Assembly (NCBI GenBank): GCA_965227295.1
Contig: OZ245742.1
Span: forward strand, 4,640,206-4,704,205
Length of the DNA stretch: 64,000 nt
DNA from: Leptonemataceae bacterium
GTDB taxonomy: Bacteria; Spirochaetota; Leptospiria; Leptospirales; Leptonemataceae
Direction: 5' to 3'
The position numbers and the translations under genes are program-made. Below the pieces are notes generated by a model, which saw only the letters and a program-made list of their open reading frames with translations, had not been told where the DNA came from and did not search any database. Below are positions 1-64,000 of the stretch, in pieces. The first letter of the stretch is position 1; each line of letters begins with the position of its first letter.

Positions 1-1
1 T

Positions 2-271
2 TCCATCGCTACGATGGGTGGGCTGATGCGAGCGAAACAACACGCCGGACGGCGCATGGGATCGGCCGCCGTCCTGGCCGACGCGAACTGTACGAAGACG
101 TGTTTGATCATGTCGGTGATTCTGCTCGTCGCCGCGGGTGCTTACACGTATCTACGGTTGCCGTACGTCGATGCCGTCGGCGCGCTGGGCCTCGCGTTCT
201 ACTCGTTTCGCGAAGGTCGGGAATGTTTCGAGAAGGCCCGCGAACCGGAAAAGCACTGCGGCCAGTGCTGA
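2..271 (+). CDS. C-terminal fragment of an integral membrane protein (cation-transporter-like); 5' end lies outside the window
   Basis: The frame is open from the window edge to TGA at 269-271. It has hydrophobic helices (LIMSVILLVAAGAYTY, AVGALGLAFYSF) followed by a REGRECFEKA tail. The family assignment rests only on resemblance. Confidence 0.4.
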   Translation, partial: SIATMGGLMRAKQHAGRRMGSAAVLADANCTKTCLIMSVILLVAAGAYTYLRLPYVDAVGALGLAFYSFREGRECFEKAREPEKHCGQC

Positions 272-459
272 TTTCTACTGCGGCATGGCGGTCATGACGA
301 AACTTTGCGATTGCGCAAGAGATCTTTCCGGATAGCATGACGCGCGCAGTGAGTCTCTTTCACGCCGCCCGCAATCACCCGATACTCACATTGCCGGCGC
401 AACCGTAGACGGCCCTGGATCCGCTCGACAAAAGCATACTGTATCTCTGGAACAGTCGC

Positions 460-1212
460 GTGATCTTCGCGACCAACCGCATGCAGACGGACTTTCACGC
501 CCATTACGCGGCCACCCTCGCCATCTCCCCGACGCGCAAACAGTTTCACATTGAAACGAAGGACGGCCGCGGCTCCTACCAGGCCGTACTGGTTACGCCG
601 AACACGTATCATCGCACCATCTCGCCGGGAGTCGAGATGATCGCCCTGCTCATCGATCCGGAGACCGACGAATACGAGGCCATCGGCGGCATGGCCGCCC
701 AGGGCGAAGTGCGGCCGCTGCAACTCAGCGCGTTCGAACCGCTGCTCGATCGTCTGCTGGAACTCTACTACGGAACCTTAAGCGCCGCCGCGGCCTGGGA
801 ATTGCAGTTGGATGTCCTGCGCACCGTGCATCCGTTGCCGCAACTGAAAAAGATCACGGACGATCGCATTCTCAGCATCATTCGCAGGATTCGTACGGAG
901 CTGCCGGATCGCATCAACATGAAGGAACTCGGCCGCGATCTCGATCTTTCCGAAGATCGCCTCACGCGCATCTTCAAAGAAAACCTGGGCATTCCGCTGC
1001 GTCGGTATCTCTTATGGGTGCGCTTGCTGCATTCGGTCCGCCTGCTCAGCCGCGGACTCAGCGTCACCGAGGTCGCCCACGCCGCCGGCTTCGCGGATTC
1101 GGCACACTTCACGCGCACGTTCAAAGAAAACTTCGGTTTCGTACCTTCGCTCTTCATCGGCCATCTCAAGTCCGTGGAGGTCCGCGATTGCGAAGCCGAC
1201 GACGATCGCTAA
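460..1212 (+). CDS. AraC family transcriptional regulator
   Basis: C-terminal double AraC-type HTH (LSEDRLTRIFKENLGIPLRRYLLWVRL ... VTEVAHAAGFADSAHFTRTFKENFGFVPS). The start may be GTG 460 or ATG 481. Confidence 0.85.
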   Translation: MIFATNRMQTDFHAHYAATLAISPTRKQFHIETKDGRGSYQAVLVTPNTYHRTISPGVEMIALLIDPETDEYEAIGGMAAQGEVRPLQLSAFEPLLDRLLELYYGTLSAAAAWELQLDVLRTVHPLPQLKKITDDRILSIIRRIRTELPDRINMKELGRDLDLSEDRLTRIFKENLGIPLRRYLLWVRLLHSVRLLSRGLSVTEVAHAAGFADSAHFTRTFKENFGFVPSLFIGHLKSVEVRDCEADDDR

Positions 1213-1263
1213 AAAAACGCGCGCATCCCGAAATCATTCAAGCGACGCCCAGGCCCCCGGGGT

Positions 1264-2181
1264 ATGATCCCCGCACTGAGGAGTCGCATCATGCCCGTAG
1301 AAACGCGCGGGGGCTGGTTGTCCCGACTGTCCGCCCGCATATCACGATTTCATTCCAGTTCCGTACACGAACCTGCCGAAGAGGAACGAGCCGGCTTTCG
1401 TCGCGCCCAACGCCTGGCCTATGACTGCGTACTCGCCGTCGAACAGGAACTTCAGCCGGGCTGGACCGAACAGCAAACCGCGCGCCTCATGGACACCTAT
1501 CTTCGCGATCACGGCGTGCATGTATATCTGCACCGCCCCTTCGCCTGGTTCGGTGAGCATGCCCGCTTCGACGGCTACAAACGCTTCACGGACTTTCATC
1601 CAGGCAAACGTCGCCTGCAGGCCGACGAACCGTTCATCCTCGACGTCTCGCCCGCCGTCGACGGATACATCGGCGACATCGGTTACTCGTCGTGTCTGCA
1701 GGCCAATGCGGAGCTCGACGCCGGCATGGAGTACTTACTGGAACTGCGCGAAGCCTTACCGCGCTACTTCGCGTCTTCCATGAGCGCGGCCGAGATTTGG
1801 ATGCAAGTCGACCGCGACGCCGCGGCCCGGGGCTTCGATAACATCCATGCTCGTTATCCGTTCGCAGTCCTGGGTCATCGCGTCTATCGCCTGCGATTGT
1901 GGAAGTGGCGCCTGCCGCGCATTCCGCTGACGTTCGCAAGCTGGTTCAGTCTCCAGGGGGGCCTCGAGTTCACCACCCACAAGGTGCTGCCCGAATTGCT
2001 CACACCGGATCACGAAGGTGATAAGACCGGGCTGTGGGCGATCGAACCGCACTTCGGCCGCGGCCGCGTCGGCTTCAAGTTCGAAGAGATCCTGGTCGTC
2101 GAAAAAGAGCGCGCCTACTGGCTCGACGACGACGTTCCCCACGTGCGCAAGTATCAGCGGCGCCGGGAGTTGGCACGATGA
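1264..2181 (+). CDS. M24 family metallopeptidase-like protein (Xaa-Pro peptidase/creatinase fold)
   Basis: Pita-bread fold signatures: ILDVSPAVDGYIGDIGYS (Asp pair), LGHRVY, and FEEILVVE near the C-terminus. The stop overlaps the next start as ATGA at 2178-2181. Confidence 0.6.
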   Translation: MIPALRSRIMPVETRGGWLSRLSARISRFHSSSVHEPAEEERAGFRRAQRLAYDCVLAVEQELQPGWTEQQTARLMDTYLRDHGVHVYLHRPFAWFGEHARFDGYKRFTDFHPGKRRLQADEPFILDVSPAVDGYIGDIGYSSCLQANAELDAGMEYLLELREALPRYFASSMSAAEIWMQVDRDAAARGFDNIHARYPFAVLGHRVYRLRLWKWRLPRIPLTFASWFSLQGGLEFTTHKVLPELLTPDHEGDKTGLWAIEPHFGRGRVGFKFEEILVVEKERAYWLDDDVPHVRKYQRRRELAR

Positions 2182-3437
2182 AACTTAAACATGTTATTTT
2201 AATTGGGGCGGTGCTGCTCCTGGCGCTGATTCTGCTCGGCGGACCACCCGAGGGCGTCCGGATCGGACCGGCGTACACGGCCGGCGCAGTCCCGGCGTCC
2301 ATCCAGGCGGTGGAAGCCCCCGGTGATCCCCTGGCAACGGTCCGCAAAGAAATTCCGCAACTGCCCGGCCATGACGACCTCGTCTTCGCATCCGACGGCC
2401 GCACGGCTTACGCCTCCGGCATGGACGGCTGGATCTGGAAACTCGATCTGCATCACGGCACGGCCGAGGCCTGGGTCCGGCCGCCGGTGAACCCGGCGGG
2501 CATGCGCTTCGCAAACGCGCGGGAAGATGATCTGCTCTTCTGCGCCTCGCGTCTCGGCGGCGAAGAGTACGGCGCCGAAAACCGCGTAGGCCTGTACGAA
2601 GTAAACCTTCGCAGCGCGAAAGTTACGCCGCTCCTGCTCGATCTGCCGCTCGGTCCGGACGACGACGGGGAACAGGTCTACGCCGCCGCCAGGCAAAGCG
2701 CGGTGTCCCTCGACGAAATGAACGCGAACAACTCGCGGCCGTTCGCGTTGTGCAACGACCTGGCCGTATCCGCCGACGGAAAACGCATCTACGTAACCGA
2801 ACCCTTCGTGCGCCCGCATGCCGCCATGGGCAGCGGCGCCGTACCCGAGGCGATCGGCCTGTATCCGCACGGTAAGCTGTGGCGCTTCGATCGCGAACAA
2901 CGCACGGTCGCCCTGGTACTCGACGGTTTCACCTTCGTCGACGGCATCCTGCTCGAAGAACGCAACGGGGAAGAAGAGTCCGTCCTGATTACCGAGACCA
3001 CGAAGTTTCGTCTGCTGCGCGCCCATCTCACCGGCCCGCGCGCCGGCACAACCGAGGTGCTCTTCAAAGATTTACCGGGCCTCGCCGACGGCCTGGACCG
3101 CGATGACGACGGGCGCATCTGGATCGGCATCATCAAGAAACGCTCCGGCCTCATGAACTTCGTGCACGCGAATCCCTGGATCAAACCGTTGCTCTTACGT
3201 ATACCCCAGGCGATGTTACCGGTTTCAAAGACCACCGGCATCCTCGTGCTGGATCGGCACGCCCGACAACCGCTCTACTTCACAATGCACGACGGTTCAG
3301 CCGTCGCGGATATTTCCGTCGCCGTCCCGTACTCCGGCCGCGCATATCTGCCGACCTTCGATCGACACGCCCGCGGTCTCTACTCTCTCTCCATCGACGA
3401 CATCTTAAACGCGCCGAACCAGGAGCGCGAACCGTGA
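2178..3437 (+). CDS. Strictosidine synthase-like / SMP-30-type six-bladed beta-propeller protein with N-terminal membrane anchor (paralog 1)
   Basis: The start is taken at ATG 2178 (MKLKHVILIGAVLLLALILLGG signal/anchor), not track position 2034. Propeller motifs present: NDLAVSADGKRIYVTE, FVDGILL, LPGLADGLDRDDDGRIWIGI. Confidence 0.65.
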   Translation: MKLKHVILIGAVLLLALILLGGPPEGVRIGPAYTAGAVPASIQAVEAPGDPLATVRKEIPQLPGHDDLVFASDGRTAYASGMDGWIWKLDLHHGTAEAWVRPPVNPAGMRFANAREDDLLFCASRLGGEEYGAENRVGLYEVNLRSAKVTPLLLDLPLGPDDDGEQVYAAARQSAVSLDEMNANNSRPFALCNDLAVSADGKRIYVTEPFVRPHAAMGSGAVPEAIGLYPHGKLWRFDREQRTVALVLDGFTFVDGILLEERNGEEESVLITETTKFRLLRAHLTGPRAGTTEVLFKDLPGLADGLDRDDDGRIWIGIIKKRSGLMNFVHANPWIKPLLLRIPQAMLPVSKTTGILVLDRHARQPLYFTMHDGSAVADISVAVPYSGRAYLPTFDRHARGLYSLSIDDILNAPNQEREP

Positions 3438-4705
3438 AACGCATACGATATGTCCTGCTCGCCGTCGTTGTCATCATAGGCATCGTGCTGTGGAGTTTTT
3501 CCGCGACACCCGAACCATACTTCATCGAGCAAATCGGCGCCGGCGTGGACTTTCCCACGAATCATTCCATAGAAAAAGTCCGGGCGAATCTGGACACGGT
3601 CGGGCTGCGAACGCTCTACGAAAACGTGCCGGCTCAGGATGAGATCCTGCTGCAGGAAGCGCAGGGCCGCGCCTTCGTGGCCGCCATGGACGGTGCCATC
3701 TGGATCATCGACCTGAATTCGCAAACGGCGCGCCCCTTCGTAACGCCGCCGCTCATGCCGGCCGGCATGGTCGCCCATCCGCGTGATCCCGACCTCATCT
3801 ACTTCTGCGCATCCCGAAAAAAACCGGACGACCCGGTACAGGAGAACGGTCCCGGCATCTATCAACTACGCGTTTCCACCAGGCAGGTGACGAAAATCGG
3901 CGATCGTGTTCCCGCCATCCCGGACGGCGAACCGGCAGCAAAGCAAAGTACATTCGGCACGCTCTATGCCGACGGAACCCAACCGCGGTGGCGCATCGAC
4001 GAGATGCACGCCGGCAACAGTCGGGCCGTGGAGAAGGCGGACGACCTGGCCATCAGCAATGACGGCGAACGCATTTACTTCACCGAACCCTACGATCATC
4101 CCGGGGCCATCCTGGGCGTAAGCGATCAGTCCCGCAACGAGGCCCTCAGTCTGGGCCGGAACGGCAACATCTGGAAATACGATCTTCGCAACGGAACCGC
4201 CGCCCTCGTCGCCCACGGCTACTCGTACGTCGACGGCATCCTCCTGGAATATTCCGCGGCGGGAGAACGGGAAACCGCGCTTCTGGTCAACGAGCTCTCA
4301 CACTTTCGTTTGCTTCGACTCCACCTGCGCGGGGCGAACGCCGGACAGGATGACGTTGTCATCGAAGGTTTGCCGGGCTTCCCGGACGGCATGGACCGCG
4401 ATCCCGCCGGTCGTATCTGGGTGGCTCTGGTCGTGGAGCGATCCGTGCTCATCAACTGGCTGCATCGTCACCCGTTCTGGAAACGTTTCGTGATGTACAT
4501 CCCGCAGCGCTATCAGCCGGTGTCACGCCGCACCGCATTGCTGGTGCTCTCCCCGGACGGAGGGACACCGCTTTACTACGGCGTGCACGACGGCTCGCGT
4601 TTTTCAACGTTGATCGTCGTGATCCCGGGGAGTGAACTCGTCTACCTCGCCGTGTATGCACCGGACCGGCGCGGCATCGAAGTGATGCCCTATCCGTCCC
4701 TTTGA
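3434..4705 (+). CDS. Strictosidine synthase-like beta-propeller protein (paralog 2)
   Basis: The GTG start overlaps the upstream stop (GTGA at 3434-3437). Architecture matches paralog 1: N-terminal hydrophobic helix, DDLAISNDGERIYFTE, YVDGILL, LPGFPDGMDRDPAGRIWVALV. Confidence 0.65.
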   Translation: MKRIRYVLLAVVVIIGIVLWSFSATPEPYFIEQIGAGVDFPTNHSIEKVRANLDTVGLRTLYENVPAQDEILLQEAQGRAFVAAMDGAIWIIDLNSQTARPFVTPPLMPAGMVAHPRDPDLIYFCASRKKPDDPVQENGPGIYQLRVSTRQVTKIGDRVPAIPDGEPAAKQSTFGTLYADGTQPRWRIDEMHAGNSRAVEKADDLAISNDGERIYFTEPYDHPGAILGVSDQSRNEALSLGRNGNIWKYDLRNGTAALVAHGYSYVDGILLEYSAAGERETALLVNELSHFRLLRLHLRGANAGQDDVVIEGLPGFPDGMDRDPAGRIWVALVVERSVLINWLHRHPFWKRFVMYIPQRYQPVSRRTALLVLSPDGGTPLYYGVHDGSRFSTLIVVIPGSELVYLAVYAPDRRGIEVMPYPSL

Positions 4706-4801
4706 AACGGGAGCATCCGACCGCACCGACGCCGTCCTGCGATCATAAAAAACCCACACGATATCCTTGACAACCCCACCGCGTATCGAGCACCCTGGGC
4801 C

Positions 4802-5287
4802 ATGGCGCGACGCATGTGGAAGTCCTCCTTCACGTTCTACGTGCTGCTGCTCTCGTTCCCCAACGTAATCATCGGACTCTGGCTCGCTGTTTATCCGCCG
4901 TCGCTCTTGCCCTACATCTTTCCCCAGGAAAGCAGTCTTATGTCCGATCATCCGGCGGCGGAAGCATCGGCCGCGGAAACGGACGAAGCGCCGGCACCGA
5001 GTCTCACCGAACTCGCCGCGGCCGAGCGCAATCTGCTCGCCCGCCTGGCCGGCCTCGGCATGTTTCTCGTGAGCGTGCTGTTGCTCACGGGACGCCGGGA
5101 ACCCGGCCGCAACCGCGAGTTCATGTTCTGGATCGCGCTCTATTTTCTGGGCCTGTCGGTGCTCACCATCGCGGCGGCCTACTTCGGCGAGGCGAGTCTC
5201 TGGATTCTGATCGGCTCCGTCTACTGGCTCGTGGCGGCAATCTTCCTCATGATGTTTGCATCGCGCAATTTGTTGGTCAGAGAGTAG
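4802..5287 (+). CDS. Hypothetical multi-pass membrane protein
   Basis: Four hydrophobic segments (FTFYVLLLSFPNVIIGLWLAV, LAGLGMFLVSVLLL, FWIALYFLGLSVLTIAAAYF, ILIGSVYWLVAAIFLMMF). No family recognised. Confidence 0.5.
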   Translation: MARRMWKSSFTFYVLLLSFPNVIIGLWLAVYPPSLLPYIFPQESSLMSDHPAAEASAAETDEAPAPSLTELAAAERNLLARLAGLGMFLVSVLLLTGRREPGRNREFMFWIALYFLGLSVLTIAAAYFGEASLWILIGSVYWLVAAIFLMMFASRNLLVRE

Positions 5288-5308
5288 CCGGGTCGTTACC
5301 ATGGTCCA

Positions 5309-5929
5309 ATGACGATTCGTCTCGTCGAAGACATCAAAGCCATCTTTCGGAACGACCCGGCGGCGAAGGGCCTGGAATTCCTCGTATATCCATCCCTCCA
5401 CGCCATCGTCATGCACCGGCTCATCTGCCGGCCGCTCTATTGCCTGCGCCTGAGATTTCTGGCGCGGCTGTTCTCCCAGATCTCGCGCTGGCTCACGGGC
5501 ATGGAAATCCATCCCGGCGCGAAGATCGAAGGCGGATTCTTCTGTGATCACGGCATGGCCGTGGTCATCGGCGCGACGGCCGAGATCGGCAAAAACTGCG
5601 TCATGTTCCACGGTGTCACCCTGGGCGGTACCGGCAAACACGAGGACCAGCGCCATCCCTGCATCGGCGACAACGTTTTCATCGGCACCCACGCCACGTT
5701 GCTCGGCCCCATCAAGGTCGGCCACCATGCGAAGATCGGCGCGGAGACGGTGGTCATCAATCGCGACATCCCGCCGCACTGCACGGTGGTCGGCGCGCCG
5801 GGCATGATCGTCCGCCGCGACGGTAAACGCGTCGATCCGCCGCAGGAATTACCGGTGAGTGACTATCGCGTGAGCGAGAAGGAACTTGAGGAGCGCGAAG
5901 AAGCGCGGGCTGCAGCTCAGATGAATTGA
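5309..5929 (+). CDS. cysE: Serine O-acetyltransferase
   Basis: Typical CysE core: GMEIHPGAKIEGGFFCDHGMAVVIGATAEIGKNCVMFHGVTLGGTGK, followed by hexapeptide repeats (IGDNVFIGTHATLLGPIKVGHHAKIGAETVV). Confidence 0.9.
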   Translation: MTIRLVEDIKAIFRNDPAAKGLEFLVYPSLHAIVMHRLICRPLYCLRLRFLARLFSQISRWLTGMEIHPGAKIEGGFFCDHGMAVVIGATAEIGKNCVMFHGVTLGGTGKHEDQRHPCIGDNVFIGTHATLLGPIKVGHHAKIGAETVVINRDIPPHCTVVGAPGMIVRRDGKRVDPPQELPVSDYRVSEKELEEREEARAAAQMN

Positions 5930-5932
5930 TCG

Positions 5933-6184
5933 TTGGAAGTGCAGGACGTAACATCCGGTATGAAAGCGCAGGAACAAGACGCCGCGGAATGGGCTCGCCA
6001 CATTCGAGCGAATGTGGATCGGATCTGTGCGAAGCATCCGGACGTTGACCCGGAATATGTACGACTTACGTTGATCATGCTGGAACTTACGCCGGAAGAG
6101 AGATTGGAAAGGAGTTTACGCCGTGGTCGAATCGCTCTTTTCAGAAAAGGAACAACAATTCCTGGCGATACTGCTCAAGAATGA
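5933..6184 (+). CDS. Small hypothetical helical protein, possible partner of the downstream nucleotidyltransferase
   Basis: 83-codon ORF (TTG 5933 or ATG 5960) with no obvious Shine-Dalgarno sequence. Its 3' end overlaps the next ORF by 62 nt, so coding status is uncertain. Confidence 0.3.
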   Translation: MEVQDVTSGMKAQEQDAAEWARHIRANVDRICAKHPDVDPEYVRLTLIMLELTPEERLERSLRRGRIALFRKGTTIPGDTAQE

Positions 6185-6587
6185 GGTCCGTTTCATGGTC
6201 GTCGGACTTACCGCCGCCGCGCTACAGGGTGCTCCGATTGTCACCGAGGATGTCGATCTCTGGTTCGAACGTCCGGGCAATCCAGCCTTTCTCCGGGCGT
6301 GCGACGAGGCTGGTGTCACATATATACCGCCCGAGGGGCATCACCCTCCCATGTTCTCAGGACCCGGCGCCGTACTTCTCGATATTGTAACGCATATGCA
6401 TGGGCTCGGGTCGTTCAGCGAAGAGCTGGAAAACGTAACGCGAATCCAAACCGGATCAATTGATCTGCCGGTCCTTTCATTGGAACGAATCATTGCGAGC
6501 AAAGAATCACTTGGAAGACAACGTGATCATCTTGTATTGCCCGCATTACGAGCTACTCTTGCGGCATTGAGAGGCCAGGAAGAATAA
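6123..6587 (+). CDS. Minimal nucleotidyltransferase-fold protein (uncharacterised NTase family)
   Basis: Strong SD sequence (GGAAAGGAG) 8 nt upstream of GTG 6123. NTase-like G..A....G....T.D.D pattern (VVGLTAAALQGAPIVTEDVDLWF). The C-terminal LERIIASKESLGRQRDHLVLPAL resembles the K..aGR.kD tail of small stand-alone NTases. Confidence 0.55.
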   Translation: MVESLFSEKEQQFLAILLKNEVRFMVVGLTAAALQGAPIVTEDVDLWFERPGNPAFLRACDEAGVTYIPPEGHHPPMFSGPGAVLLDIVTHMHGLGSFSEELENVTRIQTGSIDLPVLSLERIIASKESLGRQRDHLVLPALRATLAALRGQEE

Positions 6588-6635
6588 GGCCTCGCCTCCC
6601 TGTCTCCTCACGTAAAAAAAATCCAGCCACATCCA

Positions 6636-7259
6636 TCACGTCATCATCATAATCTGCTGAAACGACACCACGCCGCCTTCTTCGGAGAAAGCGTGCAGAT
6701 AATAATAGCGCGGGTCCAGGTGATACCCGGCCGTCGGTAACTCCGCCACGAAGCCCGGCCCGTCTTCCGGCTCACCCCAGGTCGATTGCACGTAAACGGG
6801 ATAGCCCCCGCCGATGCGCAGGCGCCCCATGGCGTCTTCGATTTCCAGATCATTGCAAAGATCGGAGAACACGCTGCCCCAGCTTTCTTCGTACTCCGAC
6901 GGCTCGCCGATCTCGATCTCGTACTCTTCGAACCTCAGGTAGCCGCCCAACTCCGCGCGGATCTTCGCAAGGTCCGGCGGGTCCTGGAACGGATCGATCT
7001 GCTGCCAGTCTTTGATCTCTATAATCAGGCCTTCTTTCGTCTGCCACGACAGAAAGTCCGGCTCCACGTCGTCGTAGTGCAGAAAGACCGCGGGGCCGGC
7101 ATCGCCCTCACCGGCCCGGCTCAGGTCGAACGCGGCCACCGGGAGAATGCGCGCGGCCAGGTCCTCGTTCCAGTCGGCAAAAATTCGACGCGGGTCCGGG
7201 AAGAGTTCGCAATCCGTGGGCTCCGCGGAGGGCACGGCAAATTGCACCCGACGTTTCAT
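6636..7259 (-). CDS. Hypothetical protein with a possible DUF1963/YwqG-like C-terminal motif
   Basis: The start is taken at MKRRVQF (7259). The motif RIGGGYPVYVQSTWGEP ... YYYLHAF resembles the GGyP.wiQ motif of the YwqG family. Acidic and soluble. Confidence 0.45.
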   Translation of the reverse strand: MKRRVQFAVPSAEPTDCELFPDPRRIFADWNEDLAARILPVAAFDLSRAGEGDAGPAVFLHYDDVEPDFLSWQTKEGLIIEIKDWQQIDPFQDPPDLAKIRAELGGYLRFEEYEIEIGEPSEYEESWGSVFSDLCNDLEIEDAMGRLRIGGGYPVYVQSTWGEPEDGPGFVAELPTAGYHLDPRYYYLHAFSEEGGVVSFQQIMMMT

Positions 7260-7423
7260 GACATGTGTATGATGAAACGCCCCCCGGACGTCAAGGCGGC
7301 TCTTTCCGAACACCGCGGAAACCTGCAAATCATGCACATTTATCTATTTCTACGATTCTTCCCGCGTCCAATCCTGCCGGAGCAGTTCTTGACGGATGGC
7401 CCCGGGAGCGATATTCTGAATCC

Positions 7424-8242
7424 ATGCTGGAATTCGAGCGCGGGGGCGCGGAAAATCCCACCGGGAATCTGCTGTGCTACTGCACGGTGGAAGGCGTGAA
7501 CCCCGTCCAGCCCGGCGGCGACATCATCGTCTGCAACGTGGTGGTGAGTTACGTCTCGGCGCGCTCGAATCATTTCCCCGTCGTCATCTTTCCGCCCGCG
7601 GCCCTGCCGACCCGCGCGGACCTGGACATCCTCATCGAACTCGGCGACAACTACGATCTCGTCCGCATGGAGGACTTCCTCGTACCGCCCGGCGTCGACG
7701 AGGACGAGTACATCCGCGAACGCCTGGAAAGCTTCAACCGCTACGTCATGGAGTACGTCGAACTCTGCCGGGATCGTATCCAGCGGGACCTGCGGGCCCG
7801 GGCACTGGAATTCAACATCGATCCCGACGCCGAGCCCACGTTCGAGTTCCCCGCGGAGTCCCGCGGCTCCGAAGCCGTCGACGAAGGCGGCGAACGTCGC
7901 CGGAGTTCCCGGGAGCGCCGTGCCGCCACGAAAAACGAAGACCCGCTCACGGACGAAGCCTCGGCCATCGACGGCCTGGAAGACCTCGTCGAAAACCTCA
8001 GCGCCAGCCCGGACGACGAACAAAAGCGCATCGAAATGCGCCGGCTCATTCGGTTCATGAAGAACCACTACCCGCGCTACGACGTGCACAACTTCGAGCG
8101 CATCATGAAGAACCAGGCCGAGCGCAGCGACGAACTGCCCCGCCTCTACGTGCAGAAGTTTCGCGCTATTTACGATGAGGCCTACGAGCAGGCCGCGCAG
8201 ATCCAGCACCAGATCCAGCGCCTGGAATCGCCGCAGTCGTAA
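7424..8242 (+). CDS. Hypothetical acidic protein
   Basis: ATG 7424 (MLEFERGG...). The composition looks natural, whereas the 317-aa antisense ORF has V/A/G/R-rich shadow composition. No family recognised. Confidence 0.55.
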   Translation: MLEFERGGAENPTGNLLCYCTVEGVNPVQPGGDIIVCNVVVSYVSARSNHFPVVIFPPAALPTRADLDILIELGDNYDLVRMEDFLVPPGVDEDEYIRERLESFNRYVMEYVELCRDRIQRDLRARALEFNIDPDAEPTFEFPAESRGSEAVDEGGERRRSSRERRAATKNEDPLTDEASAIDGLEDLVENLSASPDDEQKRIEMRRLIRFMKNHYPRYDVHNFERIMKNQAERSDELPRLYVQKFRAIYDEAYEQAAQIQHQIQRLESPQS

Positions 8243-8264
8243 CCAAGCGACGATCACCTGACCT

Positions 8265-9800
8265 ATGGCCGTTGCCGGTTCTTCCCGCCTCATCTCCGGA
8301 CGCGCGGACTACGAAAGCACGCACGCGTACTTCGAAGACCGTCGGGGTTCCTACCACGATTACAAAGATTCCTCCTGGCTGACGGATACGCCCGGCGGCG
8401 AGTACCGCGTTTCTCGCCTGGGCTTCGGTACGTATCGCGTGCAGCGCGGCGTACGTTCGTTCTTCGACGCCCTGCGCGAGGCCCTGCTCGCCGGAACCAA
8501 CGTCATCGACACCGCGGCGAACTATGCCGACGGCGAGGCCGAGTCCCTCGTCGGCGACGTGCTCGCCGAACTCCTGGACGTCGGCCGCATCCGCCGCGAG
8601 CACGTGGTGATCGTCAGCAAGGCCGGTTACATCCAGGGCCGCCTGCTCGATCACTACCGCAAACACACCGAACGATACCACGAGGCCCTGCGCTTCGGCC
8701 CGGATCTGCTGCACTGCATCCAGCCGGAATTCTTAAGCGATGAGATCGACTTCAGCCGGCGGCGCATGCGCCTGGAATCGGTGGACGTCTTTCTTTTGCA
8801 CAACCCGGAGTACTTTTTGCGCTACGCCCTCGCCGCCGGCATGAGCGCCGAAGAAGCCCGCACGGAATTCGAACGACGATTGGGCCGCGCCTTCGCATGC
8901 TTGGAGGATCTCGCCGATCGCGGGCGGCTCAGCTACTACGGCATCTCTTCCAACACGTTCGCCGTGCCGGAGGAAACTCCCGACGCCCTGCACCTGGACC
9001 GCGTGCTGGCCCTGGCCGGCCCGCGCTTTCGAGTGATTCAGTTTCCGGCGAATCTCGTCGAGAACGACTTTCGATTTTCACGGCTGTCCGGCGGCGGCAA
9101 TCTTTGCGAGCAGGCGCGCGCCGCAAAGCTCTGGACGCTTTCCAATCGTCCGCTGAACGCGATGATGGCCGGCCGTGGTCTGGTACGCCTGGCGCGCATG
9201 GCCCAACCCCCGCCGGACGACGGGGCAAGCACCGTGGCGGAGTTCCAGCGCCTGGCCTCGCGTCTCGAAGAAGTCGAGGCGGAGACCCTGCGCATCTTCG
9301 GCGATCGTCACTTTCGTTTCGACGAACGCACGCCGTCTCCGGCGGACATCGTACGCCACTATCGCCACGCCTTTTCGAACAAGGAAAGCTTTCGGCGCAA
9401 TCGCATCCCGCTTACGGAAGAGATCCAGCGCACGGTGAATCATCTGCGCACGGTGGCCGAACGCGAGGAGGAACGCTACGCCGTGGAGAGCCTGGTGCGT
9501 CTTTCGAATGCGGTCTTCGGCATCTGGGAAAAGTTCGCGGACATGCGGTATCATCATCGCATGGAGTATCTGGAGCAGGCCCTCTCCGGTAGTTCGCCGG
9601 CGCTCCAGGGCCGGCCCCTGGCCCGGCAGGCCGTTTTGTTTTTACTCTGCCGCCCGGAGCCGGCAACGGTCCTGGTCGGTATGCGCAACACGGCCTACGT
9701 CCGCCAGTTGCACGAGATATACGCGGAGGATTTGCCCGGCTCCGAAGAAGCGTTGCCCATCGTCACGGCGGCGGAGCAGGCATTAGAGGAGATGCCGTAA
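8265..9800 (+). CDS. Aldo/keto reductase family oxidoreductase (long form)
   Basis: GFGTYRV and NVIDTAANYADGEAESLVGDVL (the AKR D-TA-Y-G-SE-lG signature), followed by VDVFLLHNPE. Confidence 0.75.
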   Translation: MAVAGSSRLISGRADYESTHAYFEDRRGSYHDYKDSSWLTDTPGGEYRVSRLGFGTYRVQRGVRSFFDALREALLAGTNVIDTAANYADGEAESLVGDVLAELLDVGRIRREHVVIVSKAGYIQGRLLDHYRKHTERYHEALRFGPDLLHCIQPEFLSDEIDFSRRRMRLESVDVFLLHNPEYFLRYALAAGMSAEEARTEFERRLGRAFACLEDLADRGRLSYYGISSNTFAVPEETPDALHLDRVLALAGPRFRVIQFPANLVENDFRFSRLSGGGNLCEQARAAKLWTLSNRPLNAMMAGRGLVRLARMAQPPPDDGASTVAEFQRLASRLEEVEAETLRIFGDRHFRFDERTPSPADIVRHYRHAFSNKESFRRNRIPLTEEIQRTVNHLRTVAEREEERYAVESLVRLSNAVFGIWEKFADMRYHHRMEYLEQALSGSSPALQGRPLARQAVLFLLCRPEPATVLVGMRNTAYVRQLHEIYAEDLPGSEEALPIVTAAEQALEEMP

Positions 9801-9862
9801 TAGCGCCCGAATCGGAGTTGTCAGAGAGTGCCCGCCGTGCACAATCGCCGCAAGGTACTCCT

Positions 9863-10096
9863 ATGTCACTTACGGCCGATCAGCAGAAGCTCCTGGAGCT
9901 CTACAACAACGCCATGGCGCTCTACAAGCAGCGGAAATGGCAGGACGCCATGGCGGGTTTCAAAGAAGCCCGCAAGCTGGAGGAAGATCCCGAAGGCATG
10001 AGTCCGTCGAAGGTCTACATCGAACGTTGTGAGGCCTACATCAAAGATCCGCCCGGCGACGATTGGGACGGCGTCTTTACCATGAAAACCAAGTAA
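9863..10096 (+). CDS. Small TPR-like hypothetical protein
   Basis: ATG 9863. The sequence LYNNAMALYKQRKWQDAMAGFKEARKL ... PSKVYIERCEAYIKDPPGDDWDGVFTMKTK resembles, from memory and at low certainty, the C-terminal tail seen on some class III nucleotidyl cyclases. Confidence 0.45.
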   Translation: MSLTADQQKLLELYNNAMALYKQRKWQDAMAGFKEARKLEEDPEGMSPSKVYIERCEAYIKDPPGDDWDGVFTMKTK

Positions 10097-10150
10097 TTCG
10101 GCGCAGCCCTCCCGTGCGCTGCCGGCACCCCTGACCGGCCTCGTTTCCCT

Positions 10151-10519
10151 ATGGCAAAAAAGAAAGACAGCATCATGCCCGAGATCACGGAAGGCGGCAG
10201 CGTATCCACCGTGCTCGGCAAAGAAACCAGCTTCGAAGGCGTACTGGAGTTCAAGAAACCCCTCCAGATCAACGGTGCCTTCGAGGGCGAGATCATAACC
10301 GAGGGCGTCCTGCTCATCGGCGAAACGGCGACGGTTAAGGCGAACATCAAAGCCGGCACCGTGGTCGTCGGCGGTCAGGTCTACGGCAACATCGAAGCCC
10401 GCAATCGTCTGGAGATGCTCGAATCGGGGCGGGTGCACGGCAACATCAAGACGGCGAAGCTGCAAATTGCCGACGGCGTGGTCTTCGACGGCAACTGTGA
10501 AATGATCGATCCGTCGTAA
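10151..10519 (+). CDS. Bactofilin (polymer-forming cytoskeletal protein)
   Basis: Beta-helical bactofilin repeats: FEGVLEF..PLQINGAFEGEI, GVLLIGETATVKANIKAGTVVVGGQVYGNIEA, LEMLESGRVHGNIKTAKLQIADGVVFDGNC. Confidence 0.85.
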   Translation: MAKKKDSIMPEITEGGSVSTVLGKETSFEGVLEFKKPLQINGAFEGEIITEGVLLIGETATVKANIKAGTVVVGGQVYGNIEARNRLEMLESGRVHGNIKTAKLQIADGVVFDGNCEMIDPS

Positions 10520-10530
10520 GCGCGGCGGAC

Positions 10531-12255
10531 TCAGCCCTTGCCGGGCGCGATCTTTTTCTTCGACGTTTTCTTCGAAGCGGTCTTTGCAGCCGATTTCTTT
10601 GCGGATTTCTTTGCCGGCTTCTTCGCGGCTTTCTTTTTCGAAGCTGATTTCTTCTGCGCCGATTTCCCCGCCGCTTTCTTTTTCGCGGCCGTTTTCTTCT
10701 TCGGAGCAGTCACCTTCTTCTTCACCGGCGCCCCGGGCTGCATGCGTTCGTCCGTTTCTTCCGGCGCATAATCGTCGCTCCCGTCTTCCGGAATCAATGC
10801 GAGCTGCTCATCCGCCCCTGTATCGACCGACTCCGGCGGGGCTTCGGGAACGGGGATGACTTTTTCGTCGACGGCCTCTTGCGCATCGGCGCGATCCATT
10901 CGATCCGCCGGCTCGTCCCGCACGGTCTCAACGCCGTCCGTGCTCGCATCCGCATCCGCATCCGCATCCGCATCCGCATCCTGCGCATCCTGTTCATCGT
11001 TCGCATCTTCCGAACGCGGCTCCAGGATCTCCACGAACGCGCGATGATAGACCGCCGCCGTGCGATCCCAGTTCCAGTCTTCCGCGGGAAACTCCACCCG
11101 CGGCCCCGGACGCGGTTTGCGAGCGGCACTCGCGGCGAGGCTGTCCTCGGTGAACTCTTCGAGAGCCCGCGCCCACTCTAAGGTTTCACGCGGAGAAATG
11201 TAGCGCACGGCATCGCCGCCGATCTCGTGAAAGCACGGAATGTCCGACGCGACGGCCCGGCGGCCGTGGCACAACGCTTCGAGCAACGGCAGGCCAAAGC
11301 CTTCGTACAACGAAGGCATCACAAAGAACGCGCAACTGCGATACAGTTCGTTTAAGTGGCGATCCGAAAGCGACTCCAGGTTGTAGATCTTACCGCTCTC
11401 ACGCTGATAATCCTTTAAACGATCGTAAAACTCGTCGCTTTCCCAACCGCGGCGCCCGGCAATCACCAACGGCAAAGCCCTTAGCTGCATGCGGCGATAG
11501 TAACGAATGTATGCGTCGATCAACGTACCGTAGTTCTTACGCGGTTCAATGGTCGACACCGCCAGGATGTAGTTTTCGTTCGGACGAAAGCCCAGACGCA
11601 TGGCGATCTCGCCGTGCAGTTGTTCGCGTTCCGCGCGATCCGGCACCGGCGGTATGTCGTAGCCGAGTAAGGCGACCCCGGCCTGCTCTTGCGGATAGTC
11701 GAATTGTTGGACCATGTCGTCCCGGGTCTGCGTGGAAATCCCGAAGATGCGTTCCGCGCGGCGCACGCTCATTTGCATGACGGCGCGCTGTTGCATGCGC
11801 GCCAGGGAACGCATGGTCTCCGGATAAAAGTACAACACAAGATCGTAGGCTGTAAGTACCGAAGGAATTTCGCGCGGCATGCCAGGCGGTGTTACCTGCT
11901 GCGAACCCCAGAAAAGGTCCACGGGTTCCCGGCGTAAAAGAAACGGCAGGGAGATGTTAAACCAGAGGCCCGCCCGACCGGCAGTCCAGCCCTCGCCCTG
12001 AACCCATTCCATGTTGGGAAGGTCGAGGAGATCGCGGAAGTCCGCGTGTACCGGACGGCTCGCGTAAAGTACGAAGTGAAAGCGTTCCGGTTCCGGGAAG
12101 TGTCGCAGCACGCTGGAGATAACCCGGGCCACGCCGGACATGGGAGAAGTAAGCGGACGCGCGTCTACGCCGATGCGATAGACTCCTGACGTTGTGGCAT
12201 CGTCCCGGGCTTGCTCCATCCAGCACCAGCATTTTGGTGCCGGATGCGAAGGCAA
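10531..12255 (-). CDS. Family 1 (GT4-type) glycosyltransferase with an acidic DA-repeat linker and a Lys/Ala-rich C-terminal tail
   Basis: GT-B C-terminal domain motifs (YRSCAFFVMPSLYEGFGLPLLEALCHGRRAVASD). This is followed by DAQDADADADADADAS and a 68-aa KKKxAxKK tail. The start may be 12255 or 12219. Confidence 0.8.
   Translation of the reverse strand: MPSHPAPKCWCWMEQARDDATTSGVYRIGVDARPLTSPMSGVARVISSVLRHFPEPERFHFVLYASRPVHADFRDLLDLPNMEWVQGEGWTAGRAGLWFNISLPFLLRREPVDLFWGSQQVTPPGMPREIPSVLTAYDLVLYFYPETMRSLARMQQRAVMQMSVRRAERIFGISTQTRDDMVQQFDYPQEQAGVALLGYDIPPVPDRAEREQLHGEIAMRLGFRPNENYILAVSTIEPRKNYGTLIDAYIRYYRRMQLRALPLVIAGRRGWESDEFYDRLKDYQRESGKIYNLESLSDRHLNELYRSCAFFVMPSLYEGFGLPLLEALCHGRRAVASDIPCFHEIGGDAVRYISPRETLEWARALEEFTEDSLAASAARKPRPGPRVEFPAEDWNWDRTAAVYHRAFVEILEPRSEDANDEQDAQDADADADADADASTDGVETVRDEPADRMDRADAQEAVDEKVIPVPEAPPESVDTGADEQLALIPEDGSDDYAPEETDERMQPGAPVKKKVTAPKKKTAAKKKAAGKSAQKKSASKKKAAKKPAKKSAKKSAAKTASKKTSKKKIAPGKG
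10946..10981 (-). repeat. Perfect hexanucleotide microsatellite (GCATCC)6, read as (GGATGC)6 on the coding strand, inside the GT4 gene
   Basis: Six uninterrupted GCATCC units are read directly at 10946-10981. They encode the DADADADADADA stretch. Confidence 0.95.
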
Positions 12256-12265
12256 GCGGAATCGC

Positions 12266-12502
12266 TCAACGGTGCGGTCGGGGGGCGCGCGGTTGCTGCA
12301 ACCGCGCAGGGAAGAGTGACGTTACCGAGTGTTTGTACACCAGGGTGCGGTTCCGGTCCGTCTCGATGAGGATGGTGAACGTATCGTGGGCGAGCACCCG
12401 GCCCTTGATGTGCACACCGTTCTTGAGATAGACGGTGACGTTCTTCATCTTCTGTACCGAATGGTCGAGAAGACGGTCCTGGTAAAGGCGCGAGGACGAC
12501 AT
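12266..12502 (-). CDS. hfq: RNA chaperone Hfq
   Basis: Sm1/Sm2 pattern: LQDRLLDHSVQKMKNVTVYLKNGVHIKGRVLAHDTFTILIE ... LVYKHSVTSLFP (compare E. coli YKHAISTVVP). The start is taken at MSSSRLYQ (12502). Confidence 0.9.
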   Translation of the reverse strand: MSSSRLYQDRLLDHSVQKMKNVTVYLKNGVHIKGRVLAHDTFTILIETDRNRTLVYKHSVTSLFPARLQQPRAPRPHR

Positions 12503-12545
12503 CTCGTTCAAGAGACGACGCGAGCGGATGGGCGCCAATTACTTT

Positions 12546-13358
12546 TCAATCGTAACTGTAGCGCAACCGCAGTTTTTTCTCGCGAACGTAACGCTGGAGC
12601 TGCTCCACGAGAACGGCCGGCCCCGCGGCGAGGCCGATGCTGCGGGGCTCTGCGCAATTATATCTCTGCGGCGTACCCGTTTCCAGTTCCACGATGGTGC
12701 CGTTCGGTCGGCCGAGGACCAGGGCCGCCCCGCCGCAGATGTCCCACTCGTTCTTCGGATACAGCGAAAGCACGCCGTCCGCCCGGCCCGCGGCCAACAG
12801 CGCCAGCTTGCGCGCGATGGAGCCGGTGGGTTCCCAGTGCAGATCATTCACCACGCTCTCGTAGGACTTACGCTTCCACTCGGTCCGGCTGACCAGAATC
12901 TTCGCCCGACGCAGATCATCGCATGCGTACACCGTTTCACCGAGTCGTGTTTCGCGAAACGATCCCTCGTCGTCGTAGGTCCAGAGCGAAAGGCCGAGGT
13001 CCGGGCCGCCGACCAGAATCTCGCGGTTGACCGGCAAGGCCACGCAGCCGAGTACCGGCCGGCCGTTTCTGGCGAGCCCCGCCGAGATCGAGTAACCGCC
13101 GGTGCGTTCTACGAACTCCCGCGTCCCGTCAATGGGATCGACGATCCAGACGCTTTCGCATTGCAATCGATTGTGCGGCGAGTCTCCGGAAGTGTCGTCC
13201 ACGGATTCTTCCGACAGCCAGCCGGCGGCCGCGTCGATGCGCCCGAGTTCTTCCTGTAAGATTTGATTCGCCTTCAGGTCGGCGGTGGTAACAGGGGTGT
13301 GATCCGCTTTCGTTTCGACGTCGAAGCTGCGATCTTCGTACAATGCCTGCACGGCCAC
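12546..13358 (-). CDS. Inositol monophosphatase family protein (CysQ/SuhB-like phosphatase)
   Basis: IMPase motifs present: KADHTPVTTADL, WIVDPIDGTREF, EWDICGGAALV. GTG 13358 is the only canonical start, but family-like sequence continues upstream (see findings). Confidence 0.8.
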   Translation of the reverse strand: MAVQALYEDRSFDVETKADHTPVTTADLKANQILQEELGRIDAAAGWLSEESVDDTSGDSPHNRLQCESVWIVDPIDGTREFVERTGGYSISAGLARNGRPVLGCVALPVNREILVGGPDLGLSLWTYDDEGSFRETRLGETVYACDDLRRAKILVSRTEWKRKSYESVVNDLHWEPTGSIARKLALLAAGRADGVLSLYPKNEWDICGGAALVLGRPNGTIVELETGTPQRYNCAEPRSIGLAAGPAVLVEQLQRYVREKKLRLRYSYD

Positions 13359-13436
13359 CGCCGCACGATGTACAGCATCGCGCAGCGGAATCAGATACGA
13401 AGCAAGATCAGGCAGCGTGAAAGACTCCGGTGAAAA

Positions 13437-13919
13437 TCAAGGGGTCGGCTGTTCTTCTTCGCTTTCGTGCTCGGGCTGACCTTCGCTGATGATCAAGAAC
13501 TTTTCGTAAGCCGGCGCCTGAATGTAAATCTCGGGATCGCGAATGAAGTCGAAACGTACGATGTAGTTGTCGTACTTCACGTAATAGACGAGTTCCGAGG
13601 TGGGGTTCTCGTACTGGAAGGTTTCCGGCGAAAGATTTTCGAGGATCTGGGTCTTCTTCCTGTGGAAGCGCCGGCTGATGGCCAGGGTGAGCGCGCGCTG
13701 CAGGTTTTCTTCAAGGGTGCGCTTGCGGGCTTCCGGGGTTTTCTGGCGGCTGCGAATGGCCTCTTCCACTTTGCGAAACTCGGCCATAATGCCCTCGGCC
13801 CGACCGGCATAGACATCTTGCGGGAGTGCAAAGAGAATCGCCAGCGAGAGCGCCGGAACGAGCCGGAGCGCGCGCCGGCCTGAGGAAATCGCAATCGAAG
13901 AAATGACGTTGTGGTTCAT
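13437..13919 (-). CDS. Hypothetical secreted protein
   Basis: N-terminal signal-like segment (RALRLVPALSLAILFALPQDVYAG) followed by a charged helical region. GC is lower than in the neighbouring genes. Confidence 0.55.
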   Translation of the reverse strand: MNHNVISSIAISSGRRALRLVPALSLAILFALPQDVYAGRAEGIMAEFRKVEEAIRSRQKTPEARKRTLEENLQRALTLAISRRFHRKKTQILENLSPETFQYENPTSELVYYVKYDNYIVRFDFIRDPEIYIQAPAYEKFLIISEGQPEHESEEEQPTP

Positions 13920-14007
13920 GTAAAAGGACTCCGCGGGTACTCTTCCAATGATTCGGCAATCGGGAGCTCAATGTTGAGCCGCACGACGCCGGAATTCTCG
14001 GTCGAAT

Positions 14008-14035
14008 CGCTCGAAAAACGAGCGCTCGAGCGCTC
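14008..14035 (-). terminator. Candidate intrinsic terminator downstream of uvrD
   Basis: On the minus strand, 12 nt after the uvrD TGA, lies GAGCGC-UCGA-GCGCUC (a perfect 16-nt palindrome at 14020-14035) followed by G UUUUU. An alternative CGCUCG-UUUUU-CGAGCG hairpin overlaps it. Confidence 0.55.
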
Positions 14036-14047
14036 CACCGTTACGAC

Positions 14048-16363
14048 TCAAAGTCGTTCCAGCGGCGTGTATATAGCCAGAAACTTACGCTCCCGGGCCT
14101 CCCGGTCAAACAGAATCGTGAGCTTCTGGCCGGTGGGCGTATCCGCCACGGCCGTCACGACTCCGTCCCCGTACTTCGCATGACGCAGGCGTTCGTTCAC
14201 GGCATAGGTTTCGTCGCCGCTCTGCTGCGCCGGGGAACGCTGCCACTGGAGCCGGCCGCTGCCGAGCGATGCGCGCGGAGTCCCGAAGCTCGAACCACTG
14301 CCGAAGCCGCCGTCGTAGCCGTCCCGGTCGAGGGCCGTGGGATCGATCTCCTGGAGAAAGCGTGAAGGCAAACGATCCTGGTACCCGCCGTGGACCCGCC
14401 GCCGCCGGGCCCCGCTGAGAAAGAGGCGCTCCCGGGCCCGGGTAACGCCCACATAGACCAGGCGCCGCTCCTCTTCGATGTTGCCCTCATCCAGCGAAAG
14501 CGAATGCGGCAGATAACCTTCTTCAAGTCCGCTCAGGTACACCACCGAGAACTCCAATCCCTTCGCGTTGTGCAGGGTCATGAGATAGACGAAGGCCGTT
14601 TCGGACTCCGGATTGCCGACACCGCTTTCGGTATCGCTGGTGTAGAGAGAAATGCGCTGGATGTAGTCGGCGAGGTTCGGCCGCGCCGGGCCCTGCTGCT
14701 TCGCCGTGTCCGGATCGAAGTGATCGGGATCCACCCCGGGATCGTAGGCGGAGAGTTCGCGTTCGTCGAATTCCTCTTCGTATTGTTCCAGCGAGGCGAT
14801 GAATTCCTCGAGGTTTTCCAGGCGACCGGGCGCGTCGGGATTCGGATCGTTCTCGAGCATGGCCAGATAACCGGTCTCCTCCAGGATGCGCGTGGCGATG
14901 ATGGACGGCAGTTCCCCGTTCTCGTTCAACGCACGCCACCCGGCAAATAGGTCGTGCAGGTGCTCCATCTTTTTCGCCGCGCGGAAGTTCGGGATCTCCC
15001 CCGCCCGGGGCAGCGCGTCCATCAACGGCAGACCCTCGGCGCGCGCGACGTTGCGCAGGCGTTCCAGGCCGGTATCCCCGACGCCGCGCGCCGGCATGTT
15101 GATGATGCGTTCCAGGCTGAGATCGTCCGCCCGGTTGACGACGACGTTTAAGTACGCGAGCAGGTCTTTGATTTCTTTGCGCTCATAAAACCGTAGCGCA
15201 CCGACGAGCACGTAGTCGATGTCGTTCTCGCGTAAGATCTTTTCAAAGATGCGCGACTGGGCGTTCGTCCGATAAAAGACCGCCATGTCGTTCAGTTTGT
15301 AACCCTGGGACTTCATGGAACGAATGCGCGAGACGATGCTCCGCGCTTCCTCGGTATCGTCGTCGTAAACGGAGTACTTCACGAGGTCGCCCTCGTCGCC
15401 CTTGCTGCTGAACAGCGTCTTCTCCCGGCGCTCCTCGTTGTTTTGAATCAACGACGCGGCCGCGCGTAGAATCAGCGGCGTGCTGCGATAGTTCTCTTCG
15501 AGTCGCAGGATTTTTGCTTCGGGATAGTCCTGTTCGAAGCTCAGTATGTTCGAGATGTCCGCGCCGCGCCAGGAGTAGATGGACTGGTCGTCGTCACCGA
15601 CGACCATGATGTTCCGATGTTCCGCAGCGATCAGACGTCCGAGCAGGTACTGCACGTGATTCGTGTCCTGGTATTCGTCGATCATGAAGTGACGCCACAG
15701 CGCGCGGTACTCGTCGAGCACGTCCGGGTGTTCTTGAAAGATGCGCACGGTTTCGTATTGCAGATCACCGAAGTCCACGGCGTTGGATTCCCGCAGGCGT
15801 TTCACGTACTCCACGAAAACGTCGCCGATGATAGACCCGTAAAAATCGTTAGCGTGTTGTTCGCGATAGCGTTCCGGTGAGATGTACGCGTCGCGCGCGC
15901 GGTTGATCTCCGCGGAGACACTCTGCACGGCGAGCTGCTTCGGGTCGATGCCCCGCTCTTTCAGGATGCGCTTGAGCAACGACGTCTGCCCCTGCTGGTC
16001 CGCAATCGTAAAGCCGGACTTCAGGCCGATGCGATCACCGTGGCGCGACAGCACGTAGAGACCCAGGGAGTGAAACGTGCGCACGAAAACGTTCTGCGCC
16101 ATCGGTCCCATCAACGTTTCCAGGCGTTCGCGCATTTCCCCGGCGGCCTTGTTCGTAAACGTTACGGCGGCGATCTTCCAGGGAAACACGTCGCGAATCC
16201 GCGCGAGATACGCGATGCGATGGGTGATGACCCGCGTCTTCCCGGAACCGGCGCCGGCAACGATGAGCAGCGGCCCGTCGTCGTGCAACACGGCCTCCCG
16301 CTGGACGTCGTTGAGCTTGCCGACCAGTTCAGCTTCGATGCGTTCTTTCAGTGCAGAGGACAT
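14048..16363 (-). CDS. uvrD: ATP-dependent DNA helicase, UvrD/PcrA family
   Basis: Walker A (AGAGSGKTRVITHRIAYL), DEYQDTN, VGDDDQSIYSWRGA, and YRS ... TLHNAKGLEF ... VGVTRA motifs. Confidence 0.92.
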   Translation of the reverse strand: MSSALKERIEAELVGKLNDVQREAVLHDDGPLLIVAGAGSGKTRVITHRIAYLARIRDVFPWKIAAVTFTNKAAGEMRERLETLMGPMAQNVFVRTFHSLGLYVLSRHGDRIGLKSGFTIADQQGQTSLLKRILKERGIDPKQLAVQSVSAEINRARDAYISPERYREQHANDFYGSIIGDVFVEYVKRLRESNAVDFGDLQYETVRIFQEHPDVLDEYRALWRHFMIDEYQDTNHVQYLLGRLIAAEHRNIMVVGDDDQSIYSWRGADISNILSFEQDYPEAKILRLEENYRSTPLILRAAASLIQNNEERREKTLFSSKGDEGDLVKYSVYDDDTEEARSIVSRIRSMKSQGYKLNDMAVFYRTNAQSRIFEKILRENDIDYVLVGALRFYERKEIKDLLAYLNVVVNRADDLSLERIINMPARGVGDTGLERLRNVARAEGLPLMDALPRAGEIPNFRAAKKMEHLHDLFAGWRALNENGELPSIIATRILEETGYLAMLENDPNPDAPGRLENLEEFIASLEQYEEEFDERELSAYDPGVDPDHFDPDTAKQQGPARPNLADYIQRISLYTSDTESGVGNPESETAFVYLMTLHNAKGLEFSVVYLSGLEEGYLPHSLSLDEGNIEEERRLVYVGVTRARERLFLSGARRRRVHGGYQDRLPSRFLQEIDPTALDRDGYDGGFGSGSSFGTPRASLGSGRLQWQRSPAQQSGDETYAVNERLRHAKYGDGVVTAVADTPTGQKLTILFDREARERKFLAIYTPLERL

Positions 16364-16409
16364 AATACCAGATACACAGCCGTGCGCTTCCCGGGTAACG
16401 GAAAAACAC

Positions 16410-17681
16410 TCAGGAATTCATGCGGCGCATTTCGAGGAGGTCGTCACCCAGATCGTAGCGCGCACAGGATGTGGTACGACTCTCGAAGAAGTCCGGCAAT
16501 CGCACCCGCTCCTCTTCCGGTAACGCGGCCGCGTCCGGGGCCAGATCGGCCAGGGTGCGGCGGGACCGCAGCACGTAGATCCGATCTTCCCCGGTGAGCC
16601 CCTGCTGTAAAGCATGGAACAGACCCGCCCCGCCCTCGACCAGGACCTCGTTCCATCCCTGGACGGCCAGAAAGCGTCGAAACGCGGCCGCAAAGCCCGC
16701 ATCTTCGAGGTCGGGCAGGCGATCCACCGGTTGCGGCAAGCCCGGCGATTCCGCATGTCCCGGCAACGCCCCGCAGATGGCTTCCCGTCCCGTCGCGACG
16801 GCCAGGTCCGCTTGTTTTTGTAGGAACTCCGACAATTCTTCAAAGTGCCGGCCGCAGAGAAAGACGCGGGCTGGTTGGTACGATCGAGGATTCGCGAGCA
16901 GAGCCGCCTCGACGGTCTCCCGGGAAAGCAACAGGCCGTCCCAGAACGGGTCCGCCCCGTCGATCTTGCGCATGGTTAGAGTTCCTACCAGTCCCGCCTC
17001 GAAGCGCAGTTCCAGGCCGGGCCGGTCCGCCGCGATCGTCCGCGGGCCGACAACAACGGCATCGAGTTTCGCGCGGAGAATCATCCCCACACGCAGACCG
17101 GCCGGCGATGAGATCCGCAACCGGCGTCGGCGGAGACCGATGTAACCATCCGCCGTGACGGCGACTTTTAAATGCAGGCGCGGGCCGCGGCCCACAATGC
17201 GATCCAGAAAACCCCGCAGGAAAAATGCGGCGTCCCCGATCGGCGACGGGCCGAGGGCAACGCGACGCCCCGCTTCCCGGAGCAGGCTGGCCCCGCTCTT
17301 CGAAAGCGCGGGGTCCGCCGCGAACACCCGCAGGCGTTTCAACTGCGGATACTGTAAGATGCGATCACTGCACGGCGGTGTGCGGCCGTGATGCGAACAG
17401 GGCTCGAGGGTTACGAACATGCGCGGCACGCGCGCGCTGGAATTTTCGGCGAGTGCATCGAAATGATCGAGGGCAACGATCTCCGCGTGTCTTGAGCCGG
17501 GAGGTTCCGTGGCGCCGGAGATCAGCGCAACATCGGCCCCATCGGACCGCACAACCAGGAGCACCGCAGCGACCGGAGGATTCGGAGCGGTGCGGCCGAA
17601 CGCGATCAGGGATGCGGCCACTAGTTCGTCGTGCACGTCGCGCCGCAGACTACGTAGAGACTGCAAACGTCCCGCAGACAT
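16410..17681 (-). CDS. ribD: Bifunctional riboflavin biosynthesis protein RibD (pyrimidine deaminase/reductase)
   Basis: Zinc deaminase motifs HAEIVAL and TLEPCSHHGRTPPC. The C-terminal reductase half contains KVAVTADGYIG. Confidence 0.85.
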   Translation of the reverse strand: MSAGRLQSLRSLRRDVHDELVAASLIAFGRTAPNPPVAAVLLVVRSDGADVALISGATEPPGSRHAEIVALDHFDALAENSSARVPRMFVTLEPCSHHGRTPPCSDRILQYPQLKRLRVFAADPALSKSGASLLREAGRRVALGPSPIGDAAFFLRGFLDRIVGRGPRLHLKVAVTADGYIGLRRRRLRISSPAGLRVGMILRAKLDAVVVGPRTIAADRPGLELRFEAGLVGTLTMRKIDGADPFWDGLLLSRETVEAALLANPRSYQPARVFLCGRHFEELSEFLQKQADLAVATGREAICGALPGHAESPGLPQPVDRLPDLEDAGFAAAFRRFLAVQGWNEVLVEGGAGLFHALQQGLTGEDRIYVLRSRRTLADLAPDAAALPEEERVRLPDFFESRTTSCARYDLGDDLLEMRRMNS

Positions 17682-17716
17682 ACACGAGGCTCCGCAGTGT
17701 CCCGCGCGACCGGCGC

Positions 17717-18712
17717 TCAGCGAGCGCGCAGGCGGCTGCGGAACTCCTCGTAGAACTGTACGAAGTGTGATGCGATGAAAATCGAAGAGTACGTGCCCAC
17801 GGCAATTCCGAAGATGATGACATAGGCGAAGTCGTAGAGCGAGTCGGCGCCGCCGAAGACGATGGCCAGCAACGACAGCAACGTCAGCAACGACGTGATA
17901 GTCGTCCGCGACAGAGTCTGCGTGATGGCGAGGTCCACCGTCGCGCCGATGGTTGCCTGCTGACGATCGCTTACGTTCTCACGAATGCGGTCGAAGATCA
18001 CGATGGTGTCGTTGATGGAATAACCGAGGACCGTCAGCACGGCGGCGAGTACCGGAATACTCGGCTCGATCTGGAAGGCACCGATAAACGCCAGGGTCAT
18101 GAGTAAATCGTGGACGAGCGCCAGGGAAGCCCCCACGGCGAACGGGAAATCGAAGCGAAACGTAAGATATAAACCGATCACGATGATGGTGTATACCAGC
18201 GTACGCATGGCGAGGCCGAAGAGATCCGAGCCGTAGCTCGCGGCGAGGGCTTCCTGGGAAACGACGCGATCCTCCTGGATACCCAACTCGGGCAACAGGC
18301 GATCCTTGATGCGTTCCCCCACCGTGGGTTCGCGGCGTAACTCGTCCGGAAGTTCATTTAAGGATTTTCCCGAATCCTGCCATGCCTGGATCTTCGCACG
18401 ACGCTCCGCCGAGGCTTGTTCGATTTCCGCGCGAATCTTTTCGCGTACGTCCGGACCCAATTCCAGGTCGTACTTATTCGAGAGGACGTCGGTCTGGCGG
18501 ACCTGCGGGTCATCCAGGCCGGCACGTTTCGCGGCCTCCGTCAGCTCCGTCTGGCCCATACCCGGCGGGAGCAGCAACGACAGGCGAATGCCGCCGTTAA
18601 ACGTAACCGAACGGGCGAAGCCGCCGTGCACTCCGTAAGTAACGCCGAAGAGCGCAATGAAAGCGATCACCGAAAGGCTCAGGAAAAGGATTCTGTACTT
18701 CGAAAAACTCAT
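17717..18712 (-). CDS. secF: Protein translocase subunit SecF
   Basis: SecD/F transmembrane core (GYSINDTIVIFDRIREN). It lies directly downstream of secD. Confidence 0.9.
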   Translation of the reverse strand: MSFSKYRILFLSLSVIAFIALFGVTYGVHGGFARSVTFNGGIRLSLLLPPGMGQTELTEAAKRAGLDDPQVRQTDVLSNKYDLELGPDVREKIRAEIEQASAERRAKIQAWQDSGKSLNELPDELRREPTVGERIKDRLLPELGIQEDRVVSQEALAASYGSDLFGLAMRTLVYTIIVIGLYLTFRFDFPFAVGASLALVHDLLMTLAFIGAFQIEPSIPVLAAVLTVLGYSINDTIVIFDRIRENVSDRQQATIGATVDLAITQTLSRTTITSLLTLLSLLAIVFGGADSLYDFAYVIIFGIAVGTYSSIFIASHFVQFYEEFRSRLRAR

Positions 18713-18733
18713 AAATGTTTCAGCCGGCGCGGG

Positions 18734-20656
18734 TTACTCTTTCAGGCCCCACGCAATGGACATGCTCTTGTAGCGGAAGATGTACTGGGACCAATCCAAA
18801 AGCAGCTTCGAAACCACCAGCGCGGTGAACATCGAAGAGACGAGACCGAAGAACAGGACGATGGCGAAGCCCATGATCGGCCCGTCTTTCGGCAGGTAGA
18901 GAATGACCGCGGCAATGAGCGTCGTTACGTTCGCGTCGAGGATGGTCCAGAACGAGGCGTTGAAGCCGTTCTCAATGGCCACCGAAGCCGACTTCCCGGC
19001 GCGCAGGTCCTCTTTGATCTTCTCGAAGATGATAACGTTCGCGTCGACGGCCATACCGACGGTGAGGATGGCTCCGGCGAAACCCGGAAGCGTCAGCGTG
19101 AATTCCATGAGACTCATGATGGCGGCCATGATCAAGAGGTTCAGGAACAGTGCGACCACGGCGACCAGCCCCGACGTACGATAGTAGCCCACCATGAACG
19201 CATTGATCACAATGAAGCCGAGCACGATCGAGATAACGCCCGCGATGATGGACTCCTGGCCCAGGCTCGGTCCTACAAACGAAACCGAGAGTACTTCCAG
19301 CGGCATGGGCAGTGCGCCCTCGCGAATGACCCCGGCAATCTCGGTGGCCTGGGCTTCATCGAACTGGCCGGTAATCTGGCCGTGGCCGCCGTAGATGGGT
19401 TCGTTGATGTTCGGATCGGAGACGACGCGATCGCCCCAGAGGATGGCCAGGCGACGATCGACGTTGCGTTCGGTGACGTCACCGAAGAGCTTCGAACCGG
19501 TGTCCGTCAACGTAAAGGTAATCATATACCAGGCGCTGCCCGGATTCACCGAAGCCGCGGCGGACTTCATGTCCCCGCCGTCGAGTTCCGGCGGCCCGAG
19601 GACCAGCAGATCCCGCGGCAACAGCGGCGAGGCCGGGTTGTTGTTCGCGCGACGCCAGTAGAGAAAGATACGTCCCTCTTCCGGTTTCAGGTTTGCCCGT
19701 TCTTCCATGCGGGCGATGATCTCATTCACTTCGAACTCGTCGACCTTGCCCTCGCGATACAACTGCATGATGGTACGGAGGTCATCGATGTTTTCGGGAA
19801 TATCGCGTACGCGTTGGGTCGGACCGTCCTGCACGATGCGATACTCCACCGTAACGACGTCCTGAATGCGGGCGAGTACCTCGCCGGAGTTTGCCACACC
19901 GGGCATGTCTACGGAGATGCTGTAACTTTCCGGCTGCGCCCGCACCTCCGGTTCGGTGAGGCCCTGAGCGGCCAGGCGTTTGTCGATGATGGACTTCGCT
20001 TCGTCCAGAAGTTGCTGTTTGCGAAACTCGGTAAGATTCAGTTCGTCATTCACGGCGTCGAGGCGCTGTTCGAGATCGCTGCGTTCCGTGGCCGGCAGAT
20101 CGGCCCGGCCCAGTTGTTCGTTCAGGCGAACCACCTCGCCCTGGTACTTTTCCCGGAGGCGCGCCTGGTACGAATCGAAGTCCGCGCGAAAGATGGCGCG
20201 CATGCCGCCCTGAAGGTCCAGGCCGAGTTTGATCTTGAGGCGCTTGAAGTCACCTTCGGTAAGAAAGCTGAAGAAATTCTCGATAGGATGCGGCGCCACG
20301 CCGGAATCGTATTCGTCGATGAGACCGGGAAAGGCCTGCATGAGTTCGTTAACCCGGGCCGTAGTAATGAAACGCGCGTTCAGCACGCAGCGGTACTCTT
20401 TCGGGACGTCGCCGGCGGCCTCGGGCTTGCACGGTGAATCCGGAAAGAAGAGGCGCAGCCCGTTCTCCCGGTCTCGAATGAAATCCGCAATACGCTCCGG
20501 TGAAACCTGCACGCGCTGCCCGTCTTCGGTGCGCACGGTTTCGTGAAAGACCAGAACGAGTTTCTGCTTGAGAAAGTTCGGCGCCGCCAGGAGGGCGCAC
20601 GTAAGAACAACGACGCCTACGAGAACGGATCGGCCAATGAGATTGTTGAGGTCCAT
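18734..20656 (-). CDS. secD: Protein translocase subunit SecD
   Basis: LGLDLQGGMRAIF periplasmic domain motif. C-terminal membrane core: GFAGAILTVGMAVDANVIIFEKIKEDL. Confidence 0.92.
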   Translation of the reverse strand: MDLNNLIGRSVLVGVVVLTCALLAAPNFLKQKLVLVFHETVRTEDGQRVQVSPERIADFIRDRENGLRLFFPDSPCKPEAAGDVPKEYRCVLNARFITTARVNELMQAFPGLIDEYDSGVAPHPIENFFSFLTEGDFKRLKIKLGLDLQGGMRAIFRADFDSYQARLREKYQGEVVRLNEQLGRADLPATERSDLEQRLDAVNDELNLTEFRKQQLLDEAKSIIDKRLAAQGLTEPEVRAQPESYSISVDMPGVANSGEVLARIQDVVTVEYRIVQDGPTQRVRDIPENIDDLRTIMQLYREGKVDEFEVNEIIARMEERANLKPEEGRIFLYWRRANNNPASPLLPRDLLVLGPPELDGGDMKSAAASVNPGSAWYMITFTLTDTGSKLFGDVTERNVDRRLAILWGDRVVSDPNINEPIYGGHGQITGQFDEAQATEIAGVIREGALPMPLEVLSVSFVGPSLGQESIIAGVISIVLGFIVINAFMVGYYRTSGLVAVVALFLNLLIMAAIMSLMEFTLTLPGFAGAILTVGMAVDANVIIFEKIKEDLRAGKSASVAIENGFNASFWTILDANVTTLIAAVILYLPKDGPIMGFAIVLFFGLVSSMFTALVVSKLLLDWSQYIFRYKSMSIAWGLKE

Positions 20657-20693
20657 AATATTCAGTGAATCAAAGTTAAGCTGTTCCCGCGAT

Positions 20694-21464
20694 TCAGAAG
20701 TATCCCTTGCGGCTGCCTCCGGTACGCAGGCGATAAACCACGAAGATGACGATCAGCAGAATTACGATGAGTCCGTTGCGCACCGTCGGATCCCGGCTGA
20801 TGCTGTCATAGAGATCACCGAACCAGGATGAACCGTCGTCGGCACTGCCATTGTCCGCGGTCTCGCGTTCCGGCGGCGGCTCCGGATCTTCGTCGGCCGC
20901 GTCCAGGTGCGGGTAGGACGGGGCCGTCGGTTCCAGGCTTTCGTACTCCGGCAATACCCGACGATCGAAAGAAGGCAGGGCGTCGATCATGGCCTCGGCC
21001 GGATCGGTGGCCGGAACCGGAGCGGCCGGTCCCCCGGGTGCGCCGGCGGGGGGATCTTCGGTATTGCGCGGTGTTTCGGTTTGTTGCGGGGCGGGAGCCG
21101 GATCGCGGCGCACGGGTTCCCGGGCCGGTTCCGAACGGGGTTGTTCGGTGCGGCGTTCCGGCTGCTTCTTAACGGCAGGCTCCGGTTTCTCCTGCGTTTC
21201 CTTTTTTACCGCCGGTTCCGAAACGGGCTCTTTGCCGGAATCCTCCGGAGCAGCGGCCGGCTCCGCGGTTTTCTCGGGCGATGCCGGCTCCGACTGTTTC
21301 GGAGCGGGTTCTTCGGCCGGAGCCGGGTCGGGCTCTGCATCCTGCGCCGCGGCCGGCACGAAACAGAAGAGAAAGACGGCCAGCGAAACGGCCGCGCGCG
21401 GCCATCTCCAGGTCCGTGTAACGTACCGCGCATGCACGCGGCGTGACTGTACGCAAACTTGCAT
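20694..21464 (-). CDS. Pro/Glu-rich hypothetical protein with N-terminal signal-like segment and C-terminal membrane anchor
   Basis: AVSLAVFLFCFVPAAAQD, then about 150 aa of PAPxEP-type low complexity, then the C-terminal helix GLIVILLIVIFVVY. The start is uncertain. Confidence 0.5.
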   Translation of the reverse strand: MQVCVQSRRVHARYVTRTWRWPRAAVSLAVFLFCFVPAAAQDAEPDPAPAEEPAPKQSEPASPEKTAEPAAAPEDSGKEPVSEPAVKKETQEKPEPAVKKQPERRTEQPRSEPAREPVRRDPAPAPQQTETPRNTEDPPAGAPGGPAAPVPATDPAEAMIDALPSFDRRVLPEYESLEPTAPSYPHLDAADEDPEPPPERETADNGSADDGSSWFGDLYDSISRDPTVRNGLIVILLIVIFVVYRLRTGGSRKGYF

Positions 21465-21474
21465 AAACGCCGGG

Positions 21475-21870
21475 TTACTTCTTCACCGATTTTTCGCGGA
21501 TGCTGCTGATGGCGGACTTCAGGAATTCGACGCGGGTGTTGTCGCCGATATTCAGGACGACGATGTCGTCTTTGACGTTGGCAATGCTGCCGATGATGCC
21601 GCTGCTCGTGACGACCTGGTCGCCCTTCTTCATGAGCGAAAGCATTTCCTTCTTACGCTTCTCTTCCTGGCGCTGCGGGCGCATGATGAAGAAGTACATG
21701 AAAACAAAGACGCCGGCGAACATCAGCAGGATGCTCCAGTCAAACGGCGGGGATGATGGTGCCGGTCCGGAGCCGCCCGCCGGTTCCGACGGGGGCGCAG
21801 CGCCTTCGATTGCCTGCGGTGCGGCGCCTTCACCTGCGGACTGCTGCGCCAGATACTCAAGCCAGTTCAT
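21475..21870 (-). CDS. yajC: Preprotein translocase subunit YajC
   Basis: The YajC core FFIMRPQRQEEKRKKEMLSLMKKGDQVVTSSGIIGSI ... follows a single TM helix. Confidence 0.85.
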   Translation of the reverse strand: MNWLEYLAQQSAGEGAAPQAIEGAAPPSEPAGGSGPAPSSPPFDWSILLMFAGVFVFMYFFIMRPQRQEEKRKKEMLSLMKKGDQVVTSSGIIGSIANVKDDIVVLNIGDNTRVEFLKSAISSIREKSVKK

Positions 21871-21924
21871 GATTGCATCACTGTGGAGCGCGGCGCGGGT
21901 GTCCAGTAGAATAGCTTCTGAGCA

Positions 21925-22929
21925 TCAACGCGCCCATTTCTTGAGTAATTCCAGCGCCTGCCCGGATCGCAGCGCATCCAGGCACAGTGCCGCGGAGGAT
22001 TTCAGGTCTCCGCCCTTCGTCAGGGAGTAGACCAGGCCGGCGTTCATGGCGATGGTCTGATTTTCCGCGGGTTGGCCGGCGCCTTCCAGAATCAACTGGC
22101 TGCGTTTCAGGGCCTCTTCACGACTCACGGTGCGAAGCTCATCCAGGGAAACCGGCGAGAAACCGAAGTCCTCGGGCTGCATCTTGCCCTGCTCCCGGAC
22201 CTCTCCGGCTTCGATGCGAATGAAGTGCGTCGGTGCGGCCGGGGAGAGCTCATCCAGGCCGTCCTCGCTGTGCAGGACGTAGGCGCCTTTACGGCCCAGC
22301 AGGGCGACCGCCGCGGCCATGCGTTCCATAAACTCCTGCGAAAACACGCCGATGACCTGGTGTGTGATCGGAGCGGGATTGGTCAGCGGGCCGAGCAGAT
22401 TGAAAACCGTGCGAAAGCCGAGGGCCTTGCGCACCGGCGCCGCGTATTTCATGGCCGGATGCCACATGGGGGCGAAGAGAAACGTAATGCCCGCGCGCTC
22501 CAGTTCGTTGGCCGTTTCTTCGTGCGTGAGATTCAGGCGCACGCCCAGGCCTTCGAGCAAATCGGCCGAGCCGCTCTTGCTGGACACGGCGCGGTTGCCG
22601 TGCTTGGCCACGGGGATTCCCAACGACGCGAGCAGCATGGCGGTCAGCGTGGAAATGTTCAGCGTACTCGCCCCGTCACCGCCGGTGCCGCAGGTATCGG
22701 CCAGGATTTCGGGAGAACCTCCGGGCCAGGATACAGCGGCCTTACGCATGGCCCGGGCAAAGGCCTCGATCTCGGTGCCGGTCTCGCCCTTGAGTGCCAG
22801 GGCGGTGAGCAGGCCGGCGGTGCGGGCCTCTCCGGCCTCCCCGGTCATTACGGCGGTCATGGCATGGGTGGCCTCATCGCTCGTAAGATCTTCATTGGCC
22901 ATCAGCTTCTTGAGTATCTCGGCAAACAT
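21925..22929 (-). CDS. trpD: Anthranilate phosphoribosyltransferase
   Basis: DTCGTGGDGASTLNIST and VAKHGNRAVSSKSGSADLLE motifs. The start is taken at MFAEILKKL (22929), because the 51-codon extension in the track overlaps pgsA. Confidence 0.85.
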   Translation of the reverse strand: MFAEILKKLMANEDLTSDEATHAMTAVMTGEAGEARTAGLLTALALKGETGTEIEAFARAMRKAAVSWPGGSPEILADTCGTGGDGASTLNISTLTAMLLASLGIPVAKHGNRAVSSKSGSADLLEGLGVRLNLTHEETANELERAGITFLFAPMWHPAMKYAAPVRKALGFRTVFNLLGPLTNPAPITHQVIGVFSQEFMERMAAAVALLGRKGAYVLHSEDGLDELSPAAPTHFIRIEAGEVREQGKMQPEDFGFSPVSLDELRTVSREEALKRSQLILEGAGQPAENQTIAMNAGLVYSLTKGGDLKSSAALCLDALRSGQALELLKKWAR

Positions 22930-22942
22930 AGAATCCTCCGGT

Positions 22943-23692
22943 TCAGGCCCGGTCCTCCGGGTGACGGATGTACGGGGGCAACAGCAGGCGATAGTTCGTA
23001 ACGAGATAGCGCAGCCCCGAAATGACGGTGATGATCGTGGTGAATAACATGAGATAGTACGGCCCGAAGCTCGCCAGGTCAAAGGTGATGCTATCGCTGC
23101 CCTCGCTGAAGAATCGCAGCATGGAATCGGTGGCGACGACGAAGGCGCCCTGCCCGCCCTCTTCGAAGGACGTACGATACATCTCGTTGATGGTATCGCG
23201 TTCGCGGTGGGAGATCGCGAGAAACGAGATGAGAATCATGGTGATGCAGAACATCTGGAAGGCCGTTTTGACTTTGCCGAAGACGGACGTCCGCAGGCTG
23301 GCGCCCTGATGAATGGCGAGCCAGCGCAACGCGGTAATGAGCATGTCCCGACCGATGATGATGCCCACCATCCAGAGCTGCACCTGCTCCGAAAGAAAAA
23401 TGAACGTTAAGAAGGCCGCGACGACGAGGGCCTTGTCGGCCAGGGGATCCATGAACTTGCCCAGTTCACTTTCCTGTTTGAAGCGCCGGGCAATGTAGCC
23501 GTCCACCAGGTCCGTTATCGAAGCCAGAGCAAAGAGCGTAAACGCAATGAGGCGACTGGTGAAATCCTTCTGGAGCAACAGGAAGATGAACACGGGAATC
23601 GAGATCAATCGAAGGATGGTCAGGATATTCGGGATCGTCCAGATGGTTTCGTTCTTCCCTTTCGGGTCTGGATCTTCTTGCGCTACGGTCAA
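22943..23692 (-). CDS. pgsA: CDP-alcohol phosphatidyltransferase (PgsA-like)
   Basis: Signature D-G-x2-A-R-x8-G-x3-D-x3-D appears as DLVDGYIARRFKQESELGKFMDPLADK. The proposed TTG start at 23692 overlaps the rimO stop (TTGA); the start is uncertain. Confidence 0.8.
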   Translation of the reverse strand: MTVAQEDPDPKGKNETIWTIPNILTILRLISIPVFIFLLLQKDFTSRLIAFTLFALASITDLVDGYIARRFKQESELGKFMDPLADKALVVAAFLTFIFLSEQVQLWMVGIIIGRDMLITALRWLAIHQGASLRTSVFGKVKTAFQMFCITMILISFLAISHRERDTINEMYRTSFEEGGQGAFVVATDSMLRFFSEGSDSITFDLASFGPYYLMLFTTIITVISGLRYLVTNYRLLLPPYIRHPEDRA

Positions 23693-25071
23693 ACGTGTAC
23701 CCTCTCGCCTGCAATGCGGCCGGTCATATCGTACTCGTAAAAACCGGTTATCTCCACGTCCAGAAGTTCGCCCGGCCGAACTTCGGAAATTCCCGCATCC
23801 GCGCGCTCCACGAAAACGACCTCGTCCACTTCCGGCGCGTCCTGGGGTCGGCGCAGAATCCAGTTCACACCGTCCGCGCCGTCGACCAGACATCGGTAGC
23901 GCTGGCCACGACGGCTGACGTGCAAATCCTTTAAAACGTCCAGGTGTTCCTGGCGAACCGCGTTCACCCGGTCGGCCTTATCTGCAGCGGACACCGGATC
24001 TCCCAGGTCGAAACCGGGCGTGCCCTCTTCCTGGCTGTACGCAAAGAGCGCGAGCTTCTCCGGCCGCACCCGATGTATGAAATCGATCAGTGCATCCACA
24101 TCCTCCTGAACTTCGCCAGGAAATCCCAGCAGGAACGACGTGCGAATCTCCAGGTCCGGAAACAGTTCCCGGGCCAGGCCGAACAAATCGGCGAAGCGAT
24201 CCGCATCGCCGTAACGCCGCATCGCGCGGAGTACTTTTGAAGATACGTGCTGCACCGGGCTTTCGAGGTACGGCACGATGCGTCCGCCGGCGGCGAGACC
24301 CAGGCCGCGCTCGTGAATGCCTCGCAAGATTTGTGCGGTCCGTGGATCCGGGTAGAGATACAACAAACGAATCCAGGCGAGGGAAGCATAGTCCGCGCCG
24401 TGCAGATCTTCCAGTAAATCCAGCAACACGTCGACCTTGCCGCCGTAACGATTGGTGTCCTGGCTTACCAGGCAGAGTTCGCGCACGCCCTCATGCTGCA
24501 CAAGCTGCCGGCATTCGTCGAGGATGCTTTCCCGCGGGTTGTCCTGAAAGGCGCCGCGAAAATTCGGAATGGCGCAGAAGGCGCAGCCGCGATCGCAGCC
24601 GTCGGAAATTTTGACGGCAGCATACGTACCGGAACGGCCGCCCTCCTCGTGAGCCGCGGCGATCAGTTCTCCGGCTCCCGGGGCGCTGTCGCCGCGCAAC
24701 TCCGCCGGGGCCCCGAAACGATCACTCAGAATCTCACCGGCGCGGTGATACATGCCCGTGCCGAAACTCAGATCCACTTCCGGCAGTTCGTCACGCACGG
24801 CCGTGGCGTAGCGTTCACTGAAACATCCTGCCAGGATGAGTTTCTGATCGGCGCGCTCGCGTTTGAGATCGGCGGCGTCGAGAACCGTGCGGATGGTCTC
24901 CTCCCGCGCGGACTCGATGAACGAGCAACTGTTGATGAGATGATAATCGCACTCTTCCGAAGAGCGGGCGCGCACGAAGCCGCGGCGCACGAGACTGCGC
25001 TCCATTTCCCGGGAGTCCGCCTGGTTCTTGGGACAACCGAGCGTCGTAATGTAAAACGAAGCGTTCGGCAT
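23689..25071 (-). CDS. rimO: Ribosomal protein S12 methylthiotransferase RimO
   Basis: N-terminal LGCPKNQADSE (RimO-type UPF0004 motif), radical-SAM CDRGCAFC, and a C-terminal TRAM-like domain. Confidence 0.85.
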   Translation of the reverse strand: MPNASFYITTLGCPKNQADSREMERSLVRRGFVRARSSEECDYHLINSCSFIESAREETIRTVLDAADLKRERADQKLILAGCFSERYATAVRDELPEVDLSFGTGMYHRAGEILSDRFGAPAELRGDSAPGAGELIAAAHEEGGRSGTYAAVKISDGCDRGCAFCAIPNFRGAFQDNPRESILDECRQLVQHEGVRELCLVSQDTNRYGGKVDVLLDLLEDLHGADYASLAWIRLLYLYPDPRTAQILRGIHERGLGLAAGGRIVPYLESPVQHVSSKVLRAMRRYGDADRFADLFGLARELFPDLEIRTSFLLGFPGEVQEDVDALIDFIHRVRPEKLALFAYSQEEGTPGFDLGDPVSAADKADRVNAVRQEHLDVLKDLHVSRRGQRYRCLVDGADGVNWILRRPQDAPEVDEVVFVERADAGISEVRPGELLDVEITGFYEYDMTGRIAGERVHV

Positions 25072-25102
25072 GATGCAAAGAGCGCGAGCGCGCGGGTATC
25101 GT

Positions 25103-26233
25103 TTAGCGCGCGACCTGGATCGATTCCTGAATGACGAAGCGACTCGGATCCAGGGGATCCGGGACGCGGCGGTACTCGATGTTTACGATCTTGCTGGGCG
25201 GACCGGCCACACGCGGCTGCGCCCCTTCGCGATAGATGCGTACTCCGCCGCCGTTGCCGAGGCGAATCTCCAGGCGGTTCTCGGCTTCCAGGCTGCGGCT
25301 CTCTCCGGCGGGGACGTTGCGCGGACGATGGGACGTGCCGTCGGTCACCCAGGCCAGGTACGAATCACTGATGAACTGCAGGCGCACCTGAATCTCACCG
25401 GCGGTGCGCGGCGGATCCACCTCGGGATTCACGGCGACTTCGACACCGGCCGTTTCCAGGGCCACACGCGCGGAGTTCTCGCTGATGACGACGGGCGTGA
25501 TGTAGATCTCGCGTTGCAAACCCTCGAAACCGCGGATGTCGGAGGACAGCGTGGCCTGCTCGCCTTCACTCACGCTCAGCTCGTAGTTCGTTTCGTCGTT
25601 GATGCGCACGTGAAAAACGCCGCGCGGCGCTTCCTCGGGATTCCGTACGATGCGTGCCAGGCAGAACTTGAGGCTCATGCTGTCCGCGTTGAAACGCAAC
25701 GCTTTGAAGGTGTTCAGGTCCTCGCGCCTGGGCTCGGTGCCGGCCTGGGGCAGCGTCGTGGAAACGATTTCTCGATCGTCGCAGTAGGCGTCCGCGGTGC
25801 TCGCCGTCGAGCCGCTGCTGAACGACGGCAGGGACAACGTGCCGGAAACGAACAGCGCCACGATGCCCGCGATGATGGCGATGCCCGCAATGCCGGCGAG
25901 CAGCGCCGGGGGAATCTCCGGCAAACGAAAGCTCATGCTCCCCATGGAAGACGTGGGTTTGGTAAGTTCTTTCAGCGGCGCCTCGGAGAGATCGATCTGG
26001 TGGCCGCGGTACAGACTCAGCAGATGATCGGTGTCGAGGTTCAGGTACTCGGAGTAGCTGCGCAGAAATCCCAGCAGATACGTCTCGCCGGGGAACTGGG
26101 CGTAGTCCTCGTTTTCGAGGGCATCGATGTACTTCGGCGTGATGTTTGTTTCTCGCGCCACTTCTTTGACGGAAAGTTTGCGTTCTTCCCGCGCTTCTTT
26201 CAGGATCGTTCCAACTCGTTTCGAAAGCACCAT
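25103..26233 (-). CDS. rodZ: RodZ-like cytoskeleton protein (XRE HTH, TM segment, DUF4115-like C-terminus)
   Basis: N-terminal HTH: [59 protein letters not shown] central TM helix is present. Confidence 0.75.
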
Positions 26234-26261
26234 AAATTCGTATCGATGATCGCGGCGGCGA

Positions 26262-27032
26262 TCAGTCCTCTTTCACCAGGGGATTCAGTACGACGCGTAC
26301 TCCGTCGTCCGGCTGGTACTGGAAGAGTTTGCCTTCGAGCTTGCGTTGCGTATTCATATCTGAAAAAGTAATCGTAGTTTCTTTGCCGTAGCCGTCCGCG
26401 GCTTCCGCGCGTTTCACAAGATAGCTTTCCGCGTCGACGAAGAGTTTAATGCGTTCGTAGCCGCCGATCTTTTCCCGTTGTTCCATGTCGAGGATGAAGA
26501 ACCGACCGCCGTTCACGTCGCGCGGTTGCTCGGGGGTATCGAAGCTGTAATGGTACTTGCGGAACAGGCGCTTGAGCCCGCTCTGGGGATCCGCCGTAAA
26601 GATGTCCCGGCCGCTCGCGTTTTGTTTCTTGAGTGTGAGTTCCTGTTTGCCCACGGCGTTCAGCCGGCGAATGTAAAACCACATGATGCGTCCGTCGGAG
26701 ACGATGAGGTTGCCCGCCGGCCGGGAGAACTCGTACCGAATTTTGCCGGGTTTCTGGTAGTAGACCCGTCCGCTGAGGCTCTTCGAGCGGCTGCCCTCGC
26801 GGGTGGTCATGTCAAAACTCGCCGTGAAGTGATCCAGGTCTTCGAAGGTTTTCTGGACCTTGCGGGCCACCTCCGCGTGAGAGTACCAGGCGCGATCACC
26901 CGCGCCGTCCTGGGCCGGGCCGCCTTGCTCGTCTTGAGCGGGGGCCGGCGCAACCCAGAACAGGGCGGCCGCGAATACCACGAGGCCGATCCGGCCGGCC
27001 CCGACCGCTGGAAATGTGTGCATGAAGTTCAT
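26262..27032 (-). CDS. lolA: LolA-like outer-membrane lipoprotein carrier protein
   Basis: Signal peptide, FTASFDM ... [15 protein letters not shown] ... [13 protein letters not shown] pattern, and the usual position next to ftsK. Confidence 0.65.
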
Positions 27033-27141
27033 AGAATGTGATGCAGAACTGGTAGTATGAGACGAACGCGCGAGGAAAATCCGCGTTTATTCCGCTTTTA
27101 AGGGACGTAAGTCTGACAGGGCGCTGTCAAACTGGCCACCG

Positions 27142-30100
27142 TCAAGATCTTTTCAGGATTTCCCGCGGCTTGTTCCCCACCGCCGGCCCGAGCAGGCCCT
27201 TGCGTTCCATTTCTTCGATAATGCTCGCCGCCCGGTTGTAGCCGATGCGCAGTCGCCGCTGGATGTACGAGGTCGAGGTCTTGCCGGACTCCAGGACGAT
27301 CTTCCACGCCTGCTGGAACAGCTCCGCATCCACGCTCTCATCCGACCCGTCGTCATCGAGATCGTCGAAGTCGTCGAGGTCCACGTAGACCGGCTCCCCG
27401 AAACGCGCTGATTCCAGGACGATATCCTCGATCTCGGCCTCGGTAATGAGCGGGGCCTGAATGCGCGTGAGCGAGGTGGCGCTGGGCGAACGATACAGCA
27501 TGTCGCCCTTGCCGAGCAGGGTTTCCGCGCCGTTCATATCCAGGATCGTGCGCGAGTCGGTCTTCTGCGCGACGTGAAAGGCGATGCGCGCCGGGCAGTT
27601 GGCCTTGATGAGCGCGGTAATGACATCTACAGACGGACGCTGAGTGGCCATGACCACGTGGATGCCCACGGCGCGGGCCTTCTGCGTGAGGCGAATGATC
27701 GAATCTTCCACGTCCTTGGCGGCCACCATCATCAGGTCGGAGAGCTCGTCGATGAACACGACCAGGTACGGCATCTTCGTCGCCGCGCCGTTCGCTTCTC
27801 CCATTCCCGGCAGGCGCGCCTGGGAGGCCATACGTTCGTTGTACGATCGAATATCGCGACACTTATGATGTGAAAGAATGGCGTACCGTTTTTCCATCTC
27901 CCCCACGACCCAGGAGAGCGCCTTCGAGGCCTGACGCACGTCGGTGATGACCGGCATGATCAAATGCGGAATGCCCTCGTAGAGTTTCAGCTCCACCATC
28001 TTCGGATCAATCATCAGAAAACGAACGTCTTCCGGCGAACGCGTGTACAACAGCGACGCGATGATGGAGTTCATGTAGACGGACTTACCGGCACCCGTCG
28101 CCCCGGCGATGAGCAGGTGCGGGAGACGCGTAAGATCGACGTACTGCTTTTCGCCGGCGATGTTTTTGCCGAGGACGACGCACAGATCTTTGCGCATCAT
28201 GACATCGCGGTCGAGCATGTCGCCGAGCACGACGCCCTCGCGGTTCCGGTTGGGGATCTCGATCCCCACGGTCGGCTTGCCGGGAATCGGAGCGATGATC
28301 CGCACGGACGCCGCCTCTAAGTTCATCTTAATTTCATCGGAGATGCTCAGGATGCGATTCACGCGCACGCCCGGTTCCAGTTTCACTTCGTAGAGCGTAA
28401 TGATCGGGCCGCGCTGGGTGCTCACAACCCGCGCCTGGATACCGTAGTCCTGCATGACCTTTTCCAGACGCTCGCGGGTCTGTTCGATCTCCCGACTGAC
28501 ATCTTGCGGCAGCGGTCGCTCCGGTTTGCTCAACACGTTCATGGGCAGATGATAACGTTTCGCCTTCATGCGAAACTCGGGCACGCCCGACGTGGGCGGA
28601 CGTTTCGCTTTACGGGGCGCGGGCGCCGCCGCGGCGACGGGTCCTTCGTCTTCGAAGTCGTCGTCGGATTCGGCGTCCTCGAATGCGTCGGCGACGCCGG
28701 CATCGTCGTCCGTTTCGTCGCCTGCCTCGGCGTTGTCCATCTCCACGGAAACATCCGCAGCTTCCGACGCTTCGATGGTATCGTCTTCCGCATCAAAAGC
28801 GTCTTCTACCGGGAGAATCTCCGCCGGGGGCGCTTCGTTAGCTTCCAGGGAATCATAGTTAGAATTCGGCCTGGTTTCGAAGGCGGCCTCGGTGATCTCG
28901 TCGCGATTCAACTCGACGCGTTCCGGCAGCTTGCGTTCCGCGACCCGGCGCTCCCGGCGTTCCAGCAGGTTCAGATCCATGGAACGCATCAGCGATACGT
29001 CGTGTTCACGGCCCTCGTCACGATTGCGCAGGAACGAGGCGGCCTCCCGGCGCGGTCGGCGCGGCTCGGGAACCGTCGTGCGAAAATGAAAGCGGCTTTC
29101 GTCGTCGTTAAAGAATCCGCGCAGGGATTCGTCGTCCCCACGGCGCATCCGGGCGGCCGGGGCGGCCTCACGACGATGGTAGGAACTCTTACGCGATTCG
29201 CTGGAATCTCGCGCGTCCGATTTCGGATGCCCGGCCGGGCGCACGCTCCGCGGTTCGTTCTGCCCCAGCAGGCGTTCCAGATTTTCTTCAAGACTGCGCG
29301 CGTTGCGGGAAACGGCCAGACGCTTTTGATCCACCCGGCCCCGCGCCTCGCGGACTCCACGGGGATCCAGGCCGTCGAATTCGTCGTCGAAGTCCGCGTC
29401 CTCGTAAGACTCCGACCAATCATCCACAACGTAGGACTCCTCGTCGTCGGTGGCTGCGCTTTGTTTGACTGATTCCACGGCTTCCGGGTCCGGCAGGATC
29501 ACCCGCTGAACCCAGGGTCGCCGCTGCCCGCTTTCCAACCGCACCAGTTCCGGTTTCGCCGGAGTCGCCGCAGCATTTGTAGGAACTCTTACATTTTCCG
29601 ATTCGGGCGCGGCGGCCGGAGCCGGAGTCCCCGAACCAGCGGGGTTGCCCTGCGCCGCGGCGGCCCAGGCCGAACGAAAGCCGTAGGCCCCGTCGCCGCT
29701 GAGCGCGTCGGAGTAGTTGCGCAGGCTTTGCATGATACGCATCTGCAACTGCGCGAGAAAAATCGGAATCGGAATGCGGATCGCCAGGAAGAGACCCGCC
29801 GTAAAGATCGCGAACGAAACCAGAAAACCGCCATAGTAACCGAACAGAAACTGGAAGCCCCGCCCCAGGCGCGAGCCGATGATACCGCCGGCCGCTTCAG
29901 AAGGTCGGCCGTCCAGATGATACAGAAACGCGCCGACGAGCGAGGTGCCGGCCATGACCACGAGCACCGCCACGATGCGCGACAGCGGGTCGGTAAAACC
30001 GCCGCGGTAAAAGGTAAGGCAGCCGAGCAGGAACAGGTACGGCCCCAGCAGGAACGCCGATTTCCCGAACAGAAAGAAGAGCAACTCGGAGGCGTAGTGA

Positions 30101-30282
30101 CCGACCGTGCCGATCAGATTGGCCTCGGGCAGCGGCGCCTCCCCGGCCTGGAGCTGGGCCTGGAACGACGCCAGGGCCAGGAAGACCAGCACGCCGACGA
30201 GAATCAAGATCGTACCGAAGAGCTCGGTGAGACCGGACTTTTTCGGGAGATTCGGGGACGGATTGACTGCGGGTTCCTCCAT
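27142..30282 (-). CDS. ftsK: DNA translocase FtsK
   Basis: N-terminal TM helices, a long acidic linker, the motor domain (LLIAGATGAGKSV, VVFIDELSDLMM, MATQRPSVDVIT) and the gamma winged helix (YIQRRLRIGYNRAASIIEEME). Confidence 0.95.
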   Translation of the reverse strand: MEEPAVNPSPNLPKKSGLTELFGTILILVGVLVFLALASFQAQLQAGEAPLPEANLIGTVGHYASELLFFLFGKSAFLLGPYLFLLGCLTFYRGGFTDPLSRIVAVLVVMAGTSLVGAFLYHLDGRPSEAAGGIIGSRLGRGFQFLFGYYGGFLVSFAIFTAGLFLAIRIPIPIFLAQLQMRIMQSLRNYSDALSGDGAYGFRSAWAAAAQGNPAGSGTPAPAAAPESENVRVPTNAAATPAKPELVRLESGQRRPWVQRVILPDPEAVESVKQSAATDDEESYVVDDWSESYEDADFDDEFDGLDPRGVREARGRVDQKRLAVSRNARSLEENLERLLGQNEPRSVRPAGHPKSDARDSSESRKSSYHRREAAPAARMRRGDDESLRGFFNDDESRFHFRTTVPEPRRPRREAASFLRNRDEGREHDVSLMRSMDLNLLERRERRVAERKLPERVELNRDEITEAAFETRPNSNYDSLEANEAPPAEILPVEDAFDAEDDTIEASEAADVSVEMDNAEAGDETDDDAGVADAFEDAESDDDFEDEGPVAAAAPAPRKAKRPPTSGVPEFRMKAKRYHLPMNVLSKPERPLPQDVSREIEQTRERLEKVMQDYGIQARVVSTQRGPIITLYEVKLEPGVRVNRILSISDEIKMNLEAASVRIIAPIPGKPTVGIEIPNRNREGVVLGDMLDRDVMMRKDLCVVLGKNIAGEKQYVDLTRLPHLLIAGATGAGKSVYMNSIIASLLYTRSPEDVRFLMIDPKMVELKLYEGIPHLIMPVITDVRQASKALSWVVGEMEKRYAILSHHKCRDIRSYNERMASQARLPGMGEANGAATKMPYLVVFIDELSDLMMVAAKDVEDSIIRLTQKARAVGIHVVMATQRPSVDVITALIKANCPARIAFHVAQKTDSRTILDMNGAETLLGKGDMLYRSPSATSLTRIQAPLITEAEIEDIVLESARFGEPVYVDLDDFDDLDDDGSDESVDAELFQQAWKIVLESGKTSTSYIQRRLRIGYNRAASIIEEMERKGLLGPAVGNKPREILKRS

Positions 30283-30476
30283 ACCCGTAGATTATCGGAG
30301 GTTGCGCTCAATCGCTTCGGTAGAAAACCGGCGGCGATCGAAGCGTTTTCACCGCGGAGGCGCAAAGGACACGGCCGTCGCGCTTCTACCAGTCTTTAGC
30401 CTCGGTGACCTCGGAGTCCCGGTGGTTCATTCACTCTTCTTCTCTCGGCGCCTCGGTCCTCGGAGTCATCTTCCTC

Positions 30477-30932
30477 TCAAGCAATCCCCGTAGACCCGAA
30501 ACCACCCGTCCCGCGCTCGCTGCCTTCCAATTCGGTGAGGCTCTCGACTTCCTCCCACTCGAAGTCGAGCCGCCGTTCCAGCAGCATCTGCGCAATGCGA
30601 TCCCCGTGCCGAATCCGCACCGGATCCCGGCCCAGGTTCATGACGATCACCCGCAGTTCGCCGCGGTAGTCCGAGTCGATGGTACCGGGGGCGTTCGGCA
30701 GGGTGAGTCCCTCTTTCAACGCCAGGCCGGAGCGCGGGCGGAGGGAGATGAAGTACTCGTCGGGAATTTCGAAGGTGAGCCCGGTGGGGATCGTCGCCCG
30801 TTCGCCAGGGGGAACGATCACGTAAATGTCGGGTTCGAGGCAGGCACAAACGTCCAGCGCGGCCGAACCGGGAGTGGAACGCTCCGGGAGTTTCGCCCCC
30901 GGAGCACGATGGATTTTGACGCGGGGATTCAC
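30477..30932 (-). CDS. dut: dUTP diphosphatase
   Basis: Dut motifs GSAALD, RPRSGLA, PGTIDSDYRGEL and ERGTGGFGSTG. Confidence 0.92.
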   Translation of the reverse strand: MNPRVKIHRAPGAKLPERSTPGSAALDVCACLEPDIYVIVPPGERATIPTGLTFEIPDEYFISLRPRSGLALKEGLTLPNAPGTIDSDYRGELRVIVMNLGRDPVRIRHGDRIAQMLLERRLDFEWEEVESLTELEGSERGTGGFGSTGIA

Positions 30933-30984
30933 AAAGACAGCTCACACTGTCGAAGCAGCGGACGCAAGAGTCTTTTTCGATGCT

Positions 30985-31312
30985 GAAATACGCTCGCGCA
31001 CTCCCCGGACCATGAGGTAAGTGACGGTCAGTTTAGATTAAGAAGAATATGGTTACGGCTGGTTCGAGGGGCAAGGCCACGCTTGTCGTGGCCGCGACAG
31101 TTATTCCCCTCGCACGGAGGTCAGGCCGGGGAGCGTGTTCAGGCGCACCGGAACGGCGTCTTCGTCGCAAGAGTCGCCGGAACGGAGTCGCACCAGGCGC
31201 GTCCGGGTCGAAACGAGCGTTCTTTGCAAAACGAAATTCCACAACTCCGAAGAGCCGTAGCATAACAATCCACTTCAGAAAACCGCGGTTTACTTCCTGA
31301 TTCTCACGGCGG
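30985..31312 (-). repeat. Single copy (minus orientation) of the ~330-bp intergenic repeat family
   Basis: The reverse complement aligns with the units at 55.2 and 61.3 kb. Shared blocks: CTACGGCTCTTCGGAGTTGTGGAATTTCGTTTTG, TTCGACCCGGAC, CGACGAAGACGCCGTTCCGGTGCGCC, GAACCAGCCGT, CACTTAC. The best-conserved core is 31016-31310. The dut-proximal end is degenerate. Confidence 0.8.
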
Positions 31313-31324
31313 CGTCCTGACGAC

Positions 31325-31348
31325 GACAGGGTCCCGAAAGACCCTGCC
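31325..31348 (-). other. Stable stem-loop 23 nt downstream of the pnp stop (possible 3'-end or processing hairpin)
   Basis: The minus-strand RNA reads GGCAGGGUC-UUUCGG-GACCCUGUC, a 9-bp stem with one G-U pair. There is no U-tract, so it is not a classical intrinsic terminator. Confidence 0.3.
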
Positions 31349-31371
31349 GTTCGACCGTTCACCGCGCATGA

Positions 31372-33609
31372 TCAGCGCCGCGGGCCGCCGCGACCGCGGC
31401 CGCCGTCGCGACCCCCGCCGCCGCGCCGGGCGCCGTCACGGCCGCCGCGACCACCACGGTCGCCGCCACGATCCCCGCGGCCGTTGCTGCCGCCGGCGGG
31501 AATCTTGCCGTGCAGGTCCTTGTGGATGAGGTCCACGCGGCCCTGACGATCCACGCCGAGGACGACCACGGGCACGATGTCGCCTTCTTTATAGAGGTCT
31601 TCCACCGAACGCACGCGCTCTTCGGACATCTTCGAGATGTGCAGCAGGCCTTCTTTGCCCGGAAACAACTCAATGAACGCGCCGAATTCCGCGATGCGTT
31701 TGACCACGCCCTCGTAGGTATCGCCTTCCGTCAGATCGCGGAAGATGTTCAGGATCATGTCCTCCGCGGCCTGGTTCGCTTCAGCCGACGGCGAAGCGAT
31801 GGCCACGGAGCCGTCGTCTTCGACGGAGATGTCCGCACCGGTCTTTTCGATGATCGCACGAATGATCTTGCCGCCGGGGCCGATCAACTCGCCGATGCGA
31901 TCCGGATCGATGTGGATCGTCTTAATGCGCGGTGCGTTGGGGTTAATGTCGGCCCGGGCTTCGGCCAGGGCCGCGTTCATTTTACCCAGGATGTGGTTGC
32001 GACCGGCCTCGGCCTGGGTCAGAGCCTCGCGCAGAATGTCGATGCTGATGCCCTTGAGTTTGAGGTCGAGCTGGAAGGCGGTGATGCCCTTCTCGGTGCC
32101 CGCGACCTTGAAGTCCATGTCGCCGAAGTGGTCTTCAATGCCCGCGATGTCGGAAAGAATCGCGTATTTGCCGTCTTCGCCGGTGAACAGACCCATCGCA
32201 ATGCCGGAGACCGGCGCTGAGACGGGCACGCCCGCGGCCATCATACCCAACGAACCGGAGCACACCGTCGCCATCGAGGACGAACCGTTGGACTCCATGA
32301 TTTCCGACACGATGCGAATGGTGTACGGGAAGGTGTCGTGTTTCGGCAGGACCGCGTTCAGCGCGCGCCAGGCCAGGTTGCCGTGACCGATCTCCCTGCG
32401 ACCGGGGCCCATCATGCGTTTGACCTCGCCGACGGAGTACGGCGGGAAGTTGTAGTGCAACAGGAAGTTGCGCTCCTTCTGGCCGGCCAGGGTTTCGTAG
32501 CGCTGCGCGTCCGAGGCGGTGCCCAGGGTCACGACGCCCAGGGCCTGGGTCTGCCCGCGCGTAAACACCGCCGAGCCGTGGGCGCCGGGCAGGACGTCCA
32601 GCTCCACGGAGATGTCGCGGATTTCGTCGGGCTTGCGGCCGTCGGCACGTTGGTTGTTTTCGAAGATGTTGTTGCGTACGACCTCGTACTCGAGTTCGTG
32701 CAACTCGTTCTTGATGTCTTTGATGTGACGTTCGATCTTCTCGACGCCGTCCGCCGTTAACTTAACTTCGAAGTGAGTTACGGTTTCTTTGTATACGGCG
32801 TCGATGCCGTCGCCCCGGGCTTTTTTGTCGGAGTTCTGGTTGGCGCTTTTCAGTTTCTCGAACGCGAATTCGCGCACGGCTTTCATGAGGTCCGCGTCCG
32901 GCAGGCGCAGGTTGACCTCGCGTTTCTCGACGCCGACGTCTTTGGCCAGGTCGAGCTGCATCTGGAGCTTTTTCTTGATGGCCGCGTGGCCGAATTCCAG
33001 AGCTGCCAGGATCTCGTCGTTCGTGAACTCCTGGGCGCCGCCTTCGATCATCGTCAGGGCGTCGGCGGAGCCGGCCAGGATCAGTTCGATGTCACTTTTC
33101 TCGCGCTCTTCGGCGGAGGGATCGGCCACGAAGTTGCCGTCGATACGACCGACGACCACGCCGCCGATAGGGCCGTCGAAGGGAATGTCCGAAACCATGA
33201 GGGCCGCGGAAGCCGCCGTCAGGGCGTGGCCTTCCACGGAGGTCGTGGGATCGGCGGAGAGCTGGGTTACGAGGAGCTGGACCTCGGAAAAGTAGCCCTT
33301 CGGAAAGAGCGGGCGGATGGGCCGGTCGATGATCCGGGACATAAGCGTCTCGTGATCCGCCGGGCGGTTTTCTCTTTTAAAGTAACCGCCGGGAATACGG
33401 CCGGCGGCATAGAACTTCTCGCGATAGTCAACGGTCAGGGGAAAGAAGTCCTGACCTTCGCGGGCTTCTTTTTCGGCACAGACGGTTGCGAGCAGCACCA
33501 GGTCTCCGCTGCGATAGACGACGGAGCCGTGGGCTTGCTTCGCCCAGTTACCATTTTCGATGGATACGGTGCGAGATTCGATCTCGACTTCTTGTTTGTG
33601 AACGGGCAT
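31372..33609 (-). CDS. pnp: Polyribonucleotide nucleotidyltransferase (PNPase) with an RGG-rich C-terminal tail
   Basis: Two RNase PH domains, KH ([11 protein letters not shown]) and S1 ([15 protein letters not shown]) domains, then a 45-aa Gly/Arg tail. Confidence 0.95.
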
Positions 33610-33639
33610 AGACCACCTCGTCGAACAGGGGCGGCCGGA

Positions 33640-33906
33640 TTACTTGCGGATGCCGAGGCGTTGGATCAGATCACGGTATTTGTCGAAGTCTTTTTTCTTG
33701 AGATAGTCAAGCAGTCGACGACGTCTGCCGACGAGCTTGAGCAGTCCACGGCGCGAGTGATGATCTTTCGCGTGGAGTTTAAAGTGCTCCGTGAGATCAC
33801 GGATGCGTGCGGTGAGGAGGGCTACCTGGACCTCGGTGGAACCCGTGTCCTTATCGTGCCTGCGATTGTCCTGAATGATGTCCTTTTTCTGCGCCTGTTC
33901 GATCAT
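33640..33906 (-). CDS. rpsO: 30S ribosomal protein S15
   Basis: [44 protein letters not shown]. Confidence 0.95.
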
Positions 33907-33998
33907 ACTGATTCAATTCTTCTAAGTTGCGCAATCATTTAGGGGGCGGCTCTTGCGGGAAGTACTTTTTGTACAGGAACGACTGGAAAACTAAAATC

Positions 33999-34931
33999 TT
34001 ACTGATTTACGAAGACCCGGCGAAACTCGTAGCGCCCGCCGCCCATGCTCCGGCACCAGGCCAGGACTTCCCCTCGGTCGTCGCGGAAAAAAAAGTCCCG
34101 CCCCTCCCCCGGCAGGTCTTCCGGTGCCAGAGCTGGACGTCGACCCTGCACAATGTCCGCCGCCACGTCCGGGGGAACCGAAAGAGTGGGCCATTCCGGA
34201 AGGATCTCAAGCGGCGAAACGATCTCCGGCGCGTTCTGATCCGGAACCCACAACCGCGGATCATCCAGGCGATGGGAACCCAGGCCCGTCCGTCGTAGCG
34301 CGGCCAGGTGGAGCGGAAAATCCAGGGCCTCGCTGAGATCCCGGGCAAACGAACGAATGTAGGTCCCGCCGCTGACGGAAAGATCCACGGCCAGTGTGCC
34401 CTCATCTGCATTGATCTTAACATTCTCTACAGAGTAAACGGTTATGTTCCGCGCAGCGGGCATAGTATCGTCACCACAACGGGCCCGATCCGAAAAGCGA
34501 CGGCCGTCTTTCTTGAGTGCCGAGTAAAGCGGCGGCGTCTGTTTGTTTTGCCGGCGCCAGGCCCGGACCAGGGCCCCGATCCGGTCCCGCGTCGACTCGT
34601 CTCCCAAATACTCGCGAACCGTCGCATCATCCTTCTCCGCAAGGACCTTGCCGGTGGGATCGTGGGTGTCCGTGAACGAGCCGAAGCGAAAGACGGCGGC
34701 GTAGCTTTTGTCGGCGTGGAGAAACTGTTCGGCCAGAGACGTCGCGCGTCCCACCGGCAAGAGCATGAGGCCGCTCGCGAAACGATCCAGGGTACCGGTG
34801 TGGCCGGCGCGAATCCCGCCGAGTTCCCGACGCAACCGACCGACGAGGGCCGCGGACCCCAGGCCCGCCGGTTTATCGGCCAGAACAAAACCGTTGCGTA
34901 CGGCGGCTTCAGCTTTCGGAGGTTTCGTCAA
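33999..34931 (-). CDS. truB: tRNA pseudouridine(55) synthase TruB
   Basis: The catalytic motif GHTGTLDRFASG and YSALKKDGRR are present. It sits in the conserved position between rbfA and rpsO. Confidence 0.9.
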   Translation of the reverse strand: MTKPPKAEAAVRNGFVLADKPAGLGSAALVGRLRRELGGIRAGHTGTLDRFASGLMLLPVGRATSLAEQFLHADKSYAAVFRFGSFTDTHDPTGKVLAEKDDATVREYLGDESTRDRIGALVRAWRRQNKQTPPLYSALKKDGRRFSDRARCGDDTMPAARNITVYSVENVKINADEGTLAVDLSVSGGTYIRSFARDLSEALDFPLHLAALRRTGLGSHRLDDPRLWVPDQNAPEIVSPLEILPEWPTLSVPPDVAADIVQGRRPALAPEDLPGEGRDFFFRDDRGEVLAWCRSMGGGRYEFRRVFVNQ

Positions 34932-35274
34932 CGCTCTGTTGTTCGATTAAGTTGAGAATGCGATCGCCCTCGGCGATGCTCGTGTCGATTTCGTAGCGCA
35001 GTCGCGGCGTCTGGCGCAGGCGCAGGGCCCGCCCCATCTCACTCTGGAACCAGCCCAGGTTTTCAATGAGTCCCTTCCAGGTATCGCGGTTCTCCTGATC
35101 CTGCGCGCCGAAGAGCGAGACCTTTACTACGGCCGTGGAAAGATCCGCGGCAACGTCCACTCCGGTCACCGAAACAAAGCCGATGCGTTCGTCCTTAATG
35201 CGCCGCTTGATGATGAGATTCGACATCTCGCGGAGCATCGCGGACTCCAGTCGCTTTTTACGCAAAGGTCGCAC
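34909..35274 (-). CDS. rbfA: Ribosome-binding factor A
   Basis: RIGFVSVTGVDVAADLSTAVVKVSLFG ... LRQTPRLRYEID. There is a 23-nt overlap with the truB start. Confidence 0.88.
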   Translation of the reverse strand: MRPLRKKRLESAMLREMSNLIIKRRIKDERIGFVSVTGVDVAADLSTAVVKVSLFGAQDQENRDTWKGLIENLGWFQSEMGRALRLRQTPRLRYEIDTSIAEGDRILNLIEQQSVDETSES

Positions 35275-35318
35275 GAAAATACCTTAAGCGCGGCGTTCAT
35301 GCAACGCCGCGCGTCCGC

Positions 35319-37742
35319 TCAAAGTTTGCGGGCGACCTCTTTGATCTCGAAGGCTTCGATTTCGTCGCCGACCTGAAAGTCGTTGAACCCGTCGAAAGAA
35401 ATACCGCACTCGAAACCCTCGGAGACTTCCTGAGCGTCGTCCTTGTGACGTTTGAGCGCCTTGATCTTGCCGGTATGCGTGACCACGCTGTCGCGGATGA
35501 TGCGCACGGACTCGTTGCGTTTGATCTTGCCCTGCGTGACCATACAACCGGCGACGTTGCCGACGCGAGAGATCTTGAAGACCTCGCGAATCTCCGCCCG
35601 GCCGATGGTCTCTTCGATGCGATCGGGTTCCAGCATGCCTTCCATGGCATTTTTCACATCTTCGACGACGTCGTAGATAATGCTGTAGTACTTGATATCC
35701 ACCCGCTGTTGTTCGGACAGCTCCAGGGCCCGCGGCGTCGCGCGCACCTGGAAGCCGATGACCAGCGCTTCGGACGCAGCCGCCAGGTTTACATCGTTTT
35801 CGGTAATGGCACCCGTAGCGCCGTGGATCATGCGAACGGAAACGTCTTCCGTGCTCAGCTTCAACAGACCGTCGCGGATCGCCTCCACCGAACCCTGCAC
35901 GTCCGCCTTGATGATGACGCGAACTTCTTTGGTATCCTGGGTGTCGAGGTAGTCTTTGAGACGTTTGTCGAGGGACGGGGCCTGACGGGCCACGGCCTCG
36001 GTGATTTGTTTGTAGTGCTGGCGTTTGCCGGCGACCTCGCGGCCGAACTTTTCATCCGTAACCGCGTGGAACGGGTCGCCCGCTTCCGGGACGCCGTCGA
36101 TACCGGAAATCTCCACCGGCATGGCCGGCCCGGCTTCTTTCACACGGCGGCCGAGGTCGTCAAACATCGCGCGGACCCGACCCGAGTAGACGCCGACCAC
36201 GTAGGCATCGCCTTCGCGGAGCGTTCCCTTTTGAACGAGTACCGTGGCCACGGGACCTTTGCCCGGGTCGATCTTGGCTTCCACCACACGACCGACGGCC
36301 TGCACGTCCGCGTTCGCCTTCAGGTCCAACAGCTCTGCCTGCAGTAGAATCATTTCGAGTAAGTGCTCGATGCCGATGTTTTGCTTCGCGGAGATTTCGC
36401 AGAAGACCGTATCGCCGCCCCAATCTTCCGGGCTGAGACCGTGTTCGGAGAGTTCCTTCTTCACGCGCTCCACGTCCGCCGTTGGCAGGTCCACCTTGTT
36501 GACCGCGACGATGATGGGCACTTTGGCCTCACGCGCGTGGGTGATGGCTTCTTTCGTTTGCTGCTTCACGCCGTCGTCGGCGGCCACGACCAGAATGACC
36601 AGGTCGGTTACCGCCGCACCGCGCGCCCGCATCGCCGTAAAGGCCTCGTGACCGGGAGTATCGAGGAACGTAATCGCGCCCTGCGGAATCTGCACCTGGT
36701 AGGCACCGATGTGCTGGGTGATGGCACCGGCCTCGGTATCGATGACGTTCGCGCTGCGAATGGTATCGAGGAGTTTGGTCTTACCGTGGTCGACGTGACC
36801 CATGATGGTGACCACCGGCGGACGCGTGATGCGTTCTTCGACCTTGTCCTCGTCCTCTTTGATGATGGTTTCATCGTAGAGCGAGATGACTTTGACCTCG
36901 CACTTGTACTCGGCGGCCAGGAGCGTCGCCGTATCCGCGTCGATGGCCTTGTTGATCGTAACCATCTCGCCCATTTTCATGAGCTTGCCGATCACCTCGC
37001 TGGGCTTGAGGTTCAGCTTACGCGCCAGGTCGCCGACCTGGATGGATTCCATGATTTCGATTTGTTTCGGTACGGAACTCGCGGCCGGAGCCTTCTTGCT
37101 TTGCTGTTGCTTGAAGAACTTCTGATTTTCGCCACGACGATCCCGATCGTGATGGCCGCGGCCTCCGCCGCCGCGATAGCCGCCGCCGGTACGCGGGCCA
37201 CCGCCCCCGGGGCCACCGCCTGGACCACCAGGTCCACCCGGTCCACCACCAGTGCGGCCGGCCCCTGCTCCGCCGCCACGTTGGCCGTGGCCACCCGGGC
37301 TACGCCGGGTACTTTCGAGGACTTCGTCGAACGGGGTCGCTCCACCGATGGTCGAGGGTTTGTCACCGCCGGGTCGGCGCTGGCCGCCTCCCCCCTGACG
37401 GGCTGCCGGACGCGCACCGCCGGGGCGCCCACCGCCCTGAGGCGGACGCTGGGCGTCGGGCCGCGGCGGGCCACCGCGGCCTCCGGAGCCGGGGCCTCCC
37501 TGGGAATCTCGGTTTTGTGGGCGCGGACGCGGGCGTGCGGAGCCACCCGAAGGCGCAGGACGCCCTCCCCCGGAGCCCTTTCTGCCACCCGGGGATTGTT
37601 GATCTTTGCGAAAGTGCTCGGAGATGTCTTTCTTCTGCGGGGCGACCTTTTTCTTGATGACAAGCTTTTTCTTGGCCTTCCCGCCCGAGGAACTCAGGCG
37701 ATCCTTAATTTTGCCGCTTTGTTTTTTCTTCTCTTCTGACAC
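35319..37742 (-). CDS. infB: Translation initiation factor IF-2
   Basis: G domain ([26 protein letters not shown]) preceded by a Gly/Arg/Pro-rich N-terminal region. Confidence 0.95.
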
Positions 37743-37803
37743 GTTTTTACAGGTATAGGCAACGTTTCGAGCGTTGCACAGAGGAACAAGGAGAAACCGG
37801 AGC

Positions 37804-39192
37804 TTAAATCTCTTCGAACTCCACCGACTCCGCCAGGATCTTCAGGATCTGCTTCGCCGTGGTTTTTCCGACCCCGGGAACTGCTTCCAGGGCCTCCGCT
37901 TCCATCTCAATGAGCTCCTCAACGGACTGGATTCCCGCCTCTTCGAGCAAACCGGCCACCCGGGAGGTAAGCCCGGGCAGATCGCTGAGCGGCGTGTAGT
38001 CCAGTTCCTCGCCCTCCGGTTCCGGAGGATTGAACAGAGCTTCCAGCTGGGCGCGTGCTTCCGGCGAAGACATTTCCTCGCTGAACTGGGTCTGTGACTT
38101 CACCAGCAGACGATGTTCCGTGAGCTGCGAAGCCAGGCGCACGTTCTGACCGTTGTTCCCGATGGCCAGGCTGTAGGAATCGTCCGGCACAATGACCAGG
38201 GCTTCCTCGGACCGCGGTTCCACCCGCACTTCCAGAACCCGGGCCGGCGACAGGGCATTGGCAATCAGTTCCTCGGCGTCGGCCGAGTAATTGACGATGT
38301 CAATGCGTTCGTTTCCCAATTCGCGGACAATCGACTGAATCCGCACGCCTTTGATGCCGACGCAGGCACCCACGGGGTCCACGTCCTGGCGGTTCGAGCG
38401 CACCATGATCTTCGTACGATAGCCCGGCTGCCGGGCGATGGCCAGAATCTCTACGACTCCGTCGTAAATTTCGGGAATTTCCAGTTCAAAGAGCTTGCGC
38501 ACGAACTCCGGCGCCGCCCGGGACAGCGTGATGAACGGGCCCGGCTCCCGGGACTTCTCCCGACGCAGCTCCACGGACTTGATGATCGCCTTCACGCGAT
38601 CCCCGGAGCGAAAGCGCTCGCCCGGGATCTGCTCCCGGCGGGGCAGGATTCCCTCGGCGCGACCCAGGTCCACGTACATCATGTCGCGGTCCCGCCAGCG
38701 CAGAAAGAAACCGTTGATGATCTCGCCCTCTTTCTTCACAAACTCGTTATAGATGATTTCACGTTCGAGTTCTTTCAGTCTTTGCATCAAGATCTGCCGG
38801 ACGTTCGTGGCTCCGATGCGACTGAAGCCGAACGGGTCCTCGCGCAGTTCGAAGATTTCGCCGACTTCGAGCTCGGGTTCGGGCAGGCCGTGGTCGGCAG
38901 CCTCTTTCTTCGCTTCGGCGAGTGTGACCTCCATCGCCGGGTCTTCCACGTTCTCGACGATCTTCCGCCGGAAGATGACCGCGATTTCGGGCTTCTCGCT
39001 GTCCAGGATCACGTCCAGATCGGCTTCCTGGCCGTACTTCTTTTGATACGCAGTAAGGAAGCTGCTCGAAACGACTTCGATCACTTCGTCGCGTGCGAGT
39101 CCCTTCTCCTTCGAGATGTCTTCGAGGTACTCGAAGAACGCCCGGAGATCCGGTCCGACATCTTTCTTTTGCTTCGATTTAGCCCTGGCCAT
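37804..39192 (-). CDS. nusA: Transcription termination/antitermination factor NusA
   Basis: S1 and two KH domains ([25 protein letters not shown]) and a C-terminal HhH-type acidic repeat. The start is taken at ATG 39192 (MARAKSKQ). Confidence 0.93.
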
Positions 39193-39211
39193 AACTGTGC
39201 AAATCCTGATT

Positions 39212-39913
39212 CTAAAAATCCAGGTATAGATTCGCCTGCGCGAGTTCTCCTCGCCCGACAACGAATCTTACTTCTTCGGCACCCCGCTTGCTCTTTTTGA
39301 GCGAGCGTCCACTGCGCCGACCTTCCCGGCGCCGCACCCGCGACGTGGACGGAACGTACTCCCGAAAGACGTAGCGCTCTTCGTCCGCCGACTCTTCCCG
39401 GCTTTCGAAAACGCCCAGTCGAACTTCGACCGTGGTCGAATCCGTTTCGGTGGCGTTTCCCCCCACCGAACGACGCAGCCGCAACTTCAACGGCTGGCCG
39501 CGGAATCGCTCCAGTTCTTCCGGCAACCGCAGCTCTCGTTCCGCACCGGCGGAGGACACTTCCAGGCTGTAGTTGTCGATCGTCAGCCCGGCCGGTAGAA
39601 CGTCTATCCAGCGATCCTCGCCGGACTCATGCTCCCGTTCCTCCACGGTGCGATCCAGCCTGTCAGTCAAACGACGGCTGAAGTCTTCGCAATCATCGAG
39701 AGTTACCGCCCCGACCGGATCTTCCAATCCGTCGAGGACTACCTCGAAGTGATATCCATCCGCCGCCGTCAGCAATCGCGCTCCGTAGATGCCTACTCCC
39801 GGGGGCGCAACTTCCTGCATGAAATCTATGAGATCCAGGCTCAGTCGTTCCACCCGCCGCACTTTTTCAGAGTATAAAAAAAGGAGGGGTTTACACCTCT
39901 CCCTGAATAGCAT
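39212..39913 (-). CDS. rimP: Ribosome maturation factor RimP (start uncertain)
   Basis: VTLDDCEDFSRRLTDRLD and YSLEVSSAGAERELRLPEE match RimP, and the gene sits upstream of nusA. A TTGACA-17 nt-TTTTAT element (39940-39912, minus strand) overlaps ATG 39913, so GTG 39862 or 39853 may be the real start. Confidence 0.75.
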   Translation of the reverse strand: MLFRERCKPLLFLYSEKVRRVERLSLDLIDFMQEVAPPGVGIYGARLLTAADGYHFEVVLDGLEDPVGAVTLDDCEDFSRRLTDRLDRTVEEREHESGEDRWIDVLPAGLTIDNYSLEVSSAGAERELRLPEELERFRGQPLKLRLRRSVGGNATETDSTTVEVRLGVFESREESADEERYVFREYVPSTSRVRRREGRRSGRSLKKSKRGAEEVRFVVGRGELAQANLYLDF

Positions 39914-39990
39914 AAAATTAGAAGAGAGTCACACTGTCAAGTAGATTCAAATAGAGTTGACCCCACGTCGTTTCCACAGACGTTTCTCCT

Positions 39991-41142
39991 GTGCTTCGCC
40001 CGTACTCCTTCCGAACCGCGCTCATCTGTGTTGGTATAATCGGGTGCAGTCTCTGGCATTGTGCCCGCTTTCGCATTGAAGAGCTCCAACCGGAAGCCGT
40101 GTTTTCCTTTCCGGTGACCAGGGCTGATGCCGAGAACCCCCGGAATCGTCTCCAGCTCATGGAAAACGGGCGAGTGCCGTACAATCTTCCCCTGCGCCCG
40201 GCCTTCGATGGCTCCCGCGCCTACCTGGCGGACCCGGCCCGGCGAATGATCCGGGTCTACTTTACCGGGAACGAGAATCCCGACAGCCTCCTGGTTCCGC
40301 CGGGCACAACCATCGCCGATGAAGACCTGGAAACGGTCACCGTCCGCGGCCTGGGCATCCCGGGCTGGACCGCGGCCACGGCGGATCATCTCTACGTGCA
40401 GTCATTTGCGGCGGTAAGCGAATCGCCGCCCACTCCGGATCAAACCGTAGAAAACCGCCCGTCCAACGAGCGCTCCATCCTGCGCCGCTCCGCGTCCCGC
40501 ATCCTCCACCTGGACCCGGACAATGACTTCGCCGTGCTCGGCATCCTGGGCGTTGACGGGTACAACAGCGAGGCCTTCCCCGCGATTGACCGCCTGACCG
40601 CCGACGACAACGGACTGCTGTACGTGTTGTACCGCGACGCGGAGAACTCCCCGGTCCTCGCCATCTTTCAGGACGGCCGACGCATCGGCAGCTACGCCCC
40701 CCCCGCGGATTTCCCGGGCGAAGAAGATGCCCGGCGCTACCACGCCGTCTGGGAAGACATCGCGCCGGGCCAGGGCGGCGACTTCGCGCTCTACAGCCTG
40801 GCCCTGCGTCGCAAGGGCAACTACGATCTCGTGCAGCGGATCATTTTGCGCAGGGCGGCGGGGGAAGACAGCCGCACGGTAGAGTTGCTGCGCTCGGACG
40901 ATCCGGCGGACTACTTCATGTGGTCCCGCAACGACGGCGGCTTTTATCTGCGCAACAGTGAAGAAGACGGCTCGCGCATGCTCTTTAAGATCTTCAGCCC
41001 CGACGGCGAATACCTCAACAACAGGCTCATTGTGTTGCCTGGCCTCCGCGCTTCCTGGCGGGATACCTATCTCGACATCGACGAACGCATCTTCAGCTCG
41101 CGCCTCTATCTGGGCCGCTTCGAGTTGTACGAATGGAAGTAG
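39991..41142 (+). CDS. Hypothetical lipoprotein
   Basis: GTG start with a lipobox-like N-terminus (LICVGIIGCS). The composition looks natural, unlike the antisense ORF at 40402-41436. Confidence 0.55.
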   Translation: MLRPYSFRTALICVGIIGCSLWHCARFRIEELQPEAVFSFPVTRADAENPRNRLQLMENGRVPYNLPLRPAFDGSRAYLADPARRMIRVYFTGNENPDSLLVPPGTTIADEDLETVTVRGLGIPGWTAATADHLYVQSFAAVSESPPTPDQTVENRPSNERSILRRSASRILHLDPDNDFAVLGILGVDGYNSEAFPAIDRLTADDNGLLYVLYRDAENSPVLAIFQDGRRIGSYAPPADFPGEEDARRYHAVWEDIAPGQGGDFALYSLALRRKGNYDLVQRIILRRAAGEDSRTVELLRSDDPADYFMWSRNDGGFYLRNSEEDGSRMLFKIFSPDGEYLNNRLIVLPGLRASWRDTYLDIDERIFSSRLYLGRFELYEWK

Positions 41143-42746
41143 GACTCCCGCCCGCGTTGTTTTCGTACGCGGAGTGCAGCGCTCTGGACGCAGCGAGTAT
41201 CCGCGCGGGATTTTCGGAATTACAGCTGATGGGCCAGGCGGCCCTGGCGTCGCTCTACGCCCTGGAAACCGCGGGAGTGCTCGCACGATACCGGCGCCTC
41301 TTGATTCTGTGCGGCCCCGGCAACAACGGCGGCGACGGCTACGCCCTGGCATATCACCTGGAAAGCCGCGCGGCCCTCTTTGCCGACGGAGGTCCGGAGC
41401 TGCGGCTCTTTCGTTCAGTGGAGCCGAAGTCGGCAACGGCTAAGTTTTACGCGGAGAAAGTTAACGCGCCGGTCGCATCGTGCGAGGAGTTCCTGGCTTT
41501 GTGCGCCGGCGACGGAGTACGAGCCGACGACTGCCTCATCGACGCCCTGCTCGGTACCGGCCAGAGCGGTGCGCCCCGGGGCATCATCAGCGGAGTGATC
41601 GGTGCCGTGCGCCGGCTGCGCGCCGACGTCGACGGCGTCGGCTGGATCAGTCTGGATCTACCCACGGGCCTGCGCGAAAACGAGACGGCGCGCTTCGCAC
41701 CGCCGCGGCAGGACGGCGAAGATTCCGAAGTCCTGCCCGCCCCGGACGAAGTGCATTGCTACGGCGTCGAGAAACTGGCGCTGCACTGGAACGCGTCTCT
41801 GGTGGCCTTCACGAACATTCGCACGTTGCCGATGGGCTTTCTCCCGGATGAGATGCAAACGTCTTCGCAAGCGATTCGTCGGCTGGAGTTTCGTGAGGAC
41901 CTGCGCGCGTTCTTTCGCAAGAACGATCTGGATCATAAGTACGGGGCCGGGCACGGCCTCTTGATCGGCGGCTCCGAAGGCATGGAAGGCGCGTTGATCA
42001 TGGCGGCGCGCTCGTTCTTCGCGGGCGGCGGCGGCATTCTGCACGCCCTCGTTCCCTCCGCAAACTCCCGGGCCTTTCTGACACAGGCGCTGCCGAACGT
42101 CATGTTCCACGACTTCGCGAGCGGGCTGCCGCAAGAACTGCGACCGCGCTCCATTGTCGCCGGGCCGGGGCTCGCCGAAAAGGATCTCGCAGCGGCCGGG
42201 CAATTGCTAACTTCTTTTCTTCAGGACTTAGACGGGAACCCGGGAGACGGCGGTCTCGTCCTCGACGCCGGCGCAACGACGTTGATCCGGAATTTACCCG
42301 ATGCCTGGCGCCGACGCACGATTCTTACACCTCACGCCGGAGAATGGCGCAAACTGGGCGGCCCGGGACTCGGCATGCCGGCCGCCCTAATCGACAGCGA
42401 TGATCAGTTAGAGACATTCATGCAATCCGAACTGCGCTGTACCGTCCTGGTGAAGGACAGCGCATCGGTCTTACTCACTCCCGAAAACGCACACACCCGC
42501 GCCTGGGTCTGGAACCGCCCGGCCGGCGACCTGGCCACGGCCGGCAGCGGCGATTGCCTCGCGGGATTACTCGGCGCGGTTTTCGCTCGCCGGGGTCGCA
42601 CGCTGACGATGGAACGCGCGAGCGCCGCGGCCCTCGCGTTGCTCTACGCCGCCGGAGAACGCGGGACGCATCCGCGCGGGGATGAATTGCCGGAGCTGAT
42701 GTGTGCCGTGCTCGGAACCGAAAGCGCGGCCGACGAGGAGCGATAG
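41133..42746 (+). CDS. nnr: Bifunctional NAD(P)H-hydrate repair enzyme Nnr (epimerase/dehydratase)
   Basis: The YjeF N-terminal motif CGPGNNGGDGYALA is present. The C-terminal carbohydrate-kinase part has GGSEGMEGALIMAARS, LTPHAGEW and GSGDCLAGLLGA. Confidence 0.88.
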   Translation: MEVGLPPALFSYAECSALDAASIRAGFSELQLMGQAALASLYALETAGVLARYRRLLILCGPGNNGGDGYALAYHLESRAALFADGGPELRLFRSVEPKSATAKFYAEKVNAPVASCEEFLALCAGDGVRADDCLIDALLGTGQSGAPRGIISGVIGAVRRLRADVDGVGWISLDLPTGLRENETARFAPPRQDGEDSEVLPAPDEVHCYGVEKLALHWNASLVAFTNIRTLPMGFLPDEMQTSSQAIRRLEFREDLRAFFRKNDLDHKYGAGHGLLIGGSEGMEGALIMAARSFFAGGGGILHALVPSANSRAFLTQALPNVMFHDFASGLPQELRPRSIVAGPGLAEKDLAAAGQLLTSFLQDLDGNPGDGGLVLDAGATTLIRNLPDAWRRRTILTPHAGEWRKLGGPGLGMPAALIDSDDQLETFMQSELRCTVLVKDSASVLLTPENAHTRAWVWNRPAGDLATAGSGDCLAGLLGAVFARRGRTLTMERASAAALALLYAAGERGTHPRGDELPELMCAVLGTESAADEER

Positions 42747-42749
42747 AGC

Positions 42750-43259
42750 ATGAAGTACCATTACAAATCTCCGGGCGAACTCCAGGATCAGCTTTCCCGG
42801 GAACGTGAGAAAAACAGCAAACGCAATCGCACGAACTGGATTCTCTTCGCGGATCTGGCGGTGATCGTCTTGATCTTTACCGGCGTCTACTACTCCGGCA
42901 TTCTTACGCCGAAGCAATTCTACTCGGAAAGCGGTCTTCGGCGCGGACCGTTTTTATTTTCGGCCACCGTGCAACTGCGCGACGGCGGAGAAGCGGCCAT
43001 CTATCTGAACGTAAAAAACGATTCCGCGAAGGACGCGGCCTTTCCTCCCGCGGATTGGTCGGAGGCGCGCATCGAAATGCGGATTCCGCCGAACGAAACC
43101 ATGACCGCCGCGATTCCCACGGAAGCCGTTCCGGCGATTCGCCCGGGAGAGACGCGCATCTTTCGCACGGTGCTGCCGCCGCTGCCGGGAGAGTTTCGCC
43201 GGGAACACGGTCGTGTGATCTTAGAGTTCAGCGAAGAAAACTTAATCCTGGAGCTATGA
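42750..43259 (+). CDS. Hypothetical single-pass membrane protein
   Basis: A basic N-terminus is followed by the TM helix (WILFADLAVIVLIFTGVYY). The 3' end overlaps the convergent lpxB stop by 6 nt. Confidence 0.5.
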   Translation: MKYHYKSPGELQDQLSREREKNSKRNRTNWILFADLAVIVLIFTGVYYSGILTPKQFYSESGLRRGPFLFSATVQLRDGGEAAIYLNVKNDSAKDAAFPPADWSEARIEMRIPPNETMTAAIPTEAVPAIRPGETRIFRTVLPPLPGEFRREHGRVILEFSEENLILEL

Positions 43260-44690
43260 GCGCACGCGACTTCGCAGGAAGTCGACGATGTACTCGGCGG
43301 CCCGTACCGCCGGATTGCCCCGGCCGAGTTGATTCTTACGCACGTCTTCGAGGACGGCCTTCAGAGAATCGCGGTACTCCGGTTCTTCAATGATGCGTTC
43401 GGCCTCGCGCACGATGTTCTCCGGCGTCACTTCACTTTGAATGAGTTCGATCATGGCCTGGCGCTGGGCCAGAAGATTGACGATGCCGATGAAGCGCGTG
43501 CGAATCAAGAACGGCGCGATCATGTAGTTCACCAGGCTGACCTTATACAGCAGGATCATCGGCTTATGAAAGTAGGCGCCTTCGAGGGTGGCGGTGCCCG
43601 AGGCGATGATCAAAAAGTCGCTCGCTTCCATGATCCGCAGACTGCGCTGATAGTACAATTCCACCGGGAGTTCCGGGTATTTGTCCAGCTCCGCCCGGAT
43701 CTCGGGACTCAGACGTTCCTCGATGCCCGCGAGTAAAAAGCGAATGCCTCGCCGTTGATAACGTTCGTTAAGTTCTTGTGCCGCACCCAGCATGGCCGGC
43801 AGGAGTCGGGTGACTTCCGAACGGCGGCTACCGGGCACAAGCCCCACGGTGATGAGATCCTTCTTCGCGGCGAGCTTCGGGTGTTCCGGAATGGGTTCTT
43901 CTTTGCGCAATCGCTTCGGCACACGATTTACCAGCGGATGACCGATCCACTGCGCCGGCACCTGCTCGCGATCGTACATGTCCTTCTCGAATTGAAAGAG
44001 CGGCAGCATGAGATCGACGTTTTCGCGGATCGTGCGGATGCGCCCGTACTTCCAGGCCCAGATCTGCGGGCTCACGAGAAAGACCACGGGAATGCCGGCG
44101 GCCTTCAGCATTTTTGCGAAGCGCAAATTGAAGCCGGGATAATCGATGAGGATCGCGAGGGCCGTATCGCGTTCCACGGCGGCGGCCAGGATCTCATCCG
44201 CCAGAGCCTTCATGCGACGGTAGGCCTTCAACGCCTCCACGAAACCGACAATGTTCAGACTGTCAATGTCCTCGAGGATCTCGACGCCCTGCTCCTGCAT
44301 ATGCGTGCCTCCGGTACCGAAGAAACGCGAGTAACCCAGGCGAGCGAGTTCCTGCACCACGTCCCCGCCCAACAGGTCGCCGGAGTGTTCCCCGGCGATG
44401 ATCAGTACCGGACGCCCGGTGGCAGGAGCGCGGCCCGGGGAGCGCCGCACAGACGGTGGTGTCGCTACGGGCGTCGCGGCCGGGGCCGCGACTTTCGGGG
44501 CGGCTTTTTTCGTAACTTTCTTTGCGGATGTATTAGCAGCCGTCTTGCGCGCGGCCTTTCTCTTCGCGACTTTCTTTACCGGTTCCGCAGGAGCGGCCTT
44601 CTTCGCCGCCGATTTCTTCGCCGATGATTTCTTCGCAGTCTTCTTTTTGGCCGCGGCTTTCTTTGTACTTTTCTTTCGCGAGGATGCCAT
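43254..44690 (-). CDS. lpxB: Lipid-A-disaccharide synthase LpxB with a ~85-aa Lys/Ala-rich N-terminal extension
   Basis: The GT19 N-terminal signature IIAGEHSGDLLGG is present, then PQIWAWK and PGSRRSEV. It is preceded by MASSRKKSTKKAAAKKKTAKK... An alternative GTG start about 15 codons before the fold cannot be excluded. Confidence 0.88.
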   Translation of the reverse strand: MASSRKKSTKKAAAKKKTAKKSSAKKSAAKKAAPAEPVKKVAKRKAARKTAANTSAKKVTKKAAPKVAAPAATPVATPPSVRRSPGRAPATGRPVLIIAGEHSGDLLGGDVVQELARLGYSRFFGTGGTHMQEQGVEILEDIDSLNIVGFVEALKAYRRMKALADEILAAAVERDTALAILIDYPGFNLRFAKMLKAAGIPVVFLVSPQIWAWKYGRIRTIRENVDLMLPLFQFEKDMYDREQVPAQWIGHPLVNRVPKRLRKEEPIPEHPKLAAKKDLITVGLVPGSRRSEVTRLLPAMLGAAQELNERYQRRGIRFLLAGIEERLSPEIRAELDKYPELPVELYYQRSLRIMEASDFLIIASGTATLEGAYFHKPMILLYKVSLVNYMIAPFLIRTRFIGIVNLLAQRQAMIELIQSEVTPENIVREAERIIEEPEYRDSLKAVLEDVRKNQLGRGNPAVRAAEYIVDFLRSRVRS

Positions 44691-44735
44691 TTCGTTTTCG
44701 ATCGCGCCGGGTTATTAACTTTGCAGCAGACGATG

Positions 44736-45782
44736 TTAGAGCCCGCCGCCGGCGGAGTTCAGGCTCGCCAGGTAACGCTCGTCGGTCAGGGCCCGTTCCC
44801 GACTCGTGGCCACCACGGTGATGCCCTTGCGCCGGGCGTCTTCGAGAAACTCCGCGGGGTTCAGTACGAAGGTGTGCGCCGGATCAAAGGCCAGTACCGC
44901 GCAGCGCGTCTCTGCCATGATCCCGAGGGTGTGTGCTCCCGTCACGGGAATGTCGAAGCGCCGGTCATGATTCTCCTTCGAAAGTTTGCAGACCACGGCT
45001 CCGCCCTTGCGGAAAAGTTCTCCGCCCCGGCGGATGCAACGATCGGTCCCTTCCGCGGCCTCGACGGCGAGAACGGCATGATCGCCCACCACCACCGACT
45101 GGCCGATGTCGAGGCGATTGATGGACTGGGCCATCTCCAGGCCGAAGCGCACGTCGGCGATTTGCTTCTTCGAGAGCTTCGCCCCGTAGCGTCCCTCGGG
45201 GATGAACAGATGACTGAGATACGTATCCTGCGGGATGATCGTGAAGCCCTCTTTTTCCACCACCCCGGCCAGGAATTCAAAGATCGCGTAATCACTCTGA
45301 CTGACCATGCGGGCCAGGAGCAGCAGCGTGCGCGCGTCGAAGCGCGGTTTATTATAGAGGATATCCCGCGTGGATTTGCCGAGCAGCAGAATGCGCCGGA
45401 TGCCGCGGCTGCGAAACGCGGCCAGCGTGGATGAGTAAAACTTCGTGAGGATGATGCGCTCGGTGAGATGCGCCAGGTCCGCCGGCGGCGGATCGTCGGT
45501 GAAACACATGGCCCGGATGTCCACTCCGCGACGCAGGGCCTCCCGCATGGCGATCCAGGGCAGTTCTCCCGCGCCGGCAAGGATGCCCACCGGGCCGTCC
45601 TCGTCGGCAGCCGGGATCCCGGCCGGTGCGGCCAGGGACTTCGGCAGGGACGCTTTCTTTTTCGCGGAGGAAGCCTGCTTCTTCTTCTGTGCGGCAGACG
45701 CCTTTTTTTTCGCCGGGCGCTTCTTCGTCGCACTGCGTTTTTTAGACGCGGCTTTCTTTTTGGATGTCTTGCGTTTCGCCAC
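44736..45782 (-). CDS. lpxI: UDP-2,3-diacylglucosamine diphosphatase LpxI (DUF1009) with a ~55-aa Lys/Ala-rich N-terminal extension
   Basis: GILAGAGELP ... AVEAAEGTDRCIRRGGEL ... VVCKLSKENHDRRFDIPVTG matches the LpxI family. The gene lies immediately upstream of lpxB. Confidence 0.75.
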   Translation of the reverse strand: MAKRKTSKKKAASKKRSATKKRPAKKKASAAQKKKQASSAKKKASLPKSLAAPAGIPAADEDGPVGILAGAGELPWIAMREALRRGVDIRAMCFTDDPPPADLAHLTERIILTKFYSSTLAAFRSRGIRRILLLGKSTRDILYNKPRFDARTLLLLARMVSQSDYAIFEFLAGVVEKEGFTIIPQDTYLSHLFIPEGRYGAKLSKKQIADVRFGLEMAQSINRLDIGQSVVVGDHAVLAVEAAEGTDRCIRRGGELFRKGGAVVCKLSKENHDRRFDIPVTGAHTLGIMAETRCAVLAFDPAHTFVLNPAEFLEDARRKGITVVATSRERALTDERYLASLNSAGGGL

Positions 45783-45794
45783 GAAAGAGCCGCG

Positions 45795-46100
45795 TTACTC
45801 CGAAGACTTCGCGCTGGACGTGCCGGATGTCGGCGAAGAGGAACCGCCGCCGCTTCCGCTTCCGCTTCCGGAAGATTCGCCGCCACCGGAAGAGCCGCCG
45901 CTCTTTGACTCACCGCCGGATTTTTTGCGATAGTCCGTCACGTAAAAACCGGAGCCCTTGAATACGATGCCGGCGCCGCCGCCGATGACTCGCTGCACTT
46001 TGCCGCCGCATTCCTGACAGACGGTCTGCGGGTCGGCGGACATGGACTCGAACGCGTCGTAACGATGGTCGTTCTCGCATTGGTACGTATAGGTCGGCAT
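45795..46100 (-). CDS. FmdB-family zinc-ribbon protein with a Gly/Ser-rich C-terminal tail
   Basis: MPTYTYQCENDHRYD ... CQECGGKVQRVI is the CxxH...CxxC ribbon, followed by FKGSGFYVTDY and then a GGSSGGGESSGSGSGSGGGSSS tail. Confidence 0.8.
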   Translation of the reverse strand: MPTYTYQCENDHRYDAFESMSADPQTVCQECGGKVQRVIGGGAGIVFKGSGFYVTDYRKKSGGESKSGGSSGGGESSGSGSGSGGGSSSPTSGTSSAKSSE

Positions 46101-46155
46101 GCGACCAAATACGGAAAACGCGGCAACGCAGTCGACTCGAAAACGAACGCCGCGC

Positions 46156-46797
46156 TCAACCGAGGGCGCTCGCAAACCACTGCAGCAGGGGGCTGAAACC
46201 CGCCGGGGCCAGCAGGCCCGTGAGCACCAGGCCGGTCAGGGCCCCGCCCAGGTGGCCCTCGTGGGAAATCCCGTCCCGGGTGTTCCGCGCGATCAAGAAA
46301 ATCGCAATGATGATGTAGGCCAGGGAAAAGACCGGTCCCGGGATCGGCACGGGGATGAAGAAAAAGATCACCGAGATGCTCGGGTCGATCACCACCGCGG
46401 CCAGCACAATGCCGAAGACGCTGCCGCTGGCGCCGAGACAGCGATAGGTCGGATCGTGGCGGCGCAGCGCGAAAACGACGAGGTCGGAGCCGAAGCCCGC
46501 AAGCACGTAGATCACAAGAAAGGCTACGGGGCCGACTTCCTCAAGGACGCCGCCGGCGAACGAAAAGAGCGCCAGCATGTTGAACGCCAGGTGCAACCAG
46601 CCGGCGTGGGCGAAGTGCGCGAGCAACCAGCCCATGCCGTTTTCTCCGCGGGCCACGGCGTGCGGGATAAACAAAAAACGATCCGCCGCGGGACGTCCAC
46701 TGACGCCGTCGATTTCGGCGGGGTTGCCGCGCAGCGCCTGGAAACCCCACAGGCTGATGATGACGTTGACGGCAATGACGGCGATAAGAACGATCAT
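46156..46797 (-). CDS. Rhomboid family intramembrane serine protease
   Basis: HLAFNMLALFSF, the catalytic GASGSVFG and the His in HEGHLGGALTG are present, with six TM-like segments. Confidence 0.85.
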   Translation of the reverse strand: MIVLIAVIAVNVIISLWGFQALRGNPAEIDGVSGRPAADRFLFIPHAVARGENGMGWLLAHFAHAGWLHLAFNMLALFSFAGGVLEEVGPVAFLVIYVLAGFGSDLVVFALRRHDPTYRCLGASGSVFGIVLAAVVIDPSISVIFFFIPVPIPGPVFSLAYIIIAIFLIARNTRDGISHEGHLGGALTGLVLTGLLAPAGFSPLLQWFASALG

Positions 46798-46853
46798 ACA
46801 CGCGAGCCTGGCTGTTTGCGCCGATTACGCAAGCTCGAAAACACGGAAACATC

Positions 46854-47747
46854 ATGTCCGACCTTGCCGACATCACCGCCATCGTTCCCGTTTCCGATCG
46901 CCCGCAACTCCTGGTAGAAGCCGTGGCTTCGATTTGTGCGGGTACGGTGCTGCCGAAACAGATCATCGTCGTCTACAACGCTCGCGATCATGCGACGCGG
47001 GACCGGGATCGCGCGGCGCTGGATGCCTGGCAGCAGGCGCATCATGCAAATCAGAATGATTCGAGGATCGAACACGTAATTTGTGAGATCCCCGGCCCCG
47101 CCGCGGCCCGCAATGCCGGCGCGGTGGGAGCGCGCTGTCGTTATCTCGCGTTCCTGGACTCGGACGATCTCTGGACGGAACGCAAGCTGGAACTGCAACT
47201 GGAACATCTGGCGCGCCGACCGCATCTGCACGCCTGCCATACGGCGGAACGCTGGATCAAAAACGATCGGTTGTTACAACAGCCGCAACACCTGCGTGCA
47301 CGTCGCGGCCGCTTTCTCGGGGCCTCGTTTTATCATTGCTTAATTTCATGTTCGTCGATCTTAATGGAGCGGCGCGTCTTTGAAGAACTCGGCGGCTTCG
47401 ACGAGGCCTTTCGCGTTTGCGAGGATTTCGAGCTGTGGCTGCGCTATCTCGCGCGTCGTCCCATCGGCCTGGCGGAGGCACCGGCCGGCGACGGCGCGTT
47501 GACGATCAAACGCTCCGGCGGCTGGCCCCAGGAAAGTTCGCGCTATCACAGCCTGGATGCGCTGCGGATTCGGGCGGTGTTGAAGTTGATGGAACACGAT
47601 CGCGAACGATTGTCGCAGGCGGAAATCGATGCGGCGCGCGCGGCCTGCGAACGAAAGCTGGGGATCCTTGCGGCCGGCGCGGAAAAATACGACACTCGCA
47701 CGCGGGTGGATGAGTTGCGGGAACGAGTGGAACGGACGTTTGCGTAA
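46854..47747 (+). CDS. Family 2 glycosyltransferase
   Basis: GT-A N-terminal pattern: AIVPVSDRPQLLVEAVASI ... AAARNAGAVGARCRYLAFLDSDDLW (DxD). Confidence 0.8.
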   Translation: MSDLADITAIVPVSDRPQLLVEAVASICAGTVLPKQIIVVYNARDHATRDRDRAALDAWQQAHHANQNDSRIEHVICEIPGPAAARNAGAVGARCRYLAFLDSDDLWTERKLELQLEHLARRPHLHACHTAERWIKNDRLLQQPQHLRARRGRFLGASFYHCLISCSSILMERRVFEELGGFDEAFRVCEDFELWLRYLARRPIGLAEAPAGDGALTIKRSGGWPQESSRYHSLDALRIRAVLKLMEHDRERLSQAEIDAARAACERKLGILAAGAEKYDTRTRVDELRERVERTFA

Positions 47748-47766
47748 CGCTTCCGCCGCGGTCCGA

Positions 47767-49494
47767 CTACGGATTAAACGCGTCCTGCTCGGACTGCATG
47801 CGATCGATGACCGTATCGATGTCGATGCCGTAGCGCGAGAAGATCGTGTTCCGCGTGAAGTCGTAACGCACGAGGGAGATGTTGTAGTTGATCGTCGCTT
47901 CCATTTGCGCCTGGCGGGCCTGGACCACGGCGTCCAGCGCTTCCTTCACCGAGTTCGCCGTAAAGCGACCCTGCTGGCGATAGCGACGCACCAGGCCGTT
48001 GTAAAACGCCCGGGTTTGCGCCAGGGCCTCGCGGGACTTTTCCATGGCGGCGTAGGTAACGCGAATCGTTTCGATGCCCTCGGCGATCTGGTCGCGAATT
48101 TCCCGGCGCAGTTGCTCTTCCTGGATCGAAAGCTGGCGCAGACTGATCTTCGCATTGCGCGCATCCACCCGGGCCTCTTCGTTCCAGAGCGGATACTCCA
48201 CTTTGAATTCGATGCCGTACTCGGGATAACGCCCGCGCGGGACCTCGTTCCACGACGTGCTCGCATGCCGGCCGTAGTCGCGGCTCGAGTAAGTTCCGCC
48301 GATCGTGACCGAGGGCAGGAGCTGATTCTCCGCGATCTCGAAGGCCTTGCGCGCGTTTTCCATTTGCAGCTTGATCGACTTGAAGTCCGGTCGTGACTCG
48401 TAGGCCGTCTTCAGATCACGATCCTGGTTCAGGTCTTGCGGCAGATCGGTACGCAGCGCGGTGGCGCCGGACAGCGGGAGTTGCGGATCCAGGTTCATAA
48501 CGCGCAGGAGCGAACGGCGCTTTGAGTTGCGATCCAGTTGCGCGGCGTCCAGACGCGCCTCGGCCTGGGCCAACAACGCGTTGAACTGGTTCACCTCGAA
48601 CGACTCGGCGGTGCCGATGCGGCGTTTCTGAATCGTTATGCCGCGGATGTTTCGCGTGTTCTTAAAGAGTTCTTCGGCGGTACGCACGTTCTCTTCGGCG
48701 ATGGATAACTGCCAGTACTCGACCATGGTCTGCACGACCAGACCGGTGAGTTCGTAGACCAGGTCCTGGCGCTGGATGGCCGCTAAGTTGCGATTAATGT
48801 CATTTAAGCGGCGCTGACTGTAACCGAAGGCGTTCTTTAAGAGTTCCTGGCGCAACACGAAGGTGAGCGCGCCGGTGTGCAACGGACGCTGGGGCCGCAA
48901 CGGATCTCCGCCGCCGCCTACCAGGTTTTCGAGAAAGTCGCCCTCGTTGCGGTTGCTGTCGAAGCGCGTGTCCGAGACCTCGGCTTCGAAGTAGGTTCCC
49001 GTTTCGAAGAGTTTGCTCAGCTTCGCGTAGATGCGATCCGTGTCTTCAATGTTTCCCTGCGACAGGTAGCCGGGATACTTAAAGCTGCGGGAGTTCTGTC
49101 CCTGGTAGCCGCCCTCGAGGACCGGGCTGTACCGGGCCTCGTCTTTTAAAAGCTCGGTGTCGGCTTTCAGGATTTCGAGTTGCTGAATGCGTACGAGATT
49201 GTTGTTGTCGAGGACCAGGCGGATGGTCTGTTCCATGGAGAGCGGAAGCGGATTGCCCTCTTCGTCCACGGGCACGGTGCCGTACTGCGGCTGTTCCTCC
49301 GCGGCGGGTTCCACGGCCGGGCCGGTCGGTTCCGCTTCTGCCGGCGCTTTTTCACCGCCGGCGTTCTCATCGCTGAAGTACTGGTCGTCGCCGCCGTCTT
49401 CCGACTCCTGCCCGGACAACGTCCCGGACACGGAAATGAGCACGACGAAAAACAGAGCGTATGCGGCCAGAGCCAGAAACCGGACGAACCTCAT
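47767..49494 (-). CDS. TolC family outer-membrane efflux protein
   Basis: A signal peptide is followed by two tandem OEP repeats with the characteristic coiled-coil heptads (LQLSIAEENVRTAEELFKNT; LRQLSIQEEQLRREIRDQI). Confidence 0.8.
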   Translation of the reverse strand: MRFVRFLALAAYALFFVVLISVSGTLSGQESEDGGDDQYFSDENAGGEKAPAEAEPTGPAVEPAAEEQPQYGTVPVDEEGNPLPLSMEQTIRLVLDNNNLVRIQQLEILKADTELLKDEARYSPVLEGGYQGQNSRSFKYPGYLSQGNIEDTDRIYAKLSKLFETGTYFEAEVSDTRFDSNRNEGDFLENLVGGGGDPLRPQRPLHTGALTFVLRQELLKNAFGYSQRRLNDINRNLAAIQRQDLVYELTGLVVQTMVEYWQLSIAEENVRTAEELFKNTRNIRGITIQKRRIGTAESFEVNQFNALLAQAEARLDAAQLDRNSKRRSLLRVMNLDPQLPLSGATALRTDLPQDLNQDRDLKTAYESRPDFKSIKLQMENARKAFEIAENQLLPSVTIGGTYSSRDYGRHASTSWNEVPRGRYPEYGIEFKVEYPLWNEEARVDARNAKISLRQLSIQEEQLRREIRDQIAEGIETIRVTYAAMEKSREALAQTRAFYNGLVRRYRQQGRFTANSVKEALDAVVQARQAQMEATINYNISLVRYDFTRNTIFSRYGIDIDTVIDRMQSEQDAFNP

Positions 49495-49648
49495 GATGCG
49501 TCACTCTCCGACGGAACGTCACAGCTTCCAGTGATTTTAGTACTCTGGTACATGAAAACGAAAGATATGCTGCGAAAATGCTTCCCGCAAAGCAGCTCTG
49601 CGATTCGCTGTCTAATAGAGGGTTGGATTCGACCACCGATTTTTTCCT

Positions 49649-50368
49649 GTGAGATTATTCCAGACCATACCAGCGCTTGCGGTCGCCCCGTTCTTCCTGG
49701 GCGCGGCCCTGTCCTGTAGCTCCGGGCCGAAACCCGGCCGGGAAGAGGTACAGGAGGAACCGCTCCCGTCGGTGTCCATGCTCTTGCCCTCGCCCCTGGA
49801 AAACGAGGCGCGCTCCGAACAAGAACGCATGCTGCGCCTCTTTTCGGCCCCGGTGCTGAACCTCGGCCTCATCGAAGACGCGGCCGAGACGTACGAGGCA
49901 ACCTCCCGAAAGCGCATCGCCGAACGCCAGGCAGACCTGGCGGAGCACGTCTGCGGCCTGCCCGGGGAACGCCGGGAACGGGAAATCGAACGGCTGCGCA
50001 TTCTCCAGCGGCGACAGTACGCGCGCTGGCGCTCGCTCCAGGCTCGCTACGAGGCCAGCCTGCGTTACCAGCTCGAACGGGACGTGGACGAACACAACCC
50101 CGCTCAGGTGGCGGAGCTGGATCGCATCCTCCAGGCACGCAAGGCCGTGCAACTGCTGCAGGCGGAACGCCAGAGCCTGGTCGGCCGCGCCTACGATCGA
50201 TACCTGGCCAATCTTGCCGGTGGACTGGAAAACGGATGCAGCCCGGCCCCGGCGGTCCTGCCCCGGGAGCAGCTCTACCGGCCGTACTACCTGGCCCTGT
50301 ATCGTTTTCTTTCCCTGATGGCCCCCGGGCAACGTTCCAGGCTGCTTCTGGAATTGCACAAACCCTGA
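49649..50368 (+). CDS. Hypothetical lipoprotein (helical, Arg/Glu-rich)
   Basis: Lipobox FFLGAALSCSSG. The composition looks natural, while two overlapping minus-strand ORFs look like shadows. Confidence 0.55.
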   Translation: MRLFQTIPALAVAPFFLGAALSCSSGPKPGREEVQEEPLPSVSMLLPSPLENEARSEQERMLRLFSAPVLNLGLIEDAAETYEATSRKRIAERQADLAEHVCGLPGERREREIERLRILQRRQYARWRSLQARYEASLRYQLERDVDEHNPAQVAELDRILQARKAVQLLQAERQSLVGRAYDRYLANLAGGLENGCSPAPAVLPREQLYRPYYLALYRFLSLMAPGQRSRLLLELHKP

Positions 50369-50388
50369 AAACTGCCGATAGATTCGGT

Positions 50389-52122
50389 ATGCGTCCCCGT
50401 ACTGTTCGCCCCCGCAATGCGCGCATTCTTGTGGGTTTGATTCTCATCGCGGCCATTGCCTTGCTGATCGCCTCCCACGGTTTGCAGGCCGAACGCCTGA
50501 GCGCCGGCACGCCGGATGAGCCGGACTTCGGCCGGGTCACCATGATCGGCACGGAGAGCTTCCAGGCGCGGGACGCAAGCCAGGACATTCGCCTGGAAAC
50601 GATCTCGCACCACGGCGATCCGTCGAATCTGCTCTACCTGGACTTCGACCAACCCGCTCCGCAATTGCTCCGGGACGCCGCCGGTCGCTACCAGATCAAA
50701 GAGTCGAGCTACATTCAGAGCCCGGACGTCCGCCACGGCTCCGGCGCGGCCCTGTTCAATCGCCTGGAGAATCGCGTGGTAGTCGCATCACCGGAGGAAC
50801 TCTGGCCGGGCACCGGCAACTCGGACGATTTCACGATTGAGATGTGGATTCGACCGATTTACTTCTATAGAAAGAACGTCATTTTTCGTAAGATGAGCAT
50901 GCTCGGTGGAGAACGCCGCGGCCTCGAGATTACCATCGAAGACGATCGCCTGGTCGTGGACGCGCACAAACTCTTCGAGGACGCGGGCGGGCGCCTGCAT
51001 TCCGTACGGCTGGTTTCGCGTTCCGGGATTCGTACGGGACAGTGGTGGCATGTGAGCCTGACCTTCGAAGCCGCCCGGGGTCGCCTGCGCCTCTACATCA
51101 ACGGCGAAGAAGAACGCGTGAGCCTGGCAAAGGATGCGAGCGGGGTCTGGCGCCTGCGCTTTCATCCGCTGGACCGCTCGCCGTTTTTGATCGGCGAAAG
51201 CTATGCCGGCAGCCTCGACGAATTTCGCATTACGGCCCGGGTCCTCTCTCCCGAGGACGGCGACCTGAAAACCTCGCTGTTTCCGCGTCGTTACGTGAAC
51301 TTCGAAACCATGCGGGCCCGCCAGAAGATGGGCCAGGTGATTTCCGGGGTCCTGCTGCCGGGCGGCGGTCGGGTGCGGAGCGGACGCGTGCGATTCCTCG
51401 GCGAAGAGCCCCCCGGCACGATTTTGAACTTTTACATCCGCTCCTCGACGGAGCCCTTTGCAGCCGATGCCCCCGCCGTAAACCAGCTGGCCTGGCGCCG
51501 GGTCGACAGCCGCGGCGATCTCAAGCAGAGCTTCGCCTATTTTCAATGGAAAGCGGAACTCCAGGCCGATCCCGACGGACGCAAGAGTCCGATCCTGCGC
51601 GAAGTTCAACTGGACTTCTCTCCCCTGGAAGCGCCGCCGCCGCCGGCAGACCTCCGCCTGGCGGAGGGCACCCTCGGTCGCAATGGCCACCGGCAACTCG
51701 TCCTCGAGTGGGACCTGAGCCCGGATACCCGCGTCGAACAGGGCGGCTATTACGTCTACTACGGCCTCCGCCCGGGCGAGTACCTCGGCCGGCTGAAGAG
51801 TCGCCGGGCCCCGGACGGCAGCGCCGAAAAGATCCGGGCCCTGGAAGATCCGGCGCGTTTTCCGGTCACCGGAGAAGAGCTCGGCCTGGCATCCGGCCGG
51901 GCCGAACGACTCCAGCGGCTCATGCGAAATCGCGTCCGCCTGATTGTGGACAATGACCTCATCCAGCTGAATACGGAGCATGGTCCCGGGGCCCGCCGCC
52001 TCCCGTTTCTCCGGGAAAACCGTACCTACTACTTCGCTGTTTCGGCCTACGATGAAGACGGCGTGGAATCCAGGCTCTCGAACGAGATCATCGCCACCAT
52101 CAAGCCGCCCCTCGATGAATGA
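50389..52122 (+). CDS. Membrane-anchored LamG (concanavalin-A-like lectin) and FN3-like domain protein
   Basis: ATG 50389 with the TM helix ILVGLILIAAIALLIA. LamG pattern: DDFTIEMWIRP ... GQWWHVSLTF ... LYINGEE ... GSLDEFRI. The C-terminal YYFAVSAYDEDGVESRLSNE is FN3-like. Confidence 0.7.
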   Translation: MRPRTVRPRNARILVGLILIAAIALLIASHGLQAERLSAGTPDEPDFGRVTMIGTESFQARDASQDIRLETISHHGDPSNLLYLDFDQPAPQLLRDAAGRYQIKESSYIQSPDVRHGSGAALFNRLENRVVVASPEELWPGTGNSDDFTIEMWIRPIYFYRKNVIFRKMSMLGGERRGLEITIEDDRLVVDAHKLFEDAGGRLHSVRLVSRSGIRTGQWWHVSLTFEAARGRLRLYINGEEERVSLAKDASGVWRLRFHPLDRSPFLIGESYAGSLDEFRITARVLSPEDGDLKTSLFPRRYVNFETMRARQKMGQVISGVLLPGGGRVRSGRVRFLGEEPPGTILNFYIRSSTEPFAADAPAVNQLAWRRVDSRGDLKQSFAYFQWKAELQADPDGRKSPILREVQLDFSPLEAPPPPADLRLAEGTLGRNGHRQLVLEWDLSPDTRVEQGGYYVYYGLRPGEYLGRLKSRRAPDGSAEKIRALEDPARFPVTGEELGLASGRAERLQRLMRNRVRLIVDNDLIQLNTEHGPGARRLPFLRENRTYYFAVSAYDEDGVESRLSNEIIATIKPPLDE

Positions 52123-52128
52123 TTAAAA

Positions 52129-52182
52129 TCGAACAACCGTTCGAAAAAAGTGATTGACGGCGGCGTATTTATAACGATCGTT
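52129..52182. promoter_or_regulatory. Candidate operator or terminator palindromes upstream of tetR
   Basis: The inverted repeat TCGAAC-aacc-GTTCGA lies at 52129-52144. A perfect 10-bp palindrome AACGATCGTT lies at 52173-52182, 8 nt before the tetR ATG. The half-site CGTTCGA recurs in both. Confidence 0.3.
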
Positions 52183-52190
52183 CGATATAC

Positions 52191-52760
52191 ATGCCGAAGA
52201 TCGTCAACCACCAGGAAGTCCGGGAAGCCATTCTCGCGGACTCCTTCGAATTGTTCGCCCGCCGCGGCTACGCCTCCGTGAGTATGCGGACCATCGCCTC
52301 GGAGCTGAAAATCTCCACGGGCACGCTCTATCACTATTTCCCGACGAAAGAGGCCATCTTCCAGGAGATGTTCGGTTTCATCTCCCGGCGGACCGTGGAG
52401 GACGCCGTGGTCGAATTGAGCCGGGAACCCGATCCCGGCCGGCGCCTGGAGCTGCTCTTTGCGTACACCCGGCGCCGGGAAGCGCACTTCCAGAACATGC
52501 TGTTTTTGATTATGGATTATTACCGGCACCAGAATCCCGAGGACGCCGGCGACTTCATTCAGCAAATCGTCGGCTACTTTCGCCGGATGATCGCCGAGCA
52601 GCTCGGCTACGACGATCCGGACCGCGCCGCCGCGACGTTCAGCATGCTCCTCGGGATTCTCATGCACCGGCTCCTGGACCCCGGCATGGGCTTCGAACGT
52701 CTGCTGGCGGCGCAGTTCCGGGCCTTCGGCGGAGCCGGGCTGCCGGTGCAGGCTGAGTAA
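52191..52760 (+). CDS. TetR family transcriptional regulator
   Basis: N-terminal TetR HTH: FARRGYASVSMRTIASELKISTGTLYHYFPTKEAIF. Confidence 0.88.
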   Translation: MPKIVNHQEVREAILADSFELFARRGYASVSMRTIASELKISTGTLYHYFPTKEAIFQEMFGFISRRTVEDAVVELSREPDPGRRLELLFAYTRRREAHFQNMLFLIMDYYRHQNPEDAGDFIQQIVGYFRRMIAEQLGYDDPDRAAATFSMLLGILMHRLLDPGMGFERLLAAQFRAFGGAGLPVQAE

Positions 52761-52821
52761 TTTTATCTGATTAAGTATTACGAAACATATTCTAAGAGAG
52801 TTTTCGCGAACGAGGTTTCCC

Positions 52822-53916
52822 ATGAATACGATCCAACGTCTGCATCCCCTGCTCTATCTGAGCGGCTATCTGTTTCCGCTGGCCACGGCGATCGGCATCT
52901 CCGTCGGCGGCTGGTTCTGGTCCTGGTCGGCCATCCTCCTGGCCTACGTCTGCATTCCCGTGATTGAACTGCTGAGCCCGGCGCCCACGGGAAATATCGC
53001 CGAGGAAAAACGGCTGAGCCTGGAAGCCCGGCGTATCTACGATTACGTACTGTATCTCGCCGTGCCGATTCAGTTCGGCATCCTGTTTTTCTTTCTCTAC
53101 GCCGTCTCCCAGGAGTGGTACACGAACGGCGTGGAGCTCGCCGGCTGGGTGGCGAGCACCGGTCTGTGCTGCGGCGCCTTCGGCATCAACGCGGCCCACG
53201 AACTCGGCCATCGCCCCAAACGTTTCGAGAAGATTTTTTCCCAGGCGCTGCTCTTAACTTCACTGTACATGCACTTTTTCATTGAGCATAACCGCGGCCA
53301 CCATCGCCACGTCTCCACACCGATGGACCCCGCCACCTCGCGCCGCGGCGAAATCGTCTACGCCTTCTGGCTTCGTTCGGTAATCGGCGGCTTCGTCTCG
53401 GCCTGGAAGATTGAAGCGAAACGCCTGCGCAATCTCGGCCGCAAACCGTACGGCCCCGAGAATCAGATGTGGTTGTTCGTGTTGATTCAAATCGCTTTTG
53501 CCGCGGGCATCTTCGCGTTCATGGGTACGGCGGCGGGCCTGGCTTTTGTGGGCGTCGCGGTGATCGGTTTTCTGCTGCTGGAAACGATCAACTACATCGA
53601 ACACTACGGGCTCATGCGCGAGTTCAACGCCGAACGCAATCGCTACGAAAAAGTTCGACCGCAGCACTCGTGGAATTCGAATCATCCGCTGGGTCGCATC
53701 GTGCTTTTTGAACTGCCCCGGCATTCGGACCATCATGCCTTCGCCGAACGCCGCTACCAGGGTCTGCGTCACTTCGACGAAAGCCCGCAGTTGCCGTCCG
53801 GTTATCCGGGCATGATGCTCGCGGCGCTGGTGCCGCCGCTGTGGTTCTTTGTCATGCACCGCGAGATGGACAAACTGGAATCCGCGCAACCGACGACGTT
53901 AACGGCCGCGGCCTGA
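52822..53916 (+). CDS. alkB: Alkane 1-monooxygenase (AlkB-type membrane di-iron hydroxylase)
   Basis: All four AlkB signature boxes are present: HELGHR, EHNRGHH, NYIEHYGL, LPRHSDHHA. Confidence 0.88.
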   Translation: MNTIQRLHPLLYLSGYLFPLATAIGISVGGWFWSWSAILLAYVCIPVIELLSPAPTGNIAEEKRLSLEARRIYDYVLYLAVPIQFGILFFFLYAVSQEWYTNGVELAGWVASTGLCCGAFGINAAHELGHRPKRFEKIFSQALLLTSLYMHFFIEHNRGHHRHVSTPMDPATSRRGEIVYAFWLRSVIGGFVSAWKIEAKRLRNLGRKPYGPENQMWLFVLIQIAFAAGIFAFMGTAAGLAFVGVAVIGFLLLETINYIEHYGLMREFNAERNRYEKVRPQHSWNSNHPLGRIVLFELPRHSDHHAFAERRYQGLRHFDESPQLPSGYPGMMLAALVPPLWFFVMHREMDKLESAQPTTLTAAA

Positions 53917-53920
53917 CGCC

Positions 53921-53964
53921 GGGGCGGTCCTCCGTCGGAGACGGCCGCCCGCGGATCGTTTTTT
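53921..53964 (+). terminator. Candidate intrinsic terminator after alkB
   Basis: A GC-rich hairpin GGGCGG..CCGTC-gga-GACGG-CCGCCC at 53922-53950 is followed, after 8 nt, by TTTTTT at 53959-53964. Confidence 0.4.
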
Positions 53965-54000
53965 CCTGGACACGGCCCCGGCCGGGGGGAACCCTGAGCC

Positions 54001-55239
54001 TTGCAGTCGCCCGTGTCGCATCGCTCGTATCTTCCGGTCCTGGCCTTCTTCGCTGCGTTGGGCACCGCCGCCGTGTTCGTCACGGGCGGTTACGTTCCCT
54101 TTCTCACGCCCTGGGTTCTTTTCATCGATGTGTTGTGCATGGTTGCCCTGGCCGCCGGGGCGGTCTTCCTCTTCGTGCGCAACCGCGCCACGTTCACGGG
54201 GGATCGCTTGTTCTTCGCCCTGCTGGCCATCCCCGTTCTCCTGGCGTTGATCGCGCTGGTAAACGGTTCGCTCTTCTGGGCGTTTTTCAAGATCGGCGGC
54301 TGGTTCTTGTTGCCCGCGGCGTACGTGTTGCATCGCGCGCGTCCGGAGCTGCTCGATCGTCATCTCGGTCGCACATCCCTGACGGTCCTGGGCTGCATCG
54401 TCCTGGCCTTTGTCTTTCCCCGCGCCGGGCATTTGTTCTTTTACGGCCACGACGACTACCTGCTGTTCTTTCCGCGCGCGTTCGAAAACGGCAACGTCTT
54501 CGCCTTTCAGATTGTACTGCTGCTTCCGTTTATTCTGGAGTACTCCGCCGGCAACGAACTTACCGACGGCCGCCGACGCAAGCGCGCGCTGACCGCGGCC
54601 CTGGTGGCGATCGGCTTTCTCCTGATGGCCTATACATCTTCCGCGATCGGCCTCGCCCTGTATGTCGTCCTCGCCGTGTTTACGCTGGTCCAGGAGCGCA
54701 TGCACATTTCGCCGATGGTGTTGTTCACCGCCGGCCTGATCGCCGCCGCCTTTGCGCTGGCCCTGGTCGCCGTGGATGTTTTGTACTTCGAAACGTTCAC
54801 TCACAGCGGCAGCCTGGAAATGCGCCGGCTGATCTACTCCAACTCGGTGCGCGTCACCGGCGAACGCATCTTCAGCGGCCACGGTGCCGGCTCGTTCGCG
54901 TCGTTCTGGTTGAACTACACACCGGCCTACATTCGCGGCGAGATGGCTTACGTCGATCTCGTGGAACTCTGCATTCGTTGCAAAGAGCGCGATTGTCTCT
55001 GTCATCCCATGGCCCATAACCTGGGCCTCACGCTTTCCGTGGAGTTCGGTATCCTGGCCCTCATTCCCTGGATCGCGGCGATCGTGTTCGCCGTGCGCCG
55101 CGCCTCGAACCTCACCCGCGCCGCGTACGCCGTGGCCCCTCTGGTGTGGTCCCTGCTCGACGATCCGCTCTACTTCTGGCCGAACATCGCCCTGTTCGGC
55201 GTACTGGTTGCTCGAGCGTTTCCTCCGAGACAAGAGTAG
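54001..55239 (+). CDS. O-antigen ligase-like (Wzy_C family) polytopic membrane protein
   Basis: TTG start and about 10 hydrophobic segments. A periplasmic loop carries IFSGHGAGSFASFW, typical of O-antigen ligase/polymerase-like proteins. Confidence 0.65.
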   Translation: MQSPVSHRSYLPVLAFFAALGTAAVFVTGGYVPFLTPWVLFIDVLCMVALAAGAVFLFVRNRATFTGDRLFFALLAIPVLLALIALVNGSLFWAFFKIGGWFLLPAAYVLHRARPELLDRHLGRTSLTVLGCIVLAFVFPRAGHLFFYGHDDYLLFFPRAFENGNVFAFQIVLLLPFILEYSAGNELTDGRRRKRALTAALVAIGFLLMAYTSSAIGLALYVVLAVFTLVQERMHISPMVLFTAGLIAAAFALALVAVDVLYFETFTHSGSLEMRRLIYSNSVRVTGERIFSGHGAGSFASFWLNYTPAYIRGEMAYVDLVELCIRCKERDCLCHPMAHNLGLTLSVEFGILALIPWIAAIVFAVRRASNLTRAAYAVAPLVWSLLDDPLYFWPNIALFGVLVARAFPPRQE

Positions 55240-55240
55240 C

Positions 55241-55831
55241 GATTCGGGCGTACTCGAACGAATCAAACGTTTCCGGTAATTCAAGAGCCGCGGTTCGTAA
55301 CGTTTACCGTGAGAGACACAAGGTAAGTTGCGCAATAGGTAAGAGGCTGCATTCGACCCGGACGCCGGTTTGCGACTCAGCTATCGGAGCGTTTCTTACG
55401 AAGAAGACGCCGTTCCGGTGCGCCTTACCATGTTCCCCGGCATGACCTCCGTTCATCTGCTGGAACCAGCCGTGACCATAAAAGTGTGAATCCAAACTGG
55501 CCGCAACTTACACCACGATTCGGGGCGTGCTCGAACGTATGAAAAGTTTCCGGTAGTTCAAGAGCCGCGGTTCGTTGCGTTTAACGTGAGACACACAAGG
55601 TAAGTTGCATTATGGGTAAGGGATTGATTTGGCTACGGCGAAGCGGGAGTTGTGGATTTTCGTTTTGTTAAGACAGTCCGCATCGACCCGGACGTCGGTA
55701 TGCGGCTCAGCTCCCGCAGCGTTGCTTGCGGCGAAGACGCCGGGGACTTATGCTTTCCGCCGATGCGGAAAGCCGGCGGATCAGAACTCTCGCTGAAGCG
55801 GGAATTCTGCCGGTGCGCCTTACCACATTCA
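55241..55831 (+). repeat. Array A of the ~330-bp repeat family (about 2 copies with module-level indels)
   Basis: The array starts 2 nt after the TAG stop at 55237-55239. The anchor GAAGACGC occurs at 55403 and 55733, a period of 330. Copy 1 (55241-55516) lacks about 50 bp of the consensus. Copy 2 carries a ~65-bp insertion at 55742-55806. Confidence 0.9.
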
Positions 55832-55862
55832 CCTGCACCTTACAGCACAGGCCCGCGGCTCC

Positions 55863-56708
55863 TTACGCCGGGAGTTTCTGACAGTTCGGACAGATGTGCG
55901 TTCCTCGCTGAGCGACTTTGAGTTTCACGATCTTCCGTTTGCAGCGCAGGCACGGGAGACCCTGGCGCTGGAAGACCAGGAGCATGTCAGTGTAACCGCC
56001 CTCATAGCCGCCCAGAAACTTGAAGTTCATGAACGAAGTGCCGTTCGCCTGGATCGATTTTTCCAGCACCTCGCGGATAGCGCCGTGCAGCTTCTTAACT
56101 TTCGCCGGTGGAATCTTACGCGACGGGGTGAGCGGATGAATGCGGGCCATCCACAAAGACTCGTCCACGTAGATGTTGCCCAGGCCGGCGATGAATTCCT
56201 GATCCAGCAACAACGGTTTGATCATGCGGTTGTGTGATTGCAGATTGTGGCGGAGCCAGTCCGGAGTAAAACGCGCGGCGTCCAGGGGCTCCGGACCGTA
56301 GCGCTCCGAAAACTTCGCGAAGGCCGCGGCGTCGGCGTAGTAATAGACGCGACCGAAGCGACGCTGATCTTCAAAGACGAGGTGTTTGCGATCGGCATCG
56401 TCCAGGTGCAGGACCGCGGAGTAGTGCTTGCGTTCTTGTTTCGGCGGCAGCGCGGGCAGCGGATACAGCTTGCCGGTCATGCGCAAATGAATCAACACGC
56501 GGGCGCCGTCGTCCAGCTCCAGGATCAAGAATTTCGCGCGGCGCTGCACCGCCAGGATGCGGCGACCCACAACGGCCTTACGCACGGCGGGCAGCGAGAT
56601 GTCGTGCAGGGCGCGAGGCCAGTGACGATCGAAACCCGTGATGGTCCGGCCTACGAGAAAGGGACGCAGGGAGCGAGCGACTGTTTCAACTTCCGGGAGT
56701 TCGGGCAT
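55863..56708 (-). CDS. mutM: Formamidopyrimidine-DNA glycosylase
   Basis: N-terminal MPELPEVE and a C-terminal zinc finger (CLRCKRKIVKLKVAQRGTHICPNCQ). The 90-codon upstream extension in the track is rejected. Confidence 0.92.
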   Translation of the reverse strand: MPELPEVETVARSLRPFLVGRTITGFDRHWPRALHDISLPAVRKAVVGRRILAVQRRAKFLILELDDGARVLIHLRMTGKLYPLPALPPKQERKHYSAVLHLDDADRKHLVFEDQRRFGRVYYYADAAAFAKFSERYGPEPLDAARFTPDWLRHNLQSHNRMIKPLLLDQEFIAGLGNIYVDESLWMARIHPLTPSRKIPPAKVKKLHGAIREVLEKSIQANGTSFMNFKFLGGYEGGYTDMLLVFQRQGLPCLRCKRKIVKLKVAQRGTHICPNCQKLPA

Positions 56709-56730
56709 GATCGCCGAAGTTGCAGTCTGA

Positions 56731-57738
56731 CTACTGTAACTTCCAGAAATATATAGTACCGTCCCAGGCCCCGGCGGCGAGTGTTTTTCCGTCCGGATCA
56801 AAGTCCACCGAATGCAACCGGCCGGGCACCGCCCGGCTGCGCAACAACGCACCGTCCGCGAGTCGATAGACCTCGACGCTGGACGTGCCGGCTTCCCGAT
56901 CCTGCTGAAGCAACGCCAGGCGTTCGCCGTCCGGATGAAAGGCGGCGCGCACCGGCACAGTACTAAAGTTAAACTCAATGACAGTTACCGGGTCGCCGCT
57001 ACGACTGTCGCGCACCCGGCGCCCGTCGAAGTACCGCGCCCCGTCCCGGGAAAAAACGAACAACGGCTGTTCCTCCGGACGAAACGGATACTCCGTACGA
57101 TGCAGGAGTTCTCCGCTCTCCACGTCCACGAGCAACATGTAATTGTCGCGCCAGTTCCAGAGGGCCAGGGTATCCAGGTCCGGACTGATTGCGAACGCGC
57201 GGACGAAGTCCCGGCGCTCCGCGAACACCGGCAGCTGCATCGTTCGACTCAGCCGACGTTCCACGAGACTCCAGATCCGCACGCGACCGTCCCGATCCAC
57301 GGCGAGCAGGCGACGTCCCGTACGACTGAAGGCGATCAATTCCAGCGCACCGATGATCTCCCGCTCCGGCGTCAGACGAATGGGCGCGTCGCCGAAGGCC
57401 TGGTGCACAATGACGTCTCCGCCGCGGCATTCCCGCCGCCGCGAAACCACGTAGAGGCTGTCCGGACTGAAGCGCACGTCTTGCAGAGCGCAATCGGAAG
57501 CGCGCAGCCGGCCGCCGTAACTGCGAGTCGGCGCTCCTGCTTCGGCTTCGGCCGGAACACGCAGGACGTGGGCGCGGCCGGTACTGCCGGCCACCACCCA
57601 GCGACCGTCCGGGCTGAAGCTCAGCGATTGCGCGGGGTCCGGCGACCGCAGCGTGAGGGCCGCCTCCCCGCGCGCGGCAAACAGCGAACTGCCGATGCCC
57701 ACCAGGAGGACGGCCGTGTATGCGAAATGCTTTCTCAT
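56731..57738 (-). CDS. Secreted WD40/PD40-like beta-propeller repeat protein
   Basis: A signal peptide is followed by repeated SPDG/DPDG..lA/V blades (FSPDGRWVVAGS, FSPDSLYVVS, FHPDGERLALL, FDPDGKTLAAGAWDGTIYFWKL). Confidence 0.65.
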   Translation of the reverse strand: MRKHFAYTAVLLVGIGSSLFAARGEAALTLRSPDPAQSLSFSPDGRWVVAGSTGRAHVLRVPAEAEAGAPTRSYGGRLRASDCALQDVRFSPDSLYVVSRRRECRGGDVIVHQAFGDAPIRLTPEREIIGALELIAFSRTGRRLLAVDRDGRVRIWSLVERRLSRTMQLPVFAERRDFVRAFAISPDLDTLALWNWRDNYMLLVDVESGELLHRTEYPFRPEEQPLFVFSRDGARYFDGRRVRDSRSGDPVTVIEFNFSTVPVRAAFHPDGERLALLQQDREAGTSSVEVYRLADGALLRSRAVPGRLHSVDFDPDGKTLAAGAWDGTIYFWKLQ

Positions 57739-57849
57739 CCAACGAATTCCCGCGAGAACGCGGACCTTCTTATTTAAGAAGACTTATAACTTGACATCGG
57801 CAGATTTCCGCCGGCCCAATACCGGAAATATATCCCCGGAGTTTCAGCG

Positions 57850-60800
57850 ATGAGCACAGCCGCCTCCGCCGCAGCAGCAGAATCAGGAATTTACACCAGC
57901 ACTCATAAGGTTCGTTTTGTTACCGCCGCCTCGCTCTTCGACGGCCACGACGCATCCATCAACATCATGCGGCGCATCCTGCAGGCCAGCGGGGCCGAGG
58001 TCGTTCACCTGGGGCACAACCGCTCCGTCCGCGAGGTGGTGGACGCCGTCCTCCAGGAAGACGCCCAGGGCGTCGCGATCTCTTCGTACCAGGGCGGGCA
58101 CGTCGAATACTTCAAGTATCTCCACGATCTGCTGCGCGAAAGCGGTGCCGGCCACGTGAAGATCTACGGCGGCGGCGGCGGGGTCATCGTACCGGAAGAG
58201 ATTCGCGATCTGGAAGGGCACGGCATTACGAAGATCTTCTCGCCGGAGGACGGCCGGCGCATGGGCCTGCAGGGCATGATCAACAGCATGATGCAGGCCT
58301 GCGACTTCGATCCCTGCCCCGCCCTGGAAGGATCGCGCCTCAACGAACTCCCGGATTTTTACAAACTTTCACAGATCATAAGTTACGTCGAGAACCATCG
58401 CGACGGCGACGACCTGCCCGCGGCGGCGGAACTGCTGAGCGGCGCAACGAATGCTCCAAACGATAATCAGACGCCGGCAAAAGTCGCCCCGCCGGTCCTC
58501 GGCATTACCGGCCCGGGCGGCGCCGGCAAGTCTTCGCTCACCGACGAACTCTGCCTGCGGTTCCTCGAAAACAACGCCGACGCGAAGATCGCCGTGCTCG
58601 CCGTGGATCCCACGCGTCGCAAGACCGGCGGCGCATTGCTCGGTGATCGCATCCGCATGAACGCCCCGACGCTGTTTCCCGAGCGCGTCTTTGTACGTTC
58701 TCTGGCCACCCGCGGCGCGAACCGCAGCCTTTCGGAAGCCCTGCGTCCCGTCATCGAACTCATCCAGAAGTGCGGCCGCTTTGACTTGATCATCGTGGAA
58801 ACGTCCGGCACCGGCCAGTCCGACGACGAGGTCATCGGTGTCGCCGATCGTACGCTTTACGTTATGACCGCGGAATTCGGCGCGCCGACCCAGCTCGAAA
58901 AAATCGCCATGCTGGACTTCGCCGATCTCGTCGCCATGAACAAAGCCGAGAAACGCGGCGCCGACGACGCCGTGCGCCACGTACAAAAACAGTACCAGCG
59001 CAATCACAATCGCTTCGCCGATCCCGTGGACGCCATGCCGGTCTACGCCACCGTGGCCAGTCGTTTCAACGATCCCGGGGTGAACCGACTCTACAACGCC
59101 CTGGCAAAGACTCTCTCCGGAGACGCAGTTCGGTTCGCCGCGATTCCGGAAGCGGCCCTCGCCGCCAATTCCTCGGACATCGAAATCATCGCTCCCCAAC
59201 GCGTGCGTTATCTCTCCGAGATTTCCGAAGCCGTGCGCGGTTATCACAAAGCCGGCGCCGAGAACGTCGACCTCGCCCGGGAACTGGACGCCCTGCAGCG
59301 CGCCCGGGCTTCCCTGGAAAAAAGCGGTGCGGCCTCCGCCGCCGTACTCACGGCCCTGGAAGAACAACACGAGTCCGTACGCAAACAACTGGGCCGCAAC
59401 GATCCGGCGCTTTTGGAATTCCTGGAAGCCTGGCCGCAAACAAAGGCGGCGTTCTCCGGCGACGAGTACGTGTATTCGATCCGCGGCAAAGAACTGCGCC
59501 AACCGCTCAAAACGCTAACATTATCCGGGACAAAGTTACCGGTCCTGGCCCTGCCGCCGTACGAATCCCTGGGCGAGCTCGCCCGCTACTACTACAAAGA
59601 AAATCTGCCCGGCCGCTTTCCCTTTACGGCCTCGGTTTTTCCGTTTCGTCGCGCCGGGGAAGATCCCACCCGCATGTTCGCCGGCGAAGGCGGACCGGAA
59701 CGGACCAACGTACGCTTTCATTATCTCGCGGGTTCGGCGCAGCGTCAGGAAAATGAGGCGTTGCCGGCGCGGCTGTCGACGGCCTTCGACAGCGTTACGC
59801 TCTACGGCGAAGATCCCGCCCGACGGCCGGACATCTACGGCAAGGTCGGCAATTCCGGCGTGAGTGTCCCGTCCCTCGACGACTGCAAACGATTGTACAG
59901 CGGCTTTGATCTGACGGCACCGTCCACCTCGGTATCCATGACGATCAACGGGCCGGCGCCGGTCATTCTGGCATTCTTCTTCAACACCGCCGTGGATCAG
60001 CAGATCGAACGGCACCTGCGCGAAACCGGCGGCTACGACGCCGCGCGAACCAAGATCGAAACGTTCTATCGCGAGCGCGGCCTGGAACCGCCGGCCTATC
60101 GCCGCGATCTCCCGACCGGCCACGACGGCAACGGTGTGAATCTACTCGGTCTGTCCGGCGACCGTCTGGTGGATGCGGAAACCTACGAACGCATCAAGAC
60201 GGAAACCCTGGCGAAGGTCCGCGGTACGGTGCAGGCGGACATCTTAAAAGAAGACCAGGCCCAGAACACCTGCATCTTCTCCACGGCCTTCGCCCTGCGC
60301 ATGATGGGCGACATCCAGGAGTTCTTTGTCACGAATCAAATTCGTAACTTTTACTCCGTAAGTATTAGCGGCTATCACATTGCCGAGGCCGGGGCCAATC
60401 CCATCAGCCAGCTCGCCTTTACCCTGGCCAACGGCTTCACCTACGTCGAATACTACGTCAAGCGCGGCCTGGACGTAAACGCCTTCGCCCCGAACCTCTC
60501 GTTCTTTTTCTCGAACGGTCTGGACGCCGAGTACAGCGTCATCGGCCGGGTGGCCCGGCGCGTCTGGGCCATCGCCATGCAACGTCTCTACGCCGCCGAC
60601 GAGCGTTCGCAGAAGTTGAAGTATCACATCCAGACGAGCGGCCGTTCGTTGCACGCGCGCGAGATCGACTTCAACGACATTCGCACCACGCTCCAGGCAC
60701 TCTATGCGCTCTACGACAACTGCAACAGTCTGCACACGAACGCCTACGACGAAGCCATCACCACCCCCACGGAAGATAGCGTGCGCCGTGCCGTGGCCAT

Positions 60801-61317
60801 TCAGTTGATCATTAATAAGGAACTGGGCCTCAACAAGAATCACAACCCCGTGCAGGGCGCCTATATCGTGGAAGAACTCACGGACCTCGTCGAAGAAGCC
60901 GTGCTCGCGGAGTTCGATCGCCTCACCGAACGCGGCGGGGTGCCCGGCGCCATGGAAACGATGTACCAACGCGGCAAGATCCAGGAGGAGTCCCTGCACT
61001 ACGAACACCTGAAGCACAGCGGCGAACTGCCGGTCATCGGCGTGAATACGTTTTTGAATCCGCGCGCCGAAGACCAACCGGAGACGGAACTCATGCGTTC
61101 CTCCGAGGACGAAAAGGAAAGTCAGATTGCCGGCGTAACCGAATTTCAGCGTGCCTTTGCGGACGAGTCCCCGGCGGCGTTGGCCAAACTCAAAAACGTG
61201 GCCCTTGCCGGCGGCAACATCTTTGAGGAACTTATGGACACCGTAAAGGTCGCAACGCTCGGACAAATCAGCGCGGCATTGTACGGCGTGGGCGGAAGCT
61301 ACCGGCGGAATATGTAG
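57850..61317 (+). CDS. icmF: Fused isobutyryl-CoA mutase IcmF (B12-binding domain, MeaB-like GTPase and mutase domain)
   Basis: The N-terminal cobalamin domain has DGHDAS..I. A P-loop GTPase ([26 protein letters not shown]) follows. The C-terminal acyl-CoA mutase barrel has the expected length of 1155 aa. Confidence 0.9.
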
Positions 61318-61318
61318 G

Positions 61319-62328
61319 CACGTCGGTTCACGACTCAACTATCGTTGCGTATCTTCCGGCGAAGACGCCGTTCCGTTGCGCCGTATCACATCCCCCGGCA
61401 TGACCTCCGTTCATCTGCTGGAACCAGCCGTACCCATACAAGGCTTAATGCACACTGGCCGCCACTTACACCACGATTCGGAGCGTCTACGAACTACCGA
61501 AAAATTTTTGGTAATTCAAGAGCTGCGGTTCGCTGCGCTTGCCGTGAGACGCGCAAGGTAAGTTGCGCAATGGTGAAGGGCTTGATTTGGCTACAGCTGA
61601 GCGGGAGTTGTGGATTTTCGTTTTGCTAAGTTAGTCCGCCTCGACCCGGACGTCGGTTTGCGACTCAGCTACTGTAGCGGTTCTTACGACGAAGACGCCG
61701 TTCCGGTGCGCCTTACCACATTCCCCGGCATGACCTCCGTTCATCTGCTGGAACCAGCCGTGCCCATAAAAATATTAATCCAAACTGGCCGCAACTTACT
61801 TCAAGATTCGGGGCGTGCTCGAACGAATCAAACGTTTCCGGTAGTTCAAGAGCCGCGATTCGTTGCGTTTGCCGTGAGACGCGCAAGGTAAGTCGCGCAA
61901 TGGTGAAGGGCTTGATTTGGCTACAGCTGAGCGGGAGTTGTGGATTTTCGTTTTGCTAAGTTAGTCCGCCTCGACCCGGACGTCGGTTTGTGACTCAGCT
62001 ACTGTAGCGGTTCTTACGACGAAGACGCCGTTCCGGTGCGCCTTACCACATCCCCCGGCATGACCTCCGTGGTCGCCTGGAACCAGCTGTACCAATAAAA
62101 GTCTTAATCCAAACTGGCCGCAACTTACATCACGATTCGGGGCGTGCTCGAACGAATCAAACGTTTCCGGTAGTTCAAGAGCCGCGATTCGTTACGTTGG
62201 CCGTGAATAACAGAAAGTAAGCCTTAAAAAGGCTGAGGGAATTTTTTGGCTACGGCTCTTCGGAGTTGTGGAGTTTCGTCTTGTTAAGAATGCTGCGTTC
62301 GACCCGGACGTCGGGTTGCGACTCAGCT
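61319..62328 (+). repeat. Array B of the ~330-bp repeat family (about 3.06 tandem copies)
   Basis: The array starts 2 nt after the icmF TAG. The anchor GAAGACGCCG occurs at 61361, 61691 and 62021, a period of exactly 330. The array starts and ends on the same motif, CGTCGG(T/G)T.GCGACTCAGCT. Confidence 0.95.
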
Positions 62329-62724
62329 TCGTGCGTCGAACAGACGACCGGATTCCTGGTCGCTCGGAGCGGCACCGCGTACCGGAAGCAGCATTTGCAG
62401 ATCTTCGAGGCTCATGACGAGCTCCAGGCGTTCTTCGAGGGGTACTTCACTGGGACGCAGCACGAGCTTCTGCCGTTCTTCCAGGCTGAGGCCCTGGCGT
62501 TCGGCAATCGCTTCCGCGCCCTGCTCCGGTGGTGTCTCCGCGACACGCTCGGTGGCGCTGGCGTTGCGGCGCAACAGACCCACTTCCAGATCGATTTCGC
62601 GCGTGTCGGCCCGCTGCTGTTCCTGAGCAGGAGCAGCTTCCGTAGCTCGTCCACCCGCCTGGAGATGCGCCGGGGGGGTGTGCGAGATGTTTGTGATTCC
62701 GTTCACAGCCATCGTTGCCGTCAT
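62323..62724 (-). CDS. Hypothetical protein (Glu/Arg/Leu-rich, 133 aa)
   Basis: A GGAGG sequence lies 7 nt upstream of ATG 62724. The composition looks natural. The TGA stop (62323-62325) lies inside the last bases of repeat array B. Confidence 0.6.
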   Translation of the reverse strand: MTATMAVNGITNISHTPPAHLQAGGRATEAAPAQEQQRADTREIDLEVGLLRRNASATERVAETPPEQGAEAIAERQGLSLEERQKLVLRPSEVPLEERLELVMSLEDLQMLLPVRGAAPSDQESGRLFDARS

Positions 62725-62858
62725 AGTGAAACCTCCGTGTTTCCGGTACGTACTTCGGAGGTCCCCACAGGAACTTAATCAAAAAATCCTTGATAACGCA
62801 AGGAAAAAGCGGAATTTCGCCGAACCTCCCCTGTCCTGCGACGCGCTGTCCAATCTTT

Positions 62859-64000
62859 ATGCATAAACCATTTACAATCCTCTCCGTCCCGCTTCTGGCC
62901 ATCTTCGTGGCCATCTTCCTGACCGGCCGCCCGCTGGAGGCCCAGACGGCCGGGGAATTCGACGACTTCAATGAATTCGACGAGGACGGTGGCTGGGCCG
63001 ACAACTGGCTGGACGGTTTCAGCATGCACGGCCGGGTCCAGATTCTGCCGGTCTACCAGGGGAACTACGACTTCGCCAGAGATACGGACGACCACGACGA
63101 GTTCGTCGTTCAGAAGACGCAGTTGGGCTTCGAAAAACGATTCAACGGTCCGTTCGTAGCCCGGGTTACGGCGCAGGACTCACGGCTCTGGGGTGGCGAA
63201 CCGGGGTCGGACTCCGGCCTCGGCAACGCCAACGACAATACCAACGAGTCCTTCGACATGCGTGAGGGTTACCTCGGCATGGAAAAGGCCGGCGGCTGGT
63301 TCAGCACACGGCTCGGCCGGCAAATCCTGGCCTTCGGCGACAACCGCCTGGTTGGTCGAGCGGATTGGGGGCCCTCGGGACGCAGCTTCGACGCGGCCCG
63401 CTTCGACGTGGATGCCGGCCTCTACACCGGCACGTTGTTCGGAGCCGTCCTCGCCGAAGAGGACGACGGCCTGCAGGGCAACAGCACAGACGTGGGCCGG
63501 GGTAACTCATCCGATTTTTCGTTCACCTGCAACAGCGCCGGAACCAGTTGCCAGATCACGAGCGGCACGCCCAATGAACTGGACGACGCCTACCTCGTCG
63601 GCTTCTACAATACGTTTCGCATCAGTGAGCACCTGCACGCCGACGCCTACTACTTCGGCCGCTACAAGAAGTACATCCAGAGCAGTACGCCCATCCTGAA
63701 TCTTCCCGAGGCCACCGTCACCACCGAAGACCGGGACCGCCAGCGGGACAACCTGCATACCGTGGGCGCGCGATTCACCAACACCACCGCCGGCAAACGC
63801 AAGGCCGTCATTCCCTTCGACTGGACCGTGGAGTACGCCTACCAGACAGGCATCACCGGCAATCGCGTCGATGCATCCTGGGACTGGCTCGGCGTCACCA
63901 TCCCCCGCGTGGACGCGAACGGCATTCCGGAGTTCGACGCGAACGGCAACCTGGTCACGGAAAAACTCTACAAAGAAAAGGAACGCTACGAAAGCCACGC
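62859..64000 (+). CDS. Alginate-export-family outer-membrane beta-barrel protein (3' end outside the window)
   Basis: This ORF is absent from the supplied track because it has no stop. I translated the frame from ATG 62859 to the window end without encountering a stop. It has a signal peptide (MHKPFTILSVPLLAIFVAIFLTGRPLEAQ). The motif RLGRQILAFGDNRLVGRADWGPSGRSFDAARFD is typical of the alginate_exp porin family. Confidence 0.7.
   Translation, partial: MHKPFTILSVPLLAIFVAIFLTGRPLEAQTAGEFDDFNEFDEDGGWADNWLDGFSMHGRVQILPVYQGNYDFARDTDDHDEFVVQKTQLGFEKRFNGPFVARVTAQDSRLWGGEPGSDSGLGNANDNTNESFDMREGYLGMEKAGGWFSTRLGRQILAFGDNRLVGRADWGPSGRSFDAARFDVDAGLYTGTLFGAVLAEEDDGLQGNSTDVGRGNSSDFSFTCNSAGTSCQITSGTPNELDDAYLVGFYNTFRISEHLHADAYYFGRYKKYIQSSTPILNLPEATVTTEDRDRQRDNLHTVGARFTNTTAGKRKAVIPFDWTVEYAYQTGITGNRVDASWDWLGVTIPRVDANGIPEFDANGNLVTEKLYKEKERYESH

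Follow-up and report, generated by a model that had tools for sequence, protein, structure and literature searches.

The tandem array that lies directly downstream of icmF in the 64-kb stretch of DNA analysed here (hereafter the window) probably belongs to a lineage-specific family of interspersed mosaic repeats, non-coding and with a unit of about 330 bp, of which it would be one locus, an explanation that includes a proposed role of the repeat at the 3' ends of genes. The repeat is an unnamed family of the familiar bacterial interspersed-mosaic-repeat kind (BIME, BOX, Correia-like) and not a new type of system. In keeping with an interspersed repeat, several unlinked copies were found together with empty sites in relatives.

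The array occupies positions 61320-62328 of the plus strand and comprises three units and 21 nt of a fourth, with unit starts at 61320, 61650 and 61980 as delimited by repeat search and MAFFT alignment. For 61320-62206, Tandem Repeats Finder gives a period of 330, 2.7 copies, 89% matches and 0% indels, and the 10-mer GAAGACGCCG recurs at 61361, 61691 and 62021, exactly at the period of 330 given in the original prediction. Unit 1 (61320-61649, 330 nt) is most diverged in its 5' two-thirds, which are 81% identical to unit 2, and its 3' third is nearly identical to that of unit 2 (61650-61979, 330 nt). Unit 3 (61980-62307) measures 328 nt, with two 1-nt deletions, and its 3' module from about 62205 onwards is of a different subtype, common to the copy at 31185-31269. 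The segment replacement previously described in this unit is indeed present, about 45 bp being exchanged for a stretch with AGCCTT-AAA-AAGGCT and a T run. The units have a G+C content of 52-55%, lower than the 61% of the window, and their 60-nt lines range from 0.45 to 0.62 with a mean of 0.54, so that the earlier figure of about 45% was wrong.

Both flanking genes abut the array as originally described. The upstream gene icmF (57850-61317, plus strand) encodes a fused isobutyryl-CoA mutase/GTPase (NCBIfam NF045497, 1696 bits) rather than the IcmF of type VI secretion, and the repeat starts at 61320, just past the TAG ending at 61317. At the other end, the 21 nt of the fourth unit (62308-62328) overlap the stop codon (62323-62325) of the convergent ORF133 (62323-62724, minus strand), a conserved hypothetical gene with homologues in relatives, where the native C-terminus reads ..D[AF]RS*.

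The repeat was first described from the array behind icmF, but it is not a local satellite of that region: two further loci lie in the window. The 10-mer recurs at 55403 and 55733 and, reverse-complemented, at 31154, and the repeat is therefore dispersed rather than local. The second locus (55240-55847, plus strand) starts directly after the TAG of a Wzy-like ORF and extends to some 15 nt short of the fpg stop; an extension of the Fpg alignment into this array was discarded as spurious because it crosses two stop codons. It consists of a partial unit (unit positions 155-267) with the hairpin region deleted, a full unit (55362-55691), and a 3' part in which a 67-nt inserted module (55743-55809) separates unit positions 1-51 from unit positions 54 to about 90. 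The third locus (30987-31310, minus strand) is one unit in the phase 222->330->1->179, with a 49-nt hairpin insertion (31065-31113) and a UUCG hairpin (31260-31239), and it lies in the spacer between pnp, coding for polynucleotide phosphorylase (31372-33609, minus strand), upstream, and the dUTPase gene dut (30477-30932, minus strand; 74% identical to the dut of a relative), downstream. Beyond these three loci, BLASTN and an nhmmer profile of the units identified no further copy in the window. At least 12 further units are present elsewhere on the same 5.94-Mb chromosome, as deduced from ORFs called inside the copies: the repeat-derived ORFs P0121-P0127 all map to a contig of 5,938,550 bp that also bears a 100%-identical IcmF. 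The profile search added P0129-P0131 as further repeat-derived ORFs, the placement on the contig resting on P0121-P0127.

The sites of the copies were compared with those of relatives. L088, a 72% relative, has 20 nt between icmF and its homologue of ORF133, and the pnp-dut spacer, which measures 439 nt here, is 36 nt in L089 and 7 nt in L090. With spacers of only 7-36 nt in relatives at two repeat loci, the copies are therefore insertions, and insertion into a 20-nt icmF-ORF133 spacer explains why the array is flush with both stop codons. An origin of the arrays as remnants of lost genes was rejected, since tblastn of the genes that the relative L081 has at the repeat sites gave no similarity to them. 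The repeat was found in no other genome searched. Conserved 21-23-nt motifs of the unit had zero true matches in GTDB representative genomes, JGI metagenomes and IMG/VR; the exact motif GAAGACGCCGTTCCG[N]TGCGCC had no match in the same three collections, and the one JGI match to a second exact motif lies inside a coding region and was set aside as due to chance. Moreover, neither 80 icmF loci nor the closest relatives L081-L088 gave a significant match to an nhmmer profile of the units, and BLASTN against plasmid and phage collections gave no match to the repeat.

As judged from the alignments, the units are shown to be made of swapped modules that were recently homogenised by conversion. Module breakpoints lie near unit positions 222 and 91-99. 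The tract at 61541-61740 differs from that at 61871-62070 at exactly three positions, as first reported, and this 200-nt tract begins exactly at unit position 222, as does the copy at 31310. Hairpins that vary or are replaced occur at the fixed unit positions 88-104 and 228-262. The 67-nt module inserted at 55743 is found again in P0125, P0129 and P0130; neither this nor the 49-nt insert was found elsewhere in the window, and there they are not independent small repeats. Unit 1 alone carries a near-perfect palindrome at 61491-61517 (GAACTACCGAAAAA/TTTTTGGTAATTC) where the other units have an imperfect hairpin, and the clustering of its changes points to an origin by template switching.

The insertions could also be those of a non-autonomous transposable element, either MITE-like or a palindrome-associated IS200/IS605 derivative, with its transposase encoded elsewhere and arrays formed by repeated or nested insertion. 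We consider this unlikely. True insertions into short spacers at unrelated loci are what such an element would produce, the length of about 330 bp is suitable, the module boundary at 222 has hairpins close by (unit positions 172-198 and 228-262), and a genome-specific family is typical of young mobile elements. However, neither phase of the unit has terminal inverted repeats, the sole reported pair being internal, 18 nt long and involving unit 1, and no target-site duplication is recognisable at the junctions. The termini moreover differ between loci (1->21, 155->~90 and 222->179), unlike the constant ends of a MITE or of a cut-and-paste or site-specific element with defined ends. The exact head-to-tail period of 330 bp and the shared conversion tract point to recombination and not to repeated insertion, and no transposase gene is present in the unit or its immediate neighbours.

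The repeat also contains terminator-like hairpins. The AGCCTT-AAA-AAGGCT palindrome of unit 3 (62220-62234, in the replaced module) had been put forward as a terminator, and the scan rates it as weakly terminator-like on the minus strand, where it follows ORF133. A better candidate is the hairpin with U tract found at unit positions 272-306 of every intact unit. In unit 1 (61591-61625, plus strand) it reads CUACAGCU-GAGCGGG-AGUUGUGG followed by the tail AUUUUCGUUUUG, and the same structure is predicted in unit 2 (61921-61955, plus strand). Unit 3 has a variant (62250-62283, plus strand) with a UUCG tetraloop (GGCUC-UUCG-GAGUU), nine pairs, -11.8 kcal/mol and a U-rich tail. The stem comprises 8-9 pairs, including 2-3 G.U pairs, and an A-U to G.U change within it retains pairing; the predicted energy is -11.8 to -13.1 kcal/mol on the plus strand versus -1.3 on the reverse strand. 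Hairpin and U tract occur together in four of the five hairpin-bearing positions and are co-directional with icmF, the Wzy-like ORF and pnp, so that in silico the strand read from the upstream gene has the stem-loop and U tract of a candidate intrinsic (Rho-independent) terminator. The stability of the hairpin is only moderate and the U tract is interrupted. In addition, the terminator scan is permissive, with 23-37 matches per 20 kb against 18-21 in shuffled sequence, and for type-I units a slightly more stable alternative is predicted in which the U tract base-pairs with the loop. In relatives pnp and dut are neighbours with the same direction; efficient termination between them would cut off dut unless the unit supplied a promoter, and no sigma-70-like one was found.

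The same hairpin could instead mark the end of a small or medium regulatory RNA, each unit being an independent RNA gene and the array a multi-copy sRNA cluster. This is quite unlikely in our judgement. In its concrete version, an ECF-sigma-type promoter, GGAACC-N17-TCTTAAT (unit positions 101-130), would drive an RNA of about 170 nt ending at the hairpin and U tract. Such a gene would suit the strand-specificity of the hairpin and U tract and the UUCG loop typical of RNA, the conserved block CTGGAACCAGCCGT followed by a variable spacer and a conserved TTAAT, and the varying hairpins at fixed unit positions. The motif GGAACC-N15-18-TCTTAA is rare by chance (0.02 expected), with one exact match, in unit 3, and in both the pnp-dut copy and P0131 the part of the unit that follows the hairpin is directly upstream of a co-oriented gene. 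Against this, the -10 element varies, the other units having TATTA, GCTTA or TGTGA, and a sigma-70 scan found no promoter in or near the arrays. The copies are also truncated at arbitrary phases and belong to a single genome among those searched.

Structure predictions did not convincingly support an RNA gene either. Folding of whole units by minimum free energy on both strands was no better than that of shuffled sequence (z = +0.6 to +0.9), and the 175-nt candidate RNA of the 55-kb copy reached z = -0.18; the value of -2.46 for unit 1 is due to its private palindrome. A 9-nt inverted pair had been said to recur in most copies and to hint at RNA structure. It is present in copies 1 and 2, with one mismatch each, and absent from copy 3, where the 3' arm is lost; only the copy at 55507/55600 has GCAACTTAC/GTAAGTTGC fully paired, a point in favour of an RNA, but the changes elsewhere are one-sided and break the pairing, so that the proposed helix is not supported. 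The covariation check, by RNAalifold and pair counts, was not convincing. The RNAalifold covariation term was unfavourable in the two phases (+2.35 and +0.19), and pairing was retained in 93% of cells versus 92% in shuffles. Four double-sided changes were counted, a number reached by 5 of 500 shuffles and, with only five related sequences, within the false-positive range of the control; they stem from a poorly aligned copy. Finally, Rfam, with its riboswitches, self-cleaving ribozymes, omega/HEARO RNAs, group II introns and sRNAs, gave no match in the whole window at gathering thresholds and, as anticipated, no match to the repeat family even at E <= 10; the sole match at that level within 60800-63000, to the rpsB sRNA, scored 15 bits where the gathering score is 40 and was rejected. 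No tRNA or tmRNA was found in the repeat, and the whole 330-nt unit is repeated head-to-tail with no unique spacers, unlike the direct repeats of about 23-50 nt parted by unique spacers of similar length in a CRISPR, which confirms that the array is not one.

The candidate promoter and the hairpin can also be combined into a mobile terminator-plus-promoter cassette or multi-copy RNA gene, in which transcription from upstream would stop at the hairpin and restart from the ECF-sigma-like site; we regard this as improbable. Such a cassette would insert into minimal spacers between genes with no terminal repeats, possibly from a concatemeric intermediate, which may account for the arbitrary phases at the array ends. 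The upstream transcript would be ended at the UUCG or G.U hairpin, and the restart from GGAACC-N17-TCTTAAT would give rise to one RNA of about 170 nt from each unit or else to the mRNA for a downstream gene (dut or the P0131 gene), which would place the neighbouring genes under a stress sigma factor.

Coding potential was assessed by translating the frames, testing codon positions, searching Pfam and NCBIfam, and running a profile against 1.84 billion proteins, which retrieved only ORFs of the same genome and spurious repeat proteins. A decayed tandem protein domain (110 codons per unit, cadherin-like), or a unit still encoding a protein of about 93-106 aa, would fit the period of exactly 330 nt, or 110 codons, and the one frame open in unit 2 and in at least nine ORFs called elsewhere, among them one of 197 aa that spans two units. 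The translated motif FRFxxxxxxDPDVGLRLSY...AVPVRLT is weakly cadherin-like (P0132, E = 1.8e-5 summed over 5 repeats), with a weak hit to Pfam Cadherin_CELSR2_9th (E = 0.18); Pfam and NCBIfam gave no family match for the repeat translations. However, the other hits, P0133 and P0134, are repeat proteins of unrelated kinds and align with different regions of the profile, which indicates that the E-values of the profile search are inflated by internal repetition. The units do not evolve as coding sequence either, as the original prediction had held: substitutions are even over codon positions (e.g. 17/15/11), with no third-position excess in any unit pair, and the amino-acid identity of about 70% at about 85% nucleotide identity is that expected of neutral DNA. 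The 93-codon frame is kept open in the window by unit 2 only, and stops or frameshifts break it in three of the four full units (1, 3 and b2), including the reported change from TTGCGA at 61658 to TTGTGA at 61988; the indels measure 1, 47-49 and 67 nt. As the copies moreover occupy unrelated short spacers and the arrays do not resemble the genes found there in relatives, a coding origin is very improbable and was rejected, the cadherin-like and other matches being artefacts of repetitive proteins.

A lineage-specific interspersed repeat thus remains the preferred explanation, and it can be compared with known families. BIMEs and REP sequences are non-coding and occur in many copies that are confined to spacers at gene 3' ends and between convergent genes; they are transcribed in 3' UTRs, with proposed roles as terminators or mRNA stabilisers (PMC3184786; bioRxiv 10.64898/2026.03.23.713779). 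The repeat studied here is likewise non-coding and located in spacers, mosaic and modular, and locally clustered in tandem, as in the enterobacterial BIMEs. REP units, which are associated with a RAYT (Y1 transposase) in the genome, are GC-rich imperfect palindromes about 35 nt long whose orientation often alternates, whereas the present unit is 330 nt long, is arranged head-to-tail with all copies within the array direct, has a G+C content below that of the window, carries short palindromes only internally rather than consisting of one, and shares no sequence similarity with REP/BIME. BOX elements of Streptococcus pneumoniae are modular intergenic repeats with a variable tandem number of an internal module; they are transcribed, have predicted stem-loops and are restricted to their genus. 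Modularity, tandem iteration and predicted stem-loops are thus common to both, but BOX modules measure 45-60 nt and are always arranged as A-B(n)-C between fixed ends, whereas here the whole 330-nt unit is iterated and loci are truncated at arbitrary phases. The Correia/NEMIS elements of Neisseria are small insertional repeats near genes, whose expression they can change through terminator or promoter activity. The repeat described here is similarly insertional and lands close to genes, and it lacks the 25-nt terminal inverted repeats and TA target duplication of these elements, which are 100-155 bp long. Finally, the MIRUs of Mycobacterium are tandem repeats of variable copy number in very short operon spacers, flush with stop and start codons, a placement that the present repeat resembles; their units are 40-100 bp long and often contain small in-phase ORFs that couple translation, whereas the 330-bp unit has stop codons in every frame.

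For this repeat we propose insertion by a mechanism acting in trans, after which unequal crossing-over or gene conversion would multiply the copies locally into tandem arrays. The unit would have no transcript of its own and would form the 3' tail of that of the upstream gene, and its hairpin and U tract may serve as an intrinsic terminator or 3'-end stabiliser that insulates convergent or neighbouring genes, the remainder of the unit being selfish or neutral passenger DNA. The repeat thus possibly acts as a 3'-end terminator or insulator, a role suggested by the predicted fold and its orientation.

If this explanation is correct, a young repeat family would have been caught in action in a poorly known lineage related to the Leptospirales, where it splits the rpsO-pnp-dut operon, widens the junction of two convergent genes from 20 nt to 1 kb and offers homology for rearrangements. 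A long-standing question would be opened only if the units proved to be RNA genes or promoter cassettes. For annotation, the small ORFs called within the repeat are to be taken as spurious, and the copy number could be used for strain typing. More broadly, the family may provide a model for the spread of non-coding repeats that have no obvious transposon ends.

The repeat behind icmF, whose product is a fused isobutyryl-CoA mutase/GTPase (Pfam B12-binding, MeaB and MM_CoA_mutase; NCBIfam NF045497, 1696 bits), was recovered by Tandem Repeats Finder as a single array (61320-62206; period 330, 2.7 copies, 89% matches, 0 indels). Gap-free repeat finding and MAFFT alignment placed the unit starts at 61320, 61650 and 61980 on the + strand, followed by a fourth unit that stops after 21 nt (62308-62328). 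Most details of the original prediction were confirmed, namely the 10-mer at 61361, 61691 and 62021, the array start 2 nt past the icmF TAG, the 3 differences between 61541-61740 and 61871-62070, the TTGCGA to TTGTGA change and the replaced segment with AGCCTT-AAA-AAGGCT in unit 3. The G+C content of about 45% was wrong, the units having 52-55% and the window 61%, and the inverted pair GCAACTTAC/GTAAGTTGC, attributed to most copies, is imperfect in units 1 and 2 (a mismatch in each) and lost in unit 3.

The notion of a local satellite-like array did not hold: BLASTN with the unit and an nhmmer profile built from the units identified two more loci within the window, and no others, so that the repeat is a dispersed family, and self-comparison showed it to be the sole non-coding dispersed repeat of the window. 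Locus B (55240-55847, + strand) begins immediately behind the TAG stop codon of a Wzy-like ORF and runs to ~15 nt short of the stop codon of the convergent fpg. It opens with unit positions 155-267 (numbered 1-330 within one unit), after which a deletion has taken out the hairpin region. A complete unit follows (55362-55691), and then positions 1-51 and 54 to ~90, with a 67-nt insert between them. Locus A (30987-31310, - strand), in the pnp-dut spacer, is one unit in the phase 222 to 330 and 1 to 179, with a 49-nt hairpin inserted near unit positions 91-99.

A search of 5.8 billion proteins with the translated unit, and one of 1.84 billion representatives with a profile of the resulting matches, gave as true matches only short ORFs annotated by gene callers in other copies of the repeat. 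ORFs P0121-P0127, one of which (197 aa) spans two tandem units, all lie on the 5,938,550-bp contig that also carries the window (IcmF cluster P0001, 100% identity), and P0129-P0131 are additional ORFs derived from the repeat. Since none of these ORFs equals any in-window copy, at least 12 more units are present elsewhere in the genome, contig placement being seen for P0121-P0127. True matches to the unit's conserved 21-23-nt motifs were absent from GTDB (one genome for each species), JGI metagenomes and IMG/VR, and neither plasmids nor phages matched the repeat. P0131 (238 aa) begins in a repeat unit (~positions 10-130, ending just past TCTTAAT) and runs on into what looks like a real gene; with dut, this makes two cases in which a partial unit lies directly upstream of a co-oriented gene.

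Judging from the identities of its PNPase (64% to Leptonema illini, 60-62% to Leptospira) and of the best IcmF match in any GTDB representative (68%, a Leptospiraceae MAG), the host is a relative of Leptospirales. In the related locus L088 (IcmF 72%), which has the gene order of the window, the spacer between icmF and the convergent homologue of ORF133 (62323-62724, - strand) is 20 nt, whereas in the window it is occupied by the 1,009-bp array. A spacer as short as that of L088 explains why the array touches both stop codons; the C-terminus of ORF133 is native. In two further relatives, L089 (PNPase 79%) and L090 (72%), dut adjoins pnp in the same direction across gaps of 36 and 7 nt, compared with 439 nt, including copy A, in the window. 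The repeat is absent from all the relatives' loci compared, and these comparisons indicate that copies of it have been inserted where the native spacer was very short. L081 (ENA ERZ26052130 ctg19893l; IcmF 75%) has extra genes, without similarity to the arrays, at the sites corresponding to B and to array C behind icmF.

Some features of these regions are worth recording. Compared with window 54001-57777, L081:1749-9815 has two further genes between fpg and the 411-aa membrane ORF, one for a 1007-aa DUF1554/Calx-beta protein and one for a methyltransferase, and in L081 ~7 kb of genes separate icmF from the ORF133 homologue; arrays B and C sit exactly at gene-content breakpoints between the window and L081. 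Directly after icmF, L081:13470-13660 holds an unrelated tandem repeat of ~53 bp, in which the last ~20 nt of icmF (..AGCTACCGAAGAAATATGTGA) are re-duplicated four times, with GGCGGTCAGCTGCCGC, a segment that contains a palindrome, behind each copy; given this repeat, the icmF 3' end seems prone to tandem duplication within the lineage. ORF133 and its homologues (L081:20361-20810, L088:8434-8796) share the motif LVL[RK]PSEV..E[ED]R..LVMSLED[LV]Q. This conserved small protein matches no Pfam or NCBIfam family, and its gene always adjoins an Alginate_exp outer-membrane gene, in L088 also a FecR-like gene. The Arg/Gly-rich C-terminal tail of PNPase (31384-31483, - strand) is encoded by degenerate 18/30-bp tandem repeats, with similar tails in L089 and L090. 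Between the pnp stop and copy A (31311-31371, - strand) lies a hairpin, CAGGGTC-TTTCG-GGACCCTG, lacking a U tract and a counterpart in the relatives' 36-nt and 7-nt spacers, which may be a native feature or else a part of the element that has diverged. Finally, ~440 nt at 66% identity (2696-3122 and 3981-4420) between the adjacent genes 2034-3437 and 3434-4705 suggest a tandem paralogous pair.

Identity between units 1 and 2 is 81% over positions 1-221, but a single difference separates them in the 109 positions of 222-330, and units 2 and 3 are almost identical across positions 1-91. Together these stretches form the 200-nt tract with 3 differences, starting exactly at position 222, which is also the start of the single copy A and near which unit 3 changes to the other 3'-module subtype, common to copy A. 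The 49-nt hairpin of copy A lies in a second hot spot, positions 91-99, together with the conversion-tract end and a 1-nt deletion variant that P0126 shares; P0125, P0129 and P0130 contain the 67-nt insert of locus B as well. Clustered changes in unit 1 (positions 172-198) have made the family's imperfect hairpin a near-perfect 13-bp palindrome, matching the product of template-switch correction of quasi-palindromes, the presumed mechanism. These patterns point to gene conversion and unequal crossing-over that continue between units of the same locus and of different loci. We favour, as the probable reading, a young, genome-specific, non-coding interspersed mosaic repeat: the unit would enter a minimal intergenic spacer, and recombination would then multiply it into tandem arrays. 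Dispersed insertions could also be those of a non-autonomous transposon with its partner elsewhere in the genome, an origin that we regard as unlikely.

Every intact unit carries CUAC[A/G]GCU-loop-AGUUGUGG and then AUUUUCGUUUUG at positions 272-306. The stem includes 2-3 G.U pairs, an A-U to G.U change retains it, and two copies (unit 3 and copy A) have a C(UUCG)G tetraloop. Predicted folding energies are -11.8 to -13.1 kcal/mol on the + strand and only -1.3 on the complement, so the hairpin is meaningful only in RNA read in the direction of icmF, the Wzy-like ORF and pnp. As modelled, hairpin and U tract fit the definition of an intrinsic terminator; the terminator scan was permissive, the U tract is broken, not continuous, and a competing fold is predicted in type-I units. 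A strong terminator in the pnp-dut spacer would require a compensating promoter. At 61456-61625 and equivalents, four segments are mutually complementary (unit positions 141-151, 239-248, 270-279 and 287-294), CCGCAACUUAC pairing with GUAAGUUGCG or instead with the 3' arm of the terminator-like hairpin, GAGUUGUGG. The predicted layout is formally that of a terminator/anti-terminator, at a pairing length expected by chance with G.U pairs allowed.

Such structure might suggest an array of sRNA genes, as might GGAACC-N17-TCTTAAT (positions 101-130), a conserved -35-like block, variable spacer and conserved TTAAT whose -10 part differs between units; its resemblance to an ECF-sigma promoter is a lead only. 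The promoter scan found no sigma-70-like promoter, and the unit matched no Rfam family, a check named in the original prediction. Whole-unit MFE z-scores are positive (unit 2, +0.74 on the + and +0.58 on the - strand; locus-B unit, +0.92), and the RNAalifold covariation term of the unit alignments is unfavourable. Cells pair in 93.4% of cases in the predicted structure and 92.1% in shuffles, and most of the four double-sided changes are contributed by copy A, whose alignment is doubtful; for five related sequences this is within the tool's stated false-positive range. We consider such an array quite improbable.

The original prediction that the unit is non-coding was borne out. The frame open over 93 codons in unit 2 is shut in units 1, 3 and b2 (of locus B), where a stop or a frameshift interrupts it, inter-unit substitutions are even over the three codon positions (e.g. 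17/15/11 and 16/18/17), there are indels of 1, 49 and 67 nt, and unit-derived peptides match no Pfam or NCBIfam family. The profile search also gave three long proteins (cadherin-like, FG-GAP-like and tail-fibre-like; E ~1e-5), which were treated as inflated chance, being mutually unrelated and hitting different profile parts via 4-7 internal repeats; the period of 110 codons was therefore taken as coincidence. Decayed coding repeats are a very remote prospect.

The location of the favoured repeat, its mosaic structure and the role presumed for it in 3'-UTRs recall BIME/REP, BOX, Correia and MIRU elements; lacking the defining sequence features of each, it represents an unnamed family, new but of the same general type. 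The sole recognisable functional part of its unit is the RNA hairpin with its U tract, which, on the predicted folding, probably terminates or stabilises the upstream transcript.
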